From NCBI GenBank assembly GCA_938014885.1, contig CALLQI010000011.1, forward strand, positions 51,344 to 115,343: a DNA stretch of 64,000 nt. Reading direction: 5' to 3'. The notes beneath the pieces are model-generated. The model did no database searches, had not been told where the DNA came from, and saw only the letters and a list, made by a program, of their open reading frames with translations. This document shows positions 1 to 64,000 of this stretch, piece by piece; position 1 is the stretch's first letter, and each line of letters starts with the position of its first letter. A program made the position numbers and the translations under genes. The DNA comes from an uncultured bacterium. Its GTDB lineage: Bacteria > Planctomycetota > UBA8742 > UBA2392.

Positions 1-3000
1 TCCAGGCGCACGCAGTCGGCGCCTGCCGTGACGTCGCTGGTCTGGATCGAGCCAATGCCGTCATTGATGCGCAGGCCGTTGCCGGCAGCAGACAGCGTGC
101 AAGCCGTCAGCGTCAGCGTAGAGGTCGGGCCGATCGACTCGGCGGCGTCGCCGGCGCTTGAGTCGACGGTCGTGCCACCGCTCACGTGCAGCAGGGCAGC
201 GGGTCCGGAAGCGTCTGTCTCCGCGCGCAGGGCGCGTGTTGCTCCGGCGTAGCTGCCGTTGCTGACGTTCGCGTGAACCAGGTTGGTCGGGGCACCACCG
301 CCGATGTCGGCGCAGCGCACCAACAGGGCCGTCGTGCAACTGGTCGGGCCTGCGGAGCCTATAGAGACGTTTATCAGGTCGATGATGGAGTCATTGGAGG
401 CAGGACCCTGAAGCAAGTCCGAGCTCTCTAACAGGATACCGACGTTCGCGCCGTCAACACTGCCGCCTGAAACATTCAGGTTTGAGGTCTCGATGTCCCA
501 GAAGTACATGCCACGGTCGAAAGTGCCGCCATTTGCGGAGAGCACGTTGCCGGTGAGCTGAACGTCCATGTCGTTGTAGATGCCCTGCAGGGTGATGCCA
601 ACGCCACCGCTGCCGGTCGCGGCGATGGTGTTGTTGCTGACTACGATGGGCGAAATGCTTGTCAGGTCGAGCGCCACGATCTCGATAGCCACGGAGTTGG
701 CATTCACGTCGATGCTGTTGTTCGAGATGTTTGTGGGGGCTAGACGGTCATTACTGAAGTTCGCGACCTGGATGCCGATGGCGCCGGGGAACGTGAGGAT
801 GCGGTTACCGGTGATGTCCAGGAAGGCGTCATCCTCACAACGCACCGCGCTCAGGTCGCAGTTGGCGAACAGGCTGTTGCTCAAGGTGCCGACTGTGGCA
901 CCAAAACTGTTGGCTACCGCTACGCCACACTCGGCGAAGTTCTCGAATACGCAGTTCGTGACCAGCAGGCCAACGACATCGATCGTGTCGTTGTTCACGC
1001 CGCTGCGCGCATCGCGACCGGTGCCGAACAGCGGCCTGTCACCTTCGAAGGCGAAACCATCAATGGAGACGTCGTCGGAAACAGTGAACAGGTCGTCGCT
1101 CGCGGGGGATGCCCCGGTGGCGACCACGATCGTCTCGTTGGCGGGAACCAGCGGCAGGCGGCCCGCGCCCACGTTGCCGAACTGAGCGCCCCGCATGGTC
1201 AGCGGGCGATACACGTCAACCAGCTCGATGAACGTGCCGACGTCAACTTCAAGCGTGTCATTGTTGTTAGCCTCGTCCACACCACGCTGGATGCTGCCGC
1301 TGTTCTGGGTCACGAACACGCGGCCCGATTCAATGCGTACGAAACCGCGCGTGGCGTCGTCAATCGCGTGGGTCATGCGGTTCTCGACCTCGAAACCCGC
1401 GAAGGGGCTGCCGCTGACGCGCGGCAGGGTCAGGTCGAACTGGAACGCGTTTTCGTACCAATCGTTACCCGTTGCATCGACATCGGCCGTGCCCGGGAAC
1501 GCGGTGAAATAGCCGCCGCCGGTAGTGCGAATGATGAAGGTGTTAGCCGCGGTGCCGCTGAGGTCAAGACTGCCGGCCTGGAACACGAAGCACTCAAAAT
1601 TGCCCGAGTCGCTCTCGCGAACAGTTGTACCGGACAAAGATGCAGAGCCGCCCAGGATGTCGATCGTCACGTCAGCGCCCACCTGGTTGATGTCGCTGTT
1701 GTCCAGGATCACCACCGCGCCGGTGTCGATGACGACGGCGCGCGCGGCGGCATTCTGCGTGACAGTCAGGCCATCAATACTGACGTTCGTGTCCAAGTAC
1801 AGCGCTGTCTGCGGCGTCTGCTGGTCAAGGGTGCCGCCCTGCACGATAACCGTGCCGCTGTTGACCCGCAGGGCCGAGGCGCCGTTGCCGGTCAGCGTGG
1901 CGCCGGCTGTCAGGTCGAGGGTAACGTCGCGGGTGATGATCGCGCTGCCGTAGGTGCCGCCTGCAACGATCACCGTGCCGCCGTCCGCCACGTGGTCCAA
2001 ACCGGCCTGCACGGTGTCGAAGGCGTCGATGCCGTAGCGATGCGGTGCCAGGGGCGACGGGGCATTCGGGTCGTCGCCGTAGTTGAGCGCCGAGAACGCC
2101 AAGTCAACGTAAACCGTCTGCTGCCTGACCGCGATGATCAGCAGCGCCGGCGGCGACGAAGTGTCCGCACCGCCGTTGGCAGTGCCGCCGTCGTCCGACA
2201 GCGTCACGTCGTACACGTAGATGCCATTCGAGCCAACGGGATCGATCGTGAATGTCAGGTCGCCGGTGGTTTCGTCAATGTCCGGCGCGGCCGTGAAGTT
2301 CACGGTACCCACCGACTGCGCAGGCAGCTGGGTCAGGTTGAACGTCAACACCTGGCCGCTCTCGTCCGCGGGGCCCTTGCTGATGGCCGTGGCCCATGCC
2401 AGGTGGGTCTGTGGTCCAGCCGTGGGCGCCAACGGAGTCAGGTTCACGCCCGGCGTGAAGCTGGGCGCGTCATTGACCGCAGTTACATCAACGCTGACCA
2501 GCACGGGGCTGGCCGAGGTCTCACTGGGTAGGGGGGTACCGTCGTCAAAGCATTCCACGCTGAAGGCCGCAAGTGCGCTTCCGTTGGCATCCGCTGCCGG
2601 GGTCCAGCGCAGGGTGTCGGCGCTGGTGACGGTCTGCGGCAGAACGACCGCTGCAAAGACGCTCGTTGTGCCTACGTCGATCAGCAGCGTGCCGCTGCTG
2701 ACGGCCGTGACGCGGAAGCCATCCACGCTACCGTCAATGTCCGAAGCGCTGGTCGTGGTGACCAGGTCGCCAAACGTGATGTCGATGGCGGTATCTTCGT
2801 TGGTGGCGCTTGCCAGCGTACCGGCTGACAGAGTCGGCGCGTCATTGACGGCGTTGACGTCAACGCTGATCAGCACAGCGCCGGCAGAGGTCTGGCTGGG
2901 GGCCGGGGTGCCGTTGTCGAAGCACTCGACGCTGAAGGCTGCAAGCGCGCTGCCGTTGGCGTTGGACGCCGGGGTCCAGCGCAGGATGTCAGCGCTGGTG

Positions 3001-5258
3001 AATGTCTGCGGCAGAACGACCGCTGCAAAGACGGTCGTTGTGCCTACGTCGATCAGCAGCGTGCCGCTGCTGATGGCGGTAACCCGGAAGCCGACCACGC
3101 TGCCGTCCAGGTCCGAAGCACTGGTCGTGGCGACCAGGTCACCAAACGTGATATCAATGGCCGTGTCTTCGTCCGTCGCGGTTGCCAGCGTGCCGGCCGC
3201 AAGGGTCGGCGCGTCGTTGACGGCCGTAACCTGTACCGAGCAGATTGAAGCGGAATCGACTCCGCCGTCGCCGTCCGCGACCGTGAACTGGATGTTGTGG
3301 ATCGCTGTCGGGTTATCGGAAATGTTTTCGTACTCAATGCGATTAAGCAGCGCCTGCACACGCGCCGGGGTCGCATTTGCGTTCAGGATAACCTGCAGGG
3401 CCTGGCCGTTGATACCGCTGCCGGCGCCGGCATCGGCAAAGAAGCCGAAGACTGTCGCGCCATCAAGCACGTCGATGAAGCCGGGCGCGCCCGGGGCCGT
3501 CGTGATCGATCCCGAGTTACGGATGGTGAGCTGGTCGTCGGCCGTACCGCCCGAGATGAAGCTGGCAATGAAGGTGCCGGTGTCGAAGTCTGCACTGTCA
3601 ATGTCCGTCACCGTGGCTGCCGGCGCAACCAGCGTGGCGGGGTCATTTTCCGTGTACGGCAGAGTTGCCGGTACACCGGCAGCGACTGGTGGGTCATTGG
3701 TGGGCGTGACCTGTACGGTGACCTGCACGGGCGTCGAGGACGGCAGGGCGCCGTCGTAAGCCACGACGGTGAAGGCGTTGACAGCCGCGCCGTTGTCGTT
3801 GAGGGCGGGGGTCCATTCCAGCTGGTCGCCGGAAGCGACGACCGTGGTGCCGTAGGTGACCGCGCCGCCGTTGTAGGTCAGCGTGCCCGTGCTGAGGGCT
3901 TCAACGCGGAAGTTGATGGTTGCCGAGTCAACGTCCGCTTCGTCGGCCGCAGCGGCGAGCTGGGCGTAGGTGATGATGATCTGGGTGTCTTCGTTGACGG
4001 GCCCCAAAGTGCTGACCGAGGTCAGAGTCGGCGCGTCGTTGACGGGATTGACCGTGATGTTGAATGCCACGCTGGTCGGGCCAGAAGGGGCCGGGTCCGC
4101 TACGTCGAACACAAAGCTGTCGCTGGCCGTCTCGCTGCCGTCGTGGTCATAAGTGAGGTTGTTGGCATTGATATCGGCCTGCGTGAACGTGCCAGATACT
4201 GCCACGGGTGTACCGCTGAGGCGAAGCGTCCCATTGGAGGGGGCTGTAGTAAGCGTATAGGTAATCTGGCCGGCGGTGTTATCCGGATCGGTGGCCTCAA
4301 GCATCGCCTGGGTCACGACGCTTCCTGTATCACCTTCGTCAACGGTCAGTCCGGTGTTTGTGGTTACCGATGGCGCGTCGTTGACGGGATTGACCGTGAT
4401 GTTGAATGCCACGCCGGTCGGGCCAGAAGGGGCCGGGTCCGCTACGTCGAACACAAAGCTGTCGCTGGTCGTCTCGCTGCCGTCGTGGTCATAAGTGAGG
4501 TTGTTGGCATTGATATCGGCCTGCGTGAACGTGCCAGATACTGCCACGGGTGTACCGCTGAGGCGAAGCGTCCCATTGGAGGGGGCTGTAGTAAGCGTAT
4601 AGGTAATCTGGCCGGCGGTGTTATCCGGATCGGTGGCCTCAAGCATCGCCTGGGTCACGACGCTACCTGTATCACCTTCGTCAACGGTCAGGCCGGTGTT
4701 TGTGGTTACCGATGGCGCGTCGTTGAGCGGAGTTATGTCGATGTTGAGTGAATCCGTGTCGTTGTTGGAAAACGCGTCCGTGATGCTGTACAGCACCGTA
4801 ACCTGAGCCACCGGATTGTTTGACAGGTTTCGATAGGTAATCGCCCGCAACAGGTCCTGCATCTGGGTGCTGGAAGCCGTGGTACCGAAGCTGATTACCA
4901 GTGCGTCGGTACCAATTCCGCTGCCTGGACCCGTCTTCGGATACGAACCTACGACGGCAGGTCCTGTAGAGTGCGTGACCAACCAGTTTGCGCCGGCGTC
5001 CACCAGCGTGATTGCACCAATGGCCCCAACAGCCAGTCTGTCAAACGACGTGTTGTTCGCCGAAATCGACACCGTCAGGTTGCCAGTGTCATAGGTGACG
5101 GGATCGGACGCGTCGGTAAATGAGTAGGCCGCATCAATCTGAGTGGCCGCCGAATCTTCCGTATATGCAGACGGGTTCGTCCCGACAGTCAACGTCGGCT
5201 GTGCGGCTGCTACGGTGGCGAACAGGGTAAGGATGGCCAGGAGTGCGAGTTTGCGCAT
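1..5258 (-). CDS. Giant secreted adhesin-like protein, N-terminal ~1752 codons. The C-terminus lies beyond the left window edge. Contains a signal peptide, tandem cadherin-like repeats delimited by V-N-D-A-P motifs, then a parallel beta-helix-like region.
   Basis: Absent from the ORF track because no stop is reached in-window. I translated the minus frame from ATG 5258-5256 (MRKLALLAILTLFATVAAAQPTLTVGTNPSAY...). I re-checked the same frame near 2876 (VLISVDVNAVNDAPTLSAGTLASATNEDTAIDITFGDL...) and near 509 (...GMYFWDIETSNLNVSGGSVDGANVGILLESS...) and saw no stops. The long + strand ORFs here are Arg/Gly/Val-rich shadow frames. Confidence 0.85.
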   Translation of the reverse strand, partial: MRKLALLAILTLFATVAAAQPTLTVGTNPSAYTEDSAATQIDAAYSFTDASDPVTYDTGNLTVSISANNTSFDRLAVGAIGAITLVDAGANWLVTHSTGPAVVGSYPKTGPGSGIGTDALVISFGTTASSTQMQDLLRAITYRNLSNNPVAQVTVLYSITDAFSNNDTDSLNIDITPLNDAPSVTTNTGLTVDEGDTGSVVTQAMLEATDPDNTAGQITYTLTTAPSNGTLRLSGTPVAVSGTFTQADINANNLTYDHDGSETTSDSFVFDVADPAPSGPTGVAFNITVNPVNDAPSVTTNTGLTVDEGDTGSVVTQAMLEATDPDNTAGQITYTLTTAPSNGTLRLSGTPVAVSGTFTQADINANNLTYDHDGSETASDSFVFDVADPAPSGPTSVAFNITVNPVNDAPTLTSVSTLGPVNEDTQIIITYAQLAAAADEADVDSATINFRVEALSTGTLTYNGGAVTYGTTVVASGDQLEWTPALNDNGAAVNAFTVVAYDGALPSSTPVQVTVQVTPTNDPPVAAGVPATLPYTENDPATLVAPAATVTDIDSADFDTGTFIASFISGGTADDQLTIRNSGSITTAPGAPGFIDVLDGATVFGFFADAGAGSGINGQALQVILNANATPARVQALLNRIEYENISDNPTAIHNIQFTVADGDGGVDSASICSVQVTAVNDAPTLAAGTLATATDEDTAIDITFGDLVATTSASDLDGSVVGFRVTAISSGTLLIDVGTTTVFAAVVLPQTFTSADILRWTPASNANGSALAAFSVECFDNGTPAPSQTSAGAVLISVDVNAVNDAPTLSAGTLASATNEDTAIDITFGDLVTTTSASDIDGSVDGFRVTAVSSGTLLIDVGTTSVFAAVVLPQTVTSADTLRWTPAADANGSALAAFSVECFDDGTPLPSETSASPVLVSVDVTAVNDAPSFTPGVNLTPLAPTAGPQTHLAWATAISKGPADESGQVLTFNLTQLPAQSVGTVNFTAAPDIDETTGDLTFTIDPVGSNGIYVYDVTLSDDGGTANGGADTSSPPALLIIAVRQQTVYVDLAFSALNYGDDPNAPSPLAPHRYGIDAFDTVQAGLDHVADGGTVIVAGGTYGSAIITRDVTLDLTAGATLTGNGASALRVNSGTVIVQGGTLDQQTPQTALYLDTNVSIDGLTVTQNAAARAVVIDTGAVVILDNSDINQVGADVTIDILGGSASLSGTTVRESDSGNFECFVFQAGSLDLSGTAANTFIIRTTGGGYFTAFPGTADVDATGNDWYENAFQFDLTLPRVSGSPFAGFEVENRMTHAIDDATRGFVRIESGRVFVTQNSGSIQRGVDEANNNDTLEVDVGTFIELVDVYRPLTMRGAQFGNVGAGRLPLVPANETIVVATGASPASDDLFTVSDDVSIDGFAFEGDRPLFGTGRDARSGVNNDTIDVVGLLVTNCVFENFAECGVAVANSFGATVGTLSNSLFANCDLSAVRCEDDAFLDITGNRILTFPGAIGIQVANFSNDRLAPTNISNNSIDVNANSVAIEIVALDLTSISPIVVSNNTIAATGSGGVGITLQGIYNDMDVQLTGNVLSANGGTFDRGMYFWDIETSNLNVSGGSVDGANVGILLESSDLLQGPASNDSIIDLINVSIGSAGPTSCTTALLVRCADIGGGAPTNLVHANVSNGSYAGATRALRAETDASGPAALLHVSGGTTVDSSAGDAAESIGPTSTLTLTACTLSAAGNGLRINDGIGSIQTSDVTAGADCVRL
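2469..3212. repeat. Two tandem 372-bp in-frame coding repeats (124-aa cadherin-like modules), roughly 85 % identical by eye.
   Basis: Unit starts at 2469, 2841 and 3213 all begin with gtc(a/g)ttgac (minus-sense ...VNDAP), giving a period of exactly 372 nt. Confidence 0.85.
3693..4718. repeat. Three tandem 342-bp in-frame coding repeats (114-aa modules). The last two copies (4035-4376 and 4377-4718) are nearly identical.
   Basis: Shadow ORFs 4100..4300 and 4442..4642 have identical translations. Unit starts at 4035 and 4377 are both gtcgttgacgggattgaccgtgatgttgaatgccacgc, giving a period of 342 nt. Confidence 0.9.
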
Positions 5259-5552
5259 AGTAGGCTCGAATAGTCTTTGTCTTGTGTCACAGGGCAATTG
5301 ATGCAACAACCCATTTCCGGCCGCAGCGGGACCTACCCCGCCCACGGAACAGAACCGCGCCAGTTCAAGAGGCGAAAACGGTAGATATCGAGTGCGTTTA
5401 GGGCAACTGGAAAATGAACCATGGCGTGCAATCTTGGAAAGCAGTGGCGGATTCAGAAGAGGTGGCGATCTGATGCCACGACGCCTTCACCGTGTAGGGC
5501 ACGGCCGGCACGGTGCCAATGGCTTTGACGCTTGAACCCAGCCAAGGCTTGT

Positions 5553-5629
5553 TGGCGTCCCGGAGAGGATTCGAACCTCTGACCTGCGGTTTAGGAAACC
5601 GCCGCTCTATCCTACTGAGCTACCGGGAC
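5553..5629 (-). tRNA. tRNA-Arg (anticodon CCT), with encoded CCA.
   Basis: The reverse complement folds as GTCCCGG-TA-GCTC-AGTAGGATA-GAGC-G-GCGGT-TTCCTAA-ACCGC-AGGTC-AGAGG-TTCGAAT-CCTCT-CCGGGAC-G-CCA. This is a canonical cloverleaf with a T-loop TTCGAAT and anticodon CCT. Confidence 0.9.
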
Positions 5630-5762
5630 GCGTGGCCGCAGTCTACCAACGGGCGTCGGGTGCAAAAGCGTTCGCGCAGGGCCGGGAATTGCGCAGGGCC
5701 GATGCCCCGGGAGGGAATCGGCCCTGATGTCGCGGCGCGTGGGGTCGCCGCTCAATGGCTGT

Positions 5763-6746
5763 CTACTTGAAGTAGCTTGAGGCCTTGATTGCTTCCGCCA
5801 ATTCCTTGGCTTTTTCTGCCGCCCGGGTGCCCGTGTTTTTCTCGTAGAACTTGCCCAAGGCTGATGCCTTGGCGTCTTTGCCCTTCACCTTCTTGTTGGC
5901 GGCAAGGGTCTTGGCCAATGCCTCTTCAGCCTTCATCTCTTTCTTCACGTCGGCGTCCTTTTGCATTTCCTTTGAGTCCGCGTCGGCCTTGGTGCCTTCT
6001 TCACTGCCCTTGAAGCGCGCGGCGATGCGGGCGTAGAAGGCGGCTGCATCGGTAAAGCGCTTTTCGTCGCGGGCCTTGGCGGCCTCATCATTCCACTTCT
6101 TGGCCAGCGCGTTGCAGCGCTCGACGATGTACTTGGCGTCTTCGTCGGCCTCGTTGGCGGCAAGTGCCTCATTGGCGAGCTGGCGGGCCTTGGTGTAGTC
6201 GCCCTTGCCGAACGCTTCGGCGGCCTTCTTGGCGCTTTCGCCGACTTCGGCCTTGCCGAGCCCGGGGTAGGCGACCTTGGCCAGCGATTCTTCGATGAAC
6301 TTTTCGTACTCGCCGTTGCCCTGGTACACGCAGCGGCCAAAGCTGTTGATCACGTACACGATCGGCATGCTCTTGGTGTCGTAGCCCGCCAGAGTGCTTT
6401 CCGAAGCGGCCACGAAGGGGACCTTCCAGCCCCACTCGCCGACAAAGGCTTCCATCTCAAGGGTGCTCATGCCTTCGCCTTCCACGGCGAAGAAGTGCAC
6501 GCCCTTGTCGCGGTACTTTTCCCACAGTTCCTGAAAGTGCGGCAACTGCCGCAGGCAGGGGGCTCAGTTGGGGCCCCAGGTCTTCATTACAATGATCTCG
6601 CCCGCCAGATCGGCCTTTGCGGTCGGGCCGTACTGGTTGACGATGCCCTTCATGTCGAAGTCGGGCGCGTCCTGGCCCGCAATTTTCTGCGCGCTGAGTG
6701 CGCTGCCGGCCAAGGCCAGCGTCATTAGCAATGCGAAGCGGAACAT
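5763..6746 (-). CDS. Exported TlpA/ResA-like thioredoxin-fold oxidoreductase with an in-frame UGA (6564-6566) at the first Cys of CxxC (U-A-P-C). It is a candidate selenoprotein. The C-terminus has a Lys/Ala/Glu-rich helical extension.
   Basis: ORFs 6564..6746 and 5763..6545 share one frame and are split only by the TGA. The junction reads ...IIVMKTWGPN-U-APCLRQLPHFQELWEKYRDKGVHFFAV.... ATG 6746 is preceded by AAGGAGAG. The N-terminus MFRFALLMTLALAGSALSAQ is a signal peptide. Confidence 0.7.
6530..6555 (-). promoter_or_regulatory. SECIS-like hairpin downstream of UGA 6564-6566.
   Basis: The mRNA folds as CCUG-CGGC-(AGUU)-GCCG-[CACUUU]-CAGG. The apical loop begins 16 nt after the UGA and has G as its second base. 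Confidence 0.4.
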
Positions 6747-6864
6747 CGGGCTCTCCTTGCTTGCCTGTTATGTGGAAAACACTGACTTGTACTTACGGGC
6801 TGAATCGCTTCGGTGCGGCGGTCGACAGCATGGCCCCAGCCCTTCGGCTGGGGCTGCGTTGCCA

Positions 6865-8514
6865 TTACTCGTAGAACACTACAACTGACTCTACCACATG
6901 GCTGGCCCAGTCTTTGCTCTCGAAGTCTTCGCTTACGTACTCCAACTCGAGTTCGCTGCCGGGTTTGAGCTGCTTCGTGATGTCGATTTCCCAGACCCGG
7001 CCGAAGCTGCCGGGGCCCCAGCCCGCGCGGTCGTACTTCCACGTTCCGAACTGCGGGCGCCACGGGTTCAGGTAACAATCCGTCGTGTGCAGCTTGTTGA
7101 TGTGCAGCACGTCGCCCACGCGCACGGTGCGATCCAGCGGCTTGAACTCAAGCACGCCATGCCCGGTTACACAGATGCGCAGCCTGGCGCTGCGGGCGTT
7201 GCCGGGCACTTTGATGCGCCGCACGCCGTAAACGGCCTTCACGCTTTCGGCGCTGTTGAAGTTGGCGGTGCCGCGCCAGACGTTGACCACGCCGGCTACC
7301 TTGGGCAACGCGGCCACATCGGCGGGCTTGCGGTAGTAGTGGAACTCGATGTCAAAGGTGAAGCCCTTGCCGACGTTGGAGCCCATGCTGGCGAAGATGG
7401 TGCGCTTGCCGGTCAGCAGGTGGCGCAGGTGGGTGACGTCGCATACGTACTCATAGCTGACACCCCAAAGCATGAAGGGCGTGAGAATGCGCGCGAGCTC
7501 AAAGCTCTCTTCACCGTCGCGCACGAGAACCTGCCCCAAGCGGTCCCACTCGTCGCGTTCGACCATCGGCTTCAGGCGCAGGGTCATCAGCACGCGCTCG
7601 AACTCGACGCCGGCGGGCAGCAACTCCACTTCGCGCTCGACGGCGGGGCCGCGGGTGGCGTGCCAGGCGCTGCGCATGGCTTCCACCGTGATCGGGCCCG
7701 GCGAATTGGCGGCCGCCGCGCCGAAATCCACGTGCAGGCTGTCGATGCTGCATGCGCCGCCGTCGGGCCCATAGGCGCCGACCGCCGCCCGCGATTCATA
7801 GGGCATCAAGTGCGGCAGAAAGTGCCGGTCGTACACACTTTGGCCGCCGACGCCGACGGTGACTTCCGCGCCGCCGGTGACGAAATCCAGCTTCACGCTC
7901 AGCACGCAAGCTTCACCGGTGGCGAACTCAGGCGTGCAGAACACATTTGCGAGCTCGCGCCCGTCCCAGTGCAGGCTGACTTCGCGCTGAGGCCGATCAT
8001 GGATATTCCCCCACTGGTTGAAGGGGTCTTCCGTGGGCGGGTTGTGGGTGTCGAGCGCCACGGCGAAGCTGCCCCACAGGTTGGGCTCGTCCCACAGGGG
8101 CTCGGCCGGTGTGGGGTCGCCGGGGAAGCCGCGCTGCTTATAGAGGTAAAAGGCCGCACCTTCGGCCGCAAAGTGGCCGGTGTGCAGCAGCATGAACGAA
8201 AGGCCGCGCGCGCCGGGCGTCAGGCGGAAGACCATTTCGGCGCTGATGCTGCGGCGTTCGCCGGGGATCTGCACCGGCCAGGCTGCGGAGTTGTTTTCAC
8301 CGCCGCCGCCGGACAGCAGATGCAGCTTGCCGTCGCGCACTGCCGGGGCCTTGCCTTCGGCGTGTTTGCGCAGGGTGTACCCGGGCTTTTCGGGTACCTT
8401 CGAGAAATCTTCGTGCAGGACTTGCGGCGGCGTTTCAGGCTTGGCCGGCGGGTCCTGGGCAGTGGAAAGGGCAGTTGTGGCAAACAGGCAACAAAGCGCA
8501 ATCGCGTAACGCAT
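6865..8514 (-). CDS. Secreted 549-aa protein. The N-terminal region looks lectin/LamG-like. The C-terminal half weakly resembles a PNGase F-type jelly-roll; function is uncertain.
   Basis: Long ORF with signal peptide MRYAIALCCLFATTALSTAQ and normal amino-acid composition. The overlapping + strand ORF 6898..8535 is an Ala/Gly/Arg-rich shadow. The domain guess rests only on remembered motifs such as ...KYDRAGWGPG.... Confidence 0.8.
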   Translation of the reverse strand: MRYAIALCCLFATTALSTAQDPPAKPETPPQVLHEDFSKVPEKPGYTLRKHAEGKAPAVRDGKLHLLSGGGGENNSAAWPVQIPGERRSISAEMVFRLTPGARGLSFMLLHTGHFAAEGAAFYLYKQRGFPGDPTPAEPLWDEPNLWGSFAVALDTHNPPTEDPFNQWGNIHDRPQREVSLHWDGRELANVFCTPEFATGEACVLSVKLDFVTGGAEVTVGVGGQSVYDRHFLPHLMPYESRAAVGAYGPDGGACSIDSLHVDFGAAAANSPGPITVEAMRSAWHATRGPAVEREVELLPAGVEFERVLMTLRLKPMVERDEWDRLGQVLVRDGEESFELARILTPFMLWGVSYEYVCDVTHLRHLLTGKRTIFASMGSNVGKGFTFDIEFHYYRKPADVAALPKVAGVVNVWRGTANFNSAESVKAVYGVRRIKVPGNARSARLRICVTGHGVLEFKPLDRTVRVGDVLHINKLHTTDCYLNPWRPQFGTWKYDRAGWGPGSFGRVWEIDITKQLKPGSELELEYVSEDFESKDWASHVVESVVVFYE

Positions 8515-8597
8515 GAGTATCCCGACGATGCTTGAAGTGGAGGTCCCGCCCCGTCATACGAACCACACGGGCGCGGGACCATGGAAAACGGCCTCAG

Positions 8598-9212
8598 TTA
8601 CTGCTGGTAGTTGGCCGGGCGCTTATAGGGCTTGATGGCAAAGACCTCGAGTTCGCCATCGGGCTCATAGCCGATGACTTCCACGTCCCACAGGCCGTTG
8701 TCGCGCTTGGGGCCCTCATAGATCAGTGAGGGCATCTTCACGCCCTGCAAGGTTGCGGTTTCGTCGGCGAAGTGGAACTCGCCCAGGATGCGCATCCCGG
8801 CAAGGCCCATGCCGCCGTCCTTGACCGCGGCGTGAATCGCGACCGGGTCAATGGCGTCTTCACGCTTCCACTCGAACCAGAGCACCTGGTCGTCCATGCT
8901 TGTCTGCACTGTCTCGCCGAACCGGCGTTGGAGTACGGACCGTACTCCGTCCACTCACTCTCATCACACTCAGCCGGCGACCAGCAGGTAGATAATCGGC
9001 GCGGGCGGCTTGATTTCTGCGGTGCCCTCGGTGGTGGTCTTCGTGGTCGTTTTCGTAGTGTCGGTCGTGTCGGCGACCTCGGTCGCTGAGGCCGTCTCAT
9101 CCTGCCATTGCAACGCACGGCGTTTCTCGGCGGTGTCGAAGCCGCTGCCGATGTGGCACGACGAAGCCGCCAGGCACACCAGCGCCAATGCAGTAACAAG
9201 CATGAGCTTCAT
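8598..9212 (-). CDS. Lipoprotein reading frame interrupted by four in-frame TGA codons (8970-72, 8964-66, 8961-63, 8955-57), giving G-U-V-U-U-E-U-V. This is either a multi-Sec protein or two separate small genes (8970..9212 and 8598..8954).
   Basis: ATG 9212 overlaps the upstream gene's stop as ATGA. MKLMLVTALALVCLAASSC is a lipoprotein signal followed by a Thr-rich linker. ORFs 8970..9227 and 8598..8954 are in the same frame. A perfect hairpin follows the TGA cluster. Confidence 0.45.
8930..8948 (-). promoter_or_regulatory. Perfect 7-bp hairpin GGAGUAC-(GGUCC)-GUACUCC, located 13-28 nt after the four UGAs. SECIS-like.
   Basis: The + strand reads ggagtacggaccgtactcc, a perfect palindrome. 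The loop starts with GG. Confidence 0.4.
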
Positions 9213-10153
9213 GTCGTGAACCTCCATGCGAAGCTGAACCGGAATGATACCTCATCGCGCAGCTGTACGCCGTGAGTATCCGCATACACAGGAACGTCAA
9301 AGATCGCCTTTAGTTCAAACCACGGGCGCGGGTGCCACTGCACTTTGGGACTGGCGTAGATGCCCCAGCCGCCCGTGTGCTTTACCCGTACGCCGTCGTC
9401 GCGGTCGAAATCGCGCCAGTCAAACTTCGCGCCCAGGCTGACGAACATGGTGTTGCCGGGGAACTTTTCCTGGATCACGCGGTACTTCAGCTCGAACTCG
9501 TTGCTGAAGGCATCGCCAAAATCGTAGTCGCTGCCGCCCACGCCGACGCTGCGCCAATGGTATTGCGTCGCGATGATGACCTCCCAGCGATTGTCGCTGT
9601 AAATGCCCGCGTGCGACAGCGTCAGCCCGTAGCTACCGGTGCCAAGCTGCAAATCGGCCGGCACTTCTTTGCCCAGGCGCGATGCGCCGCTTTCGCCTGT
9701 GGGCAGGTCCACGATGATGCCCGCGCTCAGCGACGCGCCGCGCTGGCTGTCGTCGCCGGGCACCCACCACAGGTATCGCATGCGCGCACCCAGGCTGACA
9801 TCACCAAGGCCTCGTACGCGATCGGTGACGACGCGGTCTTCCACGTGCATACGGAATTCGCGCCAGATCAGCGGGATCACGGCTGAAACCGTCCACTCAC
9901 CGGGAATCACCCGCGGCAGGCTGTAATTCACGCCCAGCCCCAGCTGGTGATCGACCATGAACAGGCCGTCGCGGTTGGGCACCGGGCGGAAGTCTTCAAA
10001 CGTGCGCGTGGCAAAGCGGTGCCGGTGCAGCGCGTACATCTGCAGGCCGCCCGCGTACAGCGGTTCTGCCTGCACAAAGTTGTGACCGGCCTCCGGCTCA
10101 GCCAGCAGCGGGGTTCACAACAGGATCAGCACCAGCAGAAAGCAGGTACGCAT
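9209..10153 (-). CDS. Outer-membrane beta-barrel protein (MetA-pathway/phenol-degradation-like OMP family). An in-frame TGA (10115-10117) lies inside the predicted signal peptide.
   Basis: The 288-aa ORF 9209..10075 has alternating beta-strand character and a C-terminal ...SFRFSFAWRFTT, but begins at GTG without a signal peptide. The same frame upstream reads MRTCFLLVLILL-TGA-TPLLAEPEAGHNF-VQAEPLY.... The family assignment is by resemblance only. Confidence 0.65.
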
Positions 10154-10284
10154 CAGTCCACCGTTCTTGTACCCGCACCGCCCGCCATTGTGGGGCCAGG
10201 GGCTACCGGGCGCAATCCCTTGCAGGCGGCCGGGAATTTGCCAAAAGCTAGGGGCAACGGGGGTTGCCCGTACGGGAATACACC

Positions 10285-11511
10285 ATGAGCCAGACCCGCA
10301 TCCAGCCATCAGACCTTGACGCCGGCGAAGATATCGCGACGCGCACGATGGCGATCAATTTCGGCCCGCAGCACCCGGCCACGCACGGCACGCTGCGGGT
10401 GAAGATGCAGCTGCTGGGCGAAAACGTGGTGCACGCTGACCCTGAAATCGGCTTCCTGCACACGGGCTTTGAGAAGCTGGGCGAATACCACACCTTCAAC
10501 CAGTTCGTGTGCACCACGGACCGCATGAATTACATGAGCCCGCTGTGCAACAACTTCGGGTTCGTGCACGCCGTTGAGGAATTGCTGGACATTGAGCTTA
10601 CGCCGCGCTGCAAGTACCTGCGCGTGATCTTGTGCGAACTGACCCGCATCGCCGACCACGTCATCTGCAGCGGCCTGCAGGCCATGGACTTGGGCGCTTT
10701 CACGATACTGCTGTGGAGCTTCGTTGAGCGCGAAAAGCTGTACGACCTGTTTGAGATGGTCACCGGCGCGCGCCTCACCACCAGCTACGCCCGTGTCGGC
10801 GGCATGATGAAAGACGTGCCCGGCGAATTCGTGCCGCGCTGCCGCAAGTTCCTGCGCGAGTTCCCTCTCGCGATCAAGGAAATCGAGAAGATGCTGAACC
10901 GCAACCGCATCTTCCTTGACCGCACCAACAACGTCGCCGTCGTCAATGGTGCCGACGCGATCAGCCATGGCCTGACTGGCCCGTGCCTGCGCGCCGCCGG
11001 CGTGCCCTACGACGTGCGCCGCGCCCGCCCCTACTGGGTCTACGACGAACTCGATTTCGACGTGGTCACCCGTGAGGCCGGCGACGTGTTTGCGCGCTAC
11101 AAAGTGCGCATGGACGAAATGAAGGAAAGCGTCAAGATCATCAGCCAGGCCCTGGACCGCCTGCCGGGCGGGCCGGTGAACATCGACGACTGGAAGATCG
11201 TGCTGCCTGAGAAGGCTGCCGTGTACACGCAGATGGAAAGCCTGATCACGCACTTCAAGCTGATCATGAAGGGCCACGGCCTGAAGACACCGGCCAAGGG
11301 AAAGATCTACAGCTGCACCGAATCACCAAACGGCGAACTCGGCTGGTACATCGAAACGGACGGTTCCGCCGTGGGCTACCGCGTGCGTTGTCGCCCGCCA
11401 AGCTACATCAACTACGGCGCGATGCCGCAGATGGTGAAGGGCGGCTACATCGCCGACGTCGTGGCCTGTCTCAGCTCACTGAACGTCATCGCCGGCGAAC
11501 TGGACCGCTAA
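10285..11511 (+). CDS. nuoD: NADH-quinone oxidoreductase subunit D.
   Basis: MSQTRIQ...MAINFGPQHPATHGTLRVKMQLLGENVVHADPEIGFLHTGFEKLGE... is a typical NuoD (49-kDa subunit) sequence, ending ...SLNVIAGELDR. I chose the internal ATG at 10285. Confidence 0.95.
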   Translation: MSQTRIQPSDLDAGEDIATRTMAINFGPQHPATHGTLRVKMQLLGENVVHADPEIGFLHTGFEKLGEYHTFNQFVCTTDRMNYMSPLCNNFGFVHAVEELLDIELTPRCKYLRVILCELTRIADHVICSGLQAMDLGAFTILLWSFVEREKLYDLFEMVTGARLTTSYARVGGMMKDVPGEFVPRCRKFLREFPLAIKEIEKMLNRNRIFLDRTNNVAVVNGADAISHGLTGPCLRAAGVPYDVRRARPYWVYDELDFDVVTREAGDVFARYKVRMDEMKESVKIISQALDRLPGGPVNIDDWKIVLPEKAAVYTQMESLITHFKLIMKGHGLKTPAKGKIYSCTESPNGELGWYIETDGSAVGYRVRCRPPSYINYGAMPQMVKGGYIADVVACLSSLNVIAGELDR

Positions 11512-11575
11512 CACTGCGACACAGGTTTCCGATACAGACGCGGCGGCTGTTGCTGCCGCGTCGCATTCCTGCAGG

Positions 11576-13993
11576 CTATTGCACGCGCACCACCAGCAAC
11601 TCACAGGGTTCAAGCGTCAGTGGCAGTGGTGCGGACGCGCTTCCCAGCACCGTGCCCGTGGCCGGATGCGTGACGTTGCCAGACGCCCCGACGAGGTCAA
11701 TCGCCACCGACTTGCTGGTTACTCCAAGGTTCACGATTGCGAAGTATGTGCCGTGTGACGGCGTCTGGATGCGGCGCACCACGACTTCGGGATCCGCACT
11801 GGCGCCGGCCACAACCGTGCTGGGCAGCGCGGGCAGGCTCAGGTAGTTGGCAAAGAACTTCCGGGCGTAGACGGGAAAGCCGTGGTTCCAGGTGTTGCTG
11901 CTGCAATAGCCCAGGTAGTTGGGGTCGCCGAGGGCCACGGCGCGTGCCTCAAGCAGCATGGAAAACGGCCCGGCGCGTTCGACGTCGGCGGCAAGGTACC
12001 CCAGCGGGGTGTTTTCCCATTGCTCGTTGGCGGCAAAGGCATGGGCGTCTTCGTTCAAGCAATAGTGGCGGATACAGGCCAGGTCGTTCTGCGACCGGAA
12101 GCCGGACAGCGAAGTCTCAGTCAGCGAAAACGCGCGGTTCATCGTGTGCGTCAGGAACACGCCGTCCGTGGTGGCGTAATTCTGCGGGTCGGCCCACGGC
12201 ACTGAGTGGCTCCATTCGTCGGCGCCGTAGTCCATGAGCGAGGTTCGCATCGCCTGGTAGTACTCGTTGCCGCTGACCGTCGGGGCGTAGTCCTTGTGGA
12301 AGAACCAGTGGTTGTACGTGGTCTGCAGCGTGGTGCAGATCGGGCTCCAGGTCGCGGGGTCGTCGTTCACGATGTACTTGCTTGATCCCGGGAACGGCCA
12401 CCCGGGCTCCGAGTTATCCCACGTGAACATCACGTCGCAATCGCTGTGAATGTTCGAGCGCAGCCAGCTTTGCATGCCCAACAGGAACTCCCGCCGCTCT
12501 TCAAACCACCACTGGCAATAGTCCACGTACAACTGGCCCGGCGGTGTGGCCGAGCGCGCCGCACTTAGCGCTGCCAGCGATGCGCTGCCCGCGGTGCGCC
12601 CGGTGTCGGACTCAAATTCGGCGCGGCATGCGGCCCTGAAACTGATCGGCATGGCGCTTGGCCGTGCCCTGAACCAGATCGCCGGGAAGTCCACCTGCGT
12701 CTTGAACGGCGACAGTGTCTCATCCAACAGCCGCGTGGCATCGGCCAGGGTGTTGGTCGTGGCACCGGTGATGTCGGCGTTGTACAGCTCAACCCACCAG
12801 AAGCCCGTGTAGCTGTTCGAATTCTTCATGGCCAGGCAGGTTTTCTGGGGCCCGATGCCCCCCGGGCCGGTGCTGCCGTAGTACTCGTAATATGGGATCA
12901 CGTCGAAACCATAGCTCTGGCACAGGGTCACGATCTCGCTCCAGCGCTGCACCAGGTTGGGGCCCGCCGGGTTCCACCAGTTGGCATCGCTGACCGGCCA
13001 CCCCTGATTGTGGCCGAACTCGAGCAGGTCTTTGGCAAACGTGCGGATGCCCAGAAAGCGCATCAGCTTCAGCTTGTGTTCGTACCAGTCCTGGTCGTTC
13101 TGCATCCCCCACTCGGTGGCCGGGTCACCCATGTACGAAACGACGCCGTCAGACATTTCCTCGCGCCAGAACACGTGGCGCTTGGGCAGGCCCGCGGGCA
13201 GCGGGTTTGCGTTCAGGGTGATCGGGCTTGTGACCTCGTACAGCCGCAGCTTGCCCAGCGCGGCACCGGCATCGAGGGGGGCTTGCTTGGTGTCAAGCTG
13301 CATCACGATCACCTGAAAACCGTCGGCCGGGGTCTGGGTGCGCGCGTTGGTGCCGGCCGTGCCGCCGCCCGTGCCCTGGAAATCAACGTCGCGGGGCTGC
13401 CAGGTACCGGGGTAGCGCTCGTGCAGGTGAAAGTACTGAGTCCATTCTTTCCACTGTCCGCTCAGCGGCAGCGACAGAGATTCCGGCACTGAGTACACCC
13501 AGCCGCCGACCTGGTCGCCCACAGCCTGGCCGGTGCAGAAGCCGCGCGCCGTTTCCGCACCGCGGTTCAACACATACCATGAACGCGACGTGTCTTCCGG
13601 GTACTCCAGCTTGATCACGTAGGCCGCGCCGGCCTGCAACGACTTGCCCGCAGGCAGATTCTTGCCCACGGTGTATGAGACGTACTTGTACTGGTTGGGA
13701 ATCGGTGACAGCACCCGGGCCGATTGGCCCAGGATCGTCTGCACGGTCGAGCCGCCGGCCGGGTACTCGGCGAATGCGGCCGTGGCGGGCGGGTTGGCGC
13801 AATCAATGGTTTCGAGCAAGGTCAGCGAGCTGTCAAAGCCGGCGTAGTCCGGGATAGTGCCGGGCGTGCCACCGCCTCCGCCTCCGCCACCACTGCTGCC
13901 GCTTTCGCCACCCCCTCCGGCACAAGCAACGGCTGCAAACCCCGCGAAAGCTGCCACCATGAGCAGAACCAAGCAACGAACGAAGCGCGTCAT
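11576..13993 (-). CDS. Large lipoprotein (805 aa) of unknown function, Trp/Tyr-rich and possibly carbohydrate-active.
   Basis: ATG 13993 gives MTRFVRCLVLLMVAAFAGFAAVAC (lipobox) followed by a poly-Gly linker. It is a long clean ORF. I recognise no family motif with confidence. Confidence 0.8.
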   Translation of the reverse strand: MTRFVRCLVLLMVAAFAGFAAVACAGGGGESGSSGGGGGGGGTPGTIPDYAGFDSSLTLLETIDCANPPATAAFAEYPAGGSTVQTILGQSARVLSPIPNQYKYVSYTVGKNLPAGKSLQAGAAYVIKLEYPEDTSRSWYVLNRGAETARGFCTGQAVGDQVGGWVYSVPESLSLPLSGQWKEWTQYFHLHERYPGTWQPRDVDFQGTGGGTAGTNARTQTPADGFQVIVMQLDTKQAPLDAGAALGKLRLYEVTSPITLNANPLPAGLPKRHVFWREEMSDGVVSYMGDPATEWGMQNDQDWYEHKLKLMRFLGIRTFAKDLLEFGHNQGWPVSDANWWNPAGPNLVQRWSEIVTLCQSYGFDVIPYYEYYGSTGPGGIGPQKTCLAMKNSNSYTGFWWVELYNADITGATTNTLADATRLLDETLSPFKTQVDFPAIWFRARPSAMPISFRAACRAEFESDTGRTAGSASLAALSAARSATPPGQLYVDYCQWWFEERREFLLGMQSWLRSNIHSDCDVMFTWDNSEPGWPFPGSSKYIVNDDPATWSPICTTLQTTYNHWFFHKDYAPTVSGNEYYQAMRTSLMDYGADEWSHSVPWADPQNYATTDGVFLTHTMNRAFSLTETSLSGFRSQNDLACIRHYCLNEDAHAFAANEQWENTPLGYLAADVERAGPFSMLLEARAVALGDPNYLGYCSSNTWNHGFPVYARKFFANYLSLPALPSTVVAGASADPEVVVRRIQTPSHGTYFAIVNLGVTSKSVAIDLVGASGNVTHPATGTVLGSASAPLPLTLEPCELLVVRVQ

Positions 13994-14127
13994 AGGACGC
14001 TCCCTTCTGTTGCCCAGTTTGTGTGAAGGTGGCAATGCTATGTGCGGCCGCAGGAAGTGCAAGCCGTCACCAAGGTTTGACGCATGACCCTTTTCAACAG
14101 TGGGCCTGATGCTAGAAACTCGCGAGG

Positions 14128-14646
14128 ATGACAACGCAGACCACCACAACACTGAAGCCCGAAACCCTGGCCGCCATGGCGGCCCTGACCAAGCGCTTCC
14201 CCAAGCCCGACGGCGCGCTGCTGGCGTGCCTGCGCATGGCTGAACGCGAAGTCGGCTTCGTGAATGCCCATGTGTGTGAGCAAGTCGCCGGCGCGATCGG
14301 CATGGCGCCGGCCAAGGTGTGGGGCGTCGTCAGCTTCTACACGACCTTTCGCAAGGAAACTGACGGCAAGCACGTGATCTGGGTTTGCTCAACCCTGCCC
14401 TGCGCACTGCGCGGCAGCGAGAACGTGTTTGATTACCTGTCCGGCAAGCTCAGCCTCAAGAAGGGCGAAACCACGCCCGACGGCTTCTTCACCCTGCACA
14501 AGGCCGAATGCCTGGGCAGTTGCGACACCGCGCCCTGCATGCAGGTCAATGAAGACTACTACGAGAACCTGACCTTCCAAAAGATCGACCAGATCCTCGA
14601 CGACCTGCTCACCGGCAAGGTCCCCGCCCGCCACGTCACCCGCTAG
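14128..14646 (+). CDS. nuoE: NADH-quinone oxidoreductase subunit E (24-kDa, 2Fe-2S).
   Basis: ...VSFYTTFRKETDGKHVIWVCSTLPCALRGSENVFDYL...HKAECLGSCDTAPCMQVNEDYYENL carries the NuoE Cys motifs. Confidence 0.93.
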   Translation: MTTQTTTTLKPETLAAMAALTKRFPKPDGALLACLRMAEREVGFVNAHVCEQVAGAIGMAPAKVWGVVSFYTTFRKETDGKHVIWVCSTLPCALRGSENVFDYLSGKLSLKKGETTPDGFFTLHKAECLGSCDTAPCMQVNEDYYENLTFQKIDQILDDLLTGKVPARHVTR

Positions 14647-14670
14647 CTGCTGGCTTGCGGCTGCTTGTGG

Positions 14671-15366
14671 ATGACCCGGCGCAACTGTTCCAATGGGCGC
14701 ATGGCTTCCGGCCGCAAAGCATTCCAGAAGGCCCGTTCCGCAAAGCGTCGCTTTGACGCGTGGGTACGCACCACGGCGTGGTACGTCGGCTGGGTCGGCG
14801 TGGCGCTGCTGGTCGCGGTGGCCGTGCTGTACATGGCACCGGCCAGCGCCTGGGACGGCCGCTGGGGCCTGCGCGAGGCACACTTGCCGGCCTACCTGAT
14901 GGCGGGCGTGCTGATGGCCAGCATGGTCGGCTGGAGCTTCATCAACGTCGGCGAAGACCGCATCAAGAAGCACCTCGGCAAGCACGTGAACCTGGTGCTG
15001 TTTGTCGCGCTGCCGCTGTGCTGCGCGGCCGCGGGACTGCTGTCGGGGCCCATTGCACGCGCTACGGGCTGGCAGAAGCCTGAGCATCCATTCTGGCTGG
15101 TCGTGTTCTGGTACCCTGCGCTGCTGGTGATGGTGTGCGCGGCCGCGTTCCTGACGTGGAAGGCGCGGCCGCGCAAGCGCGTGTACCTGGACCGCGGCGC
15201 CAACGCGGCGCTGCTGATGCTGCCCTATGCGGCGCTGTTCGCGTACATCGTGCTGGGCGTGCACGTGGACTGGCTCGACGACAACCTGCAGGAAACGATG
15301 AACGCTCTCGGCGCGTACGCGCTGGTGCTGCAACTTGTGCTGGCCTACTTCGTAGGCGGCGACTAG
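14671..15366 (+). CDS. Hypothetical integral membrane protein (about 6 TM segments).
   Basis: ORF 14665..15366 has several hydrophobic stretches. The first ATG is at 14671. I recognise no family. Confidence 0.65.
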   Translation: MTRRNCSNGRMASGRKAFQKARSAKRRFDAWVRTTAWYVGWVGVALLVAVAVLYMAPASAWDGRWGLREAHLPAYLMAGVLMASMVGWSFINVGEDRIKKHLGKHVNLVLFVALPLCCAAAGLLSGPIARATGWQKPEHPFWLVVFWYPALLVMVCAAAFLTWKARPRKRVYLDRGANAALLMLPYAALFAYIVLGVHVDWLDDNLQETMNALGAYALVLQLVLAYFVGGD

Positions 15367-15474
15367 GCGGATTGCGGCAATGGCAAAGCAGCCTCGCGCA
15401 AAACAGTTGCCCCTGATTACCGGGTTCACCGCAACCAGACATTCTCGCGCGGGTTTCATGCGCGAGGGGAACCC

Positions 15475-16527
15475 ATGAGAACTGCCGCTTTTGCTGCGCT
15501 GCTTCTGTTGCTCTGTGTGGATGCCGGTGCCCAGCGCCGTCAGGGCGGAAGCAGCCCGTTCACCGAGTTCCACAAGAAGTCTGCGCTGGCCAACGGGGCG
15601 GCCGCACCCGCGCTGCTGGCCCAGGACACCGATGGCAAACTGGTTGACCTGCGCGACTATCTGGGTCAATGGGTGTTCATCGAGTTCGGCAGCTACACGT
15701 GACCGCCCTGTGTGGCCCATTTCGGTGAAATGGAGAAGTTCGAAAAAGCCCACGGCGCGCAAGTCGCCTGCCTGTTCTTCTACACCAAAGAAGCCCACCC
15801 CGATGACGGCCCGGAAGACCGCAAAGACGCCGGCAGCACAGGCGGCTGGCGCATGAAGAACAACAAGATCCAGATTGACAAGCACACCAAGTACGCGGAT
15901 CGCCTGGATGCCGCCAAAGACCTGCGCAAGGCCGGCAAAGAAAAGTGGCGCGTGCTGGTCGATGACATGAAAGACACCAACCACGCGGCCTGGGGCAACC
16001 TGCCCAACATGGCGTTCCTGGTGGACCCGCAAGGGCGCATCCACCACAAATGGAGCTGGGTCGCCAGCAGCACAGGCAAGTCCAAGCGCAGCGGCGACGA
16101 CGGCACCAGCGACCTGTACACGCTGCTCAAGGCCGCCGGCGAGCTTGCGCCCTACACCGTGGCCGACGACCCGCAACTGCCGCTGCGCGACACGGTCGCC
16201 GGTGAATGGCTGCGCTACGGCGACACCACGGTCAAGTTCGCGCCGGCCGGCGAAGGCAAAGTGAAGCGCGACGACTCCGTGATTGAGCTGGCCCCGTTCA
16301 AAGCACCCGCAAAGCCAACCAAGGCCACACGCAAGGACTTCAAGTTGGGAAAGCACGAGCTGCCCTGCGTGGTGACTCAGACTGAAGAGGGCGAAATCTG
16401 GGTCTGCACCCGGTTGCCCGGCGACGGCGTCGTCAAGGTCGTCAAAGACGGCACGACGCTGCGCGAGCTGACCGACGCGGGCTTCACCGAAGGCAAGTCA
16501 TGCCTGGCCGAGTACAAGCCCGAGTGA
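15475..16527 (+). CDS. Exported deiodinase-like thioredoxin-fold protein with an in-frame UGA (15700-15702) in FGSYT-U-PPC. It is a candidate selenoprotein. An extra C-terminal domain of about 150 aa follows.
   Basis: ORFs 15475..15702 and 15712..16527 share a frame and are separated by one TGA. The junction reads ...GQWVFIEFGSYT-U-PPCVAHFGEMEKFEKAHG.... The signal peptide is MRTAAFAALLLLLCVDAGAQ, with GAGGGGA upstream of the ATG. Confidence 0.72.
15717..15733 (+). promoter_or_regulatory. SECIS-like hairpin CCAUUUC-(GGU)-GAAAUGG downstream of UGA 15700-15702.
   Basis: Perfect 7-bp stem with a GGU loop. The loop starts 21 nt after the UGA. Confidence 0.5.
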
Positions 16528-16529
16528 CT

Positions 16530-17291
16530 TCACTGCGCCAGTTCGCGCCAGCCTTTGGGCAGCTTGATGTTGCAGTCGAGGGCCTTGGAAAGCTGCTCTA
16601 CGCAGGCTTCCGCCACGGCCACGCGGGCGTGCCACTTGTGGTTGGCGGCGACGACCGTCCAGGGCGCGTGGTCGGTTGAGGTCTTTTCGAACATGTCGTC
16701 GATGGCTTCTTCGTACTCGCCCCACTTCTCCCGGTTGCGGTAGTCTTCGGGAGTGATCTTCCACTTCTTGAACGGGTCCTCTTCGCGTTCTTTGAACCGC
16801 TTGGCCTGTTCCTTCTTGCTGATATGCAGGAAAAACTTCAGCACCGGCACGCCGTCGCTCGTGAGCAGCTTTTCAAACATGTTGATCTCATCGTAGGCGC
16901 GCTTCCAGTCAGGCTTGGCGGCGAACTTTTCCACGCGCTCAACCAGCACGCGGCCGTACCAGCTTCGGTCAAACATCGCAATGCGGCCGGGACCCGGCAG
17001 CCGGTTCCAGAATCGTTGCAGGTAATGCACGGCCTTTTCGTCGGCCGTGGGCGCGCCGATCGGGTGCACGATGTAGCCGCGCGGGTCAAGCCGTTCACAT
17101 ACGCGGCGGATGCTTCCGCCTTTGCCGGCGGCGTCCCAGCCTTCGAACACCAACACGGCCTCACGCTTGTTCTCGTAGATGTAGCGTTGAAGCAAAAGCA
17201 GCTGCAGCTGCGCCTTGGTGATGCGCAGTTGGTACTCGTCTTTGTCCTTCAAACGAGCATCAAGGTCCACGTGCTTGAGTTTGAGCGGCAT
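16530..17291 (-). CDS. ppk2: Polyphosphate kinase 2 family protein.
   Basis: MPLKLKHVDL...VLVFEGWDAAGKGGSIRRV...FDRSWYGRVLVERVE... carries the PPK2 Walker-A and lid motifs. I chose the internal ATG at 17291; the upstream extension runs through a repeat element. Confidence 0.9.
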   Translation of the reverse strand: MPLKLKHVDLDARLKDKDEYQLRITKAQLQLLLLQRYIYENKREAVLVFEGWDAAGKGGSIRRVCERLDPRGYIVHPIGAPTADEKAVHYLQRFWNRLPGPGRIAMFDRSWYGRVLVERVEKFAAKPDWKRAYDEINMFEKLLTSDGVPVLKFFLHISKKEQAKRFKEREEDPFKKWKITPEDYRNREKWGEYEEAIDDMFEKTSTDHAPWTVVAANHKWHARVAVAEACVEQLSKALDCNIKLPKGWRELAQ

Positions 17292-17320
17292 GAGACCTCC
17301 GGTGGGACGGTAAGCGTGCG

Positions 17321-17403
17321 GCGAGGCGGGAGTCTTGAGGCGGGAGGCAGGAGAAACTGCCTGCGCGGCAAGCAGTTGACTCCAGCCTCCAAGCTCCAAG
17401 TCC
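17321..17403. repeat. Intercistronic imperfect palindrome: GGAG/GGGAG-rich arm, inner AACTGC...GCAGTT hairpin, then CTCC-rich arm.
   Basis: gcgaggcgggagtcttgaggcgggaggcaggag-aaactgcctgcgcggcaagcagtt-gactccagcctccaagctccaagtcc. It shares the core AAGCAGTT with the element at 22116-22187. Confidence 0.55.
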
Positions 17404-18590
17404 TAGAACTTCAACTTCTCGATGCGCTTGGCCGCTTCTTCGACTTCGGCCAATGGTGGCACGAACGCGAAGCGCACGTGGCCGGCGCCGGGGTTTTCGC
17501 CCCCCACTTCATCGCTGAGCCATTCGCCGGGTGTGGTCACCACGTGGCACTTTTCGATCAGCAGGGTCGCGAACTGTTCGCCGCTCATGCCGTCCGGGGC
17601 CTTCTGCCACAGGTACAGGCCGGCGGGGTTCGTGCACTTCTTCAGGCCCGCGGTCTTGAGTGCGGCCGTGATCAGGTTGCGCTTGCGCTTGACCAGCCGG
17701 CGCAGCTTGGCGACGTGCTTTTCGTCGGCCAATGCGGCAATCGCGGCATCCTGCACGAAGCTGGGTGTGCCGCTGTCGATGTTGGTCTTGACCTTCTTGA
17801 ACACGTCGATGATGCGCTTGTCGCCGGCGGCCCAGCCCACGCGCCAGCCAGTCATGATGCTGCGCTTGCTGAGGCTGTGGAACTGGACAATGCCGTCAAA
17901 GTTGTTGTCGCGGGCCACTTCCAGCGCGCTGTGGGGCGCATCCTTGGTGAAGTAGAGTTCCGAGTAGGCCTCATCGCTGGCCAAGATGATGTTGTGCTTC
18001 TGGCAGAACTCGTAGGCTTCTTTCAGGAAATCGAGCTCAGCCACGTAACCCAGCGGGCTTGATGGCGTGGTCACCCACATGATCTTGCTGTTTGCCGCAA
18101 CCTCAGTGGGGATCTTCTTGAAGTCATAGCGGCATTTGTTGCGGTGCGTGACCGGCACAAAGTAGGCCTTGCCTTCGGCGAACAGCGTGCCGCGCTTGTA
18201 GGGCGGATAGCCGGGGCTGGGGCAGATCACGTAGTCGCCGGGGTTCACGAAGCCTTCGGCAAAGTTGAAGATGCCTTCCTTGCTGCCGATCGTGCTGGTG
18301 ATCTGCGTTTTGGGATCAAGCGAAACGCCGAAGCGGCCCTTGAGCCAGTTGGCGACGGCCGTACGGAAAGTTGGCGCGCCGATGTAGCTGGGATAACCCG
18401 AGGCCGCCTGCGCATCGACCGCCTTCTTGCAGGCGTTGCGGATCAGCCGCGGGGTTTCGTCCTGGTAGTCGCCCACACCAAAGTCGATAGGCGTGATGCC
18501 CTTGGCCTTAAGCTCGGCCACTTTCTCATCAACAGCAGCAAAGGCGTAGGCGCCGATGGAGGAGACTCGGGAAGAGGGTTGTACGTTCAT
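17403..18590 (-). CDS. Class I/II PLP-dependent aminotransferase, LL-diaminopimelate aminotransferase (DapL)-like.
   Basis: 395-aa ORF: ...IGAYAFAAVDEKVAELKAKGITPIDFGVGDYQDETP...SLSKRSIMTGWRVGWAAG.... It has the aminotransferase fold motifs including the SxSK Lys. The DapL assignment is by resemblance. Confidence 0.88.
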   Translation of the reverse strand: MNVQPSSRVSSIGAYAFAAVDEKVAELKAKGITPIDFGVGDYQDETPRLIRNACKKAVDAQAASGYPSYIGAPTFRTAVANWLKGRFGVSLDPKTQITSTIGSKEGIFNFAEGFVNPGDYVICPSPGYPPYKRGTLFAEGKAYFVPVTHRNKCRYDFKKIPTEVAANSKIMWVTTPSSPLGYVAELDFLKEAYEFCQKHNIILASDEAYSELYFTKDAPHSALEVARDNNFDGIVQFHSLSKRSIMTGWRVGWAAGDKRIIDVFKKVKTNIDSGTPSFVQDAAIAALADEKHVAKLRRLVKRKRNLITAALKTAGLKKCTNPAGLYLWQKAPDGMSGEQFATLLIEKCHVVTTPGEWLSDEVGGENPGAGHVRFAFVPPLAEVEEAAKRIEKLKF

Positions 18591-18626
18591 GGTCAGTCCG
18601 TTTGCTTGGTCAGGTGATTGGAGTTA

Positions 18627-18650
18627 GGGGCTTGGGGTTAGGGGTCAGGG
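18627..18650. repeat. G-tract arm (GGGGCTTGGGGTTAGGGGTCAGGG) flanking the four-helix-bundle gene.
   Basis: Four G3-4 tracts. It is an inverted partner of the C-tract arm at 19096-19131. Confidence 0.7.
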
Positions 18651-18656
18651 AAGAAT

Positions 18657-19064
18657 TCAGACGCTTCCTGCCCGGGTTTTCTTTCCCTTTATCCTGCGCT
18701 CAAGCGCATTGATAAGGGCGTTCAGAAGTCGTCCGGTCTCATTCAGCACGCTCCAGATTGACTTGATGCGAGGCCGGGACAGGTACTTGCGACGCGCAGC
18801 AAGTTCAAGAAGCGTCAAACACTCAGCAATCGAGCCGCGCGCGATAAAGAGGTGCTTGATGTACACCTTGGTCGTACCCCCGGCATGTCCCTCTGCGATG
18901 TTCGACGGAATGGACACGGCGGCCGCTTCAAACTGACTTGCGAACCGGAGTTTGCGGCGCAGCGGATCCGTGTCGCACACCTCCAGCACTAGGTCTGCCG
19001 CCTCCATCCCTCTATGCCACACCTTCAGGTCCCGAAAGCTGTCGATCTTTCCGACTCCGGCCAT
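18657..19064 (-). CDS. Four-helix-bundle protein (23S rRNA intervening-sequence protein family).
   Basis: 135-aa ORF: ...FRDLKVWHRGMEAADLVLEVC...IPSNIAEGHAGGTTKVYIKHLFIARGSIAECLTLLELA... matches the family signature as I remember it. Confidence 0.85.
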   Translation of the reverse strand: MAGVGKIDSFRDLKVWHRGMEAADLVLEVCDTDPLRRKLRFASQFEAAAVSIPSNIAEGHAGGTTKVYIKHLFIARGSIAECLTLLELAARRKYLSRPRIKSIWSVLNETGRLLNALINALERRIKGKKTRAGSV

Positions 19065-19095
19065 GATTGACTCCCGGTGTCAGGCCACCCTACAG

Positions 19096-19131
19096 CCCTG
19101 AGTCCCCAAACCCCCAGCCCCAAGCCCCGCC
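19096..19131. repeat. C-tract arm (CCCTGAGTCCCCAAACCCCCAGCCCCAAGCCCCGCC), the inverted partner of 18627-18650.
   Basis: Its reverse complement GGCGGGGCTTGGGGCTGGGGGTTTGGGGACTCAGGG shares GGGGCTTGGGG and TCAGGG with the left arm. It lies directly after the gcvPB stop codon. Confidence 0.7.
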
Positions 19132-19132
19132 G

Positions 19133-20626
19133 CTAGGCAATGCACATCGGGCAGTACAGCTGCGGGTTGGTTGTTGCGGACTTTTCGTCCACTCGGCTTA
19201 CCGGTGTGGTGTGGGGCGCGTTCTTGACCAGCTCGGGGTTCTCTTTGCATTCCTGGGCGATCTTCTTCATCACCTCTACGAAGTAATCGAGCGTTTCTTT
19301 GCTCTCGGTTTCCGTGGGTTCGACCATCATCGCGCCGTCTCCGCCAGTTACTGCGGGCAGCGGGAAGTAGATGGTCATCGGGTGGATGTTGTAGTCGATC
19401 ATGCGCTTGGCGATGTCGAGCGCCGTGATGTCGTTCTCCGTGTGCTGCTTCTTGTCGGTGAACACCACTTCGTGCGCGCAGGCCTTGTCGTTCTGGATGT
19501 GGTACACGCCGCGCAGCCTGGCGCGCAGGTAGTTCGCGTTCAGGACCGCGTTTTCGCCGTTGCGGCGCACGCCTTCGCGACCGAGCTGCGACATGTAAAT
19601 GTACGCCATCACCAGCGCGCCGTAGTTGCCAAAGAAACTGCGTACCTTGCCGATGGTGTCCGGGCGCTTGGTATCGAGGCTGTAGCTGCCGTCGGCGTTA
19701 CGCACCGGCCGCGGCGTGGGCAGGAAAGGCTCGAGGTGTGAGGCCACCGCAATCGGGCCGGCTCCGGGGCCGCCGCTGCCGTGCGGCACGCTGTAGGTCT
19801 TGTGCAGGTTGAAGTGCATGCAATCAACGCCGTAGTCACCGGGGCGCACCATGCCCTGGATTGCGTTCATGTTCGCGCCGTCCATGTACAGCTGCGCGCC
19901 GGCCGCGTGCAGGATCTTGGCAATCTCGGCCATGTTGGGCTCAAGGATGCCGAGCGTGCTGGGGTTGGTGATCATCATCGCGGCAGTGTCGGGCCCGACC
20001 AGCGAACGCAACAGGTTCAGGTCCACGTTGCCTTCGGCGTTACCCTTCAGCGTCACGGTCTCAAAGCCAGCCAGCGCCGCGGTGGCCGGGTTGGTGCCGT
20101 GGGCGTTGTCGGGGATGATGACCTTGCGGCGGGTCTTGGATTCGCCCTTCTTGTCGAAGTAGGCCTTGATCACCATCAGCCCGGTCATCTCGCCCTGCGC
20201 GCCGGCCGCCGGCTGCAGCGTGACGGCGGGCAGGCCGCTGATTTCAGACAGCCAGTTCTCAAGCGTCACCATCAGCTCGATGTGGCCCTGCAGGTCGGCC
20301 TCGGGCAGGTGCGGGTGGGCCTTGGTGAAGCCGGGCAACGACAGCAGCGTGACGTTGATCTTGGGGTTGTACTTCATCGTGCACGACCCCAGCGGATAGA
20401 AGTTGCGGTCGGTGCTGAAGTTCTTCTTGCCCAGATTGGTGAAGTGGCGCACGAGGTCAAGCTCGCCGACTTCGGGCAGCGGTGCGGGCTTGGCGCGCAG
20501 CTTCACGCCCTTGAGTGCCTGCTTCACGTCAACCTTCGGCACGTCCAGCGCGGGAAGACGCAGGCAGCGGCGGCCGTCAGCTGAGACTTCGAAGAGCAGT
20601 TTGTCGGTGGGGTTGGTGATAGCCAT
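19133..20626 (-). CDS. gcvPB: Glycine dehydrogenase (decarboxylating) subunit 2.
   Basis: 497-aa ORF: ...YPLGSCTMKYNPK...HFNLHKTYSVPHGSGGPGAGPIAV.... It has the typical P-protein beta-subunit PLP Lys region. Confidence 0.95.
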   Translation of the reverse strand: MAITNPTDKLLFEVSADGRRCLRLPALDVPKVDVKQALKGVKLRAKPAPLPEVGELDLVRHFTNLGKKNFSTDRNFYPLGSCTMKYNPKINVTLLSLPGFTKAHPHLPEADLQGHIELMVTLENWLSEISGLPAVTLQPAAGAQGEMTGLMVIKAYFDKKGESKTRRKVIIPDNAHGTNPATAALAGFETVTLKGNAEGNVDLNLLRSLVGPDTAAMMITNPSTLGILEPNMAEIAKILHAAGAQLYMDGANMNAIQGMVRPGDYGVDCMHFNLHKTYSVPHGSGGPGAGPIAVASHLEPFLPTPRPVRNADGSYSLDTKRPDTIGKVRSFFGNYGALVMAYIYMSQLGREGVRRNGENAVLNANYLRARLRGVYHIQNDKACAHEVVFTDKKQHTENDITALDIAKRMIDYNIHPMTIYFPLPAVTGGDGAMMVEPTETESKETLDYFVEVMKKIAQECKENPELVKNAPHTTPVSRVDEKSATTNPQLYCPMCIA

Positions 20627-20692
20627 GGCAGGTGTTCCTGATGATGAGTGTCTACCCTTCGCTTGCGCTTCGGGCTCTTGATTTTCGGTCCG

Positions 20693-22093
<1,401 letters not shown>

Positions 22094-22115
22094 AGTGTCC
22101 CCTTCAAATTGAGTA

Positions 22116-22187
22116 GGGCTCGGGGCCTGGGGCATAGGGCCTTGGGAAAAGCAGTTCCCCAAACCCTGAGCCCCAAGCCCCAACCCC
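22116..22187. repeat. 'Empty' G-arm/loop/C-arm palindromic element between gcvH and gcvPA.
   Basis: GGGCTCGGGGCCTGGGGCATAGGGCCTTGGG-aaaagcagtt-CCCCAAACCCTGAGCCCCAAGCCCCAACCCC. The arms are 31 nt each, and about 22/31 positions are complementary by hand alignment. Confidence 0.7.
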
Positions 22188-22200
22188 GCGGCGAATCCGC

Positions 22201-22596
22201 TTAGTGCGCTTCTTCGGCCAGCTGCTTTTCGTAGTCGGCCGCGGACTTTGCGCTGTCGAGTTCTTTGGGGTTGTCGGGCTTGACCTTGATCAGCCAGCCG
22301 GCGCCGAAGGCGTCCTTCTTGAGGGCGCTGAAGTCGTCGCTGTCTACGTCGTCATGCACGGCCACGATCTTGCCGCTTACAGGGCTGATCAGGTCGCTGA
22401 CGGCCTTGACGCTTTCGATTTCACCGAAGGCCTCGCCCTTCTTTACCTTGTCGCCGACCTCAGGCAGGTCCACGAAGGTCAGGTCATTGAGCTGGTCCAC
22501 GGCGAAGTCGGTGATACCGATCGTCACGGTGCCGTCTTTCTCGAGGCGGCCCCATTCGTGGGACTCGAGGTATCGAACGTTGTCTGGTCGTGCCAT
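22201..22596 (-). CDS. gcvH: Glycine cleavage system H protein.
   Basis: MARPDNVRYLESHEWGRLEKDGTVTIGITDFAVDQL...GEAFGEIESVKAVSDLISPVSG... contains the lipoyl-Lys motif ESVKA. Confidence 0.95.
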   Translation of the reverse strand: MARPDNVRYLESHEWGRLEKDGTVTIGITDFAVDQLNDLTFVDLPEVGDKVKKGEAFGEIESVKAVSDLISPVSGKIVAVHDDVDSDDFSALKKDAFGAGWLIKVKPDNPKELDSAKSAADYEKQLAEEAH

Positions 22597-22645
22597 GGGA
22601 ATGTCCTTGTTCGTGAACTTGTTGCGCCCTGTTGCATGCAGCTGG

Positions 22646-23782
22646 CTACTTCTTGCCCGGCCGTGTGTAGAACGGCAGCGGCACCACCAGCGCCTTTTGC
22701 TGCATTTCATCGGGCTTCATGTTGCGTGTTCCCTTGCCCGGGAACTCAATCGTGAAGCTGTTGCCCACGTTGGCCATCGCCGCCGGCACAAACGCCGTCG
22801 CGATAATGTCATCCAGCCAAGGCGACTTCGTGCCGCTGGCGATTTTGCCCACGGGTTTGCCGTCTTTCAGCACCGCCTGGCCCTGGCGCGGAATGCGCTT
22901 GCCGGCGATGTTCAGGCCCACCAGCTTCTGCGCCAGGCCCTTTTCGCGCGCGTCCACCATCGGGCCCTTGCCGATGAAGTCAGCCTTCTCAAGCTTAACG
23001 GCCCAATCCAGCCCGGCCTCGAGCGGGTTGATGTTTTCTTCCAGCTCATGGCCGTACAGCGGCATCCCGGCCTCAAGGCGCAGGGTGTCGCGGCAGCCCA
23101 GGCCTGCGGGCCCGGCCCCGAGCGTGCTGCCGACATTCAGCAGCTCGCGCCAGAAGTGCGTGGCCTTGGCCGCGGGCATGATCAGTTCGAAGCCGTCTTC
23201 GCCGGTGTAACCGGTGCGTGAGACGATGGTGTCCACTTCGCCGAAAACGGTGCCGCGCGTGAAACGGTAGTACTTGAGGGCCTTGGTATCGACCGAGCTG
23301 ACCTTGTTCAGCAGGGCCACGCTTTCAGGGCCCTGCAGCGCGATCATGGCGTAGTCTTCGCTCATGTCCTTGATGTCGACGACGAAGCCTTTGCGTTCGC
23401 GCTCAAACCATGACCAGATCTTGGCGCGGTTGCCGGCGTTGACTACAAACATCGTGAACTCGTCGCCCGCGCTATAGACCAGCACGTCATCCAGCACGCC
23501 GCCCAGCCCGTTGCACACCAGGCTGTAGCGGATCTGGCCGGGCTTCATGGATGCTCGGTCGTTGGTGATGACCTTGTCGGTGAACTTGATGTGGTCGCGC
23601 CCGCCGATCCAGAACCGGCCCATGTGGCTGACGTCGAACAACCCCACCTTGGTGCGCACGCGACGGTGCTCTTCCATGATGTTGGTGTAGGTCACGGGCA
23701 TGTACCAGCCCGCGAAATCAACCATGCGGGCACCAAGCTTTACGTGCTCGTCCTTCAGTGGTGTTTCCAGCGGTTTTGACAC
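22646..23782 (-). CDS. gcvT: Glycine cleavage system T protein (aminomethyltransferase).
   Basis: (GTG)SKPLETPLKDEHVKLGARMVDFAGWYMPVTYTNIMEEHRRVRTKVGLFDVSHMGRF.... GGAGGGAGG lies upstream of the start. Confidence 0.95.
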   Translation of the reverse strand: MSKPLETPLKDEHVKLGARMVDFAGWYMPVTYTNIMEEHRRVRTKVGLFDVSHMGRFWIGGRDHIKFTDKVITNDRASMKPGQIRYSLVCNGLGGVLDDVLVYSAGDEFTMFVVNAGNRAKIWSWFERERKGFVVDIKDMSEDYAMIALQGPESVALLNKVSSVDTKALKYYRFTRGTVFGEVDTIVSRTGYTGEDGFELIMPAAKATHFWRELLNVGSTLGAGPAGLGCRDTLRLEAGMPLYGHELEENINPLEAGLDWAVKLEKADFIGKGPMVDAREKGLAQKLVGLNIAGKRIPRQGQAVLKDGKPVGKIASGTKSPWLDDIIATAFVPAAMANVGNSFTIEFPGKGTRNMKPDEMQQKALVVPLPFYTRPGKK

Positions 23783-23857
23783 GCGGGCCTCCCTCCGTGC
23801 GGGGGTGATTGGTTTTGCCTAGCGCCTGCCCCTTCGTCAACGCCTTCGGCACGGCGG

Positions 23858-25972
23858 CTATTCGGGGTCTTTCACCTTGTTCAAAACCTCGCTGGGACGA
23901 CGGAAGATCTTTGTGAACTGCCCCACCGGCAGGGCCTCAGGACCCGTGCCTGTGTCCAGGTAGACCAGCGAGTCGCGAATCTGCTCAAGCGACCCTACCA
24001 GATACAGCACGTCGGTGTCCTGAAGGGGTTCACTGGGCCGGGGGTTATCGACCACCTTGCCAGCCCGCCCCAGTGCAATGACGCTGGAACCGCAAACTGT
24101 GCGCAAACGCAGGTCCGCCAGTGACTTGCCGCGCGCGAAGCTGGCTTCGCTGATCTGGTAGCTTTCGATCTTCATGGCAGCCAACGCGCCGAATTCGGCC
24201 AGTTTGGCGCGCGGCAACGTGGCGCTGCGGGCGCTGTTCTGGGTCTGTTCGCGCACGAGGGCCACTTCACGGTCAATCACATTGCGGGGCACGTCCATCA
24301 GACGCAGCACGCGCGCCATGATCTCGACGGCGCTTTCCAGCTCGGCACTCACCACGTCCGTCGCGCCCTGTTTCATCAGGGCCGCCTGCTCAGCCACGAA
24401 GCGTGCCCGCACCAGCAGCGGCACCGTGGGCGCCACGCGCTTGAGTGTGTCTATCGCGCGCTGTGCGGCGCCGGGGTCATTGATCGTGAGCACAAAGGCC
24501 CGCGCGTGTTCGGCATGGGCATGGTGCAGCGCTTCTTCACTGGTGACGTCAGCATAAAACGCTGTCTCGCCTGCCTTGCGCGCTTCGGCCACGCTTTCGG
24601 CGTTCATGTCCAGGATCACGTACTGCACCCCCACCACCTTCAGCGCCGAGGCGATCATGCGGCCGCTGACACCGTAACCCGCAATCACAATGTGGCCCTG
24701 GATGTGTTCGGCCGCCTTGCCCTCATCCATGTCACGCACACCCAGCAGGCGTTCCAGCGGGCGCAACAGGCGCGCACCGGCCGCAAGCTGGGGACTGAAG
24801 CGCAGCACGAGCGGGGTCACGAACATGGTGATCAGGGCTGCGGCCCAAAGCCAGCGGCCTTCGCCCTGGGCGTCAAACAGCGGGGTCTCAAGGCTGGCGG
24901 CGGTGTTCAGCAACACGAAGCCGAACTCGCCGAACTGGGCCAGGCCAAAACCGGCGACAATGGCGGCGCGGGGCGGAAAGCGCATGAACATCGCGGCGAT
25001 GGTGGCCAGCAGCGCCTTGCCAAAAAAGATCGCCAGGAACATCGCGCCCACGATCAGCGGACCGTCTACCAGTGCGCGCCAGTCAAACATCATGCCCAAT
25101 GAAATGAAGAACAGCCCTGTCAGCACGTCGCGCAGGGGCGTCACTTCCGTAAGCGCGCGTGTGGCAAAGGGTGAATCCGCGATCACGATCCCCGCAAGGA
25201 ATGCCCCCAGTGCCAGGCTGAGGCCGGCATAGCCGGTGGCCAGCGCAATCGCGATACAGATCGACAGGATCGCCAGCGTGAAGCTCTCGCGGCTGCGGGT
25301 TTTGTCCACGCGGCGCAGTAGAAACGGCAGCACCAGCCTCGAAACCAGGTACATGCCCACCATAGCCGCCGCAGCGAGCCCAAGGCTGACGCCAATTTTG
25401 CCCGCGATGTCGCCAAAGCTGTCGTTGCCGCTTCCGCCAAGCACGGGCAGCACCAGCATCATCGGGATCACGCACAGGTCCTGGAACAGCAGCGTGCCCA
25501 CGATGAAGCGGCCGTGCGGGGCGTCGATTTCGCCACGATCCGAAAGGCCGCGCAGCACAATCGCCGTGCTGGAAAGGGCCACCGCAAAGCCCACCGGCAC
25601 CGCGTACTTGAACTCAAGCCCGACCAGCATGCTGACGCCGATCACGGCCGCACTGGTGAGCCCGACCTGAAGCGTGCCGCCGATGGCCAGCGGTTTGCCG
25701 ATCTTGAGGAAGCGCGAAAGCGGAAACTCAAGGCCGATCGTAAACAGCAGCAACACCACGCCTACTTCGGCCAATGTGTCGATGGTGGCCTTCTCGCCCA
25801 CCAACTGAAAGCCGTACGGACCGCAGATCGCGCCGGCCAGCAGCAGCCCGGTGACGGCAGGCAGCCGCAGCGTCGCCATCAGGATTGAGGCCACAACGCC
25901 GGCACCCAGCACGACGCCAATGTCGATCAGGAACTGGAAGTGGGAAAGGTCGGAACTTGCAAGCACAGACAT
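23858..25972 (-). CDS. CPA2-family cation:proton antiporter with C-terminal RCK (TrkA-N/TrkA-C) domains, Kef-like.
   Basis: 704-aa ORF with about 12 TM helices, followed by ...HIVIAGYGVSGRMIASAL... (Rossmann GxGxxG) and a TrkA-C-like tail. Confidence 0.88.
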   Translation of the reverse strand: MSVLASSDLSHFQFLIDIGVVLGAGVVASILMATLRLPAVTGLLLAGAICGPYGFQLVGEKATIDTLAEVGVVLLLFTIGLEFPLSRFLKIGKPLAIGGTLQVGLTSAAVIGVSMLVGLEFKYAVPVGFAVALSSTAIVLRGLSDRGEIDAPHGRFIVGTLLFQDLCVIPMMLVLPVLGGSGNDSFGDIAGKIGVSLGLAAAAMVGMYLVSRLVLPFLLRRVDKTRSRESFTLAILSICIAIALATGYAGLSLALGAFLAGIVIADSPFATRALTEVTPLRDVLTGLFFISLGMMFDWRALVDGPLIVGAMFLAIFFGKALLATIAAMFMRFPPRAAIVAGFGLAQFGEFGFVLLNTAASLETPLFDAQGEGRWLWAAALITMFVTPLVLRFSPQLAAGARLLRPLERLLGVRDMDEGKAAEHIQGHIVIAGYGVSGRMIASALKVVGVQYVILDMNAESVAEARKAGETAFYADVTSEEALHHAHAEHARAFVLTINDPGAAQRAIDTLKRVAPTVPLLVRARFVAEQAALMKQGATDVVSAELESAVEIMARVLRLMDVPRNVIDREVALVREQTQNSARSATLPRAKLAEFGALAAMKIESYQISEASFARGKSLADLRLRTVCGSSVIALGRAGKVVDNPRPSEPLQDTDVLYLVGSLEQIRDSLVYLDTGTGPEALPVGQFTKIFRRPSEVLNKVKDPE

Positions 25973-26053
25973 GGGCGGGGCTCAGCGGACGCCTATCTAT
26001 AGACGCCTGCCCGTCGCTTGTCACTTGGTGGAAAAATCCGGGCCGCGAAAACA

Positions 26054-27037
26054 TCAGCTCAGCAGCAGCATGCCCAGGTTGAAGTAAATCGCGAGTGTCG
26101 CCAGGTCGGCCATAGCAAGAGTCAGCGGGCCGGCGGCCACGCGCGGATCAAGCTTCAGCGCGTGCAGGGTCGAGGGCACAGCCAAGCCCACGAAGCCTGC
26201 TGACAGCAGCGCGCCCACAATGCTTCCGCCGATTGCGACGGCCGCAAACAGGTCGCGGTGCCACGCGTATACGATGCCGGCCACAATGGTGCCGCAAGCC
26301 AGCCCAAGGCCCCCCACCACGGCCAGCTCGCGCGTGACCGTGCGGCCGAACCAAGCCAGCGTCGGGCGCTCAGACCGCAGTTTCTGGATTGCCAGCGTCA
26401 TCGACTGTGTGCCGACACTTTCACCAAGGCCCAGCACCAGTGTGATAAAGAAAGCGAGCACAATGCTTTGAGCCAGCGTCACCTCGTACATGCCCGCCAG
26501 CAGCGCGCATGCGGTGCCGCTTGCAATGGTGGCCAGCAGCCACGGGAAGCGCAGCCGGAATGCCTTTGCCGGCGAAGCTTCGCTGGTGTCCTTGATGCGA
26601 AGACCGATTGCTTCAAAGACCGTGTCGAAGTTGCGGCGCTCAGCCAGGTCCAGCACTTCGTCGTGGAAATTGTTGACGTCGATGACGCCCATCAAGTGAT
26701 TCTCGCGGTCTACCACCGGAATCGCGAGAAAGCGGTGCATGACGAACAGTTCGTAGGCTGCCTCGAGCGGCATGTCGGGGCGCACGGTGACCATCTTGCG
26801 GACCATCAGCTCAGCAATGCGAGTGGTGGGTACGGCCAGCAGCAGGCGTCGTGTGGGCACCACGCCCGTCAGCTTGCCGTCAGCATCCACGACGTAGAAA
26901 TACAGGATGCGTTCACCGACGCCCGTCGTCCGCACGTGTTCCAGCGCGTCGCTGACAGTCCACTCTTCCTTCAGGCGGACGACGTCGCGGTGCAGATAGT
27001 GTTCAACTGTCTGGTCCTTGGTGGCGGTTTCGATCAT
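26054..27037 (-). CDS. mgtE: MgtE-type magnesium transporter, short form (CBS pair plus TM domain, no MgtE_N domain).
   Basis: CBS-like ...ELMVRKMVTVRPDMPLEAAYELFVMHRFLAIPVVDRENHLMGVIDV... is followed by five hydrophobic helices ending ...PLTLAMADLATLAIYFNLGMLLLS. Confidence 0.82.
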   Translation of the reverse strand: MIETATKDQTVEHYLHRDVVRLKEEWTVSDALEHVRTTGVGERILYFYVVDADGKLTGVVPTRRLLLAVPTTRIAELMVRKMVTVRPDMPLEAAYELFVMHRFLAIPVVDRENHLMGVIDVNNFHDEVLDLAERRNFDTVFEAIGLRIKDTSEASPAKAFRLRFPWLLATIASGTACALLAGMYEVTLAQSIVLAFFITLVLGLGESVGTQSMTLAIQKLRSERPTLAWFGRTVTRELAVVGGLGLACGTIVAGIVYAWHRDLFAAVAIGGSIVGALLSAGFVGLAVPSTLHALKLDPRVAAGPLTLAMADLATLAIYFNLGMLLLS

Positions 27038-27135
27038 GTGCGGCTTTCCGTTGCTGGCGCGACAAGATAGCGACGCGACATCTCAACGTCGCCGGTTCAG
27101 CGCCACCCGGGACAGAAAAGTTAGTCAGTGCTAGA

Positions 27136-28947
27136 TCAGCGCTTGGCAATTGGCGCGGCCGGCAGGCTGATGCGGAAAGTGCTGCCTTTGCCGACTTCAC
27201 TTTCGGCCTCAACCTTGCCGCCGTGCTTGAGCGCGACGTGCTTAACGATGGCCAGCCCCAGGCCGGTGCCGCCCAAGGCCCGGCTGCGGGCCTTATCGAC
27301 ACGATAGAAGCGCTCGAACACCCGGGGCAGCGCGTCTTTGGGGATGCCCATGCCGGTGTCCTTCACCTCAAGCACCAGGCCAAGCTCATTCTGCTGCACG
27401 GTGATGTCGATGCGGCCCTCGGCGGGGGTGTAGCTGATCGCGTTGACGAGCAGGTTGTCCACGGCCTCAGTCATGTCTTCTTCGTTCACCAGCGCCATTG
27501 CTGGCTCTGCCGACGCGTGGAGGGTGACCTGCAGCTTCTTGGCGGCCGCGGCCTCAGCATGTTTGCGGATGCAGTTTTGCGCTACTTCGTTCAGGTCTAT
27601 GTGCTGGCGGCTTTCGTCGCCGATACCGCTTTCAAGCCGCGAGATGTTCAGGATGTCGCTTACCAGCTTGGTCAGGCGCGTGGCGTTGGTCTGGATTTTC
27701 TCAAGGAAGGGCCGGCGCACGGCCTCGTCGCTGTCGGCACCATCGAGCAGCGTTTCGACATAAGCGCTGATGCTGGTGAGCGGGGTCTTGAGCTCATGGC
27801 TGACATTGGCCACGAAGTCCTGTCGCATTTCCAGAAGCTTCTGGTCTTCGGTGGCGTCGCTGATCAGCAGCACAGCGTGCCTTGCACCGCCCTGGCTTTC
27901 GAACAAGGGGGTGGCCACGAAAGCAAGCACCCGGCGCTGCGAGCCTGCGGTGCGGTCCTCAACCCAGATGCGGCGCGGCTCGGTCAGGTTGGGCAGGCTG
28001 GCCAGCAATTCGTCGATCTCAGGCAGGCGTACGCGCTCCCACAAGGCGTGCCCGGCCAGATCATTGTGCGCGGTGCCCAGCATCTGTTCGGCCGCGTGGT
28101 TGGCCAGCAGCACTTTGCCCTCGGAATCGACCAGCAGCAGGCCTTCGCCCATGTTGTTCATGATGGCCGAAAGCTCGCGTCGGTTGGCCTCAAGCTGGCT
28201 CAGCCTTGCTGACAATTCGCGCACCATGGTGTTGAAGGCACCAACGAGTTTGCCGAATTCGTCGCGGCGACTGATTTCTATGGGACGATCCAAGTTGCCC
28301 GCCGCCACGGCCTGCGCGGCCTGCCTGACTTGCTCAATTGGCTGCACGATCACCCGGGTCAACGCAAACGAAAGCCCGATCCCGGCGACAAACAACGCCA
28401 GCACCGTAACCAGCAATGTGGTGCGCAGCGCCGACAGGCTGTTGTTGATCAGTCGGTCGGGCAGTGCCACGCGCACGATGTCGCCGTCAGGCCGGGCGAG
28501 GTCGGTCACCGCCACGAACAGGTACTGCTCGTCACGGGTGCCGCCACTGCGGCCGTCGCTGCCGGTGCCCTCCTTGATGGCGGCTGCCACTTCGGGGCGT
28601 GCGCCGATGTTGCCCATGCGGGCTGCGTCCATTTCGGAATCAGCCTTCACGATGCCGTCGCGGCCAATAATGGTGATGCGCGCTCCGGAACTGCCCGAGG
28701 TGCGGGTAACGAATTCCTGCAGGTTTACGGTACCGCCATGGCGCGTGAGGTCATCCAGCACCAGGCGCGCGCGCACTTCCAGGTCACGCGTGGTGTCGCG
28801 CAGGACGCTGCGGCTGAGTTCAAGCTCAAGGTAAAGGCCGGCAAACAGCAGAAAGACGCCAGCGGCGATGGTGTTGATGAGGAACAGCCGCCGGAAAAGC
28901 CGGCTGGTCCAGATGCTAGTTCTCTTCGAATCTGTAGCCGACACCAC
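27136..28947 (-). CDS. phoR: Sensor histidine kinase (TM-HAMP-PAS-HisKA-HATPase), PhoR-like by context.
   Basis: ...[16 protein letters not shown]... is the H-box and ...[12 protein letters not shown]... the G2 box. It overlaps the 3' end of the response-regulator gene and lies downstream of phoU and phoB. Confidence 0.85.
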
Positions 28948-29647
28948 GTACCGTCACGATGAAACTGCCGTACTTCCCCAACTTCTTGCGAAGCGCAGCC
29001 ACATGGACGTCAATGTTGCGGGCGGTGACAAACACGTCAGGGCCCACCACGGCATCCAGCAACTGGTCGCGGGTAAACACCCGGCCCTTCTTCTTTATCA
29101 AGAAGCTGAGAAGTTTGAACTCACTCAGCGTCAGGTCCAGCGGCTTTCCTTCCAGCAGACCTTCGTGGCGGCGCTGGTCAATGGTGATCGGGCCGGCCTT
29201 GAGGGCGTCTTCGGGTTCGGATTCGTCGCGGCTGTCGCTGCGGCGCAGCACGGCCTTGATGCGTGCCATGAGCTCGGTGGTGCTGAAAGGCTTCACGATG
29301 TAATCGTCGGCACCCAGGGTCAGGCCTACCACCACGTCCGCCTCAGTGCCTTTGGCGGTCAGCATCACCACCAGCATGTCGCGGGTGCGGGGGTCTTCGC
29401 GCAACTTGCGGCATACTTCCAGGCCGTCGATACCCGGCAACATCAGGTCCAGCAGCACCAGGTCAGGCAGGGTTTCGCGCGCGGCCTTCAGGCCTTCTTC
29501 ACCTGTGCTGGCACTGGATACCTGGTAATGGTTCTTTTCAAGGTTGTAGCGCAGGACATCGATGATGTCCGGTTCGTCTTCAATAATCAGGATGCGCTGG
29601 GTTTTGGTCATGGTTGAGCTGGTTGGTGCCGGCTTGGTTGCGGTCAT
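28916..29647 (-). CDS. phoB: OmpR/PhoB-family response regulator.
   Basis: ...RILIIEDEPDIIDVLRYNL...DLVLLDLMLPGIDGLEV...GADDYIVKPFS... followed by a winged-helix C-terminus ...[10 protein letters not shown]. Confidence 0.88.
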   Translation of the reverse strand: MTATKPAPTSSTMTKTQRILIIEDEPDIIDVLRYNLEKNHYQVSSASTGEEGLKAARETLPDLVLLDLMLPGIDGLEVCRKLREDPRTRDMLVVMLTAKGTEADVVVGLTLGADDYIVKPFSTTELMARIKAVLRRSDSRDESEPEDALKAGPITIDQRRHEGLLEGKPLDLTLSEFKLLSFLIKKKGRVFTRDQLLDAVVGPDVFVTARNIDVHVAALRKKLGKYGSFIVTVRGVGYRFEEN

Positions 29648-29649
29648 GC

Positions 29650-30318
29650 CTACTCCGTGTGGCGCGCGATGTCCCCCGTCAGGATGTACAGCACCTGCTG
29701 TGCAATGTCGGTGGCACGGTCTGCGGCGCGTTCAAGGTGGCGGATCAGGTGCATGGTCTGCAGCGCGACTTCGACCTGGTCGCCGTGCTGCTCCATCACT
29801 TCAATCAGTTTGCTGGTGGTGCTGCGGTACGCGACGTCCACTTCGTTATCCATGTCGATGACTTCGTGCGCCGCCAGCTCATCCAGGTTCACGAAGGCCT
29901 GCAGCGCCTTGTCGAACATCTTCACCACGCGCTGCCCCGGCCCGGCAATGTCAATGTTGATCGGCAGCGGCGGCCGCACGGCGATGAACTCGGCGCGTTT
30001 GGCGATACTGACGGCGCTGTCGCCGGTGTTTTCGATCAGCTGGTTGATCTTCAGCGCGCTGGCCACGTAGCGCAGGTCCTGCGCCACGGGCTGGTACAGC
30101 GCGATGATGCGCAGGCATTCTTCTTCGACGCGGACTTCGCGGGCATCAAGCAGCTTGTCGGTGTCGGCGACTTCGCGAGCCAGCGTCAGATTGCGCGAGT
30201 TATAGGCTTCCAGCGCCTTCGTCAGTTCGTGAAGGGCAAGTTTGCCGATATTGAGCAGGTTGTGCTTGAGTTGCTCAAGCTCGCGCAGCAGGTGTCTGGC
30301 TTGGGCTGGCATCTTCAT
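29650..30318 (-). CDS. phoU: Phosphate signalling complex protein PhoU.
   Basis: 222-aa two-repeat helical protein: ...DLRYVASALKINQLIENTGDSAVSIAKRA... and ...HLIRHLERAADRATDIAQ.... Confidence 0.9.
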   Translation of the reverse strand: MKMPAQARHLLRELEQLKHNLLNIGKLALHELTKALEAYNSRNLTLAREVADTDKLLDAREVRVEEECLRIIALYQPVAQDLRYVASALKINQLIENTGDSAVSIAKRAEFIAVRPPLPINIDIAGPGQRVVKMFDKALQAFVNLDELAAHEVIDMDNEVDVAYRSTTSKLIEVMEQHGDQVEVALQTMHLIRHLERAADRATDIAQQVLYILTGDIARHTE

Positions 30319-30449
30319 ACCCCATTCTGATAGCGACGAGCGGTCAAGGAGATGTTAAGAACTGGTCAGTCGCGCAATAAGCTTGGAAGGGTACAAAACT
30401 CGCATCTACCGGCTATCATTCCGCCATTGTTACCGGAGCTGAACAGCGC

Positions 30450-31451
<1,002 letters not shown>

Positions 31452-31514
31452 CGGCGGCATCCGGGTTTGGGAACGCTCGATTCAGCGCCATTGCCGCACC
31501 CACACGCTGATGCC

Positions 31515-31543
31515 GTGCTTCGTGCACTTCGTGCCCTTCGTGG
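31515..31543. repeat. Three 9-nt periodic CTTCGTG units between convergent genes.
   Basis: gtgCTTCGTGcaCTTCGTGccCTTCGTGg. The same heptamer family (CTTCGCG/CGCGAAG) builds the element at 50783-51024. Confidence 0.6.
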
Positions 31544-31561
31544 AAAAACGCCGTTTGCCGC

Positions 31562-32770
31562 TTACCCGTTGGTTTCGACCGGCGGGTTTGGGTTGGCGGG
31601 TTTGGGTATGCGGCCGGTCAGGCGGCCGGTTTTCCGGCCGTGCAGGATGCGCAATATCTGGTCGCCGTAGCGCTCGGCGCGGCTGGTGCCGACTCGCGGC
31701 ACTTCGGCCAGCTCTCGGGCGTCTTGCGGCGGTTGCAGAATCAGGTCCATCATCACGCTGGTGGGCAGTACGGCCTGCAGGCCTACGCCGCGCTTTGCGG
31801 CCTCGGTTTCGCGCCAGCGTTTCAGCTTGCCCAGGCGGTCGCGCTGGCGCGGGTCCAGGCGTTTGGCGGGCTCGATCTCTTCGCGGCGGGGGGCGCGGAA
31901 TGGTGATGGCTCGGCCCCGGCAATCGTGTCCAGCAGCGATTGCGCGTGCTCGGCCAGGATCCATTCGCCAATACCGCGCATGGTGCGCAGGGCGTCGGCC
32001 TCACGGGGCATGCTGCGGGCCATCTCAAGCAGCGCATGGTCGGGCATGACACGGAACGACGCGCGGTCGAGTGTGCGGGCCAGTTCATCGCGCCAGGCGT
32101 AGAGTGCCTTCAGCACGCCGCGCTGCTGGTCGCTGAGTTCGCCGTGGCCCTTGATGCGGCGGAAGCGCTCCGGGTCGAATTCGCGCTCGCGGGGCTCGCT
32201 GTCGGCGACCATGCGGCATTCGATCAGGTACTCGTCCATCAGTTCGAACTTGCGCACCTCTTCCATGATCATGTCGTGCACCTTGAACAGGTGGCGCGTG
32301 TCGTTGATCAGGTAGGCCACGTGCGCGGGCTCAATCGGGCGGCGCGACCAGTCATGGCGCTGCAACTCTTTCTCGAGTGTCAGGCCCAGGTAGGTCTCAA
32401 CCAGCGCGGCAAGACCCGTGTGCTGCATGCCCAGCAGTGAGGCCGCCACCGAGGTGTCCTGCACCTGCCCGAATTCGAGCTTGTAGTCGCGCTTGAGGGC
32501 CAGCACGTCATTCTGGCCTGAGTGCATCAGGGTGGGCACGTTGCTGCGTTCGACCAGTGGTTGCAGGTCGGTCATTGCGGGGCCGACGGCGATGGTATCG
32601 ACGATGACGTCCACTTCTTCGCTGGAAAGCGTGACGATGCAGACGCGGTCGCGATAGTTGTAGAAGCCGTCGGCTTCAATATCGAGCGACACGCGCGGTG
32701 CCCGCATCAGCTCGGCCACCACTTCGCGCAGTCGTGCGGGATCGGTAATGATTTCGATGCTGTTCCGCAA
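31562..32770 (-). CDS. rnd: Ribonuclease D (3'-5' exonuclease plus HRDC domain).
   Basis: ...VSLDIEADGFYNYRDRVCIVTLS...HSGQNDVLAL...VAYLINDTRHL... are the DEDD-y exonuclease motifs. An HRDC-like region follows. Confidence 0.86.
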   Translation of the reverse strand: MRNSIEIITDPARLREVVAELMRAPRVSLDIEADGFYNYRDRVCIVTLSSEEVDVIVDTIAVGPAMTDLQPLVERSNVPTLMHSGQNDVLALKRDYKLEFGQVQDTSVAASLLGMQHTGLAALVETYLGLTLEKELQRHDWSRRPIEPAHVAYLINDTRHLFKVHDMIMEEVRKFELMDEYLIECRMVADSEPREREFDPERFRRIKGHGELSDQQRGVLKALYAWRDELARTLDRASFRVMPDHALLEMARSMPREADALRTMRGIGEWILAEHAQSLLDTIAGAEPSPFRAPRREEIEPAKRLDPRQRDRLGKLKRWRETEAAKRGVGLQAVLPTSVMMDLILQPPQDARELAEVPRVGTSRAERYGDQILRILHGRKTGRLTGRIPKPANPNPPVETNG

Positions 32771-32893
32771 TCGAACAACTTCCTGCAGGCGGGGGCGTAA
32801 GCGAAACCCCTGTTTAATGTAGAAAGGCCGCCTTGAACAGGGTTCATTCCCGGCGAAGGGCCTTCTCAGGACAGTTTACGATGCGGCCGGACG

Positions 32894-33937
32894 CTACTTG
32901 GACTCCTCAAACGCCTTGATGGCCGCATCAAGCCCGTCAATCGTGACATACCACTTGATCTCGCTATTGCTGTTGACGTATCTGAAGGTCAGTAAGCCGT
33001 AGCCGAGTTCGCCTGCATTCTCGGTTGGCTCAGCCACAATCCCGCCGCGATCACCGCCCGAATTCTTGAGGACCTTGCTGCGAAGCTGGAAATACTTGCC
33101 CTCGAACCATTCCATGTCGGCGCCCGTATCGGTGAGCTCGGCCGGGGGCACGGCGGTTTTCGAGTACTGAACCCGGCACTGGTCTCTAGCGGACATCAGG
33201 ATCTGCTCGCCCTCGGCGCGCTTGGCATCAAGGACCTCGGTCTCGAGATTGCCGCTCCTTAGCGCGCTCTCGGACATCAGGGCCATGAGGTCCAGCGGCT
33301 CAAACAATGCAATGCGGAAGTCCACTTCCGTGACGTGCCAGCTGCTGCCTTCGGCGACGGCCTTCACTGTGATGCGGTCGCGATAGTTGGCATTGCGGTA
33401 TTCGACCTTACCCACAATACGGGACTTGTATGAGCCGACAGGCCCGTCACCGTCAGGGAGCACTTCTTCCGTGACCTCGCGGTCCACCTGGTACCACCGG
33501 GCCTTCAGGCGCGCATCCAGCTCGGCGTTTCCACGCAGGCGATAAAAGCCCCAGAACAGCGCATGTAGTTTCTCTGGCGTGAGCGCCTTGACGTCGGCGG
33601 CAGACTTCAAGCCCAGCTGCCCGTTGGGGTCGAATTCCTTGACGCCTTCGACCACCTCTTTGTTGATCGCATCTGCTTCTTCCTTGGACCCGGAGAGGGA
33701 CTTGGCGATCATTGCTCCCGTCTCTTCGTGAACCATGCGGGCGCGCTCTTGCAGCCATGGCGCGTGAGCGTTGAACAGTTCTTCGGCCGTGCCCGTCAGG
33801 ATGGCAGCCTTTATGTTGCCAGCCTGCCGTGCCAGCGTGTCGCCGCTGGCCTGGGCCTGCATGGGCGCAATCGGGGCCGCCAAACCCATCAGCAGCACTG
33901 CAGCCAGGGCCACGGTTCCTGTCACGAGGCTTCGCAT
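32894..33937 (-). CDS. Secreted hypothetical protein (347 aa).
   Basis: I chose ATG 33937, with GGAGAG upstream. MRSLVTGTVALAAVLLMGLAAPIAPMQAQA is a signal peptide. I recognise no family. Confidence 0.72.
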   Translation of the reverse strand: MRSLVTGTVALAAVLLMGLAAPIAPMQAQASGDTLARQAGNIKAAILTGTAEELFNAHAPWLQERARMVHEETGAMIAKSLSGSKEEADAINKEVVEGVKEFDPNGQLGLKSAADVKALTPEKLHALFWGFYRLRGNAELDARLKARWYQVDREVTEEVLPDGDGPVGSYKSRIVGKVEYRNANYRDRITVKAVAEGSSWHVTEVDFRIALFEPLDLMALMSESALRSGNLETEVLDAKRAEGEQILMSARDQCRVQYSKTAVPPAELTDTGADMEWFEGKYFQLRSKVLKNSGGDRGGIVAEPTENAGELGYGLLTFRYVNSNSEIKWYVTIDGLDAAIKAFEESK

Positions 33938-34140
33938 CGGTCTCTCCGGTGAATTGTGTTCGCTGCCAGCTTGCCGCGCGCCCGCCGCGATCGCCACAAG
34001 AAACCTGCCACCCGCCGCACCCGGCACGGTGTTTGCACTGTACTGTTCCGTGCCGACGCGGGATTGATTTGCGCCTGCGTGGCGTTGAAGGCTGTTGAGT
34101 GGAAAGCTTGTGAAATCAAGCTTCGGCGCGGCTCCCCGCA

Positions 34141-34169
34141 TTGACGGGCTTTCCGCACAGGGCTAGTTT
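34141..34169 (+). promoter_or_regulatory. Candidate sigma70-type promoter for clpC (TTGACG-N17-TAGTTT).
   Basis: The hexamers and spacing were read directly from the sequence, about 50 nt upstream of ATG 34221. This is a pattern match only. Confidence 0.3.
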
Positions 34170-34220
34170 GATCACTCTGCAAACCCCAACCCCCGCGCTT
34201 TGCGGGGTATCGAGGCAAAC

Positions 34221-36833
34221 ATGTTTGAGCAATTCACCGAACGTGCCCGCAAGGTCCTTGGACTCGCGCGCCAGGAAGCCCAGAAGTTCAACCACGAGTA
34301 CATCGGCACTGAGCACATACTGCTTGGGCTGATCCTCGAGGGCTCGGGCGTGGCTGCCACCGTCCTGCGCAACATGGACGTGGACCTGCGCAAGATCCGC
34401 CTCGAGATCGAAAAGCTGGTGCAGCAGGGCCCGCAAGTCATGCACGCGCCCAGCAAGCTGCCCTTCACCCCACGCGCCAAGCGCGTCATCGACCTCGCCA
34501 AAGAAGAGGCCGCAAGCCTGAACCACGAACACGTCGGCACTGAGCACCTGCTGCTGGGCCTGTTGCGCGAAAACGAAGGCATCGCCGCCCAGGTCCTGAT
34601 GAACCTCGGCGTGCGCCTGGACGAAGTGCGCGAAGAAGTGCTTGAGCTGCTGAGCCCCGAGGCTGGCGCCAAGTCCGAAGACACCGGCCGCCGCGGCAAG
34701 CCCCGCGACACCGGCGCCGTCAACCCAAGCGCAGGCCAGCCGCCCAGCGGAGGCGGTGCTGCGGGCAACGAAAAATCCAAGACTCCGGCGCTGGATGCCT
34801 TCGGCCGCGACCTCACTGAACTCGCCCGCGAAGGCAGCCTTGACCCCGTCATCGGCCGCAAGAACGAAATCGAACGCGTGATCCAGGTGCTGTGCCGCCG
34901 CACCAAGAACAACCCGGTGCTGATCGGTGAGGCCGGCGTAGGCAAAACTGCCATCGTCGAAGGCTTGGCCCAGGAAGTGATCAGCGGCAACGTGCCGGAA
35001 CTGCTGCGCGACCGCCGCATCGTCGTGCTGGACCTGGCCATGATGGTCGCCGGCACCAAGTACCGCGGCCAGTTCGAGGAACGCATCAAGGCGGTGATGA
35101 CCGAAGTGCGCCGCGCCAAGAACGTCATCCTGTTCATCGACGAGCTGCACACGCTGGTCGGCGCAGGCGGCGCGGAAGGCGCCATCGACGCCAGCAACGT
35201 GCTGAAGCCGGCACTCAGCCGCGGCGAAGTGCAGGTCATCGGCGCGACCACGCTGGATGAATACCGCCGCTACATCGAAAAGGACGGCGCACTCGAACGC
35301 CGCTTCCAGCAGGTGGTGGTTGAGCCGCCGAACATCGAAGACGCGCTGGCGATTCTGAAGGGTCTCAAAGACCGTTACGAATCGCACCACCGCGTGCGCT
35401 ACACCGACGAAGCGCTTAAGGGTTGCGTGGACCTGTCGTCGCGCTACATCCCCAGCCGCTTCCTGCCGGACAAGGCCATCGACGTGATGGACGAGGCCGG
35501 GGCGCGCGTGCGTCTGCGCAGCATGAGCAAGCCGCCAGACTTGTCTGAACTGAACACCGAAATCGACCGCCTGGAAGCCGAGAAGGACGAGGCGATCAGC
35601 AACCAGGAGTACGAAAAGGCCGCCCAGCTGCGCGACAAGGCCATGCAGTTGCGCAAGGAAAAGGAACGCATGCAGCGCGAATGGCGCGAGCAGGCGAACC
35701 TGATCAACGGCGTCGTCGATGAAGAAGTGATCTGCGAAACCGTCAGCAAGATGACGGGCATTCCGCTGACGCGCATCGACCAGGGCGAGTCCGAACGCCT
35801 GTTGAAGATGGAAGAAGAGCTGCACAAGCGCGTGATCAGCCAGCACGAAGCGATCAGCCAGATCGCCCGCGCGCTGCGCCGTTCACGTGCCGGGCTCAAG
35901 AACCCCAAGCGCCCGATCGGCAGCTTCCTGTTTGTCGGCCCCACGGGCGTCGGCAAGACGCTGCTGTGCAAGGCGCTGGCCGAGTTCATGTTCGGCAGCG
36001 AAGAAGCGCTGGTGCAGATTGACATGTCCGAGTACATGGAAAAGTTCAACGTCAGCCGCCTCGTGGGCGCGCCCCCGGGCTACGTCGGCTACGAAGAAGG
36101 CGGCCAGCTGACCGAAAAGATCCGCCGTCGCCCGTACGCGGTGGTGCTGATGGACGAAATCGAAAAGGCGCACCCCGACGTCTACAACATGCTGCTGCAG
36201 GTCATGGAAGAAGGCCAGTTGACCGACAGCTTCGGCCGCATCGTGGACTTCAAGAACGTGGTGCTGATCCTGACCAGCAACATCGGCGCGAACATCATCA
36301 AGAACCAGACGGGCCTCGGCTTCGTGAAGAAGGACGACGACTCGCGGCATGAAAAGATGCGCGAGATGCTGATGCACGAGATCGAGCGTCACTTCAAGCC
36401 GGAGTTCCTGAACCGCCTGGATGACATCATCGTGTTCCAGCCGCTGAAGCAGGAAGACCTGTTCAAGATCTTTGACATTGAAATGAAGGGAGTGCGCAAC
36501 CGACTCAAGGCGCACGAAATTGAGCTGGACGTGCCGCAGGAAGCCAAAGAATGGGTGCTGGCCACCAAGGAAGTCCAGAACCTCGACTTCGGCGCCCGCC
36601 CGCTGCGCCGCGCCATTGAGCGCTACATCGAAAACGTGCTCAGTGAAGAGCTGTTGCGGGGCGCGTTGGCAGGCAAGGGCAAGATCAGCGTGAAGGTGAA
36701 GAAGAGCAAGGGCGACGACGGCAAGGAAAAGTCCGAGCTCGAGTTCATCTTCAGCGACAAGCCCAAGGGCGACAAGGACGACAAAAAGAAGAAAGACAAG
36801 TCCGAAACCGCCACCGTCACCGCCGAAAGTTAG
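34221..36833 (+). CDS. clpC: ATP-dependent Clp protease ATP-binding subunit ClpC.
   Basis: [37 protein letters not shown]... gives two Clp_N repeats. It also has two AAA modules ([15 protein letters not shown] and [15 protein letters not shown]) and a UVR-like linker. There is a Lys/Asp-rich C-terminal tail. Confidence 0.95.
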
Positions 36834-36852
36834 GCCACGCAGGCTGCATCAA

Positions 36853-36887
36853 CGGGACAGGCCCAAGGCCTGTCCCGTTTATCTTTT
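36853..36887 (+). terminator. Rho-independent terminator after clpC.
   Basis: CGGGACAGGCC-caa-GGCCTGTCCCG is an 11-bp perfect stem, followed by tttatctttt. Confidence 0.75.
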
Positions 36888-37004
36888 GGTCGGGAAGTAG
36901 CGCCGCTCGGGGCGCAGGCGTCGCGTCGGTTTTTCTGGCGAAACGCCCGGCAATTCTCTAGCCTGCCGCCTCAATCTCACACCCTGAGCGGAGGCTGGCT
37001 ACAG

Positions 37005-39452
37005 ATGCGATTCACGATTGGCACCACCGTTGGCCTTTTGATTGCGACGCTGACCTTGGCCGCGGCTTGCGGTGCGCAGACCGTAATCTTCAGCGAAGAT
37101 TTCTCTGACAACAGTGCGGGCTGGACCCTTGGCACCGAATGGCAGATCGGACCTGCCGTCGCGTCGCCGTCGCCCGGGGCGGGCGGCAATGGGGACCCTG
37201 GAACTGATCACACACCCACGGCCGACAACGGCGTGGCCGGCACGATCATCGGCGGCAATGTCACGACGACGCTGCACGGCTACTACTACATCACGAGCCC
37301 GTCCTTCAACACCAGCGGGCATGCCAACGTATCGCTCAGCTTCTGGCGCTGGCTGAATATTGACTACACCCCATTCATGAGCGCCATTGTGCAGGTGTAT
37401 GACGGGGCAGTTTGGCAGACCCTGTTTCAGACCGGGGCCTCACCCGGGACTCAAGACGCGGCCTGGACGCAGTTCAGCTACGACCTCACACCATACACCA
37501 GCGCCAACACTCGAGTTCGATTCGGGCACCAGGTGGGAAGCAGCGGCGCGTACACAGTCAGTGGGTGGAACCTCGACGACATCGAAATCACCGCCGCGGC
37601 TACCACATTATCGCTGTCGCATACCGGACCTGCGACCCAGCAGGTCGATGAAAATGCCCAGGGCCCCGGAGGTGACGGTCTCGTTCTTGCGAGCTTCGAG
37701 GCCAGTAACCCCACGGCTTCCGCGGAAACGCTCACGGACATCACATTCTCGCAGGCAGGCACCGCCGACGGGCAGGCCGACATCAACTTCCTGGCCCTTT
37801 ACGAAGACACCAACACAAACGGATCCTTTGACGGGCCTGCTACCGACCTGCTGGCGACGGCTGCGCCCGGCATCAGCTTCAGTGCTCCGACGGGCGACTA
37901 TGTCGCGACCTTGGCCAACCCCACGGTTCCGGCAAGCTCGACGCGTCGCTTCTTTCTCGTAACGAAGCTGGCCGGCAGCGCAGACTTCGGTGAAACGCTG
38001 CAGGCAAACATTACCGCAGCCTCAGCCAGCAGCGGGCCTGCGGGCATTCCGGCGCTTGCCGCGCAACCAGGTTTGCAGATCTCGACACCGGAACTGGATG
38101 TGGACGTGACCGGCCCCTTTGTGGCGGTGACCGTTGAGTCCTCGTCACAGGGCCCGTCCGGGGACGGAGAGCTGCTATCCGAATTCACGTTGACGGCCGA
38201 GTATGACGCGTGGACCGTAAGCTCGATCACTTTCTCGGCGTCCGGAACAGCCGATGAACAGGCAACCATCGAGTTCCTCGCCCTGTACGAAGACACCAAC
38301 ACAAACGGCATCTTCGACGGCCCCACGACTGATCTTCTGGCGACAGCGGTCGAAGGTACAAGCTTTGATGCGGCCGACGGAGACTACGTGGCGACACTCG
38401 AGGCCGGCTTTGCCGACTTCACGCTGGGGCAATCCAAGCGGTTCTTCCTGGTCTGCAAACTGAACGGCCTCGCGCTGCCCAGCGATACTTTCGCGGTGGA
38501 CATCACGGCGGTTTCCGAGACCTCTGCGCGAGGCGGCGCCGTGGATCTGCCCGGGACGCCGACCGATGCACTGGTCATTGATGCCAACAACTCACTGATC
38601 ATGGGCCACGGCCCCAACAATCCCGGCAACCGGCTGGTCGGTGGCGGTGCGGCCGTTGGCGTAACGCTGGCCCAGTTCCGCATCACCGGCTTCACAGCTG
38701 CGGCCAACGTGGACTACATCGACCTCGATACAGGTGGCACCGGCGACTGGGCATCTGACCTTGACGCCACCAGCGGTGTCGAAATCTACCTGGACGACGG
38801 CGACGGTGTGTTTGGTGCTGGTGACACACTTCTGTTCGCGGGGCCCGGAGCGGCGACAATCTCGGGGACATTCACCACTCCGGTAGGTGTGCCGGCCGGC
38901 GGATGGCGCGACTTCTGGGTTCGTGTGAACCTGCTTGCCACAGCCGGCGCATCACCGCCTGAGACCTTCCGCTGCGATGTCGCGGCCTTTGGCGGCATGG
39001 CCTCCACCAAACTGTTTGCTTCAGTGCCGCTCAGCAGCAACGTGCTGTCCGTGGCAGACTTCGGAGTGACGGCCTTTGCACCTCTCACCGACGCGGCCGC
39101 AGGCGGGGCTGCCATCACGATCGACGGCATGGGCTTCAATGCGCCGGTGGTCGTCACCATCGGCGGCGTGACCTGCCCCGGTGTGGCTGTGATCAATCCT
39201 GCAGGGACGCAGATCACTGGTCTGACCGTGCCTGCGGGTTCAGGCCAGAACCTGCCGATTCACGTCAGTTCGGGCGGTCTCAGCATTCTGCTTGCACAGA
39301 CGTTCAGCTATCCGACACCGTCCAGCGGGGGTGGCGACGGCGACGACGACAGCGCATGCAGCACGGGCCAAACCGGCGGCTTTTGGTGGTTGGCTCTGCT
39401 GCCGCTGGCTTTGCTGGCTGCACGACAGCGCAAACTGCGCCGCGCAAGTTAA
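37005..39452 (+). CDS. Large secreted surface protein (815 aa). It has an N-terminal jelly-roll-like domain, three internal repeats of about 170 aa, an IPT/TIG-like domain, and a C-terminal Cys-TM-Arg sorting tag.
   Basis: Signal peptide MRFTIGTTVGLLIATLTLAAACGAQ. Repeats include ...FLALYEDTNTNG(S/I)FDGP(A/T)TDLLATA.... The IPT-like region is ...ITIDGMGFNAPVVVTIGGVTC.... The C-terminus is ...DDDSACSTGQTGGFWWLALLPLALLAARQRKLRRAS. Confidence 0.85.
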   Translation: MRFTIGTTVGLLIATLTLAAACGAQTVIFSEDFSDNSAGWTLGTEWQIGPAVASPSPGAGGNGDPGTDHTPTADNGVAGTIIGGNVTTTLHGYYYITSPSFNTSGHANVSLSFWRWLNIDYTPFMSAIVQVYDGAVWQTLFQTGASPGTQDAAWTQFSYDLTPYTSANTRVRFGHQVGSSGAYTVSGWNLDDIEITAAATTLSLSHTGPATQQVDENAQGPGGDGLVLASFEASNPTASAETLTDITFSQAGTADGQADINFLALYEDTNTNGSFDGPATDLLATAAPGISFSAPTGDYVATLANPTVPASSTRRFFLVTKLAGSADFGETLQANITAASASSGPAGIPALAAQPGLQISTPELDVDVTGPFVAVTVESSSQGPSGDGELLSEFTLTAEYDAWTVSSITFSASGTADEQATIEFLALYEDTNTNGIFDGPTTDLLATAVEGTSFDAADGDYVATLEAGFADFTLGQSKRFFLVCKLNGLALPSDTFAVDITAVSETSARGGAVDLPGTPTDALVIDANNSLIMGHGPNNPGNRLVGGGAAVGVTLAQFRITGFTAAANVDYIDLDTGGTGDWASDLDATSGVEIYLDDGDGVFGAGDTLLFAGPGAATISGTFTTPVGVPAGGWRDFWVRVNLLATAGASPPETFRCDVAAFGGMASTKLFASVPLSSNVLSVADFGVTAFAPLTDAAAGGAAITIDGMGFNAPVVVTIGGVTCPGVAVINPAGTQITGLTVPAGSGQNLPIHVSSGGLSILLAQTFSYPTPSSGGGDGDDDSACSTGQTGGFWWLALLPLALLAARQRKLRRAS

Positions 39453-39470
39453 GCGCAACGTGGACACGAA

Positions 39471-39498
39471 AACACCCGCCGATTGGCGGGTGTTTTCA
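39471..39498 (+). terminator. Hairpin terminator after the 37005..39452 gene.
   Basis: AACACCCGCC-gatt-GGCGGGTGTT followed by ttcag. The T-tract is short. Confidence 0.55.
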
Positions 39499-39499
39499 G

Positions 39500-39575
39500 T
39501 GGTGGACCCGAGGGGATTCGAACCCCTGACCTATGCATTGCGAACGCATCGCTCTACCAACTGAGCTACGGGCCC
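39500..39575 (-). tRNA. tRNA-Ala (anticodon CGC), with encoded CCA.
   Basis: The reverse complement folds as GGGCCCG-TA-GCTC-AGTTGGTA-GAGC-G-ATGCG-TTCGCAA-TGCAT-AGGTC-AGGGG-TTCGAAT-CCCCT-CGGGTCC-A-CCA. The G3:U70 pair typical of tRNA-Ala is present. Confidence 0.92.
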
Positions 39576-39668
39576 ACGGTTGTCAGGCCGGGAAAGGTAC
39601 TTTCGCCGCACACACCTGCAACGGGTCAGCCACGATGCAGGTTTCACGATTCTTCCTATATTCAAGCC

Positions 39669-40784
39669 ATGGGCCGACTTGCCCCTTACCTGCTTGCGAT
39701 TGCCGCCTGCATCGGCGTTTCAGCATTGCTGCCCGTTCCCGCCCGCACCGCAAGCGTCAGCGATGCCGCCCGAAGCACCGGTGTTCGCGCGCTTGGCGCC
39801 ACCCGCGGCTATGCCACTACGGCACTTTGGCTGCGCGCCGGTGAGGCCTACCGCCGCGGCGACCTGTACGAAACCACGGCCACATACCAGCTGATCCGCG
39901 AGCTGCAGCCGCGCAACCCGGCCGTGTACAGCTTCCTGGGCTGGATTGAAGCCTACAACATCAGCGCCCAGTTCACCGACCGCGCCCGATCCGAAGAATG
40001 GGTGCTGCGCGGCCTCGCCACCATCCATGACGGCCAGGACCGCATGCCCGAAGCCACCACGCTGAACATGGACGAGTGGCACTTCGTGCTGAACCGGACG
40101 ATAGGCCACCCGATTGCGATCCTGCGTGCCCAGCGTGAACGCTACGCCGCCCGCGACCGCTCATGGGCGCTGATCGTTGAGGCCACACTGAAGGCCGAAG
40201 CCGACATTCCTGCCACTGAGCGTAAGGTGCTGGACGAATTCTTCCGTGAGGTCGGCTTTCACCTGGATGCTTTCGACGCCGCCGACCGCGCGTTTGAGCT
40301 GCCGTCGTCGCAGCTTCAGCGCCTGCTGGATCCGCGATTCGAAGACCTGCCGCCGCAACAACTGGGCGACTTGGCCCAGGCGTTCGATGAAGTAGACCGG
40401 CGCGTGGTGCGCGTGCTGTTCGCGCTTGAGCCAGACACGCTGCAAGTGCTTGCCACGGCGCACTGGTGCCGCCTGCATCTGCTTATGCTATGCCTGCGCG
40501 ATGCGCAGCGCTGGCCCCGTTCACTCAGCCTTGATGTGGCCCTTCTGAACAGCTATCGCCTCGCGTATGAGCGCCTGCCCCGCGAGTTTGAGCAAGAATT
40601 CTCCGCCCCCTATCGACAGGGAGTTGCCAAGGCCTTCCGCAACGGTATAGAGAACGCCCGCCAATATGGCGGCAAAGACGCTGTGGCGGAATTCATTGAA
40701 GACCAACGCTTTAACTTCGATTCGCTGCCGGATTTGATGCCACCAGAGACCTTGGACAAAGCGCTTCAGGAGAATCAGGGATGA
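39669..40784 (+). CDS. Hypothetical exported helical protein (371 aa), translationally coupled to hppA.
   Basis: I chose ATG 39669, since the longer ORF-track start overlaps tRNA-Ala. The N-terminus MGRLAPYLLAIAACIGVSALLPVPARTA is hydrophobic. Its stop overlaps the hppA start as ATGA (40781-40784). Confidence 0.72.
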   Translation: MGRLAPYLLAIAACIGVSALLPVPARTASVSDAARSTGVRALGATRGYATTALWLRAGEAYRRGDLYETTATYQLIRELQPRNPAVYSFLGWIEAYNISAQFTDRARSEEWVLRGLATIHDGQDRMPEATTLNMDEWHFVLNRTIGHPIAILRAQRERYAARDRSWALIVEATLKAEADIPATERKVLDEFFREVGFHLDAFDAADRAFELPSSQLQRLLDPRFEDLPPQQLGDLAQAFDEVDRRVVRVLFALEPDTLQVLATAHWCRLHLLMLCLRDAQRWPRSLSLDVALLNSYRLAYERLPREFEQEFSAPYRQGVAKAFRNGIENARQYGGKDAVAEFIEDQRFNFDSLPDLMPPETLDKALQENQG

Positions 40785-43660
40785 TTGTTTCGCTTCGCGG
40801 ACGCATGCACCGTGTCTCGCCGGTAAAGCTTTTCTCTGCTGCCTTCATGGTGTTGGCTGGCTTTGTGGTTTGCACGCTGGCCCTCACTCACGAGGGCGGC
40901 CCGGCCGCATTCTTTGACCTGCAACCGGTGGTGGAACGTGTCGCCGGCGCGCTAGGCTTTGAAAACGAAGCCCAGGGCCTGATCGCGGACCGCACCCCGC
41001 GCGATTGGGTGGTCGAAAAGGACAAGTGGAAGGAAGGGCACTTCTGGTCGCAGGGTTCCAACATCGGCTACGGCATCGCGGCCATTCTGCTGGGCCTGAT
41101 TGCTTCGGCCGTGGCGCTGGTCACTGCGCGCAAGTTCTACAAAGACGTTCAGGCCGCAGCCCCGGGCAATGAACGCATGCAGGAAATCGCCGGTGCCGTG
41201 CGCGAAGGCGCCATGGCGTACCTGAACCGGCAGAAGAAAGTCGTGTTCGCGGCATTGGTCGGCACGGCGATTCTTGTAGCCGCAATCAACCTCGCGGGCG
41301 CGCATTGGTGGCTGTCGATCTTTGTGCTGTTTGGCGTTGCCACCGGCGGCGCTTGCAGCTTTGCCACCGGCTGGTTCGGCATGCGCACCGCCACCATGGC
41401 CAGCAACCGCACCGCATGGGCCTGCAAGGAAGGCGGCCTGAACGCCGGCCTGCAAGTCGCATTCAAGGCAGGCAGCGTGATGGGCCTGAGCGTGGTGGGC
41501 ATCGGCCTGGCATTCGTGACGCTCAGTTTTGCGCTGATGGGCGGCCTGATCGACCCCATCGGCACAGACATCAACATGAACGATGTGGCCAACGCCATGA
41601 TCACGTTCGGCCTGGGTGCTTCGCTGGTGGCGCTGTTTGCGCGCGTCGGCGGCGGTATTTTCACCAAGGCGGCAGACGTCGGCGCGGACCTTGTCGGCAA
41701 GGTCGAAGCTGGCATCCCCGAAGACGACCCGCGTAACCCCGCCACCATCGCCGACAACGTCGGTGACAACGTCGGCGACGTGGCCGGCATGGGTGCAGAC
41801 CTTTACGAAAGCTACGTCGGCTCCATGCTGGCGTCGATCGCGCTGGCGTGGTCGGCCGCGGCCGCACTGGGCAAGAACCCGTTCGGCTTTGTGTTCGCCG
41901 CGATTGCGATTTCGGCGCTTGGCATCGGCCTGTCTGTTGTTTCCACCAAGTTCGTGAAGACGAAGGAAGGCGCGACATTGGCTGAGCTGCTGCACGCGCT
42001 GCACAAGGGCGTGAATGTGGCCAGCATCGGCGTGGGTGTGGTCGCGTTGCCGATCTGCCTGTTCGCGTTCCCCTGGGTGATGGGCGTGATGATGTGGCTG
42101 GCCGTCGTAACGGGCCTGGTCGCCGGCCTGGTGATCGCGTGGGGTTCGGAGCGCTACACCGCCTACGACTACAAGCCGACGCAGGACGTGGCCAAGCAGT
42201 CCGTGACCGGCCCCGCAACCGTCATCATCGGCGGCCTCGCGGTCGGCATGATGAGCACATGGATTCCGATCGTGACCGTCGCCGTCGCCACGCTGCTGGC
42301 CTTCGGTCTCGGCGGCGGCTTTGCGGCCGCACCGGCGGGCCTGTACGCGGTGGCATTGGCTGCCGTGGGCATGCTCAGCACACTGGGCATCACGCTGGCG
42401 ACGGACGCCTACGGCCCCATCGCCGACAACGCCGGCGGCAACGCCGAAATGGCGGGCTTGCCACCCGAAGTGCGCGAAAAGACCGACGCCCTGGACAGCC
42501 TTGGAAATACCACGGCCGCGATCGGCAAGGGCTTCGCCATCGGCAGCGCGGCCCTGACGGCGCTGGCCCTGATTGCCAGCTATCAGGATTCAATCGTGTC
42601 GTACTTGATGGCCAAGAAAGAGTTCTCTGATATCGCGATGTCGATCGCGTCGCCGCAGGTCATCATCGGCCTGTTCATTGGCGCGATGCTGGTGTTCATC
42701 TTCGGCGCGCTGACCATGAAGGCTGTGGGCGACGCCGCCAAGGACATGGTCGAAGAAGTGCGCCGCCAGTTCCGCGAAATCCCGGGCATCATGGAAGGCA
42801 CCAGCAAGCCCGATTACGCCCGCTGCGTGGACATCAGCACCACGGCCGCCATCCGCAAGATGATCATCCCCAGCATTCTCGCGGTGCTTGGCCCGATCGT
42901 GACTGGCGTGCTGTTCGGTGCAGGCGCGGTATTCGGTCTGCTCGCGGGCGGCCTTGCCACCGGCTTTGCCATGGCCGTAATGATGGCCAACGCCGGCGGT
43001 GCTTGGGACAACGCCAAGAAGTGGATCGAAAAGGGTGGCCTTGCTGAGGCCTTTATCGCCGAAGGTAAGTACAACCCCGACATCGAAGACAAAGCGCTTA
43101 CCCCGGTGAAGACTGAACAGGGTGGCCCGGACGGCAAGGGCAAGAAGAAGAAGGGCAAGTCCGGCCGCAAGACCGAAATCAAGAAGAACGAGGGCGAAGC
43201 CGGTTCAGAAGGCGCGTCAGAAGACTCGGGCAGCGACGACGCATCCGACGCGGACGAAGGCGACTCAGCGGAAGCAGCATCCGAAGAAACCAAGGACGAG
43301 CCCGGCTTCAGCGCCTCGGCCGAAACCGTGTTTGAATCGGCCGACAAACCGGCAGAAACCCCGGTCGCCGAACACGCCAAGCCCGCGGCCGCTCCGGCGC
43401 CCGCACCGGCAGCCGAGCACGCGGCCCCGGCCAAGCGCAAGTACAAGAAGTACATGAAGGGCAGCCCGGAACACAAAGCGGCCGTCACCGGCGACACCGT
43501 GGGCGACCCGTTCAAAGACACCAGCGGCCCCTCGATGAACATCCTGGTCAAGCTGATGAGCATGGTGGCCGTGGCCACCGTGGCGCTGACGATGGTCGTC
43601 AACAAGGGCGAAGGCCTGCTGCCCCTGTTGTTCGAACTGGTCTTCACCAGCGGCAAGTAA
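40781..43660 (+). CDS. hppA: Membrane-bound proton-translocating pyrophosphatase, with a ~140-aa low-complexity insertion near the C-terminus.
   Basis: ...GGGIFTKAADVGADLVGKVEAGIPEDDPRNPATIADNVGDNVGDVAGMGADLYESY... and ...GGAWDNAKKWIE...HKAAVTGDTVGDPFKDTSGPSMNILVKLM... are hallmark H+-PPase motifs. Confidence 0.93.
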   Translation: MIVSLRGRMHRVSPVKLFSAAFMVLAGFVVCTLALTHEGGPAAFFDLQPVVERVAGALGFENEAQGLIADRTPRDWVVEKDKWKEGHFWSQGSNIGYGIAAILLGLIASAVALVTARKFYKDVQAAAPGNERMQEIAGAVREGAMAYLNRQKKVVFAALVGTAILVAAINLAGAHWWLSIFVLFGVATGGACSFATGWFGMRTATMASNRTAWACKEGGLNAGLQVAFKAGSVMGLSVVGIGLAFVTLSFALMGGLIDPIGTDINMNDVANAMITFGLGASLVALFARVGGGIFTKAADVGADLVGKVEAGIPEDDPRNPATIADNVGDNVGDVAGMGADLYESYVGSMLASIALAWSAAAALGKNPFGFVFAAIAISALGIGLSVVSTKFVKTKEGATLAELLHALHKGVNVASIGVGVVALPICLFAFPWVMGVMMWLAVVTGLVAGLVIAWGSERYTAYDYKPTQDVAKQSVTGPATVIIGGLAVGMMSTWIPIVTVAVATLLAFGLGGGFAAAPAGLYAVALAAVGMLSTLGITLATDAYGPIADNAGGNAEMAGLPPEVREKTDALDSLGNTTAAIGKGFAIGSAALTALALIASYQDSIVSYLMAKKEFSDIAMSIASPQVIIGLFIGAMLVFIFGALTMKAVGDAAKDMVEEVRRQFREIPGIMEGTSKPDYARCVDISTTAAIRKMIIPSILAVLGPIVTGVLFGAGAVFGLLAGGLATGFAMAVMMANAGGAWDNAKKWIEKGGLAEAFIAEGKYNPDIEDKALTPVKTEQGGPDGKGKKKKGKSGRKTEIKKNEGEAGSEGASEDSGSDDASDADEGDSAEAASEETKDEPGFSASAETVFESADKPAETPVAEHAKPAAAPAPAPAAEHAAPAKRKYKKYMKGSPEHKAAVTGDTVGDPFKDTSGPSMNILVKLMSMVAVATVALTMVVNKGEGLLPLLFELVFTSGK

Positions 43661-43675
43661 TCGCATATCAACCCG

Positions 43676-43705
43676 AACGGGCGCCTGCGGGCGCCCGTTT
43701 GTTTT
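43676..43705 (+). terminator. Rho-independent terminator after hppA.
   Basis: CGGGCGCC-tgcg-GGCGCCCG followed by tttgtttt. Confidence 0.7.
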
Positions 43706-43740
43706 CGCCCTCGTCAGTCCCCCACCGTAGAATCAGGCGC

Positions 43741-44835
43741 ATGACACGACTGCTGCTCATCATTGCGCTGCTACCTGTGCTGCTGCTGGCCGCGCCGCTT
43801 GGTGCTGTTGCGCCCGTTGTCGAGAAAGATGCCACCTGCCTGGTCAGCGTAAGCCAGGCTTCCGTGAAGATCGTGCTGGCAGCGGGCGACGAAAGCTGGC
43901 GTGAAGGCGACCCGCTTTCGTGCGACATCACAGTAACGTTGCAACTGACTGCGGCGGACGACGCCGCACTTGTGGCCGAGTTGCCCTGCCCCACAGCCGC
44001 CGACATCAGCAGCAACCGGGGGTACCTGAACGATCAGCACCTGCCCGCAGAACGCCTGGACAAGGCCCTCCGCTGGGCCTTCACCGTCCCGACCGGCGGC
44101 GCGACGTTCGCCTGGACGCGCGTCACGAAACTCACGCGCGTGATGGGCGACGACATGTTCGGCCGCTACAGCCTGCGAGTCCCGCTGCAGCACATGAAGG
44201 GCTGGGCCGCGCTGCCGAAATCGTTCACCGTCAGCGTCGAGTACAGTGGCCTTAGCCCGGAACTCTTCGACCGCGAGGCCGCAGGCAGCTTCAGCCTTGA
44301 GCATTCTGTCGCCGAGGGCATGCGCGACTTCGCGCTGTCGTTCAAAGCCCGCACGCGCAAAGGCCTTCAGGACGATGCGCGCCACGCCATCGAGTCCGTG
44401 AAGGAAGCCGACCGCACCGCAGGCAACACCCGCTACACGGCGGCGCTGGTGGACCTGGCCGACGCCCTGCGCGCGGACACTGACAGCGAGGCGCTGCTCG
44501 ACACGCTGACACGCCTGCAGGCCCTCGAAGTCAGCGGCGGCAAAGCCATCACCCACTGCGGCCCCTGGGCACCCTGGCGCAAGTACGTGCCATGGTCGCT
44601 GCAGCGCATGGAACTGCTTGAAGCCATCGGGCGCGCCAAAGACGCGGCCGCCGTGGCCGCCGAAGCCGCAACCGCGCTGCAATCAACCCTCGAGTTGCAG
44701 GCTGTGGCGGCGGGCAAGCCGCGGCCTCACGAGCACTTTGACGAAGCTAAGCTCGGGCGCTACTACGACTACGACTGGGACCGAACGCGCAAGCTGTTCG
44801 AACACGCGCAGACCCTGGCGAAAGGCGGCAAGTGA
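43741..44835 (+). CDS. Secreted hypothetical protein (364 aa).
   Basis: ATG 43741 gives the signal peptide MTRLLLIIALLPVLLLAAPLGAVA. The stop overlaps the next start (TGATG). I recognise no family. Confidence 0.72.
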   Translation: MTRLLLIIALLPVLLLAAPLGAVAPVVEKDATCLVSVSQASVKIVLAAGDESWREGDPLSCDITVTLQLTAADDAALVAELPCPTAADISSNRGYLNDQHLPAERLDKALRWAFTVPTGGATFAWTRVTKLTRVMGDDMFGRYSLRVPLQHMKGWAALPKSFTVSVEYSGLSPELFDREAAGSFSLEHSVAEGMRDFALSFKARTRKGLQDDARHAIESVKEADRTAGNTRYTAALVDLADALRADTDSEALLDTLTRLQALEVSGGKAITHCGPWAPWRKYVPWSLQRMELLEAIGRAKDAAAVAAEAATALQSTLELQAVAAGKPRPHEHFDEAKLGRYYDYDWDRTRKLFEHAQTLAKGGK

Positions 44836-46505
44836 TGCTTCGGGCAGGCACAATCGCCCTGTTGCTGCTGCTTTGCGCACCGCTGTTTGCCGGCGCCGAT
44901 GAAGACTACAGCGCGCTGCTGAAAGCCTTCAACGACAAGCAGTTCACCCAGGCGCTGCCGCTGGCCGAGGCCTTTGTCGTTGCCCACGCGGATCACAAGT
45001 ATGCCGGCGCCGCCTGCTACATGGGCGGGGCATCCGGGCGCATCAGCGGCGAGCACGCCCGTGCCGAAGCGATGTATCGCAAGCTGCTGAAGGACTATCC
45101 CGACAATCGCCACGCCGCCAAAGCCCGCAACGAGCTGGTCACGGTGCTGGATGCGGCGCGCAAGTTGAAGGCGTGCATCGAACAGTGCGAAGACAACCTG
45201 AAGGCGCTGCCGGCCGATGCCAACGCCGAGCGCTGGACATTCATGATCGCGCAGTCGCGCTTTCGCCTGTGGGAGTTCGCTCAGGCTGAGAAAGACCTGA
45301 AGGCCTTCGTGAAGGCACACCCGAAGTCGGCCAATCGCGCCAACGCCGACTACTACCTCGAACGCATCAACCCGCCGCTGAAGCTCGACAAGCATGGCGT
45401 CGTGCAAGGCTACACCGGCAAGTTCAAGGATGACGTGCGCTTCCAGAATGCACTCAAGCACTTGCCCGACTACGTTGCCGAAGCCTGGCGCGTCCTCAAA
45501 CGCACGCTGGGCGTGGATCTCAAGGGCGCCCAGGTCGTGTTCGAGTTCAAGGATAAGGGGTTCACGCGCGACACCAACCGCGCGATCACCGAAACCATCT
45601 GCGTGGACTACAAGCCGTTCACGCGCATGGTGTTTTACACCGAGCACATCGTGGTCAGTGAGGCCGACTTCCGCAGCCGCGTGATCCACGAACTCAAGCA
45701 CGCGGCATTCCGCGACGTGATGGGACAGGCCTATCTGGACCTGCCGAAGTGGGTGCGCGAAGGGCTGGCAGTACTCGGCGCCGAACAGTTCGACGACCGC
45801 CTGTGCGCAATCCTTGGTGGCTACGAATTTTCGGGCAAGGCCCCGCGCGATGTGCTCGACGGCATCGACGACGTGGACCATGACGAGAACGATTACCTCG
45901 AAGACGCGGCCGCGTTCCTGTGGCTGAACACGCGCCGCAAAACCGGCGTGCACGAGTACTGTGCGCGGCTGCTCAAGGGCGAGTCGCACGAAGCCCTGTT
46001 TGCGGAGCTGTCAGGCCTCGAGTTCCGCAAAGCACTCGATGAGGCCGCCGACTACGCCCGCAAGCTCGTCGATGAGCGGCTTGGCGAGGCCGCAAAACAG
46101 TTTGAAGCCATCCGCCGCGACGAATCCCGACAGGGCGGCAACTCAATCAAGTGGCTGAAAGACACCGGGATCGCCCGCTACGAGGCATGGCTCAAGGCCA
46201 ACCCAGCTCATGCCTACACGCCCAACGCGCGCTATCGCATCGGGAAAAGCATGGTCTTGACCGGTCAACACGAAGCCGGCCGCGCGATGCTGCGCCAGGT
46301 GCTTGAGCTGGACCAGCTCACCAGCAGCATTTGCGATGACGCGCTGTACTGGATCGCCACCAGCTACGGCGATTCCGGCGATAAAGAGAATGCCGCCGCG
46401 ACATGGGGCGAGCTGCTGCGCGATTACTCCTGGTCGCGCCCGGCCATCGAAAACCAGCGCAAGTACGCCATCGCCGGGCCCGTCACGGCAGCATCCAAGG
46501 AATAG
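44835..46505 (+). CDS. Secreted TPR-repeat protein with an internal HExxH (HELKH) putative metalloprotease motif.
   Basis: Signal peptide MLRAGTIALLLLLCAPLFAGA. TPR-like helical repeats occur at both ends. The central region reads ...SRVIHELKHAAFRDVMGQ...REGLAV.... Confidence 0.78.
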   Translation: MLRAGTIALLLLLCAPLFAGADEDYSALLKAFNDKQFTQALPLAEAFVVAHADHKYAGAACYMGGASGRISGEHARAEAMYRKLLKDYPDNRHAAKARNELVTVLDAARKLKACIEQCEDNLKALPADANAERWTFMIAQSRFRLWEFAQAEKDLKAFVKAHPKSANRANADYYLERINPPLKLDKHGVVQGYTGKFKDDVRFQNALKHLPDYVAEAWRVLKRTLGVDLKGAQVVFEFKDKGFTRDTNRAITETICVDYKPFTRMVFYTEHIVVSEADFRSRVIHELKHAAFRDVMGQAYLDLPKWVREGLAVLGAEQFDDRLCAILGGYEFSGKAPRDVLDGIDDVDHDENDYLEDAAAFLWLNTRRKTGVHEYCARLLKGESHEALFAELSGLEFRKALDEAADYARKLVDERLGEAAKQFEAIRRDESRQGGNSIKWLKDTGIARYEAWLKANPAHAYTPNARYRIGKSMVLTGQHEAGRAMLRQVLELDQLTSSICDDALYWIATSYGDSGDKENAAATWGELLRDYSWSRPAIENQRKYAIAGPVTAASKE

Positions 46506-46507
46506 CA

Positions 46508-47254
46508 GTGTACGGCCCCTCACTCGCGCCACACTGGATTGACTGGCTGGCTGTGGGCCTGCTGGTGGTCGTCGCGCCGCTGTTGTCGGCCTTCGTCAAC
46601 ATCCCCAAGCTCCGCGCACTAAGCCCCGAGCAGCAGCACAAGGTGCGACCCGGCCTTTATGTGCAGACCATGCTGACGCTGTGGCTGTTCGGGGCAGCTG
46701 CGCTGTGGCCCATTCTTGACGGCCGCACCGATGTGCACGCGATGGGCCTGGTACCCGCCGGCGACTGGCGCGGGGCCGCAGGCGCGGGCGGGGTGCTGGT
46801 GCTTGTGGTGGCAATGCTGTGGCAGCGTGCACAGATCATGAAGATGGACGACGGCCGCGCGGTGCTGCAGCAGGCACTGACCAAAATTGAGTTCATCATC
46901 CCGCGCGATCAGAAGCAGCGCCGCCTGTGGGTGCTGCTCTCGGTTCACGCGGGCGTCTTCGAAGAGCTGTTCTATCGCGCGTTTCTGGTGCTGCTGCTGA
47001 CGGGTTTCGTTGGCCAGTGGGGCGCGATGGCGCTTTCCGTGCTGGCCTTTGCGCTGGCACACCTGTACCAGGGCGCGCGCGGCGTGGTGCTGACCGGCAT
47101 GATCGGTGCTGCCATGACGGGCTTGTGCCTGCTTTCCGGCAGCATCTGGCCCGCCGTTGTCGCGCACGCGTTGTATGACATACACGCGGGCAACCTGGGC
47201 TACTGGGCCTTGACGCCGCGAACTGACACGGGCACCAAGCAGGGCGATGTCTGA
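46508..47254 (+). CDS. CPBP-family (CAAX protease/Abi-like) intramembrane glutamic endopeptidase.
   Basis: It has a GTG start directly after the upstream stop. Motifs: ...AGVFEELFYRAFLV..., ...FALAHLYQG..., ...VVAHALYDI... (EExxxR, FxxxH, HxxxD/N). The 3' end overlaps uvrC by 8 nt. Confidence 0.85.
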   Translation: MYGPSLAPHWIDWLAVGLLVVVAPLLSAFVNIPKLRALSPEQQHKVRPGLYVQTMLTLWLFGAAALWPILDGRTDVHAMGLVPAGDWRGAAGAGGVLVLVVAMLWQRAQIMKMDDGRAVLQQALTKIEFIIPRDQKQRRLWVLLSVHAGVFEELFYRAFLVLLLTGFVGQWGAMALSVLAFALAHLYQGARGVVLTGMIGAAMTGLCLLSGSIWPAVVAHALYDIHAGNLGYWALTPRTDTGTKQGDV

Positions 47255-49163
47255 AGCCGACACCATCCTGGAACGCCAGATCCACGCCGCGCCCGCGGCT
47301 CCGGGCTGCTACATTTTCCGCGATGAGGCCGGCAAGGTCCTGTACGTCGGCAAGGCCATCGACCTGCACAAGCGCGTGCCCGCCTATCTGCGGCCGGGCA
47401 CTGACGGTCGCGCGCACATCCCGTTTCTGATGCGCAAGGCGGCCAGCGTCGAATTCATCGTCGTGAACAACGAGAAAGAGGCGCTGGTCCTTGAGAACAA
47501 CCTGATCAAGAAGTTCCGGCCGCGCTACAACATCGTGCTCGCCACCGATGACCGCACTTTTGTAAGCGTGCGGCTGGACCTGAAGCACGACTACCCGCGC
47601 GCCACCATCGTGCACAAGTACAAGCGCGACGGCGCCAGCTACTTTGGCCCCTACAGCAGCGCCAGCGCGCTGTACAAGACACTTGAGGTGTTCAAGCGCT
47701 TTTACCCGCTGCGGCTGTGCAGCGACCACGTCATGGCCAACCGCACGCGGCCGTGCGTGTACCACGAAATCGGCCTGTGCTGCGCGCCCTGCGTCCCCGG
47801 CAAGGTGGACAAGAACGAGTACGCGGCCATTCTGCGCAACTTCATCCGCGCGCTTGAGGGCAAGGATGACACCGTGGCCCGCGCACTCACGCAGCGCATG
47901 CAGGATGCGGCAACCGAGTTGCAGTTCGAAAAGGCCGCACAGTGGCGCGACTCGCTGACTGCGGTGCAGGAGACCACGCTGAAACAACGGGCGCAGGTCG
48001 GCACCGGTACCGCCCACCGCGATGTGCACGGCGTGTTCCGCGAAGCTGACCGGCTGATGATCGCCACGCTGATGTACCGCGACGGCAAGCTGGAAGAGTC
48101 GGCCACACGCGAGTTCAAAACGCTGCTGCCCGATGAAGAAGCGCTGGAAGGCTTCCTGATGGCGTACTACGAGCGCGCAAGCTTCGTGCCCGGCGAAGTG
48201 CTGGTCAGCCTGCCACTGGAAGGTCTGGAGGCACTTTCAAGCTGGATCAGCGACCGTGCCGAGCGCAGAGTTACCGTGCTGCACCCGCAACGCGGCGACA
48301 AACTGGAAATGGTGAAGCTGGCCGACGTGAACGCACGCCACGCGCTGCGAGTGCGCGCCGAAACCGAAGACCGCAACAAGACCCTGCTGCGTGAATTGCA
48401 GGAAGCACTGGGGCTTGAACGCGCACCCGTGAGGATGGAATGCTTCGACATCAGCCACGGAGGCGGCAAAGACACCGTCGCCAGCAATGTCGTTTTCATT
48501 GACGGTGTCGCCACCAAGGCGCACTACCGCCACTACAAGATCAAAAGCCACGACCGCAACGACGACTTCGCCAGCATGGAAGAGGTGCTGCGTCGAAGGC
48601 TCACGCGGGGGCTGGAAGAAGGCAATCTGCCGGAGCTGATCGTGATCGATGGCGGCCAGGGCCAGCTTTCGCGGGTGCAGGCGGTGTTCGAAGCACTGAA
48701 CATCGTCGGCATCGACCTGATTGCGCTGGCCAAATCCCGCGACAAGAAGCGCCCGGGCTGGGAAAGCGCCTGGCAGGCCGAGACGAAGCAAACACCCGAG
48801 CGCGTGTTCCTGCCCGGCCGCGACGAGCCGATCACGCTGGACCAGCGCAGCCCGGCGCTGTTTTTGCTGATGCGAATTCGTGACGAGGCCCACCGCTTCG
48901 CGATCACCTTCCATCGCAAGCAAAAGCGCAAGTCCGGCGTCAGCAGCAGCCTTGACGACGTGCCCGGCATCGGCCCCAAAAAGAAGCGCGCGCTGATTCG
49001 CCAGTTCGGCTCACCCAAGGGCGTCAAGCTGGCCACACTGGAGCAGTTGCGCGCCGTGGAAGGAATCTCGGAAAAGCTGGCGGCTGCTATCTTTGCCCAT
49101 TTCGAGAAGGATCGCGAAGCCGGGGCACCCCAGCCACCTGTCGCGCCTGAGCATCCAAACTAA
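47247..49163 (+). CDS. uvrC: Excinuclease ABC subunit C.
   Basis: ...PGCYIFRDEAGKVLYVGKAIDLHKRV... is the GIY-YIG domain. A UVR domain (ELQFEKAAQWRD), an endonuclease V-like region and a C-terminal (HhH)2 follow. Confidence 0.95.
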   Translation: MSEADTILERQIHAAPAAPGCYIFRDEAGKVLYVGKAIDLHKRVPAYLRPGTDGRAHIPFLMRKAASVEFIVVNNEKEALVLENNLIKKFRPRYNIVLATDDRTFVSVRLDLKHDYPRATIVHKYKRDGASYFGPYSSASALYKTLEVFKRFYPLRLCSDHVMANRTRPCVYHEIGLCCAPCVPGKVDKNEYAAILRNFIRALEGKDDTVARALTQRMQDAATELQFEKAAQWRDSLTAVQETTLKQRAQVGTGTAHRDVHGVFREADRLMIATLMYRDGKLEESATREFKTLLPDEEALEGFLMAYYERASFVPGEVLVSLPLEGLEALSSWISDRAERRVTVLHPQRGDKLEMVKLADVNARHALRVRAETEDRNKTLLRELQEALGLERAPVRMECFDISHGGGKDTVASNVVFIDGVATKAHYRHYKIKSHDRNDDFASMEEVLRRRLTRGLEEGNLPELIVIDGGQGQLSRVQAVFEALNIVGIDLIALAKSRDKKRPGWESAWQAETKQTPERVFLPGRDEPITLDQRSPALFLLMRIRDEAHRFAITFHRKQKRKSGVSSSLDDVPGIGPKKKRALIRQFGSPKGVKLATLEQLRAVEGISEKLAAAIFAHFEKDREAGAPQPPVAPEHPN

Positions 49164-49172
49164 CCTCGCGCC

Positions 49173-49934
49173 GTGACCGAGATTGTGTTGATTCTGCTGC
49201 TCGCGGCGGTGTCGTACTTCGCCAAAGGCGTGGTGGGTGCGGCCAGCGCGATTGTGTTCAACGCGGGCCTGCTGACCGCGCTGGCGCTGGGCCTTGGCGG
49301 CGACTTCACACTGCTGGACGGCCTGTACTGGGTTGCACTGGCGGATTGCTTCAGCAGCGTGCTGATGGCAGTCACCCTGCGCAAGCAGTTGAAGCTCGAG
49401 AAGTTTGTGGTGCTGATGCTGGCCGGGATGCTGCCGGTTCAGCTTGTGTTCACGCTGCTGCTGACGCGCCTTGAGCTGAACTGGCTGCAGATGCTGCTGG
49501 CGGTGTCAGTGATCGGTGCCGGGGTGTATCTGGCCGCGCAACGCAACCCGCGGGCAGCGCCGCCTCCCGTCATCGAACGTGCTGCCATGCCCGTGGGTGC
49601 GATAGCCGGTGTGCTCAGCGGGCTGTTCGGGATGGCCGGGCCGGTGATCTTTCTGCTTGTGGCCAAGGCCGACCCGGACCCTTCGGTGTTTCGCCGCCGG
49701 ATGGTTGTGATCAGCACCATTGCCGCAGTGATCCGCGTGGCCACGATTGCGCTGCAGAGCCAGTTCACGTCGCAGCGGCTGGCCTGGTTCGGGATCGCCG
49801 TGCCCGTGATTCTGGTGTTCCTGGCGCTTGGCATGTGGGCGCACCGGCGCGTCAAGCCGCCAGTCTTCCGGGTGGTGCTGGGAGTTCTGGTCATTCTGGC
49901 CGGCCTGGGTGCGTTGCTGCGATCCGTGACCTGA
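49173..49934 (+). CDS. TauE/SafE-family anion exporter-like membrane protein.
   Basis: 253 aa with about 7-8 TM segments. The N-terminus ...LLAAVSYFAKGVVGAASAIVFNAGLL... and the internal repeat ...GAIAGVLSGLFGMAGPVIF... are typical of the family. Confidence 0.8.
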   Translation: MTEIVLILLLAAVSYFAKGVVGAASAIVFNAGLLTALALGLGGDFTLLDGLYWVALADCFSSVLMAVTLRKQLKLEKFVVLMLAGMLPVQLVFTLLLTRLELNWLQMLLAVSVIGAGVYLAAQRNPRAAPPPVIERAAMPVGAIAGVLSGLFGMAGPVIFLLVAKADPDPSVFRRRMVVISTIAAVIRVATIALQSQFTSQRLAWFGIAVPVILVFLALGMWAHRRVKPPVFRVVLGVLVILAGLGALLRSVT

Positions 49935-49960
49935 CCCAAGCCCGGTGTTAAGCTGGCACC

Positions 49961-50737
49961 ATGACTGGCGAGCCGGGTGAATTGACCGTGACCGAGCTTC
50001 GGATCGAAGCCCCCGGTGCCCGCGCGTTCCGGCTGTCGGGGCACCTGACGGCCGCCCAAACGCCCGAGCTGATCGGCCGCCTGCGCGACGTGCTGAACCC
50101 GCGCCCGAAGCGGCTTTTCTTCGACATCAGCAAACTGACCCGCATCGACCGAGCCGGCATGGACACGCTGATCGGCCTGGCGGGCGTGTTCGACGACGCC
50201 GAGGGCTATCTGGCCGTGGTTGCCGCTCCCAAAGCGCTGCAAGACAAGCTGCGCGAGCAAGCGCCGTTTCAGTTCTTTGACACCTTCGCCCAGGGTGCCG
50301 TCCGCGTCATGGACGACATGCTGGTGCGACTGTCGGGCCAGTACCGCGCATTGCCCGCGAGGCCGGCCACCACGGAAACCGTGAAGGCAATCTGGTCCGG
50401 CATCCGCGACGGCAAGCCGGGCGTGCAGGTGCTGAAACTGAGCGGCAACTTCGACAAGGTTTCGGCGCCGCAATTCGCGAGGCACTGGCAGGACGAGTTC
50501 AAGGAAAGCACACGCCACCTGGTGATCGACCTGGCCGAAGTGCGCACCGTGGTGGACGAAGGCCTTGAGTGGCTGCGCCGCATGGCCGAAGCGCTGCGCG
50601 CCCGCGACGGCAATGTAGTGCTGTGCAACCCCAAACCCAAGATCCAGGTCATGCTCGATATGCTAGACATGACCAGCCTGTTCCGCTTCGCCCACAGCGT
50701 GGAAGAGGCCGAGGCGATGCTGGGTGCCTCAACGTAA
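49961..50737 (+). CDS. Tandem STAS-domain protein (anti-sigma-factor-antagonist-like).
   Basis: Two repeats of the pattern ...RLSGHLTAAQTPELIGRL...FFDISKLTRIDRAGMDTLIGL... and ...KLSGNFDKVSAPQFARHW...VIDLAEVRTVVDEGLEWLRRM.... Confidence 0.78.
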   Translation: MTGEPGELTVTELRIEAPGARAFRLSGHLTAAQTPELIGRLRDVLNPRPKRLFFDISKLTRIDRAGMDTLIGLAGVFDDAEGYLAVVAAPKALQDKLREQAPFQFFDTFAQGAVRVMDDMLVRLSGQYRALPARPATTETVKAIWSGIRDGKPGVQVLKLSGNFDKVSAPQFARHWQDEFKESTRHLVIDLAEVRTVVDEGLEWLRRMAEALRARDGNVVLCNPKPKIQVMLDMLDMTSLFRFAHSVEEAEAMLGAST

Positions 50738-50782
50738 ATTGCACTCGTTCCCGAGGGCAGTCGAACAACAAAGACAACGGCC

Positions 50783-51024
50783 CACGCGAAGGCGCGAAGG
50801 CTGCGCGAAGCCGCGAAGAACTACGTGCTGATTCTTAAGTCGACTGCATTGGAACCACGGGTGAACACGGATTCACACGGATCATGGCAACTGCGCAGGG
50901 GTTCGGCGGCGACTGTGCACCCGTGTGAACCCGTGGTTCAAATTGCTGCGTGCCGTGCAGCTCGGCATCGCGCCGTTGCAGTTCTTCGCGCCTTCGCGGC
51001 GCGCAGCCTTCGCGGCTTCGCGTG
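50783..51024. repeat. Composite imperfect palindrome of about 240 bp between convergent genes. Outer arms are 9-nt periodic CGCGAAG/CTTCGCG units. Inner arms are CACGG/CCGTG-rich.
   Basis: The outer arms at 50783-50824 and 50978-51024 are reverse-complement related (cacgcgaaggcgcgaaggctgcgcg... versus ...cgcgcagccttcgcggcttcgcgtg). The inner arms are 50851-50880 (ggaaccacgggtgaacacgg...) and 50916-50939 (...cccgtgtgaacccgtggttc). Confidence 0.7.
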
Positions 51025-51047
51025 AGCTGTTGCAGTGATCTGCCAGC

Positions 51048-52163
51048 CTAGCGCACGCGGCGCTTACGGTTCTTCATGTAGTCCACAAAGATGCTTCCGC
51101 CGAGCCGGTCGAGCGCTGAGTAATACGCGCGGCCGCGATTTACCTGGGTCAGCTTGTCTACGAACTCGACCAGGTGCGGGTCTTCGGCGATCATGAAGGT
51201 GCTGATGGTGATGTTGCGGCGGCGGCACAGCTCGGCCTCTTCGAGCGTGCGGTTCACGATCAGCGGGTCCAGCGTCCAGCTTACGTTGCGATAGATCTGC
51301 CCTTGCTCAAGGATCACCGTTGGTTTGCCGTCCGTGACCATGAAAATCTGTTTGTTGGTGTGCTTGCGCCGGCTGAGAATCCGCTGGGCAAGCTGCAGGC
51401 CGGCCTTGGTGTTGGTGTGGTACGGGCCCACTTGCAGGTACGGCAGGCGGTGCGCGGGCACCTCTTCGGCCTCGTTGCCGAAGGTGATCACGTCGATGCT
51501 GTCTTTGGGGTACTTGGTCTGGATCAGCTCGGTCAACGCGATTGCGACCTTCTTGGCGGGCGTGATGCGGTCTTCGCCGTAAAGGATCATGCTGTGGCTG
51601 ATGTCGATCATCAGCACCGTGGCACAGCTTGCGTGGTGCTCGGTCTCGAAGACTTCGAGGTCGTCTTCCTGCAGGCTGAATTCGTCGATGCCGCGCTTCA
51701 GCGCGTTGCGGATGCTTAAGTTGAAATCAATGTCGCTGCTGAGGTCGCCGAAGTTGAACGGCCTCGTTTCGCTCAGCTTCTCCATGCTTGAACCCGCGTT
51801 GGGCGTGCGGTGGTCGCCCTCGCCCAGGCTGCGCAGGTTCTTGAAGATGTGATCGAGCGAATCCTTGCGGATGCCTTTCTCGCCCTTCTTGGTCAGCTCG
51901 AACTGGCCCGGCGCGTCGCCTTCGCCCTGTTCACCGGCACGGCGGATCAGGCCCTGCGACTCAAGTTCGCGGATGAAGTCGTCGAACTCCATCTGGCCGC
52001 CGGTGATGTTGTGGCGTTCCCACAGTTCACGCAGCCACTCCATCGCTTGCTCGACGTTGCCGCTGGCCATCAGCAACAGGTCATTCCATAGCTTCATCAG
52101 CTGCGTCATCCCCAGGCGGCGCCAGGCTTCGGCTTCATCGAACTCGGTATAGGCGATGCGCAC
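51048..52163 (-). CDS. VWA-domain protein, CoxE-like.
   Basis: ...CATVLMIDISHSMILYGEDRITPAKKVAIAL...ITFGNEAEEV...IFMVTDGKPT... contains the MIDAS DxSxS motif and the VWA fold. The ORF track implies a GTG start. Confidence 0.85.
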   Translation of the reverse strand: MRIAYTEFDEAEAWRRLGMTQLMKLWNDLLLMASGNVEQAMEWLRELWERHNITGGQMEFDDFIRELESQGLIRRAGEQGEGDAPGQFELTKKGEKGIRKDSLDHIFKNLRSLGEGDHRTPNAGSSMEKLSETRPFNFGDLSSDIDFNLSIRNALKRGIDEFSLQEDDLEVFETEHHASCATVLMIDISHSMILYGEDRITPAKKVAIALTELIQTKYPKDSIDVITFGNEAEEVPAHRLPYLQVGPYHTNTKAGLQLAQRILSRRKHTNKQIFMVTDGKPTVILEQGQIYRNVSWTLDPLIVNRTLEEAELCRRRNITISTFMIAEDPHLVEFVDKLTQVNRGRAYYSALDRLGGSIFVDYMKNRKRRVR

Positions 52164-52167
52164 GTGT

Positions 52168-52199
52168 TGGGGCCTGGGGTTTGGGGCTAAGGGTCTGGG
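52168..52199. repeat. Solo G-tract arm (GGGGCCTGGGGTTTGGGGCTAAGGGTCTGGG) of the same family as 18627-18650 and 22116-22146.
   Basis: It shares GGGGCCTGGGG with the 22116 element and lies in the intercistronic gap between two minus-strand genes. Confidence 0.6.
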
Positions 52200-52229
52200 A
52201 CTGATTCTACAACGCCTCCTAGAGGCTGG

Positions 52230-53276
52230 TTACTCCAGTTTGGCTTGGGGTGCTTTGTCGGCCTCAACGCTGGCCCCGTTTCCGCGTTCGGTTGGTTCTT
52301 CTTCGTCGGCTATGGCTTCCTTCATGCCTTTGGGTTTGGGCATCGCCCAGCTGAATGGCAGTGCCACAAGCGCCCATGCCAGTTGCAACATGCGGCCCAT
52401 CAGTGACAGCACCAGCGCCTGTGACTTGGCCACCCCCCGCAACTCAAAGAAGTGCACGGTCGCGGCCTCACCGACGCCCCAGCCGCCGAAGCTGATCGGC
52501 AGTGCCGCCACCATGCCGGCCACGGGTATCAGCACCGCGTACTCGTGCCAATCCAACTGGATGCCGATGCCGCGGCCAATCGCGATGTGCATCGCAATCC
52601 AGCCCGCCTGCGGCAGAATCGACATCAGCAGCGCCGCCAGCAGCCCCTTTTTGTGGCCGCGATAGGCCTGCATCGCGTCATCAAAGGCCCGTATCGCGCG
52701 GCTGAACGGCAGCTTGCGCGATGTGCCCACGGGAATCAGCTTGCGAATGCGGCGCGACGTCATCAGCGCAATCGCCACCGTGGCGCAGCCCGTGAACCCG
52801 ATAATCACGTAAGCGGCCTGGCGCATGCTTGGCTCATGAATGCTCGGCAACAGCACGATCAGCGCCAGCGCCGCCAGCATGAACAGGCCGCACAGCCGGT
52901 CCACCAGTACGGCCGCAAAGGCTGTGGCCTTGCTGCCCGTGGACTGGCTCAGGTACAGGGCCTTGATCGCATCGCCGCCGACGCTGCCGCCGGGGATGGC
53001 CGAGTTGTAGAAGTGCCCCAGCAGCGTGTACAAAAACATGCGCCACAGGCTGACCTTGTGGCCGATCACCTGTACCAGCAGCTTCAGCCGCGCGGCCTGA
53101 AACGCGAACGAGCCGATGCCCAGCACGGCCGCCAGCGCCAGCATCGAGGGCTCAACGCCCTTGGCGGTTTCAAGGGTTTCGCGCGGGTCGGTGCGGTAGC
53201 CAAACAGGTACACAAGCACCGCAACGCTGAAAAGCAGCGGCAGGAAGCGACGCACCAGGGACAGGACCTTCTTCAT
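52230..53276 (-). CDS. Flippase-like (lysylphosphatidylglycerol-synthase TM region/UPF0104) membrane protein.
   Basis: 348 aa, polytopic. ...LLGHFYNSAIPGGSVGGDAIKALYL... is the motif I associate with this family. Confidence 0.8.
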   Translation of the reverse strand: MKKVLSLVRRFLPLLFSVAVLVYLFGYRTDPRETLETAKGVEPSMLALAAVLGIGSFAFQAARLKLLVQVIGHKVSLWRMFLYTLLGHFYNSAIPGGSVGGDAIKALYLSQSTGSKATAFAAVLVDRLCGLFMLAALALIVLLPSIHEPSMRQAAYVIIGFTGCATVAIALMTSRRIRKLIPVGTSRKLPFSRAIRAFDDAMQAYRGHKKGLLAALLMSILPQAGWIAMHIAIGRGIGIQLDWHEYAVLIPVAGMVAALPISFGGWGVGEAATVHFFELRGVAKSQALVLSLMGRMLQLAWALVALPFSWAMPKPKGMKEAIADEEEPTERGNGASVEADKAPQAKLE

Positions 53277-53364
53277 GCGGCGCTTGGTTTAGCCGGTATG
53301 CGGGGCAGGGGAAAGACGGCAGCCACCGGCAGTTATCCGGTGGCTGCATTGGTTGTTTGGCTTG

Positions 53365-55494
53365 CTACTTCAGGACCTTGGCGTACTCGCCGATGGTCAT
53401 GGGATCCTGCTTGAGCTTGATGAACAGTTCCTTCACGCCGCGCAAAAGCACTTTGTCTTCCTGGAAGTTCTGCGTGAACTCGGCCCCGCGGTCGTCCTGC
53501 ACGCGGCGGCGCAGGGCGTAGCGGATTTCGCGGCGCACGTCGTCACGGGCCAGCGGTGTCTTAAGCGCGGTGTACCACGCTTCGAACTCCGGCCACGCGG
53601 CGCTGTCGAGGCCGTCGAACACGGCCAGCCGTGACATCATGACCTTCATTTCGCCGGTGTAGTGCCTGTCGAGGTAGTCGTCGATCACGCCCGATTTGCG
53701 CAGCTTGTCCACGGCGTAGACCTGCCAGGGCTCAAGATACTCGGCACCCATTTCGATGTGCGGGCTGACACCACCGACGCCTTCGAAGCGGTCAATGGTG
53801 ATGCCGCTGGGCAGGAAGTAGTTGAACACCGTGCACTTCAGCACGCGGCGGCCGCCGGTGCCGTCCACGGTGAAGAAGCTTTGGCCGATACCCTTGCCGA
53901 AGGTTGCGCGGCCGATCACCGTCGCGCGATCGTTGTCCTTCAGCGCGCCTGACAGCATTTCACTGCCTGAGGCCGAGTCTTCGTCAATCAGCACCACCAG
54001 CGGGACTTCCGTGAATTCGCCGCCGTCGCTGAGGAACGGGCCCTTCTTGCCCTTCCATTCGCCGAACACGCCGCCGGCGCTGGCGATGGGCTTGTTCTTG
54101 GGCAGCAGCATGCTGGCGATGTCGATCACCGCCGTCAGCGAGCCGCCGGGGTTGCCGCGCAAGTCAAGGATCAGGCTTTTCATGCCCATGCGGCGCAGGT
54201 TGACCAGCGACTCTTTCATGTCCTTGCCGCTGTTGTTGCCAAAGCGCGTAAGGCGCACATAGCCGACGCTGCCGGGCAGCATCTCTTCAAGCGCGGTGTC
54301 CACGTGCACGGGCTTGCGGGTGATTTCAAAGACCAGTTCTTTTTCGGTGTTGCGGCGCTTGATGTAGACGGTGGCAATGCTGCCTTCCGGGCCGCGCACC
54401 AGCTCAACGCCTTCTTCCAGCGTCTTGGCGGTCAGGTCGATACGCTTGCCATCGGGGCCGTTGATGCCGACCAGGCGGTCGCCGCTTCGAACACCGGCCT
54501 TGTAGGCCGGGCCTTCGTAAATGGGCTGGTCCACCACAATCGCGCCGTCGGTGCCCTGGCTTACGTGGGCCCCGATGCCGACGTAGGTGCCGGACTGGTC
54601 CTGCTGCATTTCGTCAATCTCGGCGCGGGTCAAGAAGCTGCCGTAGCGGTCACTGGCGAGCGCCATCGCGCGGCAGGCTTGGTCCACGAGATTTTCGTTG
54701 TTCATCGCCTGCGGCTTGTTGTTGTAGATGAACTGGTCGTCCACGTAATGCTGCTTCAGCGCGCGCAGTTGCACTTCAATGAACTTCTCTTTGCGCTTGG
54801 TGCGGCCGGACTTGAAGTCCTGGGTCGCCTGGTCAATCTTCACCACTTCCTGGCCGATGCGCGCCAGCCGGCCCATGTCGCCGGGTTCGCGGGCCATGGT
54901 GGAAACGCGCTGTTCCACTTCGCGAGCGTGGCCGCGCTCGGACAGCACCAGGGCGGCGCGGCTCACCAGTTCGTGATCGCTGGACGACAGGAACTCGCGC
55001 AGTTGCTCCAGGGCGAGTGCGTCGCGCGCGTTCACGTACAGGGCCTCGCACAGTGCGACGCGGGCACCGGGTGCCAGGTCGTCGGAGTTCTCCCAGCGGT
55101 CGCGCAGGCTTTGCAGCATGTCTTCGTCGTCAATGCCTTCCTGCAGCAGCATCATGGCGCAGGCTTCAACCACCGCGCTGTCTTCGCTTTCCAGCAGCTC
55201 GATCACGGTTTCCAGCGCCGGGCCCGGTTCACCCAGGCTGGCCACGAGCCGCGCGCAGACCATGCGCACGTGTTCCGATTCATGCTCAAGGCTTTGTTCA
55301 AACAGGCCCAACAGTTTGCTCAGGTCATCGCCCGTGGCCATGCGGCGCAGCGCAAAGCCGTAGTCCCAGGCACGGTCGGGGCGCTTGGCTACACGGTCAA
55401 GCAGCGTTCTGGCCTGCTCAACGGCGCCTTCCTGGGCGGGCAGCGCGGCCGCAAAAAGTGAACCGACAAGGCAGCAGATCAGCAGGTGGCGCAT
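53365..55494 (-). CDS. S41-family C-terminal processing peptidase with a PDZ domain and an N-terminal HEAT-like repeat region.
   Basis: I chose ATG 55494 (MRHLLICCLVGSLFAAALPAQ, a signal peptide). The PDZ region is ...GIGAHVSQGTDGAIVVDQPIYEGPAYKAGVRSGDRLVGING.... The catalytic regions are ...LILDLRGNPGGSL... and ...VVLIDEDSASGSEMLSGAL.... Confidence 0.9.
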   Translation of the reverse strand: MRHLLICCLVGSLFAAALPAQEGAVEQARTLLDRVAKRPDRAWDYGFALRRMATGDDLSKLLGLFEQSLEHESEHVRMVCARLVASLGEPGPALETVIELLESEDSAVVEACAMMLLQEGIDDEDMLQSLRDRWENSDDLAPGARVALCEALYVNARDALALEQLREFLSSSDHELVSRAALVLSERGHAREVEQRVSTMAREPGDMGRLARIGQEVVKIDQATQDFKSGRTKRKEKFIEVQLRALKQHYVDDQFIYNNKPQAMNNENLVDQACRAMALASDRYGSFLTRAEIDEMQQDQSGTYVGIGAHVSQGTDGAIVVDQPIYEGPAYKAGVRSGDRLVGINGPDGKRIDLTAKTLEEGVELVRGPEGSIATVYIKRRNTEKELVFEITRKPVHVDTALEEMLPGSVGYVRLTRFGNNSGKDMKESLVNLRRMGMKSLILDLRGNPGGSLTAVIDIASMLLPKNKPIASAGGVFGEWKGKKGPFLSDGGEFTEVPLVVLIDEDSASGSEMLSGALKDNDRATVIGRATFGKGIGQSFFTVDGTGGRRVLKCTVFNYFLPSGITIDRFEGVGGVSPHIEMGAEYLEPWQVYAVDKLRKSGVIDDYLDRHYTGEMKVMMSRLAVFDGLDSAAWPEFEAWYTALKTPLARDDVRREIRYALRRRVQDDRGAEFTQNFQEDKVLLRGVKELFIKLKQDPMTIGEYAKVLK

Positions 55495-55620
55495 CGTATT
55501 TCCTGTGCAGTTACTCGGCCGCAATGGCAATCCCAGCAGCATACAAAAGGGGCGCAGGACGCGCCCCTTTGCCCTGACAGTAGATTGTACGGCTAGCGGG
55601 CCTTGAGGCCCCGCCAAAAG

Positions 55621-56700
55621 TTAGTTGCCGCCGGCTGAGCCGTTGGGTTCCGCGGCATCTTTCTTCTTGAGCTGGATCACTTCGTCGCCCTTGGCCACGG
55701 GGCGGTTGCCGGTTTCGTTCAGGGTCTGGCAGCCCAGTGATTCGACGGGCAGCGAAGTGTCGTCCGAAACGTGATAGTGGCGGATCACCTTGACGCGGCA
55801 GACTTCATTGTTGCGGGCGTCCACGACGATCATTTCGTCGTTCAGCGCGGGCACGGTGCCGGACTTCACGTCCACCAGCAGGATGCTTTGGCCGTCGGCG
55901 CGGGTACGGGTTACCTGCACCACGGCGCCGGTGAACACGTAATTCTCGCGCACGCGGGGCAGTTCTTCAGGCTTGCCCGTGCCGCCGCCGGCGCGCTTGA
56001 CCAGGTCGTCGTACATCGACTTCATGTTCTCGAAGTCGCTGCGTGACTTGGCCAGTTCGTCCTCAAGTGCCTTTTTTTCTTTACGCAGCTCAAGGTACAT
56101 CGGGTGCTTGCTGACGTCGGTGCCTTCCAGCCCGGACATCTTCTGCATCAACGCGTCGAACTCCGTCTGGCGGGCCTGCAGGTCCTGCTTCAGGCGCGCG
56201 ACTTCGGCCTCGGCGGTGGCGCGGGCTGCTTGCTCGACCTTGAGGTCGGCGTCGCGGGTGATCAGGTCCTTCTGCAGTGTCAGCACCTGGTTGGGGTCAA
56301 CCTCTTTGACCTTCTTCTCGAGGGTCTCGATCATGGTGCCCAGCGTCTTGAGCGACGCTTCCATGTCGGCGACCTTCTTCAGGCGCGTCTCAAGATCGTC
56401 CATCCGGCTGTCGGTGTTCTTGTCGGAATCGCTGATCTTCTTCTTGATGTCGTCCAGGCCGGCACGGACGTCTTCACCCAGCGAGTTGACTTTCTTGTCC
56501 AGCGTGCCGCCATCGGTCTTCTGCTGGTTGGCGAGCATCACCGCCAGCAAGTCATTCTGGCCGCCTTTGGCCTGCTGGGCCTTCATGGCATCCAGTTCAG
56601 CCTGCAACTTGGCGTTGGTGTCGCGCGCCTGCTGGTCCTGACACGCCGTGGTTCCAAACAGAAGTACCGCCGAGGCGGCGGCTGCTAGGGCAAATCGCAT
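55621..56700 (-). CDS. Coiled-coil lipoprotein with a C-terminal beta-rich domain.
   Basis: I chose ATG 56700. MRFALAAAASAVLLFGTTAC is a lipobox-like signal, followed by about 200 aa of heptad-like Lys/Glu/Leu/Asp-rich sequence. Confidence 0.72.
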   Translation of the reverse strand: MRFALAAAASAVLLFGTTACQDQQARDTNAKLQAELDAMKAQQAKGGQNDLLAVMLANQQKTDGGTLDKKVNSLGEDVRAGLDDIKKKISDSDKNTDSRMDDLETRLKKVADMEASLKTLGTMIETLEKKVKEVDPNQVLTLQKDLITRDADLKVEQAARATAEAEVARLKQDLQARQTEFDALMQKMSGLEGTDVSKHPMYLELRKEKKALEDELAKSRSDFENMKSMYDDLVKRAGGGTGKPEELPRVRENYVFTGAVVQVTRTRADGQSILLVDVKSGTVPALNDEMIVVDARNNEVCRVKVIRHYHVSDDTSLPVESLGCQTLNETGNRPVAKGDEVIQLKKKDAAEPNGSAGGN

Positions 56701-56848
56701 TCCGTACTCCCTGAGGGGTAAGCCACCGCAGGCAAATGCCTGCGGCTCAACAACACAGGGGTCGCTGAGCCCGAAATTGTTGCAGACAATGGCGTTGCGG
56801 TCAACGACGGGGATGTGGGACAAAAGGTCCGGATAAACCCAAGCTGCC

Positions 56849-57466
56849 CTATGCGCTTGGTTTGCGCTGGAACCGGAACTTGTGGATTGTGCGCCCCATG
56901 GCCCGGAACTTCTGTTCCCAGTTCGTCACGCCCTCCGGGGCTTCGTCGCCTATTGCCCGAAAGGTCTGCAGGAAGTCCGGGTCGGCCCGGAACACTTCTT
57001 CCATCTGCACCGCGTAATCGGGGTGGTCTGTGGCCAGAAACACCGTGCCACCGGGCTTCACGATACGTGCTGCCTCACGGACAAATGGTGGCTGGATCAG
57101 GCGGCGCTTCAGGTGACGCGACTTGGGCCAGGGGTCCGGAAAGTACACGTGCAGCCCGTCGATGCTGGCGGCCGCAATCACGTCGCGCACCACGCGGCCG
57201 GCGTCGTCACGCAGGATGCGGAAGTTGGCAAGCCCGCGTTTGGCCGCGCGCTCAGCCACCAGGCGGTAGTAACGGCTGGCCCACTCGATGCCGACGAAGT
57301 TGGTGTCGGGGCGTGCTTCCGCCTGTTGGATCAGGAAGCGCCCCTTGCCCACGCCAAGCTCAAGCTCAACGGGGTGTTCATTGCCGAAAATCGCGGGAAA
57401 GTCATAGCGCCGCTCCTGGGTGGGCGGAATCTGTTCCAGCGTGACAGGCGCGATGTCTACGGCCAT
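56849..57466 (-). CDS. trmB: tRNA (guanine-N7)-methyltransferase.
   Basis: ...ELELGVGKGRFLIQQAEARPDTNFVGIEW...LHVYFPDPWPKSRHLKRRL... are the TrmB signature motifs. Confidence 0.93.
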   Translation of the reverse strand: MAVDIAPVTLEQIPPTQERRYDFPAIFGNEHPVELELGVGKGRFLIQQAEARPDTNFVGIEWASRYYRLVAERAAKRGLANFRILRDDAGRVVRDVIAAASIDGLHVYFPDPWPKSRHLKRRLIQPPFVREAARIVKPGGTVFLATDHPDYAVQMEEVFRADPDFLQTFRAIGDEAPEGVTNWEQKFRAMGRTIHKFRFQRKPSA

Positions 57467-57511
57467 GGCGGAAGCGTATTGCCGGCCGCAACCATGAAAA
57501 GGGGCCGCGCG

Positions 57512-57760
57512 TCATTCGCCGTCATTGCGCACTGAGTTGGTCGGGCACTGGCTAGCGGCGTCTTCGGCTTCCTGCACCTCCTGCGCTGTGGCCGGCTGGC
57601 GATAGGCCAATGAGTGCGTGGCGTCGTCCGACTCGCGGAACACGCTGGGCGCGATGGCAGGGCACAGCGCGCAATTGATGCAGGTGGTGTCGATGTAGTA
57701 CTTGCCTGGGACGTTGTCTGCGAAGGCCTCGGCGCGGGCGGTCTGCTTGGATTCCGACAT
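57512..57760 (-). CDS. Small single-cluster ferredoxin (82 aa).
   Basis: ...KYYIDTTCINCALCPAIAPSVF...AASQCPTNSV has the pattern CxxCxxC(P)...C(P). GGAG lies upstream of the ATG. Confidence 0.85.
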   Translation of the reverse strand: MSESKQTARAEAFADNVPGKYYIDTTCINCALCPAIAPSVFRESDDATHSLAYRQPATAQEVQEAEDAASQCPTNSVRNDGE

Positions 57761-57899
57761 GTGGGCTCCATTTCGGGCAAATTGGATTCACTAACTCCTG
57801 CTGCCCATCCATTGAACCACAGTTCAAAATACAAATCCAGATTCATTTGCAGTCTGACCTCGGCGGCCAACTTCCCCAGCCCTTCCGCTGGGGCTGAAT

Positions 57900-57931
57900 T
57901 GAAAAACAACACCCGGCCGTGGGCCGGGTGT
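57900..57931 (-). terminator. Hairpin terminator after the second ferredoxin gene.
   Basis: In the minus sense the sequence is AACACCCGGCC-cac-GGCCGGGTGTT followed by gtttttc. Confidence 0.65.
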
Positions 57932-57956
57932 TTTGGGTTGCTTCGCTTGCGCAAAA

Positions 57957-58187
57957 TCAGCCGTCGCTGCCAATGGCCTGCACCGGGCACTGTGCGGCCG
58001 CGTCTTCGCACTGCGTCTTTTCTTCTTCACTGTCAGGTTGCTTGTAGACGACGTCGTGCGTGCCGTCTTCGCTTTCGCGGAAGTTGTTGGGTGCAAGCTG
58101 GGGGCACAGGCCGCAGAAAATGCAGCTTTTGTCGACGTACCAGGCGCCTGCGACGTTGTCTTCCCAGCGTTCATTTACATCCGGCAT
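57957..58187 (-). CDS. Small single-cluster ferredoxin (76 aa), a paralogue of 57512..57760.
   Basis: MPDVNERWEDNVAGAWYVDKSCIFCGLCPQLAPNNF...AAAQCPVQAI. I chose ATG 58187, which has GGAGAG 6 nt upstream. Confidence 0.85.
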   Translation of the reverse strand: MPDVNERWEDNVAGAWYVDKSCIFCGLCPQLAPNNFRESEDGTHDVVYKQPDSEEEKTQCEDAAAQCPVQAIGSDG

Positions 58188-58293
58188 GACACTCTCCATG
58201 ATTGGCCAGCGCGCGGAGCATACATCAGGTTGCCGCAGGATAAAGCGGGAAGATATACGCTCGTTATACTCGTTCCCACCACAGGAGAACGCC

Positions 58294-58632
58294 ATGGTCC
58301 GTGAGATCACCACTGAGGCCCTGAAACAGGCCCTTGATGCCGGCAAAGTCGCCGGTTTCTACGACAATCGCGGCCCCGGAAGTTTCGGCGCGCGGCACAT
58401 CACCGGCGCCACGCTGCTGCCGGTGCCGGACGCCGCAGCAGGCAAAGGTCTGCCTGCCGACAAGGCCGCGATGCTGGTGTTTTACTGAGCCGGCCGTGGT
58501 TGAGATTCCTCCACCAAGGCGGCCCGTGCGGTCGCAGCCCTTGGATACACCAATGTGTGGGATTACCGCGGCGGCGTGCCCGAATGGGTTGAAGCCGGAT
58601 TGCCGGTTGAGGGCACGATGGTCAGCGCCTGA
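58294..58632 (+). CDS. Single-domain rhodanese-like sulfurtransferase with two in-frame UGA codons (58486-88 and 58501-03) in the active-site loop. It is a candidate two-Sec selenoprotein.
   Basis: ATG 58294 has AGGAG upstream. Reading through gives ...ADKAAMLVFY-U-AGRG-U-DSSTKAARAVAALGYTNVWDYRGGVPEWVEAGLPVEGTMVSA-stop. The sequence after the UGAs is the conserved C-terminal half of a rhodanese domain in the same frame. Confidence 0.7.
58514..58544 (+). promoter_or_regulatory. SECIS-like hairpin downstream of the two rhodanese UGAs.
   Basis: CCAAGG-CGGCC-(CGUGC)-GGUCG-[CAGC]-CCUUGG. The loop starts 21 nt after the second UGA and 36 nt after the first. Confidence 0.45.
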
Positions 58633-58709
58633 TGGCATGACCTGAGATTTCAGGCACCAAGCGCAATTCTATGGCGTATGCTTTTCGCCGTGAGGCGAGG
58701 AGTATCCGT

Positions 58710-59900
58710 ATGCGCGCTTGGCTGCCTGTGTTGCTGATGGTCGGATTGCTCGGGTGTTCGCCGGAAGCCGGGCCGTCCAACGCCGAGACATTGAACAGCG
58801 GCCGTCCGAACCTGTTCGGCAACGGTGCCGCAAAGAAGCCGTCCCCCGCATCGGACGTTCAGCCTGAATCCGATGCAGGCGCGCAGCCCACCGGCGCGCC
58901 ACACCCGACCCGCGTCATCGGCAGCCCTGCCGGCAGCGCAGGCGAAGTCCCACTGATTCCAACAGGCCGCTGGACCGACCTGAAGCCGTGCACGCCACTG
59001 CTTGAGCTCAAGCGCGACCAGCACGGCGCGTGGGCCTGGCACCACGGCGACAAAACGCTCGATGCGGCCAGCCGTGACGCCGAGAAGGCGCTGGATGGCT
59101 TCGCCAAGCACAAGCACCACGGCGCAGGCTGGCAGGGCATGGCGCCAAACGGCGTCAGCCGCAACCTTGCGGTGGTGCTGGTCGATGCCGAAGCGCCGGC
59201 GCGCCTGGTGTGCTGGTTTATGGAGCGCACGATGGCGGCGCAGATCGGGCAGGTCGCGGTCGGCCTGCGCGGCATCGCGGCCGCACCACGCGACACGCAT
59301 AAGTGCGCGCAGGCGGACACACTGGGCGCGGATTACCTGGTGTACACGGCACCGGTGGATGAAGGCCTGCACTCGGCGCCTTCGATACCCAAGGAGACGT
59401 GCTGGCTGGCAATTGGCTGGTCTGACTCCGATCGGACGTTCGACTTCACGCCAAAAATCGACGCACGTGGCAACAAGCTGGTGCCGTCGGTTCCCGGCAG
59501 CGTCGCTCAGTACCACCCGGGCTCTCCCGCAAAGCCCGCCGACGCTGCGGCCGCTTGCCAGTTGCGGGACAAGTCTGTCTCAACACTCGCGGATGCGCTC
59601 CATGATGTCATCACAAGATTTGGCACAAGCATCGAGCGCCTGGAATACGCACCTGCCTTGCGACCGGCGAATAGTTCAGTTCCGTGGCTTGCGCTTGAGC
59701 TTGCGTGGCGGGCCTGCGAAGAAACCAGGCGTCGCATGTATGCCGCTGGTGCAACGACAACCGTCGTATCGCATCCGTGGGAGAACCAGATCCCCGAACC
59801 GCCGTCGCCGAAACAGCCACCCGAGATGGAGGTCGAGTTCCCGCGCGATGAACCAGCAAACGAAAACCCGACCGAAGACGAACGAATCGTTGAAGACTGA
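58710..59900 (+). CDS. Lipoprotein (396 aa) of unknown function, ending in a Pro/Glu-rich EVEFPRD motif.
   Basis: I chose ATG 58710, with GAGGCGAGGAG upstream. MRAWLPVLLMVGLLGC is a lipobox. The C-terminus reads ...IPEPPSPKQPPEMEVEFPRDEPANENPTEDERIVED. Confidence 0.8.
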   Translation: MRAWLPVLLMVGLLGCSPEAGPSNAETLNSGRPNLFGNGAAKKPSPASDVQPESDAGAQPTGAPHPTRVIGSPAGSAGEVPLIPTGRWTDLKPCTPLLELKRDQHGAWAWHHGDKTLDAASRDAEKALDGFAKHKHHGAGWQGMAPNGVSRNLAVVLVDAEAPARLVCWFMERTMAAQIGQVAVGLRGIAAAPRDTHKCAQADTLGADYLVYTAPVDEGLHSAPSIPKETCWLAIGWSDSDRTFDFTPKIDARGNKLVPSVPGSVAQYHPGSPAKPADAAAACQLRDKSVSTLADALHDVITRFGTSIERLEYAPALRPANSSVPWLALELAWRACEETRRRMYAAGATTTVVSHPWENQIPEPPSPKQPPEMEVEFPRDEPANENPTEDERIVED

Positions 59901-59952
59901 ATTCGCATCAGACAAGGCTGACTTTGCCCTCGTGAACACTGGAGAAAGATTG

Positions 59953-61008
59953 ATGAAGAAACTCGCCGTACTGACCTTGCTGCTGCTGGCCGCATGCTCG
60001 CAGAACGCGGGCAACAACACGAACTCGCCGTCCAACAGCCTGACGCAGGGCCGGCCGGACATCTTCGGCAAGAAGTCCGACCTGCAAAAACCCGCCGGTG
60101 AAGGCATCAAGCTGCACCCGAGCTGGTTCGTGGTAAGCACCGGCGAGCAGACCGCCGACCAGGTCCGCTACACGATGAAGGGCGTCCCCAGCAGCGTCAG
60201 CGATGTCCAAAAGGCGATGACCGAGTACGCGGGCTCAAAGGCCGACGGCCTGCCGGGCGCCAACGCCGAAGGCATCAGCGATAACCCGGTGGTGCTGCGC
60301 ATGCGGCCGAGCGCCCCCGCCCAGCAGGCGATGGCGTTCATCGAGATGATGGTGCACGCCAAGATCGCGCCGTTTTACTTTGTGCTTGAGGGCGGCACCG
60401 AACGCATCTTCAAACTGCGCCTGCCCGTGGATGGCGGACTGGAAATCTACCCCGAACCGCCGCCGCCGGAGCAGCCAAGGGAAGAGGAAGTTGAGTTCCC
60501 GCGCGATGACCCGGGCACCGCTGACCCCACCACCGACGAAGACATCACCGAGGAGCCTGACACTGATGACGATCGCAGCCCGGATCGGCCCGACCTTCAA
60601 TGGCTGCAGAGCGGCGCACCTCGCGTGCCGCGAGAGGTCTGCACCATCTCGGCGGGGCTCAGCGACAACGTGGTCAGCTTTGTGATTGCGCTGGACGCGC
60701 GCGGCCGCATGCCCGCGGGCAGCGTTACCCGCACCGAGCTTGTGAAAGACGACACCGTGCAGGACGCGGCCTACAACAATGCGCGTCGAGACCTGGCCGA
60801 CAAACTGGTGGACCTGCACAAAAAGGTGCCGTTTGAAGTCGTCGAAGTGATGTGTGGCCACTCCGGGACCAAAGCGTTGCGGTGCGTCGAACTGGTGTTG
60901 ATGATCGACGCGGCACGGGTCGCGGGCAACATCGTGCACCCGGACAAGACCGACCCGTGGGAGATCCGGTTCAAGTTCGGAGACGTGCTTAGACGTTACG
61001 ACGACTGA
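59953..61008 (+). CDS. Lipoprotein (351 aa), a partial paralogue of 58710..59900.
   Basis: I chose ATG 59953. MKKLAVLTLLLLAAC is a lipobox. It shares the GRP(N/D)(L/I)FG and PEPPxPxQPxExEVEFPRDxP motifs with the upstream gene. The first half of ORF 59002..61008 is a shadow of the upstream gene. Confidence 0.8.
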   Translation: MKKLAVLTLLLLAACSQNAGNNTNSPSNSLTQGRPDIFGKKSDLQKPAGEGIKLHPSWFVVSTGEQTADQVRYTMKGVPSSVSDVQKAMTEYAGSKADGLPGANAEGISDNPVVLRMRPSAPAQQAMAFIEMMVHAKIAPFYFVLEGGTERIFKLRLPVDGGLEIYPEPPPPEQPREEEVEFPRDDPGTADPTTDEDITEEPDTDDDRSPDRPDLQWLQSGAPRVPREVCTISAGLSDNVVSFVIALDARGRMPAGSVTRTELVKDDTVQDAAYNNARRDLADKLVDLHKKVPFEVVEVMCGHSGTKALRCVELVLMIDAARVAGNIVHPDKTDPWEIRFKFGDVLRRYDD

Positions 61009-64000
61009 TCAGCTCCGGCGACGCCGCAGACGCAGCAGGGGCAGCAACAACGCGGCGCCAAGCCACGCGTACCAGCGCCGCGTGCCGTCCACGCTGCAAC
61101 CACCGCCGCCGCCTCCACCACCGCCGCCACCCGCGCTGACACCACCGCCCGGGTTGGCGTCGGTGATGGTGGGGACGTCCGTCGGCAGAGACTCGGCCGT
61201 GCCGTTGAAGGCCGTGGCCAGGAAGTTGTTCGCCACACCCTGTGCCAGCGGCGCGCTGACGCTGAAGGCAGTGCCGCCGCCGGTAAGCTGCTGGCTGCCG
61301 ACTTCGGTGTCGGCGCCGTTGACGAAGCCATCGTTGTTGTTGTCGCGATAGATCCTCACCAGTGCGTTGGCTTGCGCGGTCCCCTGGATATTGAACGTTG
61401 GCGCGTCCACAGTGACCGGCCCCGACGGCGTGGTCACCACCGGCGGCGCGATCGGCGGCACCGTGGTTTCCGTAATCGTGGGCACGTTGGTCGGCGGCGT
61501 GCTGATGTTTCCGGCCGCATCGGTGGCCGTGACCACAAAGTCGTTGGTGGTGCTTTGCGTGATCGGGGTGCTGATGCTGAAGTTCGTGCCGCCGCCCGTG
61601 AGCTGCTGGCTGCTGACCACGGCATCGGCACCGTCAATCAGCCCATTGTTGTTGAAGTCGCGCCAGACCTGCACCAGCGAGTTGGCTTCCGCGGTTCCCT
61701 GGATGTTGAAGGTCGTGCCCACGGTGTTCGTGGCGGCCGCGGGGTTGGTCACCACGGGCATCGCCGGTGGCGTGGAGTCTTCGGTAATCGTCGGCACGTC
61801 TACCGGGTTGCTTTCGGTGTTCGTGGGGTCGTCGGCTGTGGCCGTGAAATTATTGGGTGCGTCCTGGGTCAGCGGAATGCTGACGCTGAACGAAGTCGCG
61901 CCGCCAGTCAGTTGCTGCTGGCCCACGACGGCGTCGGCACCGTTGACTTGCCCGTTGTTGTCCAAGTCGCTGTAGATGCGCACCAGCGAGTTCGCGGGCG
62001 CGGTGCCCTGCACGCTGAAGTTGGCCGCGTTCACGAGCACCGGGGCCGCGGGGTTGGTCACGGTGGGCGGCGCGGTCTGGCCTGGCACCGTGGCGGCGCC
62101 ATTTTCATAACTGCCGATGTCCACACCGCCGCCGTCGTCGCGGGCGCTGTTGCGCTGGTCGGTGGTCAGGCCGCGCGGATTGCTGCCGACATTGCGCGCG
62201 ATGCTGTTGTTGGCAATCGCGTGGGTGTTGGTCGGGCCGCTATTATTGGCCAGCGGGCTGAGCCCGGGGTCACCGATGATGAAGCCCGTCGTCGGCGGAG
62301 TCGCGCCGCCGGGTGCAGTCTCAATCAAGCACGACGCCATGTTGCCGCTGCCGAAGAATTCGGTACCCGTGGCCGCTGCAGGCGTCATCGTGTTGTCGGC
62401 GTAAATGCTGCTGGCACTGCTGAGAGTTGCGCCCGCGTTCGCCGCACCTCCACCTGACGCCGTACCGGCCGCGCCATTGGCACCGACAGTGCCGCCTGTG
62501 CCTCCAACGCCGGGTAGTCCGCCCTGGCCGCCGACGCCGCGCGTGGCGACGTTCGAGGCAACCGTCGAGTTGTCGATTGTCAGCGTACCGCCCTGCCCGT
62601 ACACGCCGCCGCCGCGCGCACCGCCACCGGCACCGCCCGCGCCGCCATTGCCCACAATGTTGCCCGTGGTGCTGCTGTTGACGCTGCCGCCTTGGCCACC
62701 GTTGCCGCCGTCACCGGCACTGGTCGTGTTGCCTGAGAGTGTCGCGTTGATCAGCGTCAGCGTGCCCGCGCCGATGTACGCGCCCCCGCCCATGGCAGCC
62801 CCGCCAATGCCGCCCGTTGAGCCATTGCCTCCGAACGACACGTGAGGTCCGCCACCACCGCCGAACCCGCCATTGCCGCCGTCGGCCACGTTGCCGTTGG
62901 CAGTGCTGCGCTCAAACAGCACCGAGCCGCCTTCTACGTAGAGTGCCGCCCCCGCACCTTCGCCGCCGTTGGCACCGGGGCGCGAGATCGCGGGAGAGAT
63001 CGCGAACAAGCCAAGACCCGGCGTGCCGCCGTTGCCACCGGTGCCGCCATTGGCACCGTTGGAAAGCAAGGTGCTTTCCTTGACCTCAACCGTGCCGGTC
63101 TGCACGTACAGGCCCGCGCCACGCGCGTTGCCGGCCGCACCGGCGAACCCGCCGTTGCCGCCGGTAAACAGCGCCGTGCCGCCGCCAGCCCCGCCGTTGC
63201 CGCCGTCGCCGGCGAAGCAGCCGTTCTGGCTGAAGGTGCTGCCGGTGATGCCAAGGCTGGCGGTGGCGCTGTACAGGCCGCCGCCGAACGCATTTCCACC
63301 GGCACCGCCCGTACCACCGGCGCCGCCGGTGCTGAAGAACGTACTGGTGAACTGCCCGCCGTTGCCGCCGTTGCCGCCATCGCCGCCGATGGCGTTATTG
63401 AGGGACAGCGTGCAGTTGGTGATGGTCAGCGCACCTGCGCTGACATAGATCGCGCCGCCGCGCGCGCTGCCGCCGTTGCCGCCGGGGCCGCCGTTGCCTG
63501 AACCAAAGCCGTTCACGCCGTTGGCCCCGTTGCCGCCGCGGGCCTCATTGGCTGTCAGCGTCACGCCGGTCAGTGTCAGCGCGCCCGCGCCTTCCTTCAT
63601 GATGCCGCCGCCGCGTGATTCGCCGGCTGCGCTGCCCTGGTCCAACGCGCGGCCGTTGCGGATCGTCAGGTTCTGGATCGTGACCGGGGCGTTGGCGCCG
63701 TTGTTGATGTGGAAGACGCGGTCAATGTCCTGGCCGTCAATGATCGTGCTGCCCGCACCAGCGCCGATGATTGTCAACGTGCCCGCGGCCTTGGTGATGT
63801 CGAGGTCGCCGGTGTTGTGATTCGCCGCGCCCGCGTCGGTGGTGCCCGTCAGGTTGATCGTCACCGCGCTGATCGTGATGGTGTCATTCGTGGCTGATGC
63901 GTTGACCTGCCCGATGGCAGTGCGCAACGAAGCAAGGTCCGTCGCGTTCAGGTTCAACTGGGCGTCCAGCCCCTGGCTTGCAACGGCCGCAAGCCAGAAC
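61009..64000 (-). CDS. Giant surface protein; the N-terminal signal peptide is cut by the right window edge. It has Pmp-like/CSLREA-type Gly-rich beta-helix repeats, three Ig-like repeats of about 100 aa, and a poly-Gly-Cys-TM-Arg sorting tag.
   Basis: The frame stays open upstream of the ORF-track start (...FWLAAVASQGLDAQLNLNATDLASLRTAIGQVN...). The repeats include GGAIYVSAGALTITNCTLSLNNAIGGDGGNGGNGG.... The Ig-like repeat is ...F(N/S)(I/V)QGTA.AN.LV.(I/V)..D.NN(N/D)G... x3. The C-terminus reads ...GGGGGGGGGGCSVDGTRRWYAWLGAALLLPLLRLRRRRS. Confidence 0.88.
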   Translation of the reverse strand, partial: FWLAAVASQGLDAQLNLNATDLASLRTAIGQVNASATNDTITISAVTINLTGTTDAGAANHNTGDLDITKAAGTLTIIGAGAGSTIIDGQDIDRVFHINNGANAPVTIQNLTIRNGRALDQGSAAGESRGGGIMKEGAGALTLTGVTLTANEARGGNGANGVNGFGSGNGGPGGNGGSARGGAIYVSAGALTITNCTLSLNNAIGGDGGNGGNGGQFTSTFFSTGGAGGTGGAGGNAFGGGLYSATASLGITGSTFSQNGCFAGDGGNGGAGGGTALFTGGNGGFAGAAGNARGAGLYVQTGTVEVKESTLLSNGANGGTGGNGGTPGLGLFAISPAISRPGANGGEGAGAALYVEGGSVLFERSTANGNVADGGNGGFGGGGGPHVSFGGNGSTGGIGGAAMGGGAYIGAGTLTLINATLSGNTTSAGDGGNGGQGGSVNSSTTGNIVGNGGAGGAGGGARGGGVYGQGGTLTIDNSTVASNVATRGVGGQGGLPGVGGTGGTVGANGAAGTASGGGAANAGATLSSASSIYADNTMTPAAATGTEFFGSGNMASCLIETAPGGATPPTTGFIIGDPGLSPLANNSGPTNTHAIANNSIARNVGSNPRGLTTDQRNSARDDGGGVDIGSYENGAATVPGQTAPPTVTNPAAPVLVNAANFSVQGTAPANSLVRIYSDLDNNGQVNGADAVVGQQQLTGGATSFSVSIPLTQDAPNNFTATADDPTNTESNPVDVPTITEDSTPPAMPVVTNPAAATNTVGTTFNIQGTAEANSLVQVWRDFNNNGLIDGADAVVSSQQLTGGGTNFSISTPITQSTTNDFVVTATDAAGNISTPPTNVPTITETTVPPIAPPVVTTPSGPVTVDAPTFNIQGTAQANALVRIYRDNNNDGFVNGADTEVGSQQLTGGGTAFSVSAPLAQGVANNFLATAFNGTAESLPTDVPTITDANPGGGVSAGGGGGGGGGGGCSVDGTRRWYAWLGAALLLPLLRLRRRRS

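What the first reader, a model, noticed from the sequence alone, without database searches (positions are those of the whole stretch)
5763..10153. Envelope-targeted four-gene operon in which three members carry in-frame UGA: candidate undescribed periplasmic selenoprotein module
The minus-strand genes run OMP (10153-9209), lipoprotein with the U cluster (9212-8598, ATGA start/stop overlap with the OMP), secreted 549-aa lectin/PNGase-F-like protein (8514-6865), and TlpA-like U-x-x-C redoxin (6746-5763). They are co-directional and closely spaced, and every product has an export signal. A periplasmic thiol/selenol oxidoreductase sits next to a chalcogen-rich lipoprotein and a dedicated outer-membrane channel. 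That combination suggests a redox- or soft-metal-handling (or selenium-trafficking) pathway in the cell envelope. I know of no described system with this composition. The functional reading is inference only.
Basis: inference. Interest (0 to 1): 0.8.

Follow-up and report, generated by a model that had tools for sequence, protein, structure and literature searches.

The report
Four-selenocysteine lipoprotein paired with outer-membrane channel
A Planctomycetota chromosome carries a conserved two-gene unit, an outer-membrane channel plus a lipoprotein whose metal-binding-type loop is written with four UGA codons within seven codons; this is probably a new selenoprotein family with more selenocysteines than any catalogued in bacteria, while the proposed four-gene operon is not conserved.

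Summary
Four co-directional minus-strand genes are present and six in-frame stops, all TGA, sit in three of them.

The four-gene module is not conserved. Only the outer-membrane protein (OMP) plus lipoprotein pair recurs, in all 16 related Planctomycetota loci recovered. The PNGase-F-like gene lies next to the pair in 4 loci and also occurs without it. The U-x-x-C redoxin is in none of the 22 loci.

The cassette TGA-GTG-TGA-TGA-GAG-TGA (G-U-V-U-U-E-U) keeps all four TGAs in all 15 related loci that reach it, down to about 30% protein identity. Third-position substitution bias shows coding on both sides. In 7 of 12 genes no start codon follows the cassette. Two hairpins follow it in every copy; the second has an invariant GUU loop. 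A scan of 1.84 billion proteins found only post-cassette fragments and no Cys version.

The domain resembles a heavy-metal-associated (HMA) fold on weak but concordant evidence. The OMP is a COG4313-type 12-strand barrel. In 7 loci its signal peptide also carries UGA, with Cys or Ala in others.

Best reading: an envelope channel plus a tetra-selenolate binder of a soft metal or metalloid. Sec decoding is well supported; the function is inferred.

The parts
9209..10153 (-). Outer-membrane beta-barrel channel, COG4313 / PF13557-like, 314 codons. Its TGA stop overlaps the ATG of the next gene.
   Evidence: The AlphaFold2 model (pLDDT 78, pTM 0.75) is an all-beta barrel. Foldseek's best match is 4rl8, the COG4313 channel of P. 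putida (E=5.5e-12, TM 0.75/0.83), followed by FapF. PF13557 is hit by 3 of 15 family members, best E=3.7e-10. The family has 14 homologues, all Planctomycetota where named.
10115..10117 (-). In-frame UGA at codon 13, in the hydrophobic core of the OMP signal peptide, 5 residues before the predicted cleavage site A|EP.
   Evidence: UGA occupies the same position in the window, L007, L008, L017, L018, L019 and L022. L016 and L012 have Cys there; L009, L010, L014, L013 and L015 have Ala. No convincing conserved hairpin follows it: consensus fold -9.8 kcal/mol.
8598..9212 (-). Lipoprotein, 204 codons. It consists of a lipobox, a conserved C[HR]IGSGFDTAEKRR motif, a Thr/Pro/Lys-rich linker, an HMA-like domain with the loop G-U-V-U-U-E-U, and a small beta-rich C-terminal domain.
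   Evidence: Translation and alignment across loci. Profile search of the PDB: top hit is an ATP7B HMA domain, E=0.013, with U4 and U7 on the CxxC cysteines. hhalign against 5 HMA proteins: E=0.01, same register. AlphaFold2 model of the 118 residues after the cassette: pLDDT 86, alpha-beta-beta-alpha-beta followed by further beta strands. Foldseek gives only weak local matches to HAH1 and CopZ, rmsd 2.1-2.2 A over 47-49 residues, E about 3.5.
8955..8972 (-). Tetra-UGA cassette TGA GTG TGA TGA GAG TGA. It reads as two interleaved U-x-x-U motifs (positions 2/5 and 4/7 of the loop).
   Evidence: The four TGAs are present in all 15 related loci that reach this point. Mean pairwise difference within the cassette is 0 / 0 / 0.028 by codon position, against 0.43 and 0.40 at third positions of the flanks. 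The only variants are CTG for GTG (L021) and GAA for GAG (L007).
8930..8948 (-). Hairpin 1 (GGAGUACG-GUC-CGUACUCC), starting 6 nt after the last UGA. Candidate SECIS element.
   Evidence: A hairpin forms at this place in the minimum-free-energy fold of all 13 sequences folded. On 14 aligned sequences 75% of cells pair. The loop sequence varies (GGUCC, AGUCU, GGGUC, AAAAC and others).
8915..8927 (-). Hairpin 2 (CGCCG-GUU-CGGCG), starting 27 nt after the last UGA. Candidate SECIS core.
   Evidence: The GUU loop is invariant in all copies even where the encoded residues change (RRFG, RQLG, AQLG, RQFD). On 14 sequences 90% of cells pair. By my reading of the sequence, L022 keeps the stem through two double changes (C-G to U-A and G-C to A-U). 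The redoxin hairpin has the same kind of AGUU loop.
6865..8514 (-). Secreted PNGase-F-related protein, 549 aa. A neighbour of the pair, not part of the conserved unit.
   Evidence: Pfam N-glycanase_C, E=4.5e-8. 174 homologues scored E<=0.001; those that carry a source name are Planctomycetota, plus one Armatimonadota. It is adjacent to the pair only in the window, L022, L016 and (one gene away) L008. It occurs without the pair in L001, L003, L005 and L006.
5763..6746 (-). Secreted TlpA/ResA-like thioredoxin-fold protein with U-A-P-C at the CxxC position and a helical C-terminal half. The UGA is at 6566-6564 and a hairpin (UGCGGC-AGUU-GCCGCA) lies at 6553-6538, 10 nt after the UGA. A neighbour of the pair, not conserved with it.
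   Evidence: Pfam AhpC-TSA and Redoxin. NCBIfam ResA subfamily E=1e-17. The C-terminal half matches the C-terminal region of the VPGUxxT (seleno)thioredoxin family NF041382, E=1e-9, far below that model's cut-off. Hairpin. No homologue in any of the 22 loci.

Best explanation
The real unit is two genes, not four. A COG4313-type 12-strand outer-membrane channel gene is translationally coupled to a lipoprotein gene through an ATGA overlap. The lipoprotein's HMA-like domain carries four selenocysteines in its beta1-alpha1 loop (G-U-V-U-U-E-U, two interleaved U-x-x-U motifs).

The four UGAs are most likely decoded as Sec by the usual bacterial route, SelB with a hairpin inside the reading frame. 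Two tandem hairpins follow the cassette. Hairpin 1 lies at SECIS-like distances from UGAs 1-3. Hairpin 2, with an invariant GUU loop, would stay folded when the ribosome reaches UGA 4.

The mature lipoprotein would present a tetra-selenolate site in the envelope. That site would capture a thiophilic species (Cu(I), Hg(II), Cd, Ag, or an organometal or metalloid) and exchange it with the partner channel.

In one clade the channel's own signal peptide also contains UGA. That residue is removed on export, so the codon most plausibly acts as a gate. It would make channel synthesis depend on the same recoding capacity the lipoprotein needs.

The PNGase-like gene and the U-x-x-C redoxin are neighbours in this genome. 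The redoxin is an ordinary member of known Sec-containing TlpA/redoxin families. It could keep the selenols reduced, but nothing here shows that.

Shown: conservation of the pair, the cassette and the hairpins; read-through; the fold of the channel. Inferred: Sec rather than another residue; the HMA-like fold of the loop region; metal binding; the direction of transport; the gating role of the leader UGA.
For: Pair: the OMP and lipoprotein genes are adjacent in 15 of 16 related loci, overlapping or a few to about 30 nt apart. L013 has one gene inserted between them.

Cassette: all four TGAs are kept in 15 of 15 loci, down to about 30% protein identity. The cassette nucleotides are nearly invariant, while flanking third codon positions differ at 0.40-0.43.

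Read-through: 7 of 12 genes have no ATG, GTG or TTG right after the last TGA, yet the next 15-19 codons are conserved with third-position bias.

Context dependence: TGA is an ordinary stop in the same operon (the OMP stop; the L008 lipoprotein stop) and in 8 of 32 window genes.

Hairpins: both are present in all 13 sequences folded. 81% of cells pair, against 26-57% when partners are slid. L022 shows two compensatory pairs in hairpin 2 by my reading of the sequence.

Sec use by this organism: two more genes in the window put UGA at positions that known selenoprotein families use. These are the redoxin (UAPC) and a deiodinase-like protein (GSYT-U-PPC), and each UGA is followed by a hairpin (family list in PMC13188914).

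No Cys form: a HMMER scan of 1.84e9 representatives gave 10 hits at E<=0.001. The eight that align along the domain are 100-119 aa fragments that begin after the cassette.

HMA-like fold. A paralogue in L019 has G-U-L-G-C (U-x-x-C) in the same loop.

Channel.
Against: - No Sec machinery (selA, selB, selC, selD) could be checked. The 64-kb window has none and only two ordinary tRNAs.
- Covariation in the hairpins is meagre on the formal count: 1 of 13 pairs shows a double change. Support rests mainly on conservation.
- Four successive SelB-dependent insertions, two at adjacent codons, have no bacterial precedent that I could find, and would be expected to be inefficient.
- The HMA assignment is weak. 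Pfam HMA does not hit at E<=10. The profile E-values are about 0.01. Foldseek on the fragment has no hit below E=0.1.
- No metal-homeostasis or regulator genes recur beside the pair.
- No conserved SECIS was found for the OMP leader UGA.
- All sequences come from metagenome assemblies.
Confidence: 0.6

Rival explanations
1. One reading: all four genes form one operon and one pathway. The TlpA-like U-x-x-C redoxin would reduce the Sec-rich lipoprotein, and the PNGase-like protein and the channel would act in the same redox, metal or selenium route.
For: The genes are co-directional with gaps of 83 and 118 nt. TlpA-type reductases are known to reduce periplasmic metal-site cysteines (established knowledge of TlpA with ScoI and CoxB). 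Other thioredoxin-fold genes lie near the pair in some loci. An unrelated TlpA-like C-x-x-S protein is directly downstream in L013, and a DUF255 thioredoxin-domain protein lies divergently upstream in L009. The PNGase-like gene is beside the pair in 4 loci.
Against: The redoxin has no homologue in any of the 22 loci. PNGase-like orthologues keep their own synteny (Peptidase_M20 ... PNGase) without the pair in L001 and L003, so the pair looks like an insertion into a variable slot. GC-rich hairpins sit in both gaps. Thioredoxin-fold genes are, to my knowledge, numerous in Planctomycetota, so occasional adjacency is expected. Clustering of unrelated selenoprotein genes is a known pattern (PMC13188914, section 9).
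Confidence: 0.12
2. The UGA-interrupted frames are pseudogenes or assembly errors, or the lipoprotein is really two genes: a short N-terminal lipopeptide ending at the first TGA and a separate downstream protein.
For: Gene callers split the lipoprotein into fragments of about 61-76 and 99-120 aa in every public contig. In the window a GTG follows the last TGA.
Against: The same four TGAs recur in 15 independent assemblies from different samples. Third-position substitution bias is present on both sides of the cassette. 7 of 12 genes lack any start codon for 3-19 codons after it, although that stretch is conserved as protein. The beta1 strand, loop and alpha1 helix make sense only as one chain.
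Confidence: 0.04
3. The UGAs are read through, but not as selenocysteine. Possibilities are Cys from a UCA-anticodon tRNA, near-cognate Trp or Cys, or a double frameshift that bypasses the cassette.
For: The +1 frame is open through the cassette (...PAECDESEWTEYG..., the 153-aa ORF 8738-9199). No Sec machinery could be inspected. The leader UGA of the OMP has no clear SECIS. TGA is under-used as a stop in the window, 8 of 32 genes at 63% GC.
Against: If Cys were the product, UGC or UGU should replace at least one of the four codons somewhere among 15 lineages, and it never does. Conserved hairpins with G/U-containing loops lie at SECIS-like distances. The same window has UGA at the canonical Sec positions of redoxin and deiodinase-like families. 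A bypass would need two frameshifts.
Confidence: 0.12
4. The genetics are as in the best explanation but the chemistry differs. The Sec cluster would be a diselenide redox relay, or a carrier of selenium or another chalcogen (Se(0), polyselenide, polysulfide), and not a metal site. The COG4313 channel would pass a hydrophobic or chalcogen substrate.
For: Two interleaved U-x-x-U motifs resemble redox CxxC pairs. The L019 paralogue has a plain U-x-x-C. COG4313 channels are described as conduits for hydrophobic molecules (PDB 4rl8 entry title, plus general knowledge).
Against: The fold register matches metal-binding HMA loops and not a thioredoxin fold. No sulfur or selenium metabolism genes recur beside the pair. 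APS kinase and ATP sulfurylase in L003 and L022 lie 4-5 kb away and belong to the PNGase-side synteny.
Confidence: 0.2

Closest known systems
HMA (heavy-metal-associated) domains: CopZ, Atx1/HAH1, MerP, N-terminal domains of ATP7B/CopA (motif GMxCxxC)
   Same: Probable beta-alpha-beta-beta-alpha-beta topology. The binding loop sits between beta1 and alpha1. U4 and U7 fall on the two cysteines in both profile alignments. Like MerP, it is located outside the cytoplasm.
   Different: It has four Sec where HMA domains have two Cys. It is lipid-anchored through a long linker and has an extra beta-rich C-terminal domain. Its partner is an outer-membrane channel, not a P-type ATPase or a mer operon. 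The Pfam HMA model does not detect it.
[quoted passage not shown]
   Same: Selenocysteine replaces the metal-ligand cysteines of a small metal-binding module.
   Different: Those families have 1-2 Sec, and the largest count in that catalogue is 3. None is a planctomycetal lipoprotein. No NCBIfam model, NF041115 included, matches the window protein at E<=0.1.
COG4313 / PF13557 outer-membrane channels (Pput2725, PDB 4rl8) and FapF
   Same: A 12-strand barrel of about 290 residues. It is the best structural match, TM 0.75/0.83. Pfam hits in 3 family members.
   Different: 13% sequence identity. It always precedes the Sec lipoprotein gene. In one clade its signal peptide carries UGA.
Eukaryotic selenoprotein P (multi-Sec, Sec-rich C-terminus)
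   Same: Several UGAs are decoded in one short stretch.
   Different: No homology. SELENOP uses 3'-UTR SECIS elements and SBP2. Here the hairpins lie inside the reading frame right after the cluster.
Multi-selenoprotein gene clusters SAO and Tso (Haft; summarised in PMC13188914, section 9)
   Same: Neighbouring selenoprotein genes with Sec proposed as a ligand for metals or organometals. Unrelated selenoprotein genes cluster nearby, as do the redoxin and the deiodinase-like gene here.
   Different: The proteins and the taxa (anaerobic Firmicutes and others) are different, and those clusters have no outer-membrane channel plus lipoprotein pair.
U-x-x-C TlpA / thiol-disulfide isomerase-like / Redoxin selenoproteins (cd02966, PF08534)
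   Same: The window redoxin has the fold, the signal peptide, U at the first CxxC position and a SECIS-like hairpin 10 nt downstream.
   Different: It has an added helical C-terminal half, related to the C-terminus of the VPGUxxT family. This is an ordinary new member of a known kind.

Membership tests
Bacterial selenoprotein (UGA decoded as Sec): lipoprotein | In-frame UGA conserved among orthologues, with coding signal on both sides | tested here: met
   All four UGAs are present in 15 of 15 loci. Third-position bias lies upstream (0.21/0.09/0.43) and downstream (0.23/0.23/0.40). No start codon follows the cassette in 7 of 12 genes.
Bacterial selenoprotein (UGA decoded as Sec): lipoprotein | Homologues with Cys aligned to the UGA | tested here: not met
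   No Cys form was found by the word-index search or by the scan of 1.84e9 representatives. Those hits are post-cassette fragments. The only partial case is the L019 paralogue, with G-U-L-G-C.
Bacterial selenoprotein (UGA decoded as Sec): lipoprotein | SECIS-like hairpin downstream of the UGA, with its apical loop some 16-37 nt away (range recalled from the bSECISearch model) | tested here: met
   Two conserved hairpins follow the cassette. The hairpin 1 loop lies 14-29 nt after the four UGAs. The hairpin 2 GUU loop lies 32-47 nt after them. 81% of cells pair, against 26-57% in slid controls, with little covariation.
Bacterial selenoprotein (UGA decoded as Sec): lipoprotein | selA, selB, selC and selD present in the genome; selenium present in the protein | not testable with these tools
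   The window has none of these genes.
HMA domain (PF00403) | Match to the family model | tested here: not met
   No Pfam HMA hit at E<=10 for any of 15 members.
HMA domain (PF00403) | Beta-alpha-beta-beta-alpha-beta fold with two ligand residues, spaced x-x, in the beta1-alpha1 loop | tested here: inconclusive
   PDB profile search: top hit ATP7B HMA, E=0.013. hhalign: E=0.01 over 62 columns, in register. The AlphaFold2 model of the fragment lacking beta1 gives alpha-beta-beta-alpha-beta. Foldseek gives only weak local HAH1 and CopZ matches.
COG4313 / PF13557 outer-membrane channel | 12-strand barrel fold matching Pput2725; family-model hit | tested here: met
   Foldseek 4rl8: E=5.5e-12, TM 0.75/0.83. 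PF13557 is hit by 3 of 15 members (best 3.7e-10) but not by the window protein itself.
TlpA/ResA-like thiol-disulfide oxidoreductase (redoxin gene) | Thioredoxin-fold model hit, C/U-x-x-C at the active site, export signal | tested here: met
   AhpC-TSA 37.7 bits and Redoxin 30.8 bits, both above cut-off. ResA subfamily E=1e-17, below its own cut-off. WGPN-U-APC. The signal peptide was judged by eye.
Four-gene operon / conserved module | The same neighbourhood in relatives | tested here: not met
   Only the pair recurs. The PNGase-like gene is beside it in 4 of 17 loci (window included) and the redoxin in none of the 22 related loci.
Four-gene operon / conserved module | Co-transcription | not testable with these tools
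   The evidence is indirect only. Hairpins in both gaps have z-scores of -1.4 and -1.5. The consensus scans found no promoter or terminator above background.

The most novel reading that the evidence does not exclude
The cassette would be a bacterial device for processive multi-Sec insertion: four UGAs within seven codons, two of them adjacent, served by two tandem in-frame SECIS hairpins. It would produce an obligately selenium-based tetra-selenolate site that sulfur cannot replace. The UGA in the cleaved signal peptide of the upstream channel would act as a recoding-dependent gate. The channel would then be made only when enough Sec-tRNA and SelB are available to make its lipoprotein partner.
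Probability: 0.3. Interest if true: 0.9.

Novelty: new variant of a known kind. Interest (0 to 1): 0.8.

Why it matters
Bacterial Sec insertion is understood as one UGA served by one hairpin just downstream, and it is regarded as inefficient. A conserved natural gene that needs four insertions in seven codons, two of them adjacent, gives a direct test of how SelB and the ribosome handle successive UGAs. It also tests whether tandem hairpins share that work.

The 2026 catalogue of prokaryotic selenoprotein families lists at most three Sec per protein. Most families in that catalogue also have Cys forms. A family with no Cys form at any of four positions points to chemistry that sulfur cannot supply. 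It offers a compact natural tetra-selenolate site for metal-binding and redox studies.

A UGA in a cleaved signal peptide would be a new kind of regulatory use of recoding.

On the practical side, gene callers split this family in every public genome. It is therefore invisible to annotation and absent from Pfam and NCBIfam.

Tried and rejected
- The word-index homology search with the full-length Cys-substituted lipoprotein found nothing. Only the scan without a word index, run with the post-cassette fragment, found relatives.
- Exact-sequence look-up of the window's PNGase-like protein found no contig.
Only the 118-residue fragment could be modelled, so the loop itself is not in any model.
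- Foldseek with that fragment gave no significant hit.
- The Pfam HMA model does not detect the family. The PDB profile search with the OMP alignment gave nothing.
- A conserved SECIS for the OMP leader UGA could not be established. Individual folds differ in register and the consensus is weak.
- Consensus promoter and terminator scans were at background level.
- Rfam found only the two tRNAs.
- GC3-based screening for further UGA-interrupted genes gave mostly antisense artefacts. For example, 580-1512(+) was rejected after translation.
- Genome-wide UGA reassignment was rejected, because TGA is a normal stop in the same operon and in 8 of 32 window genes.
- Literature searches for multi-Sec bacterial proteins, consecutive UGA decoding, or planctomycetal selenoproteins of this kind found nothing relevant (targeted reads).
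- Redoxin homologues could not be surveyed.

Full report
**1. What is in the window**

- The first gene (10153-9209) has one in-frame TGA at codon 13, at 10117-10115.
- The second (9212-8598) starts with an ATG that overlaps the first gene's TGA stop (ATGA). It contains TGA GTG TGA TGA GAG TGA at 8972-8955.
- The third (8514-6865, 549 aa) has no internal stop.
- The fourth (6746-5763) has one TGA at 6566-6564, in the context TWGPN-U-APC.

All six internal stops are TGA. GC by codon position (about 0.6 / 0.4 / 0.8) marks all four frames as coding.

Pfam calls the third protein PNGase-F-related (N-glycanase_C) and the fourth AhpC-TSA/Redoxin. The first two have no Pfam or NCBIfam match.

The flanks are nuoD on the opposite strand and tRNA-Arg(CCT). 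The rest of the window holds housekeeping genes. Homologues that carry a source name are labelled Planctomycetota or Planctomycetes, with one Armatimonadota among the PNGase-like hits.

**2. Is the four-gene neighbourhood conserved? No.**

I anchored first on the PNGase-like protein, which has many homologues. Orthologues at 46-66% identity sit in unrelated contexts in L001, L003, L005 and L006.

I then anchored on the OMP, which has only 14 homologues among 5.8 billion protein clusters. Scanning genomes and metagenomes and looking up contigs gave 16 loci.

- In every one the lipoprotein gene follows the OMP gene. It overlaps or lies a few to about 30 nt away. In L013 one opposite-strand gene is inserted.
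- Nothing else in the window is syntenic with these loci.
- The PNGase-like gene lies directly after the pair in L022 and L016, and one gene further on in L008.
- In this clade a Peptidase_M20 ... PNGase synteny exists with or without the pair. L001 has a He_PIG protein in the slot and L003 a CAP-domain protein. The pair therefore occupies a variable slot.
- The redoxin has no counterpart in any of the 22 loci at E<=0.01.
- Other thioredoxin-fold genes occur near the pair. L013 has an unrelated TlpA-like C-x-x-S protein downstream, and L009 has a DUF255 protein divergently upstream. Such genes are, to my knowledge, common in this phylum.
- Both intergenic gaps in the window contain GC-rich hairpins.

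**3. The UGAs are not damage**

The cassette keeps all four TGAs in all 15 loci that reach it, at 30-55% protein identity. The only changes are CTG for GTG (L021) and GAA for GAG (L007).

Within the cassette the mean pairwise difference is 0 / 0 / 0.028 by codon position. In the ten codons before it the values are 0.21 / 0.09 / 0.43, and in the twenty after it 0.23 / 0.23 / 0.40. So both flanks evolve as protein and the cassette is also constrained as RNA.

In 7 of 12 genes the codon after the last TGA is not a start codon (GTC, GTT, GTA, ACT, ATC). The first in-frame ATG, GTG or TTG lies 3-19 codons further on. Yet that stretch, VDGVRSVLQRRFG, is the best-conserved helix of the domain. It can only be translated by read-through.

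TGA is otherwise a normal stop. It ends the OMP gene, the L008 lipoprotein gene and 8 of 32 window genes. The decoding is therefore context-dependent.

A HMMER scan of 1.84 billion representative proteins with the post-cassette fragment found 10 hits at E<=0.001. The eight that align along the domain are 100-119 residues long and begin after the cassette. No full-length Cys version exists in that library. The word-index search with a Cys-substituted query also found none.

**4. Recoding signals**

Every copy folds into two hairpins right after the cassette.

- Hairpin 1 (window 8948-8930) starts 6 nt after UGA 4. Its loop varies.
- Hairpin 2 (8927-8915, CGCCG-GUU-CGGCG) has an invariant GUU loop, although the encoded residues change (RRFG, RQLG, AQLG, RQFD).
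- By my reading of the sequence, L022 keeps hairpin 2 through two double substitutions.

On 14 sequences 81% of cells pair, against 26-57% when the partners are slid. Formal covariation is low, with one double-change pair in 13.

The redoxin UGA is followed after 10 nt by UGCGGC-AGUU-GCCGCA. A deiodinase-like gene elsewhere in the window (UGA at 15700-15702, GSYT-U-PPC) is also followed by a hairpin in its fold. By eye, a 6-bp stem with a CGGUG loop can be drawn about 14 nt after that UGA. Both proteins belong to families listed as Sec-containing (PMC13188914). This organism very probably decodes UGA as Sec.

The Sec machinery itself could not be inspected.

**5. What the two proteins are**

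The OMP. The model (pLDDT 78) is a barrel. Its best structural match is the COG4313 channel 4rl8 (E=5.5e-12, TM 0.75/0.83), followed by FapF. Three family members hit PF13557.

The lipoprotein has these parts:
- a lipobox;
- a conserved C[HR]IGSGFDTAEKRR motif right after the lipidated Cys;
- a low-complexity linker;
- the segment IVYLLVAG-UVUUEU-VDGVRSVLQRRFG...;
- a C-terminal beta-rich part.

A profile of the family searched against all PDB sequences ranks an ATP7B HMA domain first (E=0.013). The alignment places U4 and U7 on the CxxC cysteines. hhalign against five classical HMA proteins aligns 62 columns in the same register (E=0.01).

The modelled fragment (pLDDT 86) has the alpha-beta-beta-alpha-beta order expected after beta1. 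It shows weak local matches to HAH1 and CopZ. The Pfam HMA model does not detect the family. The HMA-like reading is therefore probable but not established.

The loop can be read as two interleaved U-x-x-U motifs. A paralogue next to the gene in L019 has G-U-L-G-C, that is U-x-x-C at positions 2 and 5.

**6. The UGA in the signal peptide**

Seven loci (window, L007, L008, L017, L018, L019, L022) have UGA five residues before the predicted A|EP cleavage site. L016 and L012 have Cys there, and five others have Ala.

Without read-through the channel has no signal peptide. With read-through the recoded residue is removed on export. A catalytic role is therefore unlikely.

I propose, as inference, that this UGA gates synthesis of the channel on recoding capacity. 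It may also gate the translationally coupled lipoprotein gene.

No convincing SECIS was found here. Near-cognate read-through cannot be excluded for this one codon.

**7. Comparison with what is known**

The 2026 review of prokaryotic selenoproteomes lists its families with their motifs and Sec counts.
- The largest count is 3.
- HMA-type 'metal-binding protein' NF041115 has UxxU (2 Sec).
- U-x-x-C TlpA/redoxin and deiodinase-like families are listed.
- No planctomycetal lipoprotein appears, and no channel of this kind.
- Neither Planctomycetes nor signal peptides are mentioned.

Two further recent papers and five literature searches gave nothing closer.

The redoxin is therefore an ordinary new member of a known kind. 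The lipoprotein plus channel pair is a new selenoprotein family and a new variant of Sec recoding.

**8. Verdict**

The conserved entity is a two-gene unit. The four-gene operon is a local arrangement.

Confidence is about 0.85 that the cassette is translated through, most likely as Sec. It is about 0.4 that the site binds a soft metal or metalloid in cooperation with the channel. Other chemistry, such as a diselenide relay or chalcogen carriage, remains open.

Noticed in passing
window 15475-16527 (+), TGA at 15700-15702: A secreted deiodinase-like protein with in-frame UGA in the motif FGSYT-U-PPC. Its C-terminal part hits Pfam T4_deiodinase (E=2e-9), and a hairpin (by eye CCAUUU-CGGUG-AAAUGG) follows the UGA. 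It is a fourth UGA-containing gene within about 11 kb, so selenoprotein genes cluster in this region.
   Followed up: partly
L019:1640-2209 (+): Directly downstream of the tetra-Sec lipoprotein gene lies a paralogous lipoprotein whose loop reads DG-U-L-G-C-A-D (one Sec, one Cys, U-x-x-C). It corresponds to the database fragment P0141. The family therefore has members with fewer Sec.
   Followed up: partly
whole window, and loci L001-L021: TGA is under-used as a stop for a 63% GC genome. Among confident ORFs of at least 200 codons the window has TAG 15, TAA 9 and TGA 8. Over the window and all loci the counts are TAG 48, TGA 37 and TAA 25.
   Followed up: partly
L013:7940-9230 (-): In this one locus an opposite-strand gene is inserted between the OMP and lipoprotein genes. 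It encodes a multi-pass membrane protein with a C-x-x-C-x-x-C-x-x-x-C-P motif, which looks polyferredoxin/NapH-like by eye.
   Followed up: no
L001, L003, L008, L016, L018, L022: The slot between a Peptidase_M20 gene and the PNGase-like gene varies among relatives. It holds a He_PIG protein (L001), a CAP-domain protein (L003), the OMP+lipoprotein pair (L022, L016), or the pair plus He_PIG (L008). The pair behaves like a cassette gained or lost at this site.
   Followed up: partly
window 5763-6260 (-), C-terminal half of the redoxin: The helical Lys/Ala/Glu-rich C-terminal half matches the C-terminal region of the NCBIfam VPGUxxT thioredoxin-like (seleno)protein family NF041382 (E=1e-9, far below that model's cut-off). 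This suggests a tail domain shared among planctomycetal periplasmic Trx-like selenoproteins.
   Followed up: no
window about 3300-4750: The ORF 3297-4751 (+) contains a near-perfect tandem duplication of about 120 codons (...RVVDGIDRDVECHAGRARRG...GLKHRLGHDA...). It has no Pfam hit and may be the antisense of a repetitive gene. The region 1-5500 could not be assigned.
   Followed up: no
L011 and L014 (the same MAG, H3_PLA7): The pair occurs twice in this assembly. The L011 copy has frameshifts in both genes but keeps the cassette nucleotides. It is either an assembly duplicate or a decaying paralogue.
   Followed up: no

What the first reader, a model, noticed from the sequence alone, without database searches (positions are those of the whole stretch)
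8598..9212. Lipoprotein frame with four UGA codons in six codons (G-U-V-U-U-E-U-V) followed by a perfect palindromic hairpin
The sequence tgagtgtgatgagagtgagtg (8972-8952, minus sense) places TGA at 8970-72, 8964-66, 8961-63 and 8955-57. All four are in the frame that joins a lipoprotein leader ORF to the 118-aa ORF 8598..8954. The leader ORF is MKLMLVTALALVCLAASSC, then a Thr-rich linker, then ...PPAPIIYLLVAG. Without read-through the first ORF encodes no folded domain, and the second lacks any export signal although its neighbours are all exported. The layout is a hydrophobic strand (IIYLLVAG), then a Cys-like cluster, then an amphipathic helix (VDGVRSVLQRRFGE), then beta-alpha-beta. This loosely resembles the GMxCxxC metal-binding loop of HMA/ferredoxin-like folds, with U-U-E-U in place of C-x-x-C; it is only a partial match to the PROSITE-type pattern as I remember it. 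A perfect hairpin GGAGUAC-(GGUCC)-GUACUCC (8930-8948) lies 13-28 nt downstream of the UGAs. The alternative is that this is simply a quadruple stop and the second ORF starts at GTG 8954.
Basis: partly seen in the sequence, partly recalled or inferred. Interest (0 to 1): 0.7.

Follow-up and report, generated by a model that had tools for sequence, protein, structure and literature searches.

The report
Four-selenocysteine metal-binding lipoprotein gene
The two small "genes" are almost certainly one gene for an exported, lipid-anchored metal-binding protein in which four UGA "stop" codons within six codons are read as selenocysteine; no denser selenocysteine cluster turned up for a bacterial protein in the literature I could search.

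Summary
Fourteen related loci from Planctomycetota MAGs and metagenomes keep the same layout. An outer-membrane barrel gene is followed by a lipoprotein leader, then in-frame TGA codon(s), then a ~100-aa domain, always in one frame.

Three loop variants occur: U-V-U-U-E-U, U-T-U and U-L-G-C (UxxC). Sequence between and after the TGAs evolves like coding sequence. The codon after the fourth TGA appears as GTG, GTC, GTA, GTT or ACA, so it is not a start codon in 6 of 10 loci.

A profile of the fused protein matches only HMA copper-binding domains in the PDB, and the match spans the TGAs. The hairpin stem is built from rare codons and fits the bacterial SECIS model for three of the four UGAs.

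The window holds two further ordinary UxxC selenoprotein genes, and TGA is otherwise a normal stop. No all-Cys homologue and no curated family were found.

Verdict: a new multi-selenocysteine HMA-like lipoprotein family. Selenium incorporation, the metal bound and the Sec machinery genes are untested.

The parts
8598..9212 (-). Single CDS proposed: 204-residue lipoprotein selenoprotein (4 Sec), stop TAA 8600..8598. An alternative start is ATG 9227.
   Evidence: In-frame continuity in the window and in 14 related loci. ATG 9212 overlaps the TGA stop of the upstream barrel gene (ATGA).
9156..9212 (-). Lipoprotein signal peptide MKLMLVTALALVCLAASS|C, with an invariant lipobox Cys (residue 19).
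   Evidence: The Cys is invariant in all 11 aligned family members, preceded by a hydrophobic stretch and small residues. This is pattern inspection only.
8973..8999 (-). Predicted strand beta1 of the HMA-like fold (PIIYLLVAG), the last residues of the annotated 'lipoprotein ORF'.
   Evidence: Aligned to beta1 (VKLRVEG / FLQIKG) of ATP7B HMA domains. Y, L and G are conserved.
8955..8972 (-). Sec cluster TGA GTG TGA TGA GAG TGA = U-V-U-U-E-U (Sec codons 8972-8970, 8966-8964, 8963-8961, 8957-8955).
   Evidence: Zero variable sites in 8 loci, and identical in L026 and L028 as well. Aligns to the GMxCxxC loop of HMA.
8930..8948 (-). Hairpin H1, the candidate SECIS: GGAGUAC-GGUCC-GUACUCC.
   Evidence: Energies of -10.5 to -12 kcal/mol, with G at the first loop position. 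The stem is built from rare codons: GGA 2.7% of Gly, GTA 7.2% of Val (used twice), CTC 12.7% of Leu. The stem is conserved while the loop varies (GGUCC, GGGUU, AGGUC), and one A>G change keeps a G-U pair. No U-tract follows, so it is not a terminator.
8915..8927 (-). Hairpin H2: CGCCG-GUU-CGGCG, over codons R-R-F-G.
   Evidence: Conserved in nearly all family members, including the two-UGA type. It lies 32 nt from the fourth UGA. Its role is unknown.
8805..8996 (-). HMA-like (ferredoxin-fold) domain, residues 73-136, spanning the four UGAs.
   Evidence: The profile of the fused family hits only HMA domains in the PDB: ATP7B 6.9e-11 summed over domains; single domains 3e-4 and 2.7e-3. With U masked as X, ATP7B still scores 1.8e-3. 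hhalign against an HMA alignment gives E 5.8e-7 and prob 92% with U as C, and E 1.1e-4 and prob 56% with U as X.
8601..8804 (-). C-terminal all-beta part of the protein, of unknown fold class.
   Evidence: AlphaFold model of ORF118 alone: pLDDT 90.9, with strands at 54-63, 66-69, 87-94 and 103-109. It has no significant PDB match; there are weak OB-like hits, including CusF at E 5.4.
9209..10075 (-). Upstream partner gene: 288-aa outer-membrane beta-barrel-type protein, translationally coupled to the lipoprotein.
   Evidence: It precedes the lipoprotein in every locus where upstream sequence is present (L025 has none). Orthologues in L015 and L026 hit PF13557 Phenol_MetA_deg. The window copy has no Pfam hit of its own.

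Best explanation
Positions 9212..8598 (minus strand) are one gene. It encodes a ~204-residue lipoprotein with five parts: a signal peptide ending in a lipobox Cys; a conserved CHIGSGFDTAEKRR stretch followed by a low-complexity linker; an HMA-like (copper-chaperone-type, ferredoxin-fold) domain; a metal-binding loop G-U-V-U-U-E-U; and a small beta-rich C-terminal part. The four UGA codons are read as selenocysteine by the SelB / tRNA-Sec system. The hairpin 8948..8930, directly downstream, acts as the SECIS element, possibly helped by the second hairpin 8927..8915. The protein is exported and lipid-anchored. It works with the co-translated outer-membrane barrel encoded just upstream. It uses a cluster of selenolates to bind a soft metal (Cu(I), Hg(II), Ag(I) or Cd(II) are the obvious candidates) or to carry out selenol-based redox chemistry in the cell envelope.

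Shown here: the continuity of the frame, coding-type conservation across the UGAs, the remote HMA relationship across the junction, RNA-level selection on the hairpin, and Sec use by this genome.

Inferred: that all four UGAs are Sec, that H1 is the SECIS, and the lipid anchor.

Unknown: the ligand and the physiological role.
For: (1) Frame. All 15 loci (the window plus 14 others, with 26-97% protein identity) keep the leader ORF and the C-terminal ORF in one frame, with only TGA between them and never TAA or TAG.

(2) Loop variants in register: U-V-U-U-E-U in 10 loci; U-T-U-GKEY in 4 loci, with the Thr codon as ACA, ACC or ACG; and U-L-G-C, a classical UxxC, in the paralogue L010b. L010b supplies one natural Sec/Cys pair.

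(3) Coding signature. In the segment between the last TGA and the annotated ATG, pairwise synonymous:non-synonymous codon differences are 83:162 in frame. In the two shifted frames they are 15:232 and 56:205. For the two-UGA type the figures are 20:28 against 5:40 and 2:42. The helix (DGVRSVLQRRFG / SGVDTTLQRQLG / EYAALDESLRSRFG) is conserved down to about 30% identity.

(4) No start codon. The codon after the fourth TGA is GTG, GTC, GTA, GTT or ACA. The two-UGA loci have GGY there.

(5) Fold. The HMA matches span the junction. The downstream ORF alone has no Pfam family. Its model lacks beta1, which is a central strand of the ferredoxin-like sheet (the strand position is textbook knowledge).

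(6) SECIS. H1 meets the published bacterial SECIS model (PMC13188914) for loop size, stem length, leading G and energy. Spacing is within range for UGAs 1-3. The rare codons GGA, GTA, GTA and CTC form the stem. The two-UGA type has a hairpin in the same place, with compensatory pairs. L010b has a 9-bp hairpin with a GUG loop at 24 nt.

(7) Sec use by this genome. The window carries a TlpA/AhpC-TSA-like gene with U-A-P-C (TGA 6566-6564) and a deiodinase-like gene with U-P-P-C (TGA 15700-15702). In both, Pfam domains above the gathering threshold span the UGA and a GU-loop hairpin follows it. The first is conserved in the syntenic locus L026.

(8) TGA is otherwise a stop. Of 20 Pfam-supported or otherwise confident genes, 4 end in TGA, including the barrel gene immediately upstream.
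Against: No selA, selB, selD or tRNA-Sec lies in the 64-kb window, and the rest of the genome could not be searched. The fourth UGA is only 13-14 nt from the H1 loop, below the 16-nt lower limit of the consensus SECIS model. Four SelB-dependent events in six codons, two of them adjacent, have no bacterial precedent that I could find. No all-Cys full-length homologue was found among 1.84 and 5.8 billion proteins, which is unusual for bacterial selenoprotein families. The HMA relationship is remote: only 1 of 11 members reaches E 0.013 against PF00403. The model of ORF118 alone gave no significant structural match. There is no protein-level evidence.
Confidence: 0.8

Rival explanations
1. There are two separate genes. 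A short lipoprotein ends at a fail-safe quadruple stop. A separate ~99-118-aa protein starts at GTG 8954 or ATG 8897. The conserved DNA between them is a regulatory or coupling element.
For: This is how every gene caller annotated the family: all database proteins are 98-119 aa. ATG 8897 is conserved in the four-UGA type. There is no direct evidence of read-through.
Against: GTG 8954 is not a start codon in 6 of 10 four-UGA loci, and the two-UGA loci have none before the helix. Even so, the 19-22 codons upstream of the annotated starts are conserved as protein with synonymous variation. The frame is kept in 15 of 15 loci; by chance this would be (1/3)^14 if they were independent. The HMA profile match needs residues on both sides of the TGAs. 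The second product would have no signal peptide and would lack a central beta-strand. Fail-safe stops do not explain the UxxC and UxU variants.
Confidence: 0.06
2. The UGAs are translated, but not (or not all) as selenocysteine. Options are near-cognate Trp, Cys or Arg read-through, a dedicated suppressor tRNA, or a mixture in which only some positions (for example U1-U3) are Sec.
For: The fourth UGA lies outside the canonical SECIS spacing. Efficient insertion of four successive Sec residues is mechanistically demanding. Cys misinsertion at Sec codons is known for mammalian selenoprotein P (title and abstract of PMC4599804, listed).
Against: TGA is a normal stop in this genome, so a general suppressor is unlikely. 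Uninstructed read-through at four codons would give negligible yield. The positions align with metal-binding Cys of HMA, and one aligns with a real Cys in a paralogue. The genome has ordinary UxxC selenoproteins. Trp or Arg would not fit a metal-binding loop.
Confidence: 0.09
3. The conserved 18-nt TGA-rich block plus hairpins is mainly an RNA or DNA regulatory element (an attenuator, a protein-binding palindrome, or a selenium-sensing stop-or-go switch). Under most conditions the full-length protein is a minor or non-functional product.
For: The cluster is invariant even at the two synonymous sites (GTG, GAG) in 10 loci. The stem is a near-perfect DNA palindrome. Two hairpins are conserved.
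Against: No Rfam family matches, and there is no terminator-like U-tract. The two-UGA and UxxC variants share no sequence with the 18-mer yet keep the frame and a hairpin. The A>G change keeps a G-U pair, which fits RNA and not a DNA palindrome. Regulation by selenium supply is compatible with, and not an alternative to, Sec decoding.
Confidence: 0.05

Closest known systems
HMA (heavy-metal-associated, PF00403) domains: CopZ/Atx1 chaperones, MerP, and the N-terminal domains of ATP7B/CopA
   Same: The order of secondary structure elements matches: strand, G-x-x-C-x-x-C-type loop, helix, strand, strand, helix. A Gly precedes the loop. Profile-level similarity covers residues 73-136. MerP is likewise exported (my own knowledge).
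   Different: The loop carries four Sec (or UxU / UxxC) instead of CxxC. The match is below Pfam's threshold. There is an extra C-terminal beta-rich part, a lipid anchor and an obligatory outer-membrane barrel partner. An invariant WFEW motif has no counterpart in the HMA consensus.
[quoted passage not shown]
   Same: Sec replaces Cys in a metal-binding CxxC-type motif. In these too, two UGAs close together are presumably served by one downstream hairpin.
   Different: None of these models matches the family (NCBIfam scan of 11 members). They carry 1-2 Sec, and the review's table lists no protein with more than 3. None of the entries seen is described there as a lipoprotein or as planctomycetal; those words do not occur in the review.
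Eukaryotic selenoprotein P, C-terminal Sec-rich region
   Same: Several closely spaced Sec residues in one secreted protein. It is associated with selenium transport, and with heavy-metal binding (the latter from my own knowledge; abstracts).
   Different: There is no homology. The eukaryotic 3'-UTR SECIS and SBP2/eEFSec act at a distance, so multiple UGAs pose no spacing problem. In bacteria the SECIS must sit next to each UGA.
Escherichia coli fdhF SECIS
   Same: A hairpin directly downstream of the UGA within the coding sequence, with G and U exposed in a small apical loop (GGUC in fdhF, from my own knowledge; GGUCC here).
   Different: One hairpin would have to serve four UGAs at 13-29 nt. 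There is no bulged U. The cognate SelB is unknown.

Membership tests
Bacterial selenoprotein gene (SelB/SECIS-dependent UGA recoding) | In-frame UGA with conserved, coding-type sequence on both sides | tested here: met
   15 of 15 loci are in frame. Synonymous variation occurs between and after the UGAs, and the frame-0 synonymous:non-synonymous ratio is far above that of the shifted frames.
Bacterial selenoprotein gene (SelB/SECIS-dependent UGA recoding) | Sec/Cys pairs with homologues | tested here: inconclusive
   There is one natural pair: the third UGA aligns with the Cys of U-L-G-C in paralogue L010b. The UGAs align with the CxxC of HMA domains. No all-Cys full-length family member was found.
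Bacterial selenoprotein gene (SelB/SECIS-dependent UGA recoding) | Downstream hairpin fitting the consensus bSECIS model: 3-9 nt loop, 4-16 bp stem, G in the first two loop positions, energy at or below -7.5 kcal/mol, 16-37 nt from the UGA (PMC13188914) | tested here: inconclusive
   H1 meets all structural criteria. Spacing is in range for UGA 1-3 (28-29, 22-23 and 19-20 nt), but 13-14 nt for UGA 4. H2 lies 32 nt from UGA 4. Rare-codon use shows that the stem is under selection.
Bacterial selenoprotein gene (SelB/SECIS-dependent UGA recoding) | The genome encodes selA, selB, selC (tRNA-Sec) and selD | not testable with these tools
Indirect support: two canonical UxxC selenoprotein genes lie in the window.
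Bacterial selenoprotein gene (SelB/SECIS-dependent UGA recoding) | Selenium present in the translated protein | not testable with these tools
   This needs 75Se labelling or mass spectrometry.
HMA domain (PF00403) | Match to the family model above the curated threshold | tested here: not met
   Only 1 of 11 fused members reaches E 0.013, and the window protein gives no hit. One member hits NCBIfam CopZ at 0.012.
HMA domain (PF00403) | Remote homology / same fold (beta-alpha-beta-beta-alpha-beta) across the whole domain | tested here: met
   The family profile hits only HMA chains in the PDB. hhalign gives E 5.8e-7 and prob 92% (U as C), or E 1.1e-4 and prob 56% (U as X), over 63 columns. The ORF118 model shows helix-strand-strand-helix-strand, i.e. 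the fold minus beta1. No 3D model of the fused chain could be made.
HMA domain (PF00403) | GMxCxxC metal-binding loop and metal binding | tested here: inconclusive
   G-U-V-U-U-E-U aligns with G-M-T-C-Q-S-C. The register is uncertain by 2 residues, so either U1..U3 or U2..U4 could form the CxxC-like pair. Metal binding was not tested.
Known metal-binding selenoprotein families (NF041115 UxxU, NF045648 MbdU, TIGR01525) | Match to the NCBIfam model | tested here: not met
   None is listed among hits with E up to 1 for any of the 11 members.
Bacterial lipoprotein | Signal peptide with a lipobox and invariant +1 Cys | tested here: met
   There is an invariant Cys (C19) after a hydrophobic stretch, with G, A or S at position -1, in all 11 aligned members. 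This is pattern inspection only; no predictor was run.

The most novel reading that the evidence does not exclude
In these Planctomycetota, one coding-region hairpin (perhaps with a second one behind it) lets SelB insert four selenocysteines within six codons, two of them adjacent. That would break the one-UGA, fixed-spacing rule derived from E. coli. The product would be a natural tetra-selenolate metal site in an HMA-like envelope lipoprotein family that has no all-cysteine counterpart.
Probability: 0.6. Interest if true: 0.85.

Novelty: new variant of a known kind. Interest (0 to 1): 0.8.

Why it matters
Bacterial Sec insertion is thought to need a SECIS hairpin at a tight distance from each UGA, which is why multi-Sec proteins are rare in bacteria. 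The 2026 review's table lists at most 3 Sec per protein, and those cases are fusions.

A conserved U-x-U-U-x-U cluster served by one hairpin would show that the bacterial machinery can act processively over a 13-29 nt range. It would also give a natural template for engineering multi-Sec proteins.

A four-selenolate site on an HMA scaffold should bind soft metals very tightly. Anchored beside an outer-membrane channel, it points to an undescribed envelope system for metal (or selenium) capture or detoxification.

The family is mis-annotated everywhere as two hypothetical proteins. The same window holds two more split selenoprotein genes. This lineage's selenoproteome is therefore likely under-counted.

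Tried and rejected
(1) A search with the fused protein as a single sequence found nothing. The cause was probably low-complexity words from the linker; profile searches then worked.

(2) The first alignment was too diverse for the metagenome scan. The narrower one gave a single locus.

(3) Rfam has no family over 8300-9500, even at E = 10.

(4) Reading the cluster in the other two frames (AECDESE..., LSVMRVS...) fails. Those frames are not conserved beyond the 18-mer, and one stops early in L009. This rules out frameshifting. A T4 gene-60-type bypass would skip the conserved helix, so I rejected it by inspection.

(5) General UGA reassignment is rejected, because TGA ends ordinary genes.

(6) An intrinsic terminator is rejected, because no U-tract follows the hairpin.

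The model of ORF118 alone found no significant PDB neighbour.

(8) No orthologue of the deiodinase-like gene was present in the fetched loci.

(9) The literature searches found no bacterial Sec cluster of this kind and no planctomycetal HMA selenoprotein.

Full report
**Observation.** The minus strand reads ...ATC TAC CTG CTG GTC GCC GGC TGA GTG TGA TGA GAG TGA GTG GAC GGA GTA CGG TCC GTA CTC CAA CGC CGG TTC GGC.... The four TGAs lie at 8972-70, 8966-64, 8963-61 and 8957-55. They are in the frame that joins the lipoprotein ORF (ATG 9212, overlapping the TGA stop of the upstream 288-aa gene as ATGA) to ORF 8954..8598. The hairpin GGAGUAC-GGUCC-GUACUCC is at 8948..8930. It folds at -12 kcal/mol, z = -2.8. 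The 20-mer is unique in the window, with 0.01 matches expected by chance.

**Related loci.** The downstream 549-aa PNGase-F-like gene recovered eight Planctomycetota MAG loci. One of them (L002) has the same barrel, lipoprotein and small-ORF arrangement. Its junction DNA is almost identical. The two differences (GTG>GTC and GGA>GGG) fall on third codon positions of the joined frame. An exhaustive HMMER search with the 118-aa ORF found only about ten relatives. Several of them begin exactly where ORF118 begins and conserve the N-terminal helix (MSGVDTTLQRQLG...) at about 40% identity. A profile search, contig look-ups and a metagenome scan gave DNA for 14 further loci.

**What the loci share.**
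- Wherever upstream sequence is present, the order is a ~250-330-aa outer-membrane barrel-type gene (PF13557 in L015 and L026), then a lipoprotein leader ORF, then in-frame TGA(s), then the ~100-aa domain.
- Only TGA, never TAA or TAG, separates the two ORFs.
- Three loop types occur:
  - G-U-V-U-U-E-U in 10 loci, with the 18 nt identical in all.
  - G-U-T-U-GKEYAAL in 4 loci. The Thr codon is ACA, ACC or ACG. The following Gly, Tyr and Ala codons also vary at third positions.
  - G-U-L-G-C in a tandem paralogue in L010, a textbook UxxC.

**Coding signature across the junction.**
- The codon after the fourth TGA occurs as GTG, GTC, GTA, GTT or ACA. It behaves as a four-fold degenerate Val codon and is not a start codon in 6 of 10 loci.
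- The two-UGA loci have no start codon before the conserved helix.
- Between the last TGA and the annotated start, pairwise synonymous:non-synonymous codon differences are 83:162 in frame. In the shifted frames they are 15:232 and 56:205. The two-UGA type gives 20:28 against 5:40 and 2:42.
- This segment is therefore translated, and translation must come from upstream, through the TGAs.

**Fold.**
- A profile of 11 fused proteins (U written as C) hits only HMA domains among PDB sequences: ATP7B at 6.9e-11 summed over its domains; single domains 2ew9 at 3e-4 and 2lqb at 2.7e-3; and weaker CopZ-type proteins.
- The alignment runs from beta1 (IIYLLVAG against VKLRVEG), through the loop (G-U-V-U-U-E-U against G-M-T-C-Q-S-C), to helix 2.
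- With the U positions masked as X, the only hits are still ATP7B HMA domains, at 1.8e-3.
- The relationship is remote. Pfam HMA is reached by one member only, at 0.013, and no NCBIfam model fits.
- ORF118 alone has no Pfam family. Its AlphaFold model (pLDDT 90.9) is helix-strand-strand-helix-strand plus extra strands, which is an HMA fold without its first strand. It has no significant PDB neighbour.
- The register in the loop is uncertain by two residues. Either U2..U4 or U1..U3 gives the CxxC-like pair. U1 is the only invariant Sec.

**RNA.**
- The stem of H1 is made of GGA (2.7% of Gly codons in this window), GTA (7.2% of Val, used twice) and CTC (12.7% of Leu).
- It is kept in nine of the ten four-UGA loci while the loop varies (GGUCC, GGGUU, AGGUC). 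One A>G change keeps a G-U pair.
- L009 has a different hairpin at the same place.
- The two-UGA loci have a hairpin there too, with compensatory changes.
- L010b has a 9-bp hairpin with a GUG loop at 24 nt.
- H1 fits the published bacterial SECIS model: 3-9 nt loop, 4-16 bp stem, G in the first two loop positions, energy at or below -7.5 kcal/mol, and 16-37 nt from the UGA (PMC13188914). This holds for UGAs 1-3 (28-29, 22-23 and 19-20 nt). It does not hold for UGA 4 (13-14 nt).
- A second conserved hairpin, CGCCG-GUU-CGGCG at 8927..8915, lies 32 nt from UGA 4. It is also present in the two-UGA type, where it would be out of range, so its role is open.
- There is no Rfam match and no terminator-like tail.

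**Does this organism use Sec?**
- The Sec machinery genes are not in the window, and I could not search the rest of the genome.
- The window does contain two ordinary selenoprotein genes that gene callers also split:
  - 6746..5763 (-) is a secreted TlpA/AhpC-TSA-like protein reading ...KTWGPN-U-APC... The AhpC-TSA domain (2.2e-9) spans the UGA. The hairpin UGCGGC-AGUU-GCCGCA starts 10 nt after it. Both are conserved in the syntenic locus L026.
  - 15475..16527 (+) is a secreted deiodinase-like protein reading ...GSYT-U-PPC... The PF00837 match (1.6e-15) spans the UGA, followed by the hairpin CCAUUUC-GGU-GAAAUGG.
- TGA is otherwise a normal stop: 4 of 20 confident genes end in it, including the barrel gene just upstream.

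**Interpretation.** The best explanation (confidence about 0.8) is a single gene for an exported, lipid-anchored HMA-like selenoprotein with four Sec. It is made together with an outer-membrane barrel. Its likely job is to bind a soft metal, or to perform selenol redox chemistry, in the envelope. The frame, the coding signature, the remote HMA relationship, selection on the hairpin and Sec use by the genome are shown. That all four UGAs are Sec, that H1 is the SECIS, and the lipid anchor are inferred. The ligand and the role of the barrel are guesses. The rival explanations each fail on specific data and are listed with their tests: two genes with a quadruple stop; read-through by other amino acids or only partial Sec; and a mainly regulatory element.

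**Comparison with what is known.** HMA-type or metal-binding selenoproteins with UxxC or UxxU have been predicted: the cation ATPase TIGR01525, NF041115 and MbdU. The 2026 review's table lists at most 3 Sec per prokaryotic protein. None of those models matches this family. The review's text does not contain the words HMA, lipoprotein or Planctomyc-. The literature searches found multi-Sec clusters only in eukaryotic selenoprotein P and archaeal FrhD/VhuD. No all-Cys homologue of the family exists in the protein collections searched. I file it as a new variant of a known kind: SECIS-dependent selenoproteins on an HMA scaffold. Its unusual features are four UGAs in six codons, two of them adjacent, served by one or two hairpins, and a family seen only in Sec form.

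Noticed in passing
window 5763..6746 (-), TGA 6566..6564: A second split selenoprotein gene. It has a signal peptide and a TlpA/AhpC-TSA-like thioredoxin fold with U-A-P-C, then a long Lys/Ala-rich tail. The hairpin UGCGGC-AGUU-GCCGCA starts 10 nt after the UGA. Gene callers annotate it as 60 aa plus 260 aa. It lies on the same strand, two genes downstream of the finding.
   Followed up: yes
window 15475..16527 (+), TGA 15700..15702: A third split selenoprotein gene: a secreted iodothyronine-deiodinase-like (PF00837, 1.6e-15) thioredoxin-fold protein with U-P-P-C. The hairpin CCAUUUC-GGU-GAAAUGG has its loop 21 nt after the UGA. No orthologue was present in the fetched loci.
   Followed up: partly
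window 6865..8514 (-): A 549-aa secreted protein with a peptide-N-glycosidase F C-terminal domain (PF09113, 4.5e-8). It lies directly downstream of the selenoprotein gene here and in L023 and L026, and further downstream in L002. It is absent from that position in more distant loci, so it is probably not part of the core pair.
   Followed up: partly
L010 1674..2273 and about 2350..2913: One metagenomic contig carries two paralogues in tandem: a four-Sec copy (U-V-U-U-E-U) and a one-Sec copy (U-L-G-C, TTG start, lipobox LTAC). This suggests that the loop diversified by duplication.
   Followed up: partly
window 8915..8927 (-) and the same place in related loci: A second hairpin, CGCCG-GUU-CGGCG, over the conserved R-R-F-G codons. 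It is kept even in the two-UGA type, where it is too far from the UGAs to fit the SECIS model. It is unclear whether the amino acids or the RNA structure are under selection.
   Followed up: partly
window 9096..9155 (-), residues 20-39 of the fused protein: Directly after the lipobox Cys there is a conserved stretch: C-(H/R)-I-G-S-G-F-D-T-A-E-K-R-R-x-L-x-W. It is shared by most four-Sec loci. It might be the part that contacts the partner barrel protein.
   Followed up: no
L015 1..1253 (-); L010 4026..5672 and L023 6142..6300: Redox genes recur near the locus in relatives: a 712-aa Thioredox_DsbH protein lies divergent in L015, and a response-regulator/pyridine-nucleotide-disulfide-oxidoreductase fusion lies downstream in L010 and L023.
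   Followed up: no
window 10264..11511 (+) and 14128..14646 (+), separated by 11576..14152 (-): The NADH dehydrogenase genes nuoD-like and nuoE-like are separated in the window by an 858-aa ORF on the opposite strand with no Pfam family. In the syntenic loci L026 and L028 the two nuo genes are adjacent, so the 858-aa gene looks like an insertion.
   Followed up: no

What the first reader, a model, noticed from the sequence alone, without database searches (positions are those of the whole stretch)
58294..58632. Rhodanese domain with two in-frame UGA codons five residues apart in the active-site loop
After ...AAMLVFY the frame reads TGA GCC GGC CGT GGT TGA and then continues open as DSSTKAARAVAALGYTNVWDYRGGVPEWVEAGLPVEG until TGA 58630-32. 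The segment after the two UGAs is the conserved C-terminal helix-strand part of a rhodanese domain (...A...L...GY.NV..Y.GG...W...G.P.). The first UGA sits where the catalytic Cys follows the hydrophobic strand (VFY-C). The second closes the six-residue loop, giving U-A-G-R-G-U. Rhodanese-related selenoproteins with one Sec have been reported from metagenomes; a U-x4-U pair would allow a selenenyl-selenide or persulfide relay and is unusual. One hairpin (58514-58544, loop CGUGC) lies 21 nt from the second UGA and 36 nt from the first, so a single SECIS could serve both.
Basis: partly seen in the sequence, partly recalled or inferred. Interest (0 to 1): 0.78.

Follow-up and report, generated by a model that had tools for sequence, protein, structure and literature searches.

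The report
Stand-alone rhodanese with two selenocysteines
This small gene very probably makes a 112-residue rhodanese-type protein with two selenocysteines five residues apart in its active-site loop; it is a previously unannotated, single-domain Planctomycetota relative of the recently described double-selenocysteine protein TsoB.

Summary
Window 58294-58632 (+) is one 112-codon rhodanese reading frame with in-frame TGAs at 58486 and 58501.

Both TGAs are kept in all 22 distinct relatives. A DNA-pattern scan found the motif in 19 species-level genomes, all Planctomycetota MAGs. True terminators vary (TGA/TAG/TAA). Wider relatives carry C-x4-C or C-x4-U at the same two columns, never U-x4-C.

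One RNA element is conserved in the Planctomycete family: the hairpin CGGCC-CGUGC-GGUCG (58520-58534). It lies 21 nt after UGA-2 and 36 nt after UGA-1. Its synonymous sites are invariant, and it shows compensatory changes in relatives.

The window holds two more probable selenoprotein genes, so the organism most likely decodes Sec.

The U-x4-U rhodanese loop is not unprecedented. It defines TsoB, a 572-aa rhodanese/DsbD fusion (Haft & Tolstoy 2025), which I found in about 110 Desulfobacterota and Nitrospirota genomes. This protein is not TsoB: 51 bits against a cutoff of 805, and no DsbD part. It is a separate clade, and it lacks TsoB's first hairpin.

Most likely function: a redox-active diselenol/diselenide pair. 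Public records truncate the gene to a 64-aa hypothetical protein.

Verdict: real, a new variant of a known kind, moderately interesting.

The parts
58294..58632 (+). Coding sequence of a 112-residue single-domain rhodanese-fold selenoprotein. It has no signal peptide. Sec is at residues 65 and 70.
   Evidence: The start at ATG 58294 agrees with the MV(R/K) start of 22 independently called homologues. After both TGAs, many codons keep an invariant amino acid while varying at synonymous sites, which shows purifying selection on the protein.
58283..58288 (+). Shine-Dalgarno-like AGGAGA, 5 nt upstream of the ATG.
   Evidence: Read directly from the sequence.
58486..58488 (+). UGA-1, probable Sec65, at the canonical catalytic-Cys position of rhodanese.
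   Evidence: TGA in 22/22 distinct family sequences. This column is Cys in all C-x4-C and C-x4-U relatives. It aligns with the catalytic Cys of 6mxv.
58501..58503 (+). UGA-2, probable Sec70, the second redox or resolving position.
   Evidence: TGA in 22/22 family sequences. The same column is TGA in several independent C-x4-U clades and Cys in C-x4-C relatives.
58519..58535 (+). Core SECIS-like hairpin (HP2): stem (G)CGGCC / GGUCG(C), apical loop CGUGC at 58525-58529. The loop is 21 nt 3' of UGA-2 and 36 nt 3' of UGA-1.
   Evidence: Third codon positions of GCG GCC CGT GYG are invariant in 21/21 unique sequences, while neighbouring four-fold sites vary. The five core pairs form in 21-22 of 22 sequences. 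There is a G-C to C-G swap and a G-C/G-U change relative to C-x4-U relatives, and no shuffle out of 500 reached the observed covariation score. It is the only structure RNAalifold finds on 22 sequences. The homologous TsoB hairpin pairs in 109/109 sequences with clear compensatory changes. MFE is -8.5 kcal/mol.
58514..58544 (+). Extended form of the hairpin in this window, where the lower stem is CCAAGG/CCUUGG.
   Evidence: MFE -13.3 kcal/mol. The lower stem is not conserved in register in relatives.
58493..58520 (+). Window-specific imperfect hairpin that encloses UGA-2. Its apical loop AUUC (58505-58508) is 16 nt after UGA-1. It is a candidate separate signal for UGA-1, or it may be fortuitous.
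   Evidence: RNAfold gives -13.9 kcal/mol for 58486-58521. About 12 of 22 relatives fold some hairpin here, but in different registers, and no stem is conserved. The loop has no G in its first two positions.
57957..58190 (-). Divergently transcribed single-cluster [4Fe-4S] ferredoxin. It is the conserved neighbour of the U-x4-U gene and has its own terminator at 57932-57908.
   Evidence: Pfam Fer4_13, E=1.3e-17. It is present upstream in every one of the 17 related loci that include upstream DNA, at 74-92% identity. Terminator-like site.

Best explanation
The gene encodes a cytoplasmic, single-domain rhodanese-fold protein in which both in-frame UGA codons are translated as selenocysteine. This gives the active-site loop Y-U-A-G-R-G-U. 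Recoding is directed by a SelB-binding stem-loop inside the coding sequence (58519-58535, loop CGUGC). That stem-loop is the only RNA structure conserved in the family. It sits at a normal distance from UGA-2 (21 nt) and at the far edge of the known range from UGA-1 (36 nt), so it most likely serves both codons. In the protein, Sec65 occupies the catalytic nucleophile position of rhodanese. Sec70, five residues on in the same enlarged loop, acts as its partner, so the pair cycles between a diselenol and an intraloop diselenide. That makes the protein a low-potential redox relay or reductase rather than a classical thiosulfate sulfurtransferase. Shown here: the gene, the conservation of both TGAs, the Cys/Sec pairing at both columns, purifying selection on the protein after the TGAs, and the conserved hairpin. 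Inferred: actual Sec insertion, use of one hairpin for both codons, the diselenide, and the redox role. The redox role rests on two observations. In TsoB the homologous U-x4-U rhodanese domain is fused to the N-terminus of a DsbD-type transmembrane plus thioredoxin module. In other relatives the C-x4-U domain is fused to a glutathione-peroxidase domain. The confidence of 0.8 applies to the core claim, a genuine double-Sec rhodanese selenoprotein. The single-SECIS part stands at roughly 0.55-0.6 and the diselenide-redox part at roughly 0.5.
For: The frame and Pfam match are. The 22 database homologues of 62-64 aa all end at ...MLVFY, which is truncation at UGA-1. Their DNA continues in frame with a second TGA and a conserved C-terminal half in 8 genome loci and 9 metagenome loci. 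A DNA-pattern scan found the motif in 19 species-level genomes, all Planctomycetota. Both TGAs are present in 22/22 distinct sequences. The family contains C-x4-C, C-x4-U and U-x4-U forms but no U-x4-C. On the hairpin: synonymous sites are invariant, covariation is seen, it is the only RNAalifold structure, and its TsoB homologue pairs in 109/109 sequences with G-C, A-U and C-G variants. The bSECIS rules are met: loop of 3-9 nt, stem of at least 4 bp, G in the first two loop positions, spacing of 16-37 nt and MFE of at most -7.5 kcal/mol (review PMC13188914; MFE). Two further probable selenoprotein genes lie in the same window: a FGSYT-U-PPC deiodinase-like gene and a TWGPN-U-APC ResA-like gene, each followed by a GU- or GG-loop hairpin 16-21 nt after its TGA. 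TGA is an ordinary stop in this genome, ending 6 of 26 Pfam-supported genes. Redox analogy: TsoB is rhodanese(U-x4-U) + DsbD TM + Trx CxxC, and L019/L100 are rhodanese(C-x4-U) + GPx.
Against: No Sec machinery (selA, selB, selD, tRNA-Sec) lies in the 64-kb window, and I could not inspect the rest of the genome. The hairpin is short and is not thermodynamically exceptional for this GC-rich sequence (z = -0.7 to -1.5). RNAalifold on the first 9 sequences did not pick it. A 36-nt spacing is longer than the 16-21 nt seen at the other candidate Sec codons of the same organism. TsoB keeps a separate hairpin for its first UGA, which suggests one hairpin may not suffice. There is no expression, proteomic or selenium-labelling evidence. 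The redox function rests on domain-fusion analogy only.
Confidence: 0.8

Rival explanations
1. Both UGAs are Sec, but each has its own signal. UGA-2 uses the conserved hairpin. UGA-1 uses a separate, rapidly evolving hairpin that encloses UGA-2 (58493-58520 in this window), as in TsoB.
For: TsoB has a well-kept first hairpin, GAGUC-CGNAGY-GACUC, with its loop 18 nt after UGA-1. It pairs in at least 102/109 sequences, its Val GUC third position is constrained, and three Nitrospirota carry a GTC/GAC to GTG/CAC double change. In this window a -13.9 kcal/mol hairpin puts a loop 16 nt after UGA-1. About 12 of 22 relatives fold some hairpin there, and in L005, L006 and L026 it has an 11-bp stem with loop CGCU at 17 nt.
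Against: No stem in this region is conserved in register across the 22 sequences. The TsoB register pairs in only 0-6 of 22. Synonymous sites between UGA-1 and the conserved hairpin vary freely. The window's loop AUUC lacks the G required by the bSECIS model. About 10 relatives fold quite different structures.
Confidence: 0.3
2. The protein is a chalcogen carrier, a sulfur- or selenium-transferase. Sec65 would carry a persulfide- or perselenide-type adduct, and Sec70 would merely tune or release it. It would not be an electron-transfer (diselenide) protein.
For: The rhodanese fold is present and U1 sits at the catalytic position. Single-Sec 'rhodanese-related sulfurtransferases' are known selenoproteins (review Table 1). 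Periplasmic multi-rhodanese relatives with a haem CxxCH motif (L073, L157) look like sulfur-metabolism proteins.
Against: The canonical CxxGxR(S/T) anion-binding loop is replaced, and the +5 Arg position is the second Sec. Fusions of the same subfamily are to DsbD/Trx and to GPx, which are dithiol-disulfide relay partners. The paired residue is strictly conserved across the whole C-x4-C subfamily.
Confidence: 0.3
3. The gene is a pseudogene, a sequencing artefact, or really ends at UGA-1 and gives a 64-residue product.
For: Public gene calls stop at UGA-1 and label the product a 64-aa hypothetical protein.
Against: Both TGAs, their 4-codon spacing and the downstream frame are conserved in 22 distinct sequences at 60-97% identity from independent assemblies. 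Synonymous variation over invariant residues continues after the TGAs. Sixty-four residues is half a rhodanese fold. No plausible restart codon follows.
Confidence: 0.03
4. TGA is read as a standard amino acid in this organism (a reassigned genetic code) or by near-cognate suppression, not as Sec.
For: None specific.
Against: TGA terminates 6 of 26 Pfam-supported genes in the window. Long genes (H+-PPase, ClpB, UvrC) give full-length domain matches without internal TGAs. A coding-potential scan of the window flagged only three TGAs with coding-like sequence on both sides. One of these is the UxxC codon of the ResA-like gene; the other two were not followed up. The rhodanese and deiodinase-like TGAs were found by other routes, and all four candidate Sec codons align with Cys or known Sec positions.
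Confidence: 0.03

Closest known systems
TsoB, rhodanese/DsbD fusion-like selenoprotein (NCBIfam NF045694; Haft & Tolstoy 2025, mSystems 10:e0141724, as listed in review PMC13188914 Table 1: 'UxxxxU, 2 Sec')
   Same: It has the same rhodanese subfamily domain and the same U-x4-U loop after ...VFY (TsoB: U-A-G-L-T/A-U). The hairpin over the A-A-R-x-A codons is homologous, 21 nt after UGA-2 and 36 nt after UGA-1. TsoB is the best NCBIfam hit for every family member.
   Different: TsoB is about 580 aa: membrane anchor + rhodanese + DsbD transmembrane domain + thioredoxin domain. It is extracytoplasmic and found in Desulfobacterota and Nitrospirota. This protein is 112 aa, has a single domain and no signal peptide, and is found in Planctomycetota. 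It scores 51.5 bits against a cutoff of 805. It forms a separate clade whose sisters are C-x4-U proteins, so its first Sec arose independently. It also lacks TsoB's conserved first hairpin.
Single-Sec rhodanese selenoproteins (review Table 1 forms 1-4: UxxS, UxxG, and CxU = NF041203 'rhodanese_LYCAU')
   Same: A rhodanese fold with Sec in or next to the active-site loop, and small stand-alone proteins of similar length (NF041203 profile is 126 aa).
   Different: They have one Sec only and different motif positions. The NF041203 score is 39.9 against a cutoff of 115.
C-x4-C rhodanese-like proteins: BH2092 of Bacillus halodurans (PDB 3NHV, 3O3W) and the PQQ-associated CXXCW motif protein (TIGR03865)
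   Same: Same subfamily and same two columns (BH2092: Y-C-W-G-P-A-C-N-G-A-T-K-A-A).
   Different: They have Cys at both positions and no recoding. Their function is not established. The TIGR03865 score is 35.4 against a cutoff of 128.
Stand-alone and fused C-x4-U rhodaneses found here (for example soil CASPT-U proteins, Myxococcales CANEH-U lipoproteins, Planctomycetia CMNEH-U-GPx fusions)
   Same: They are the closest relatives of the window protein and carry the same hairpin position after the TGA. A C-x4-U paralogue sits immediately upstream of the U-x4-U gene in two Planctomycetota MAGs.
   Different: Only the second position is Sec. None reaches any NCBIfam cutoff either.
Eukaryotic selenoprotein L (UxxU diselenide). 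This comparison is from my own background knowledge and was not checked here.
   Same: Two nearby Sec residues proposed to form a diselenide.
   Different: It has a thioredoxin fold and a 3'-UTR SECIS that naturally serves several UGAs. The bacterial in-frame SECIS makes closely spaced UGAs mechanistically harder.

Membership tests
Rhodanese-like domain (Pfam PF00581) | HMM score at or above the gathering threshold over the whole domain | tested here: met
   50.6 bits against 22.2, covering residues 6-100 of 112 and profile positions 1-101 of 102.
Rhodanese-like domain (Pfam PF00581) | Catalytic Cys (here Sec) directly after the central beta-strand | tested here: met
   U65 aligns with the Cys of YC(G)SGFRS in 6mxv and with the first Cys of BH2092.
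Bacterial selenoprotein (comparative criteria summarised in PMC13188914) | In-frame TGA aligned with Cys in homologues (Cys/Sec pair) | tested here: met
   Both columns are Cys in C-x4-C relatives. The second column is Sec or Cys in many clades.
Bacterial selenoprotein (comparative criteria summarised in PMC13188914) | TGA-containing orthologues in other organisms, with a conserved downstream frame | tested here: met
   22 distinct sequences, plus a DNA-pattern scan that found the motif in 19 species-level genomes.
Bacterial selenoprotein (comparative criteria summarised in PMC13188914) | bSECIS: 3-9 nt loop, stem of at least 4 bp, G in the first two loop positions, 16-37 nt from the UGA, MFE of at most -7.5 kcal/mol | tested here: met
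   Loop CGUGC, 5-6 bp stem, spacing of 21 nt (UGA-2) and 36 nt (UGA-1), MFE of -8.5 and -13.3 kcal/mol. The bare 17-nt core is only -6.4 kcal/mol in L003. Rfam holds no matching model.
Bacterial selenoprotein (comparative criteria summarised in PMC13188914) | Sec machinery (selA, selB, selC, selD) in the same genome | not testable with these tools
   None is in the window or in the fetched loci. Indirect support comes from two other probable selenoprotein genes in the window and from published complete Sec machinery in other Planctomycetes (PMC4807772).
Bacterial selenoprotein (comparative criteria summarised in PMC13188914) | Selenium demonstrated in the protein | not testable with these tools
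   This needs 75Se labelling or mass spectrometry.
TsoB (NCBIfam NF045694) | Full-length HMM score of at least 805 bits | tested here: not met
   51.5 bits, and only profile positions 102-160 are matched. A genuine TsoB (L140) scores 1026.6 bits.
TsoB (NCBIfam NF045694) | DsbD-type transmembrane domain and C-terminal thioredoxin domain fused to the rhodanese domain | tested here: not met
   The ORF ends at 58632 after 112 codons. The next gene is an unrelated lipoprotein.
TsoB (NCBIfam NF045694) | U-x4-U in the rhodanese loop | tested here: met
   U-A-G-R-G-U here against U-A-G-L-T/A-U in TsoB.
rhodanese_LYCAU (NCBIfam NF041203) | HMM score of at least 115 bits and a C-x-U motif | tested here: not met
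   39.9 bits, and the motif is U-x4-U.

The most novel reading that the evidence does not exclude
In the Planctomycete stand-alone proteins a single 15-17-nt SECIS hairpin directs Sec insertion at two UGA codons 15 nt apart, with spacings of 21 and 36 nt. TsoB, by contrast, keeps one hairpin per UGA. This would be a natural case of one bacterial in-frame SECIS serving two codons, and it would imply a SelB/ribosome geometry far more tolerant of spacing than the E. coli paradigm. A secondary speculation is that the resulting very low-potential diselenide is serviced by the conserved, divergently transcribed ferredoxin.
Probability: 0.4. Interest if true: 0.7.

Novelty: new variant of a known kind. 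Interest (0 to 1): 0.55.

Why it matters
According to the 2026 review, only a small subset of the 119 listed prokaryotic selenoprotein families carry two or three Sec residues. A 112-residue soluble protein with a U-x4-U loop is a much more tractable model than the 580-residue membrane protein TsoB. It could be used to ask what a diselenide pair in a rhodanese loop does. Its gene is also a compact natural test of how far a bacterial SECIS can sit from the UGA it recodes.

The finding exposes an annotation gap. Public records call the gene a 64-aa hypothetical protein, and no NCBIfam model names either the U-x4-U or the related C-x4-U stand-alone proteins.

The family also shows a stepwise Cys-to-Sec path, C-x4-C to C-x4-U to U-x4-U. 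The final step appears to have been taken independently at least three times.

Tried and rejected
1. An Rfam scan of the whole window found only two tRNAs and no SECIS or tRNA-Sec model hit.

2. RNAalifold on the first 9 sequences gave a long-range structure without covariation and missed the local hairpin. With 22 sequences it returns only that hairpin.

3. A simple count of stems of at least 5 bp does not separate Sec-containing from Cys-only relatives well. In this GC-rich Ala-rich stretch, 15 of 63 C-x4-C sequences also have one. Thermodynamic z-scores are weak. The case for the SECIS therefore rests on synonymous-site invariance and covariation.

4. I searched the protein database with E. 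coli SelA in the hope of reaching planctomycete SelA. Only enterobacterial hits were listed. I found no way to inspect whole MAGs, so Sec machinery in the same genome is untested.

5. ARAGORN on 27 related loci found no tRNA-Sec.

6. The Haft & Tolstoy 2025 paper itself is not in the held library. TsoB facts come from the review table and from my own analysis of TsoB loci.

8. I tested the TsoB first-hairpin register on the Planctomycete sequences. It does not pair.

9. The deep-Sep and BSepDB papers mention no rhodanese or Planctomycete case.

Full report
**1. Observation**

Window 58294-58632 (+) translates as one frame of 112 codons: MVREITTEALKQALDAGKVAGFYDNRGPGSFGARHITGATLLPVPDAAAGKGLPADKAAMLVFY*AGRG*DSSTKAARAVAALGYTNVWDYRGGVPEWVEAGLPVEGTMVSA*. 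The internal stops are TGA at 58486-88 and 58501-03. An AGGAGA Shine-Dalgarno-like sequence precedes the ATG.

With U written as C, the product matches Pfam Rhodanese over residues 6-100 (50.6 bits against a gathering score of 22.2).

**2. Is it real?**

- A protein search returned 22 homologues of 62-64 aa, all ending ...MLVFY. These are gene calls truncated at the first TGA. Two are deposited as 'hypothetical protein' of Planctomycetes.
- Fetching their DNA changes the picture. In 8 Planctomycetota MAG loci and 9 metagenome contigs the frame continues through TGA, four codons, TGA, and then a conserved C-terminal half.
- The internal stops are always TGA, whereas the true terminators are TGA, TAG or TAA.
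- A DNA pattern for FY-TGA-xGxx-TGA-xxSTKAA found 19 species-level genomes, all Planctomycetota.
- Across 21-22 distinct sequences both TGAs are invariant. After them, many codons keep the amino acid while varying at the third position, which shows purifying selection on the protein.
- Pseudogene, sequencing error and a 64-aa product are therefore excluded for practical purposes.
- A reassigned code is also excluded. TGA ends 6 of 26 Pfam-supported genes here, and long genes give full-length domain matches.

**3. Cys/Sec pairs**

The wider family is a distinct rhodanese subfamily with two conserved residues...VFY-C-x4-C-.... Most members are C-x4-C. Examples are P0021 CANARC, P0023 CAGVHC, many metagenome loci, and the solved structure BH2092 (3NHV/3O3W) with YCWGPACNGATKAA.

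Several separate clades are C-x4-U (CANEH-U, CASPT-U, CGGET-U, CWDFT-U, CMNEK-U). No U-x4-C was seen. U65 aligns with the catalytic Cys of canonical rhodaneses. U70 lies in a short insertion that enlarges the loop.

**4. The recoding signal**

- In 21 unique family sequences the third positions of codons +11 to +14 after UGA-1 (GCG GCC CGT GYG) never vary. Four-fold sites on either side vary freely: Ala +7, Gly +19 and Val +40 show three or four different bases.
- These codons form CGGCC-CGUGC-GGUCG (58520-58534). The five core pairs form in 21-22 of 22 sequences.
- On an alignment with C-x4-U relatives, one pair switches G-C to C-G and another G-C to G-U. No shuffle out of 500 reaches the observed covariation score, and slid registers collapse.
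- RNAalifold on 22 sequences returns this hairpin and nothing else.
- The hairpin satisfies the published bSECIS rules for loop size, G in the first two loop positions, 16-37 nt spacing and MFE (review PMC13188914; MFE).
- It is small, however, and not thermodynamically unusual for this GC-rich sequence.

**5. Does the organism decode Sec?**

No selA, selB, selD or tRNA-Sec lies in the window, and I could not examine the rest of the genome. The window does contain two more genes with the hallmarks of known selenoprotein families:

- A secreted deiodinase-like protein (15475-16527, +). Its TGA is at 15700 in FGSYT-U-PPC, followed by a CCAUUUC-GGU-GAAAUGG hairpin with its loop 21 nt after the TGA.
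- A secreted ResA/TlpA-like redoxin (6746-5763, -). Its TGA is at 6566-6564 in TWGPN-U-APC, followed by UGCGGC-AGUU-GCCGCA with its loop 16 nt after the TGA.

Complete Sec machinery has been reported in other Planctomycetes (PMC4807772).

**6. What is already known**

[quoted passage not shown] The 2026 review of prokaryotic selenoproteomes lists TsoB as rhodanese form 5, motif UxxxxU with 2 Sec, from Haft & Tolstoy 2025. That paper is not in the held library.

A pattern scan for VFY-TGA-x4-TGA-x13-GYxN found at least 119 loci. About 110 of them encode ~580-aa proteins in Desulfobacterota and Nitrospirota, including Desulfacinum infernum DSM 9756 and the Olavius symbionts. One of these scores 1026.6 bits on the TsoB model. 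Its architecture is membrane anchor, rhodanese (U-A-G-L-T/A-U), DsbD transmembrane domain and thioredoxin CxxC.

So the U-x4-U rhodanese loop is published. The stand-alone Planctomycete protein is not TsoB, and no NCBIfam model in the release searched (20.0) scores it above cutoff.

**7. How it differs from TsoB**

- Architecture and location. It is 112 aa, has no signal peptide and has no DsbD or Trx parts.
- Descent. In a neighbour-joining tree of the domain, the Planctomycete U-x4-U clade is monophyletic. Its sisters are C-x4-U proteins. These include a tandem C-x4-U paralogue immediately upstream of the U-x4-U gene in two MAGs (L107, L108), whose hairpin GCCGCC-CGUGC-GGCGG has the same loop and a compensated stem. 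TsoB and a third U-x4-U protein (L157, a periplasmic haem-rhodanese of a Nitrospiraceae MAG) sit elsewhere in the tree. The tree is rough, but it suggests the first-position Sec arose at least three times, each time on a C-x4-U background.
- Recoding signals. TsoB carries two conserved hairpins. The first is GAGUC-CGNAGY-GACUC, with its loop 18 nt after UGA-1. It pairs in at least 102/109 sequences, has a constrained Val third position and shows a double change in Nitrospirota. The second is GCGGCC-CGKGU-GGCCGU, 21 nt after UGA-2. It pairs in 109/109 sequences, with G-C 72, A-U 31 and C-G 4 at one pair. The Planctomycete genes keep only the second. The TsoB register of the first pairs in 0-6 of 22. 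About half the sequences, this window included (58493-58520, -13.9 kcal/mol, loop AUUC), can fold some hairpin around UGA-2, but in differing registers and without conserved sites.

**8. Mechanism proposed**

Both UGAs are read as Sec. The conserved hairpin is the SECIS for UGA-2. For UGA-1 it is the most likely signal, at 36 nt and just inside the known range. The rival view is that UGA-1 relies on lineage-specific local hairpins.

In the protein, Sec65 is the nucleophile and Sec70 its partner, forming a reversible intraloop diselenide. The redox-relay reading rests on two fusions. In TsoB the same domain is fused to the N-terminus of a DsbD-type transmembrane plus thioredoxin module. From my background knowledge, that position corresponds to the redox-active DsbD-alpha domain, but I did not test this here. 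In L019 and L100 a C-x4-U domain is fused to a Cys-type glutathione peroxidase. A chalcogen-carrier role (persulfide or perselenide) remains a live alternative.

A single-cluster ferredoxin is the conserved divergent neighbour in all 17 loci that include upstream DNA. This may reflect function or merely shared ancestry of closely related genomes.

**9. Verdict**

It is not a new kind of thing, because TsoB (2025) already has the U-x4-U rhodanese loop. It is a distinct, apparently undescribed and mis-annotated variant. Its recoding arrangement makes the question of SECIS spacing directly testable.

Noticed in passing
window 15475-16527 (+), TGA at 15700-15702: Probable deiodinase-like selenoprotein. 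It has a signal peptide, the motif FGSYT-U-PPC, a Pfam T4_deiodinase hit on the part after the TGA, and the hairpin CCAUUUC-GGU-GAAAUGG with its loop 21 nt after the TGA.
   Followed up: partly
window 5763-6746 (-), TGA at 6566-6564: Probable ResA/TlpA-like thioredoxin-fold selenoprotein. It has a signal peptide and the motif TWGPN-U-APC (UxxC). Its C-terminal helical part matches the NCBIfam 'VPGUxxT family thioredoxin-like (seleno)protein type 1'. The hairpin UGCGGC-AGUU-GCCGCA has its loop 16 nt after the TGA.
   Followed up: partly
L107 ~1245-1584 (-) and L108 ~5731-6094 (+): In two Planctomycetota MAGs a C-x4-U paralogue (CTEPT-U / CTDPG-U, about 115 aa) lies immediately upstream of the U-x4-U gene on the same strand. 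Its hairpin GCCGCC-CGUGC-GGCGG has the same loop as the U-x4-U gene and a compensated stem. This is a natural one-UGA versus two-UGA comparison within one genome.
   Followed up: partly
L019 (Planctomycetia MAG) and L100 (metagenome): Secreted fusion of a C-x4-U rhodanese domain (CMNEH-U / CMNEK-U) to a Cys-type glutathione peroxidase domain (NCBIfam glutathione peroxidase, 1.2e-47). This points to a redox-partner role for the paired loop residues.
   Followed up: partly
L125-L237 (TsoB loci), positions relative to UGA-1: TsoB genes carry two tandem conserved hairpins, one per UGA. The first loop is 18 nt after UGA-1 and includes UGA-2 in its stem. The second loop is 21 nt after UGA-2. The second shows abundant compensatory changes (G-C 72, A-U 31, C-G 4 at one pair).
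   Followed up: yes
L157 (Nitrospiraceae UBA665 MAG): A third U-x4-U context: a roughly 236-aa secreted protein with a haem CxxCH motif followed by a rhodanese domain with the loop U-G-G-Y-H-U. It groups with the periplasmic multi-rhodanese C-x4-U proteins L073 and L090.
   Followed up: partly
L041, L044, L053, L055, L072, L085, L096 and others (soil metagenomes): Stand-alone ~110-aa C-x4-U rhodaneses (CASPT-U, CWDFT-U) that reach no NCBIfam cutoff. They do not show an obvious perfect hairpin at the usual position, so their SECIS may differ.
   Followed up: no
window 57512-57760 (-) and 57957-58190 (-): Two paralogous single-cluster ferredoxins sit between trmB and the rhodanese gene. The proximal one is more conserved (74-92% identity) than the rhodanese itself and has its own terminator at 57932-57908.
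   Followed up: partly
window 58671-59900 (+) and ~59950-61008 (+): Two downstream lipoprotein-like genes with no Pfam match. They share an acidic PE-rich segment (…EVEFPRD(D/E)P…) and are weakly conserved downstream of the rhodanese gene in some related loci.
   Followed up: no
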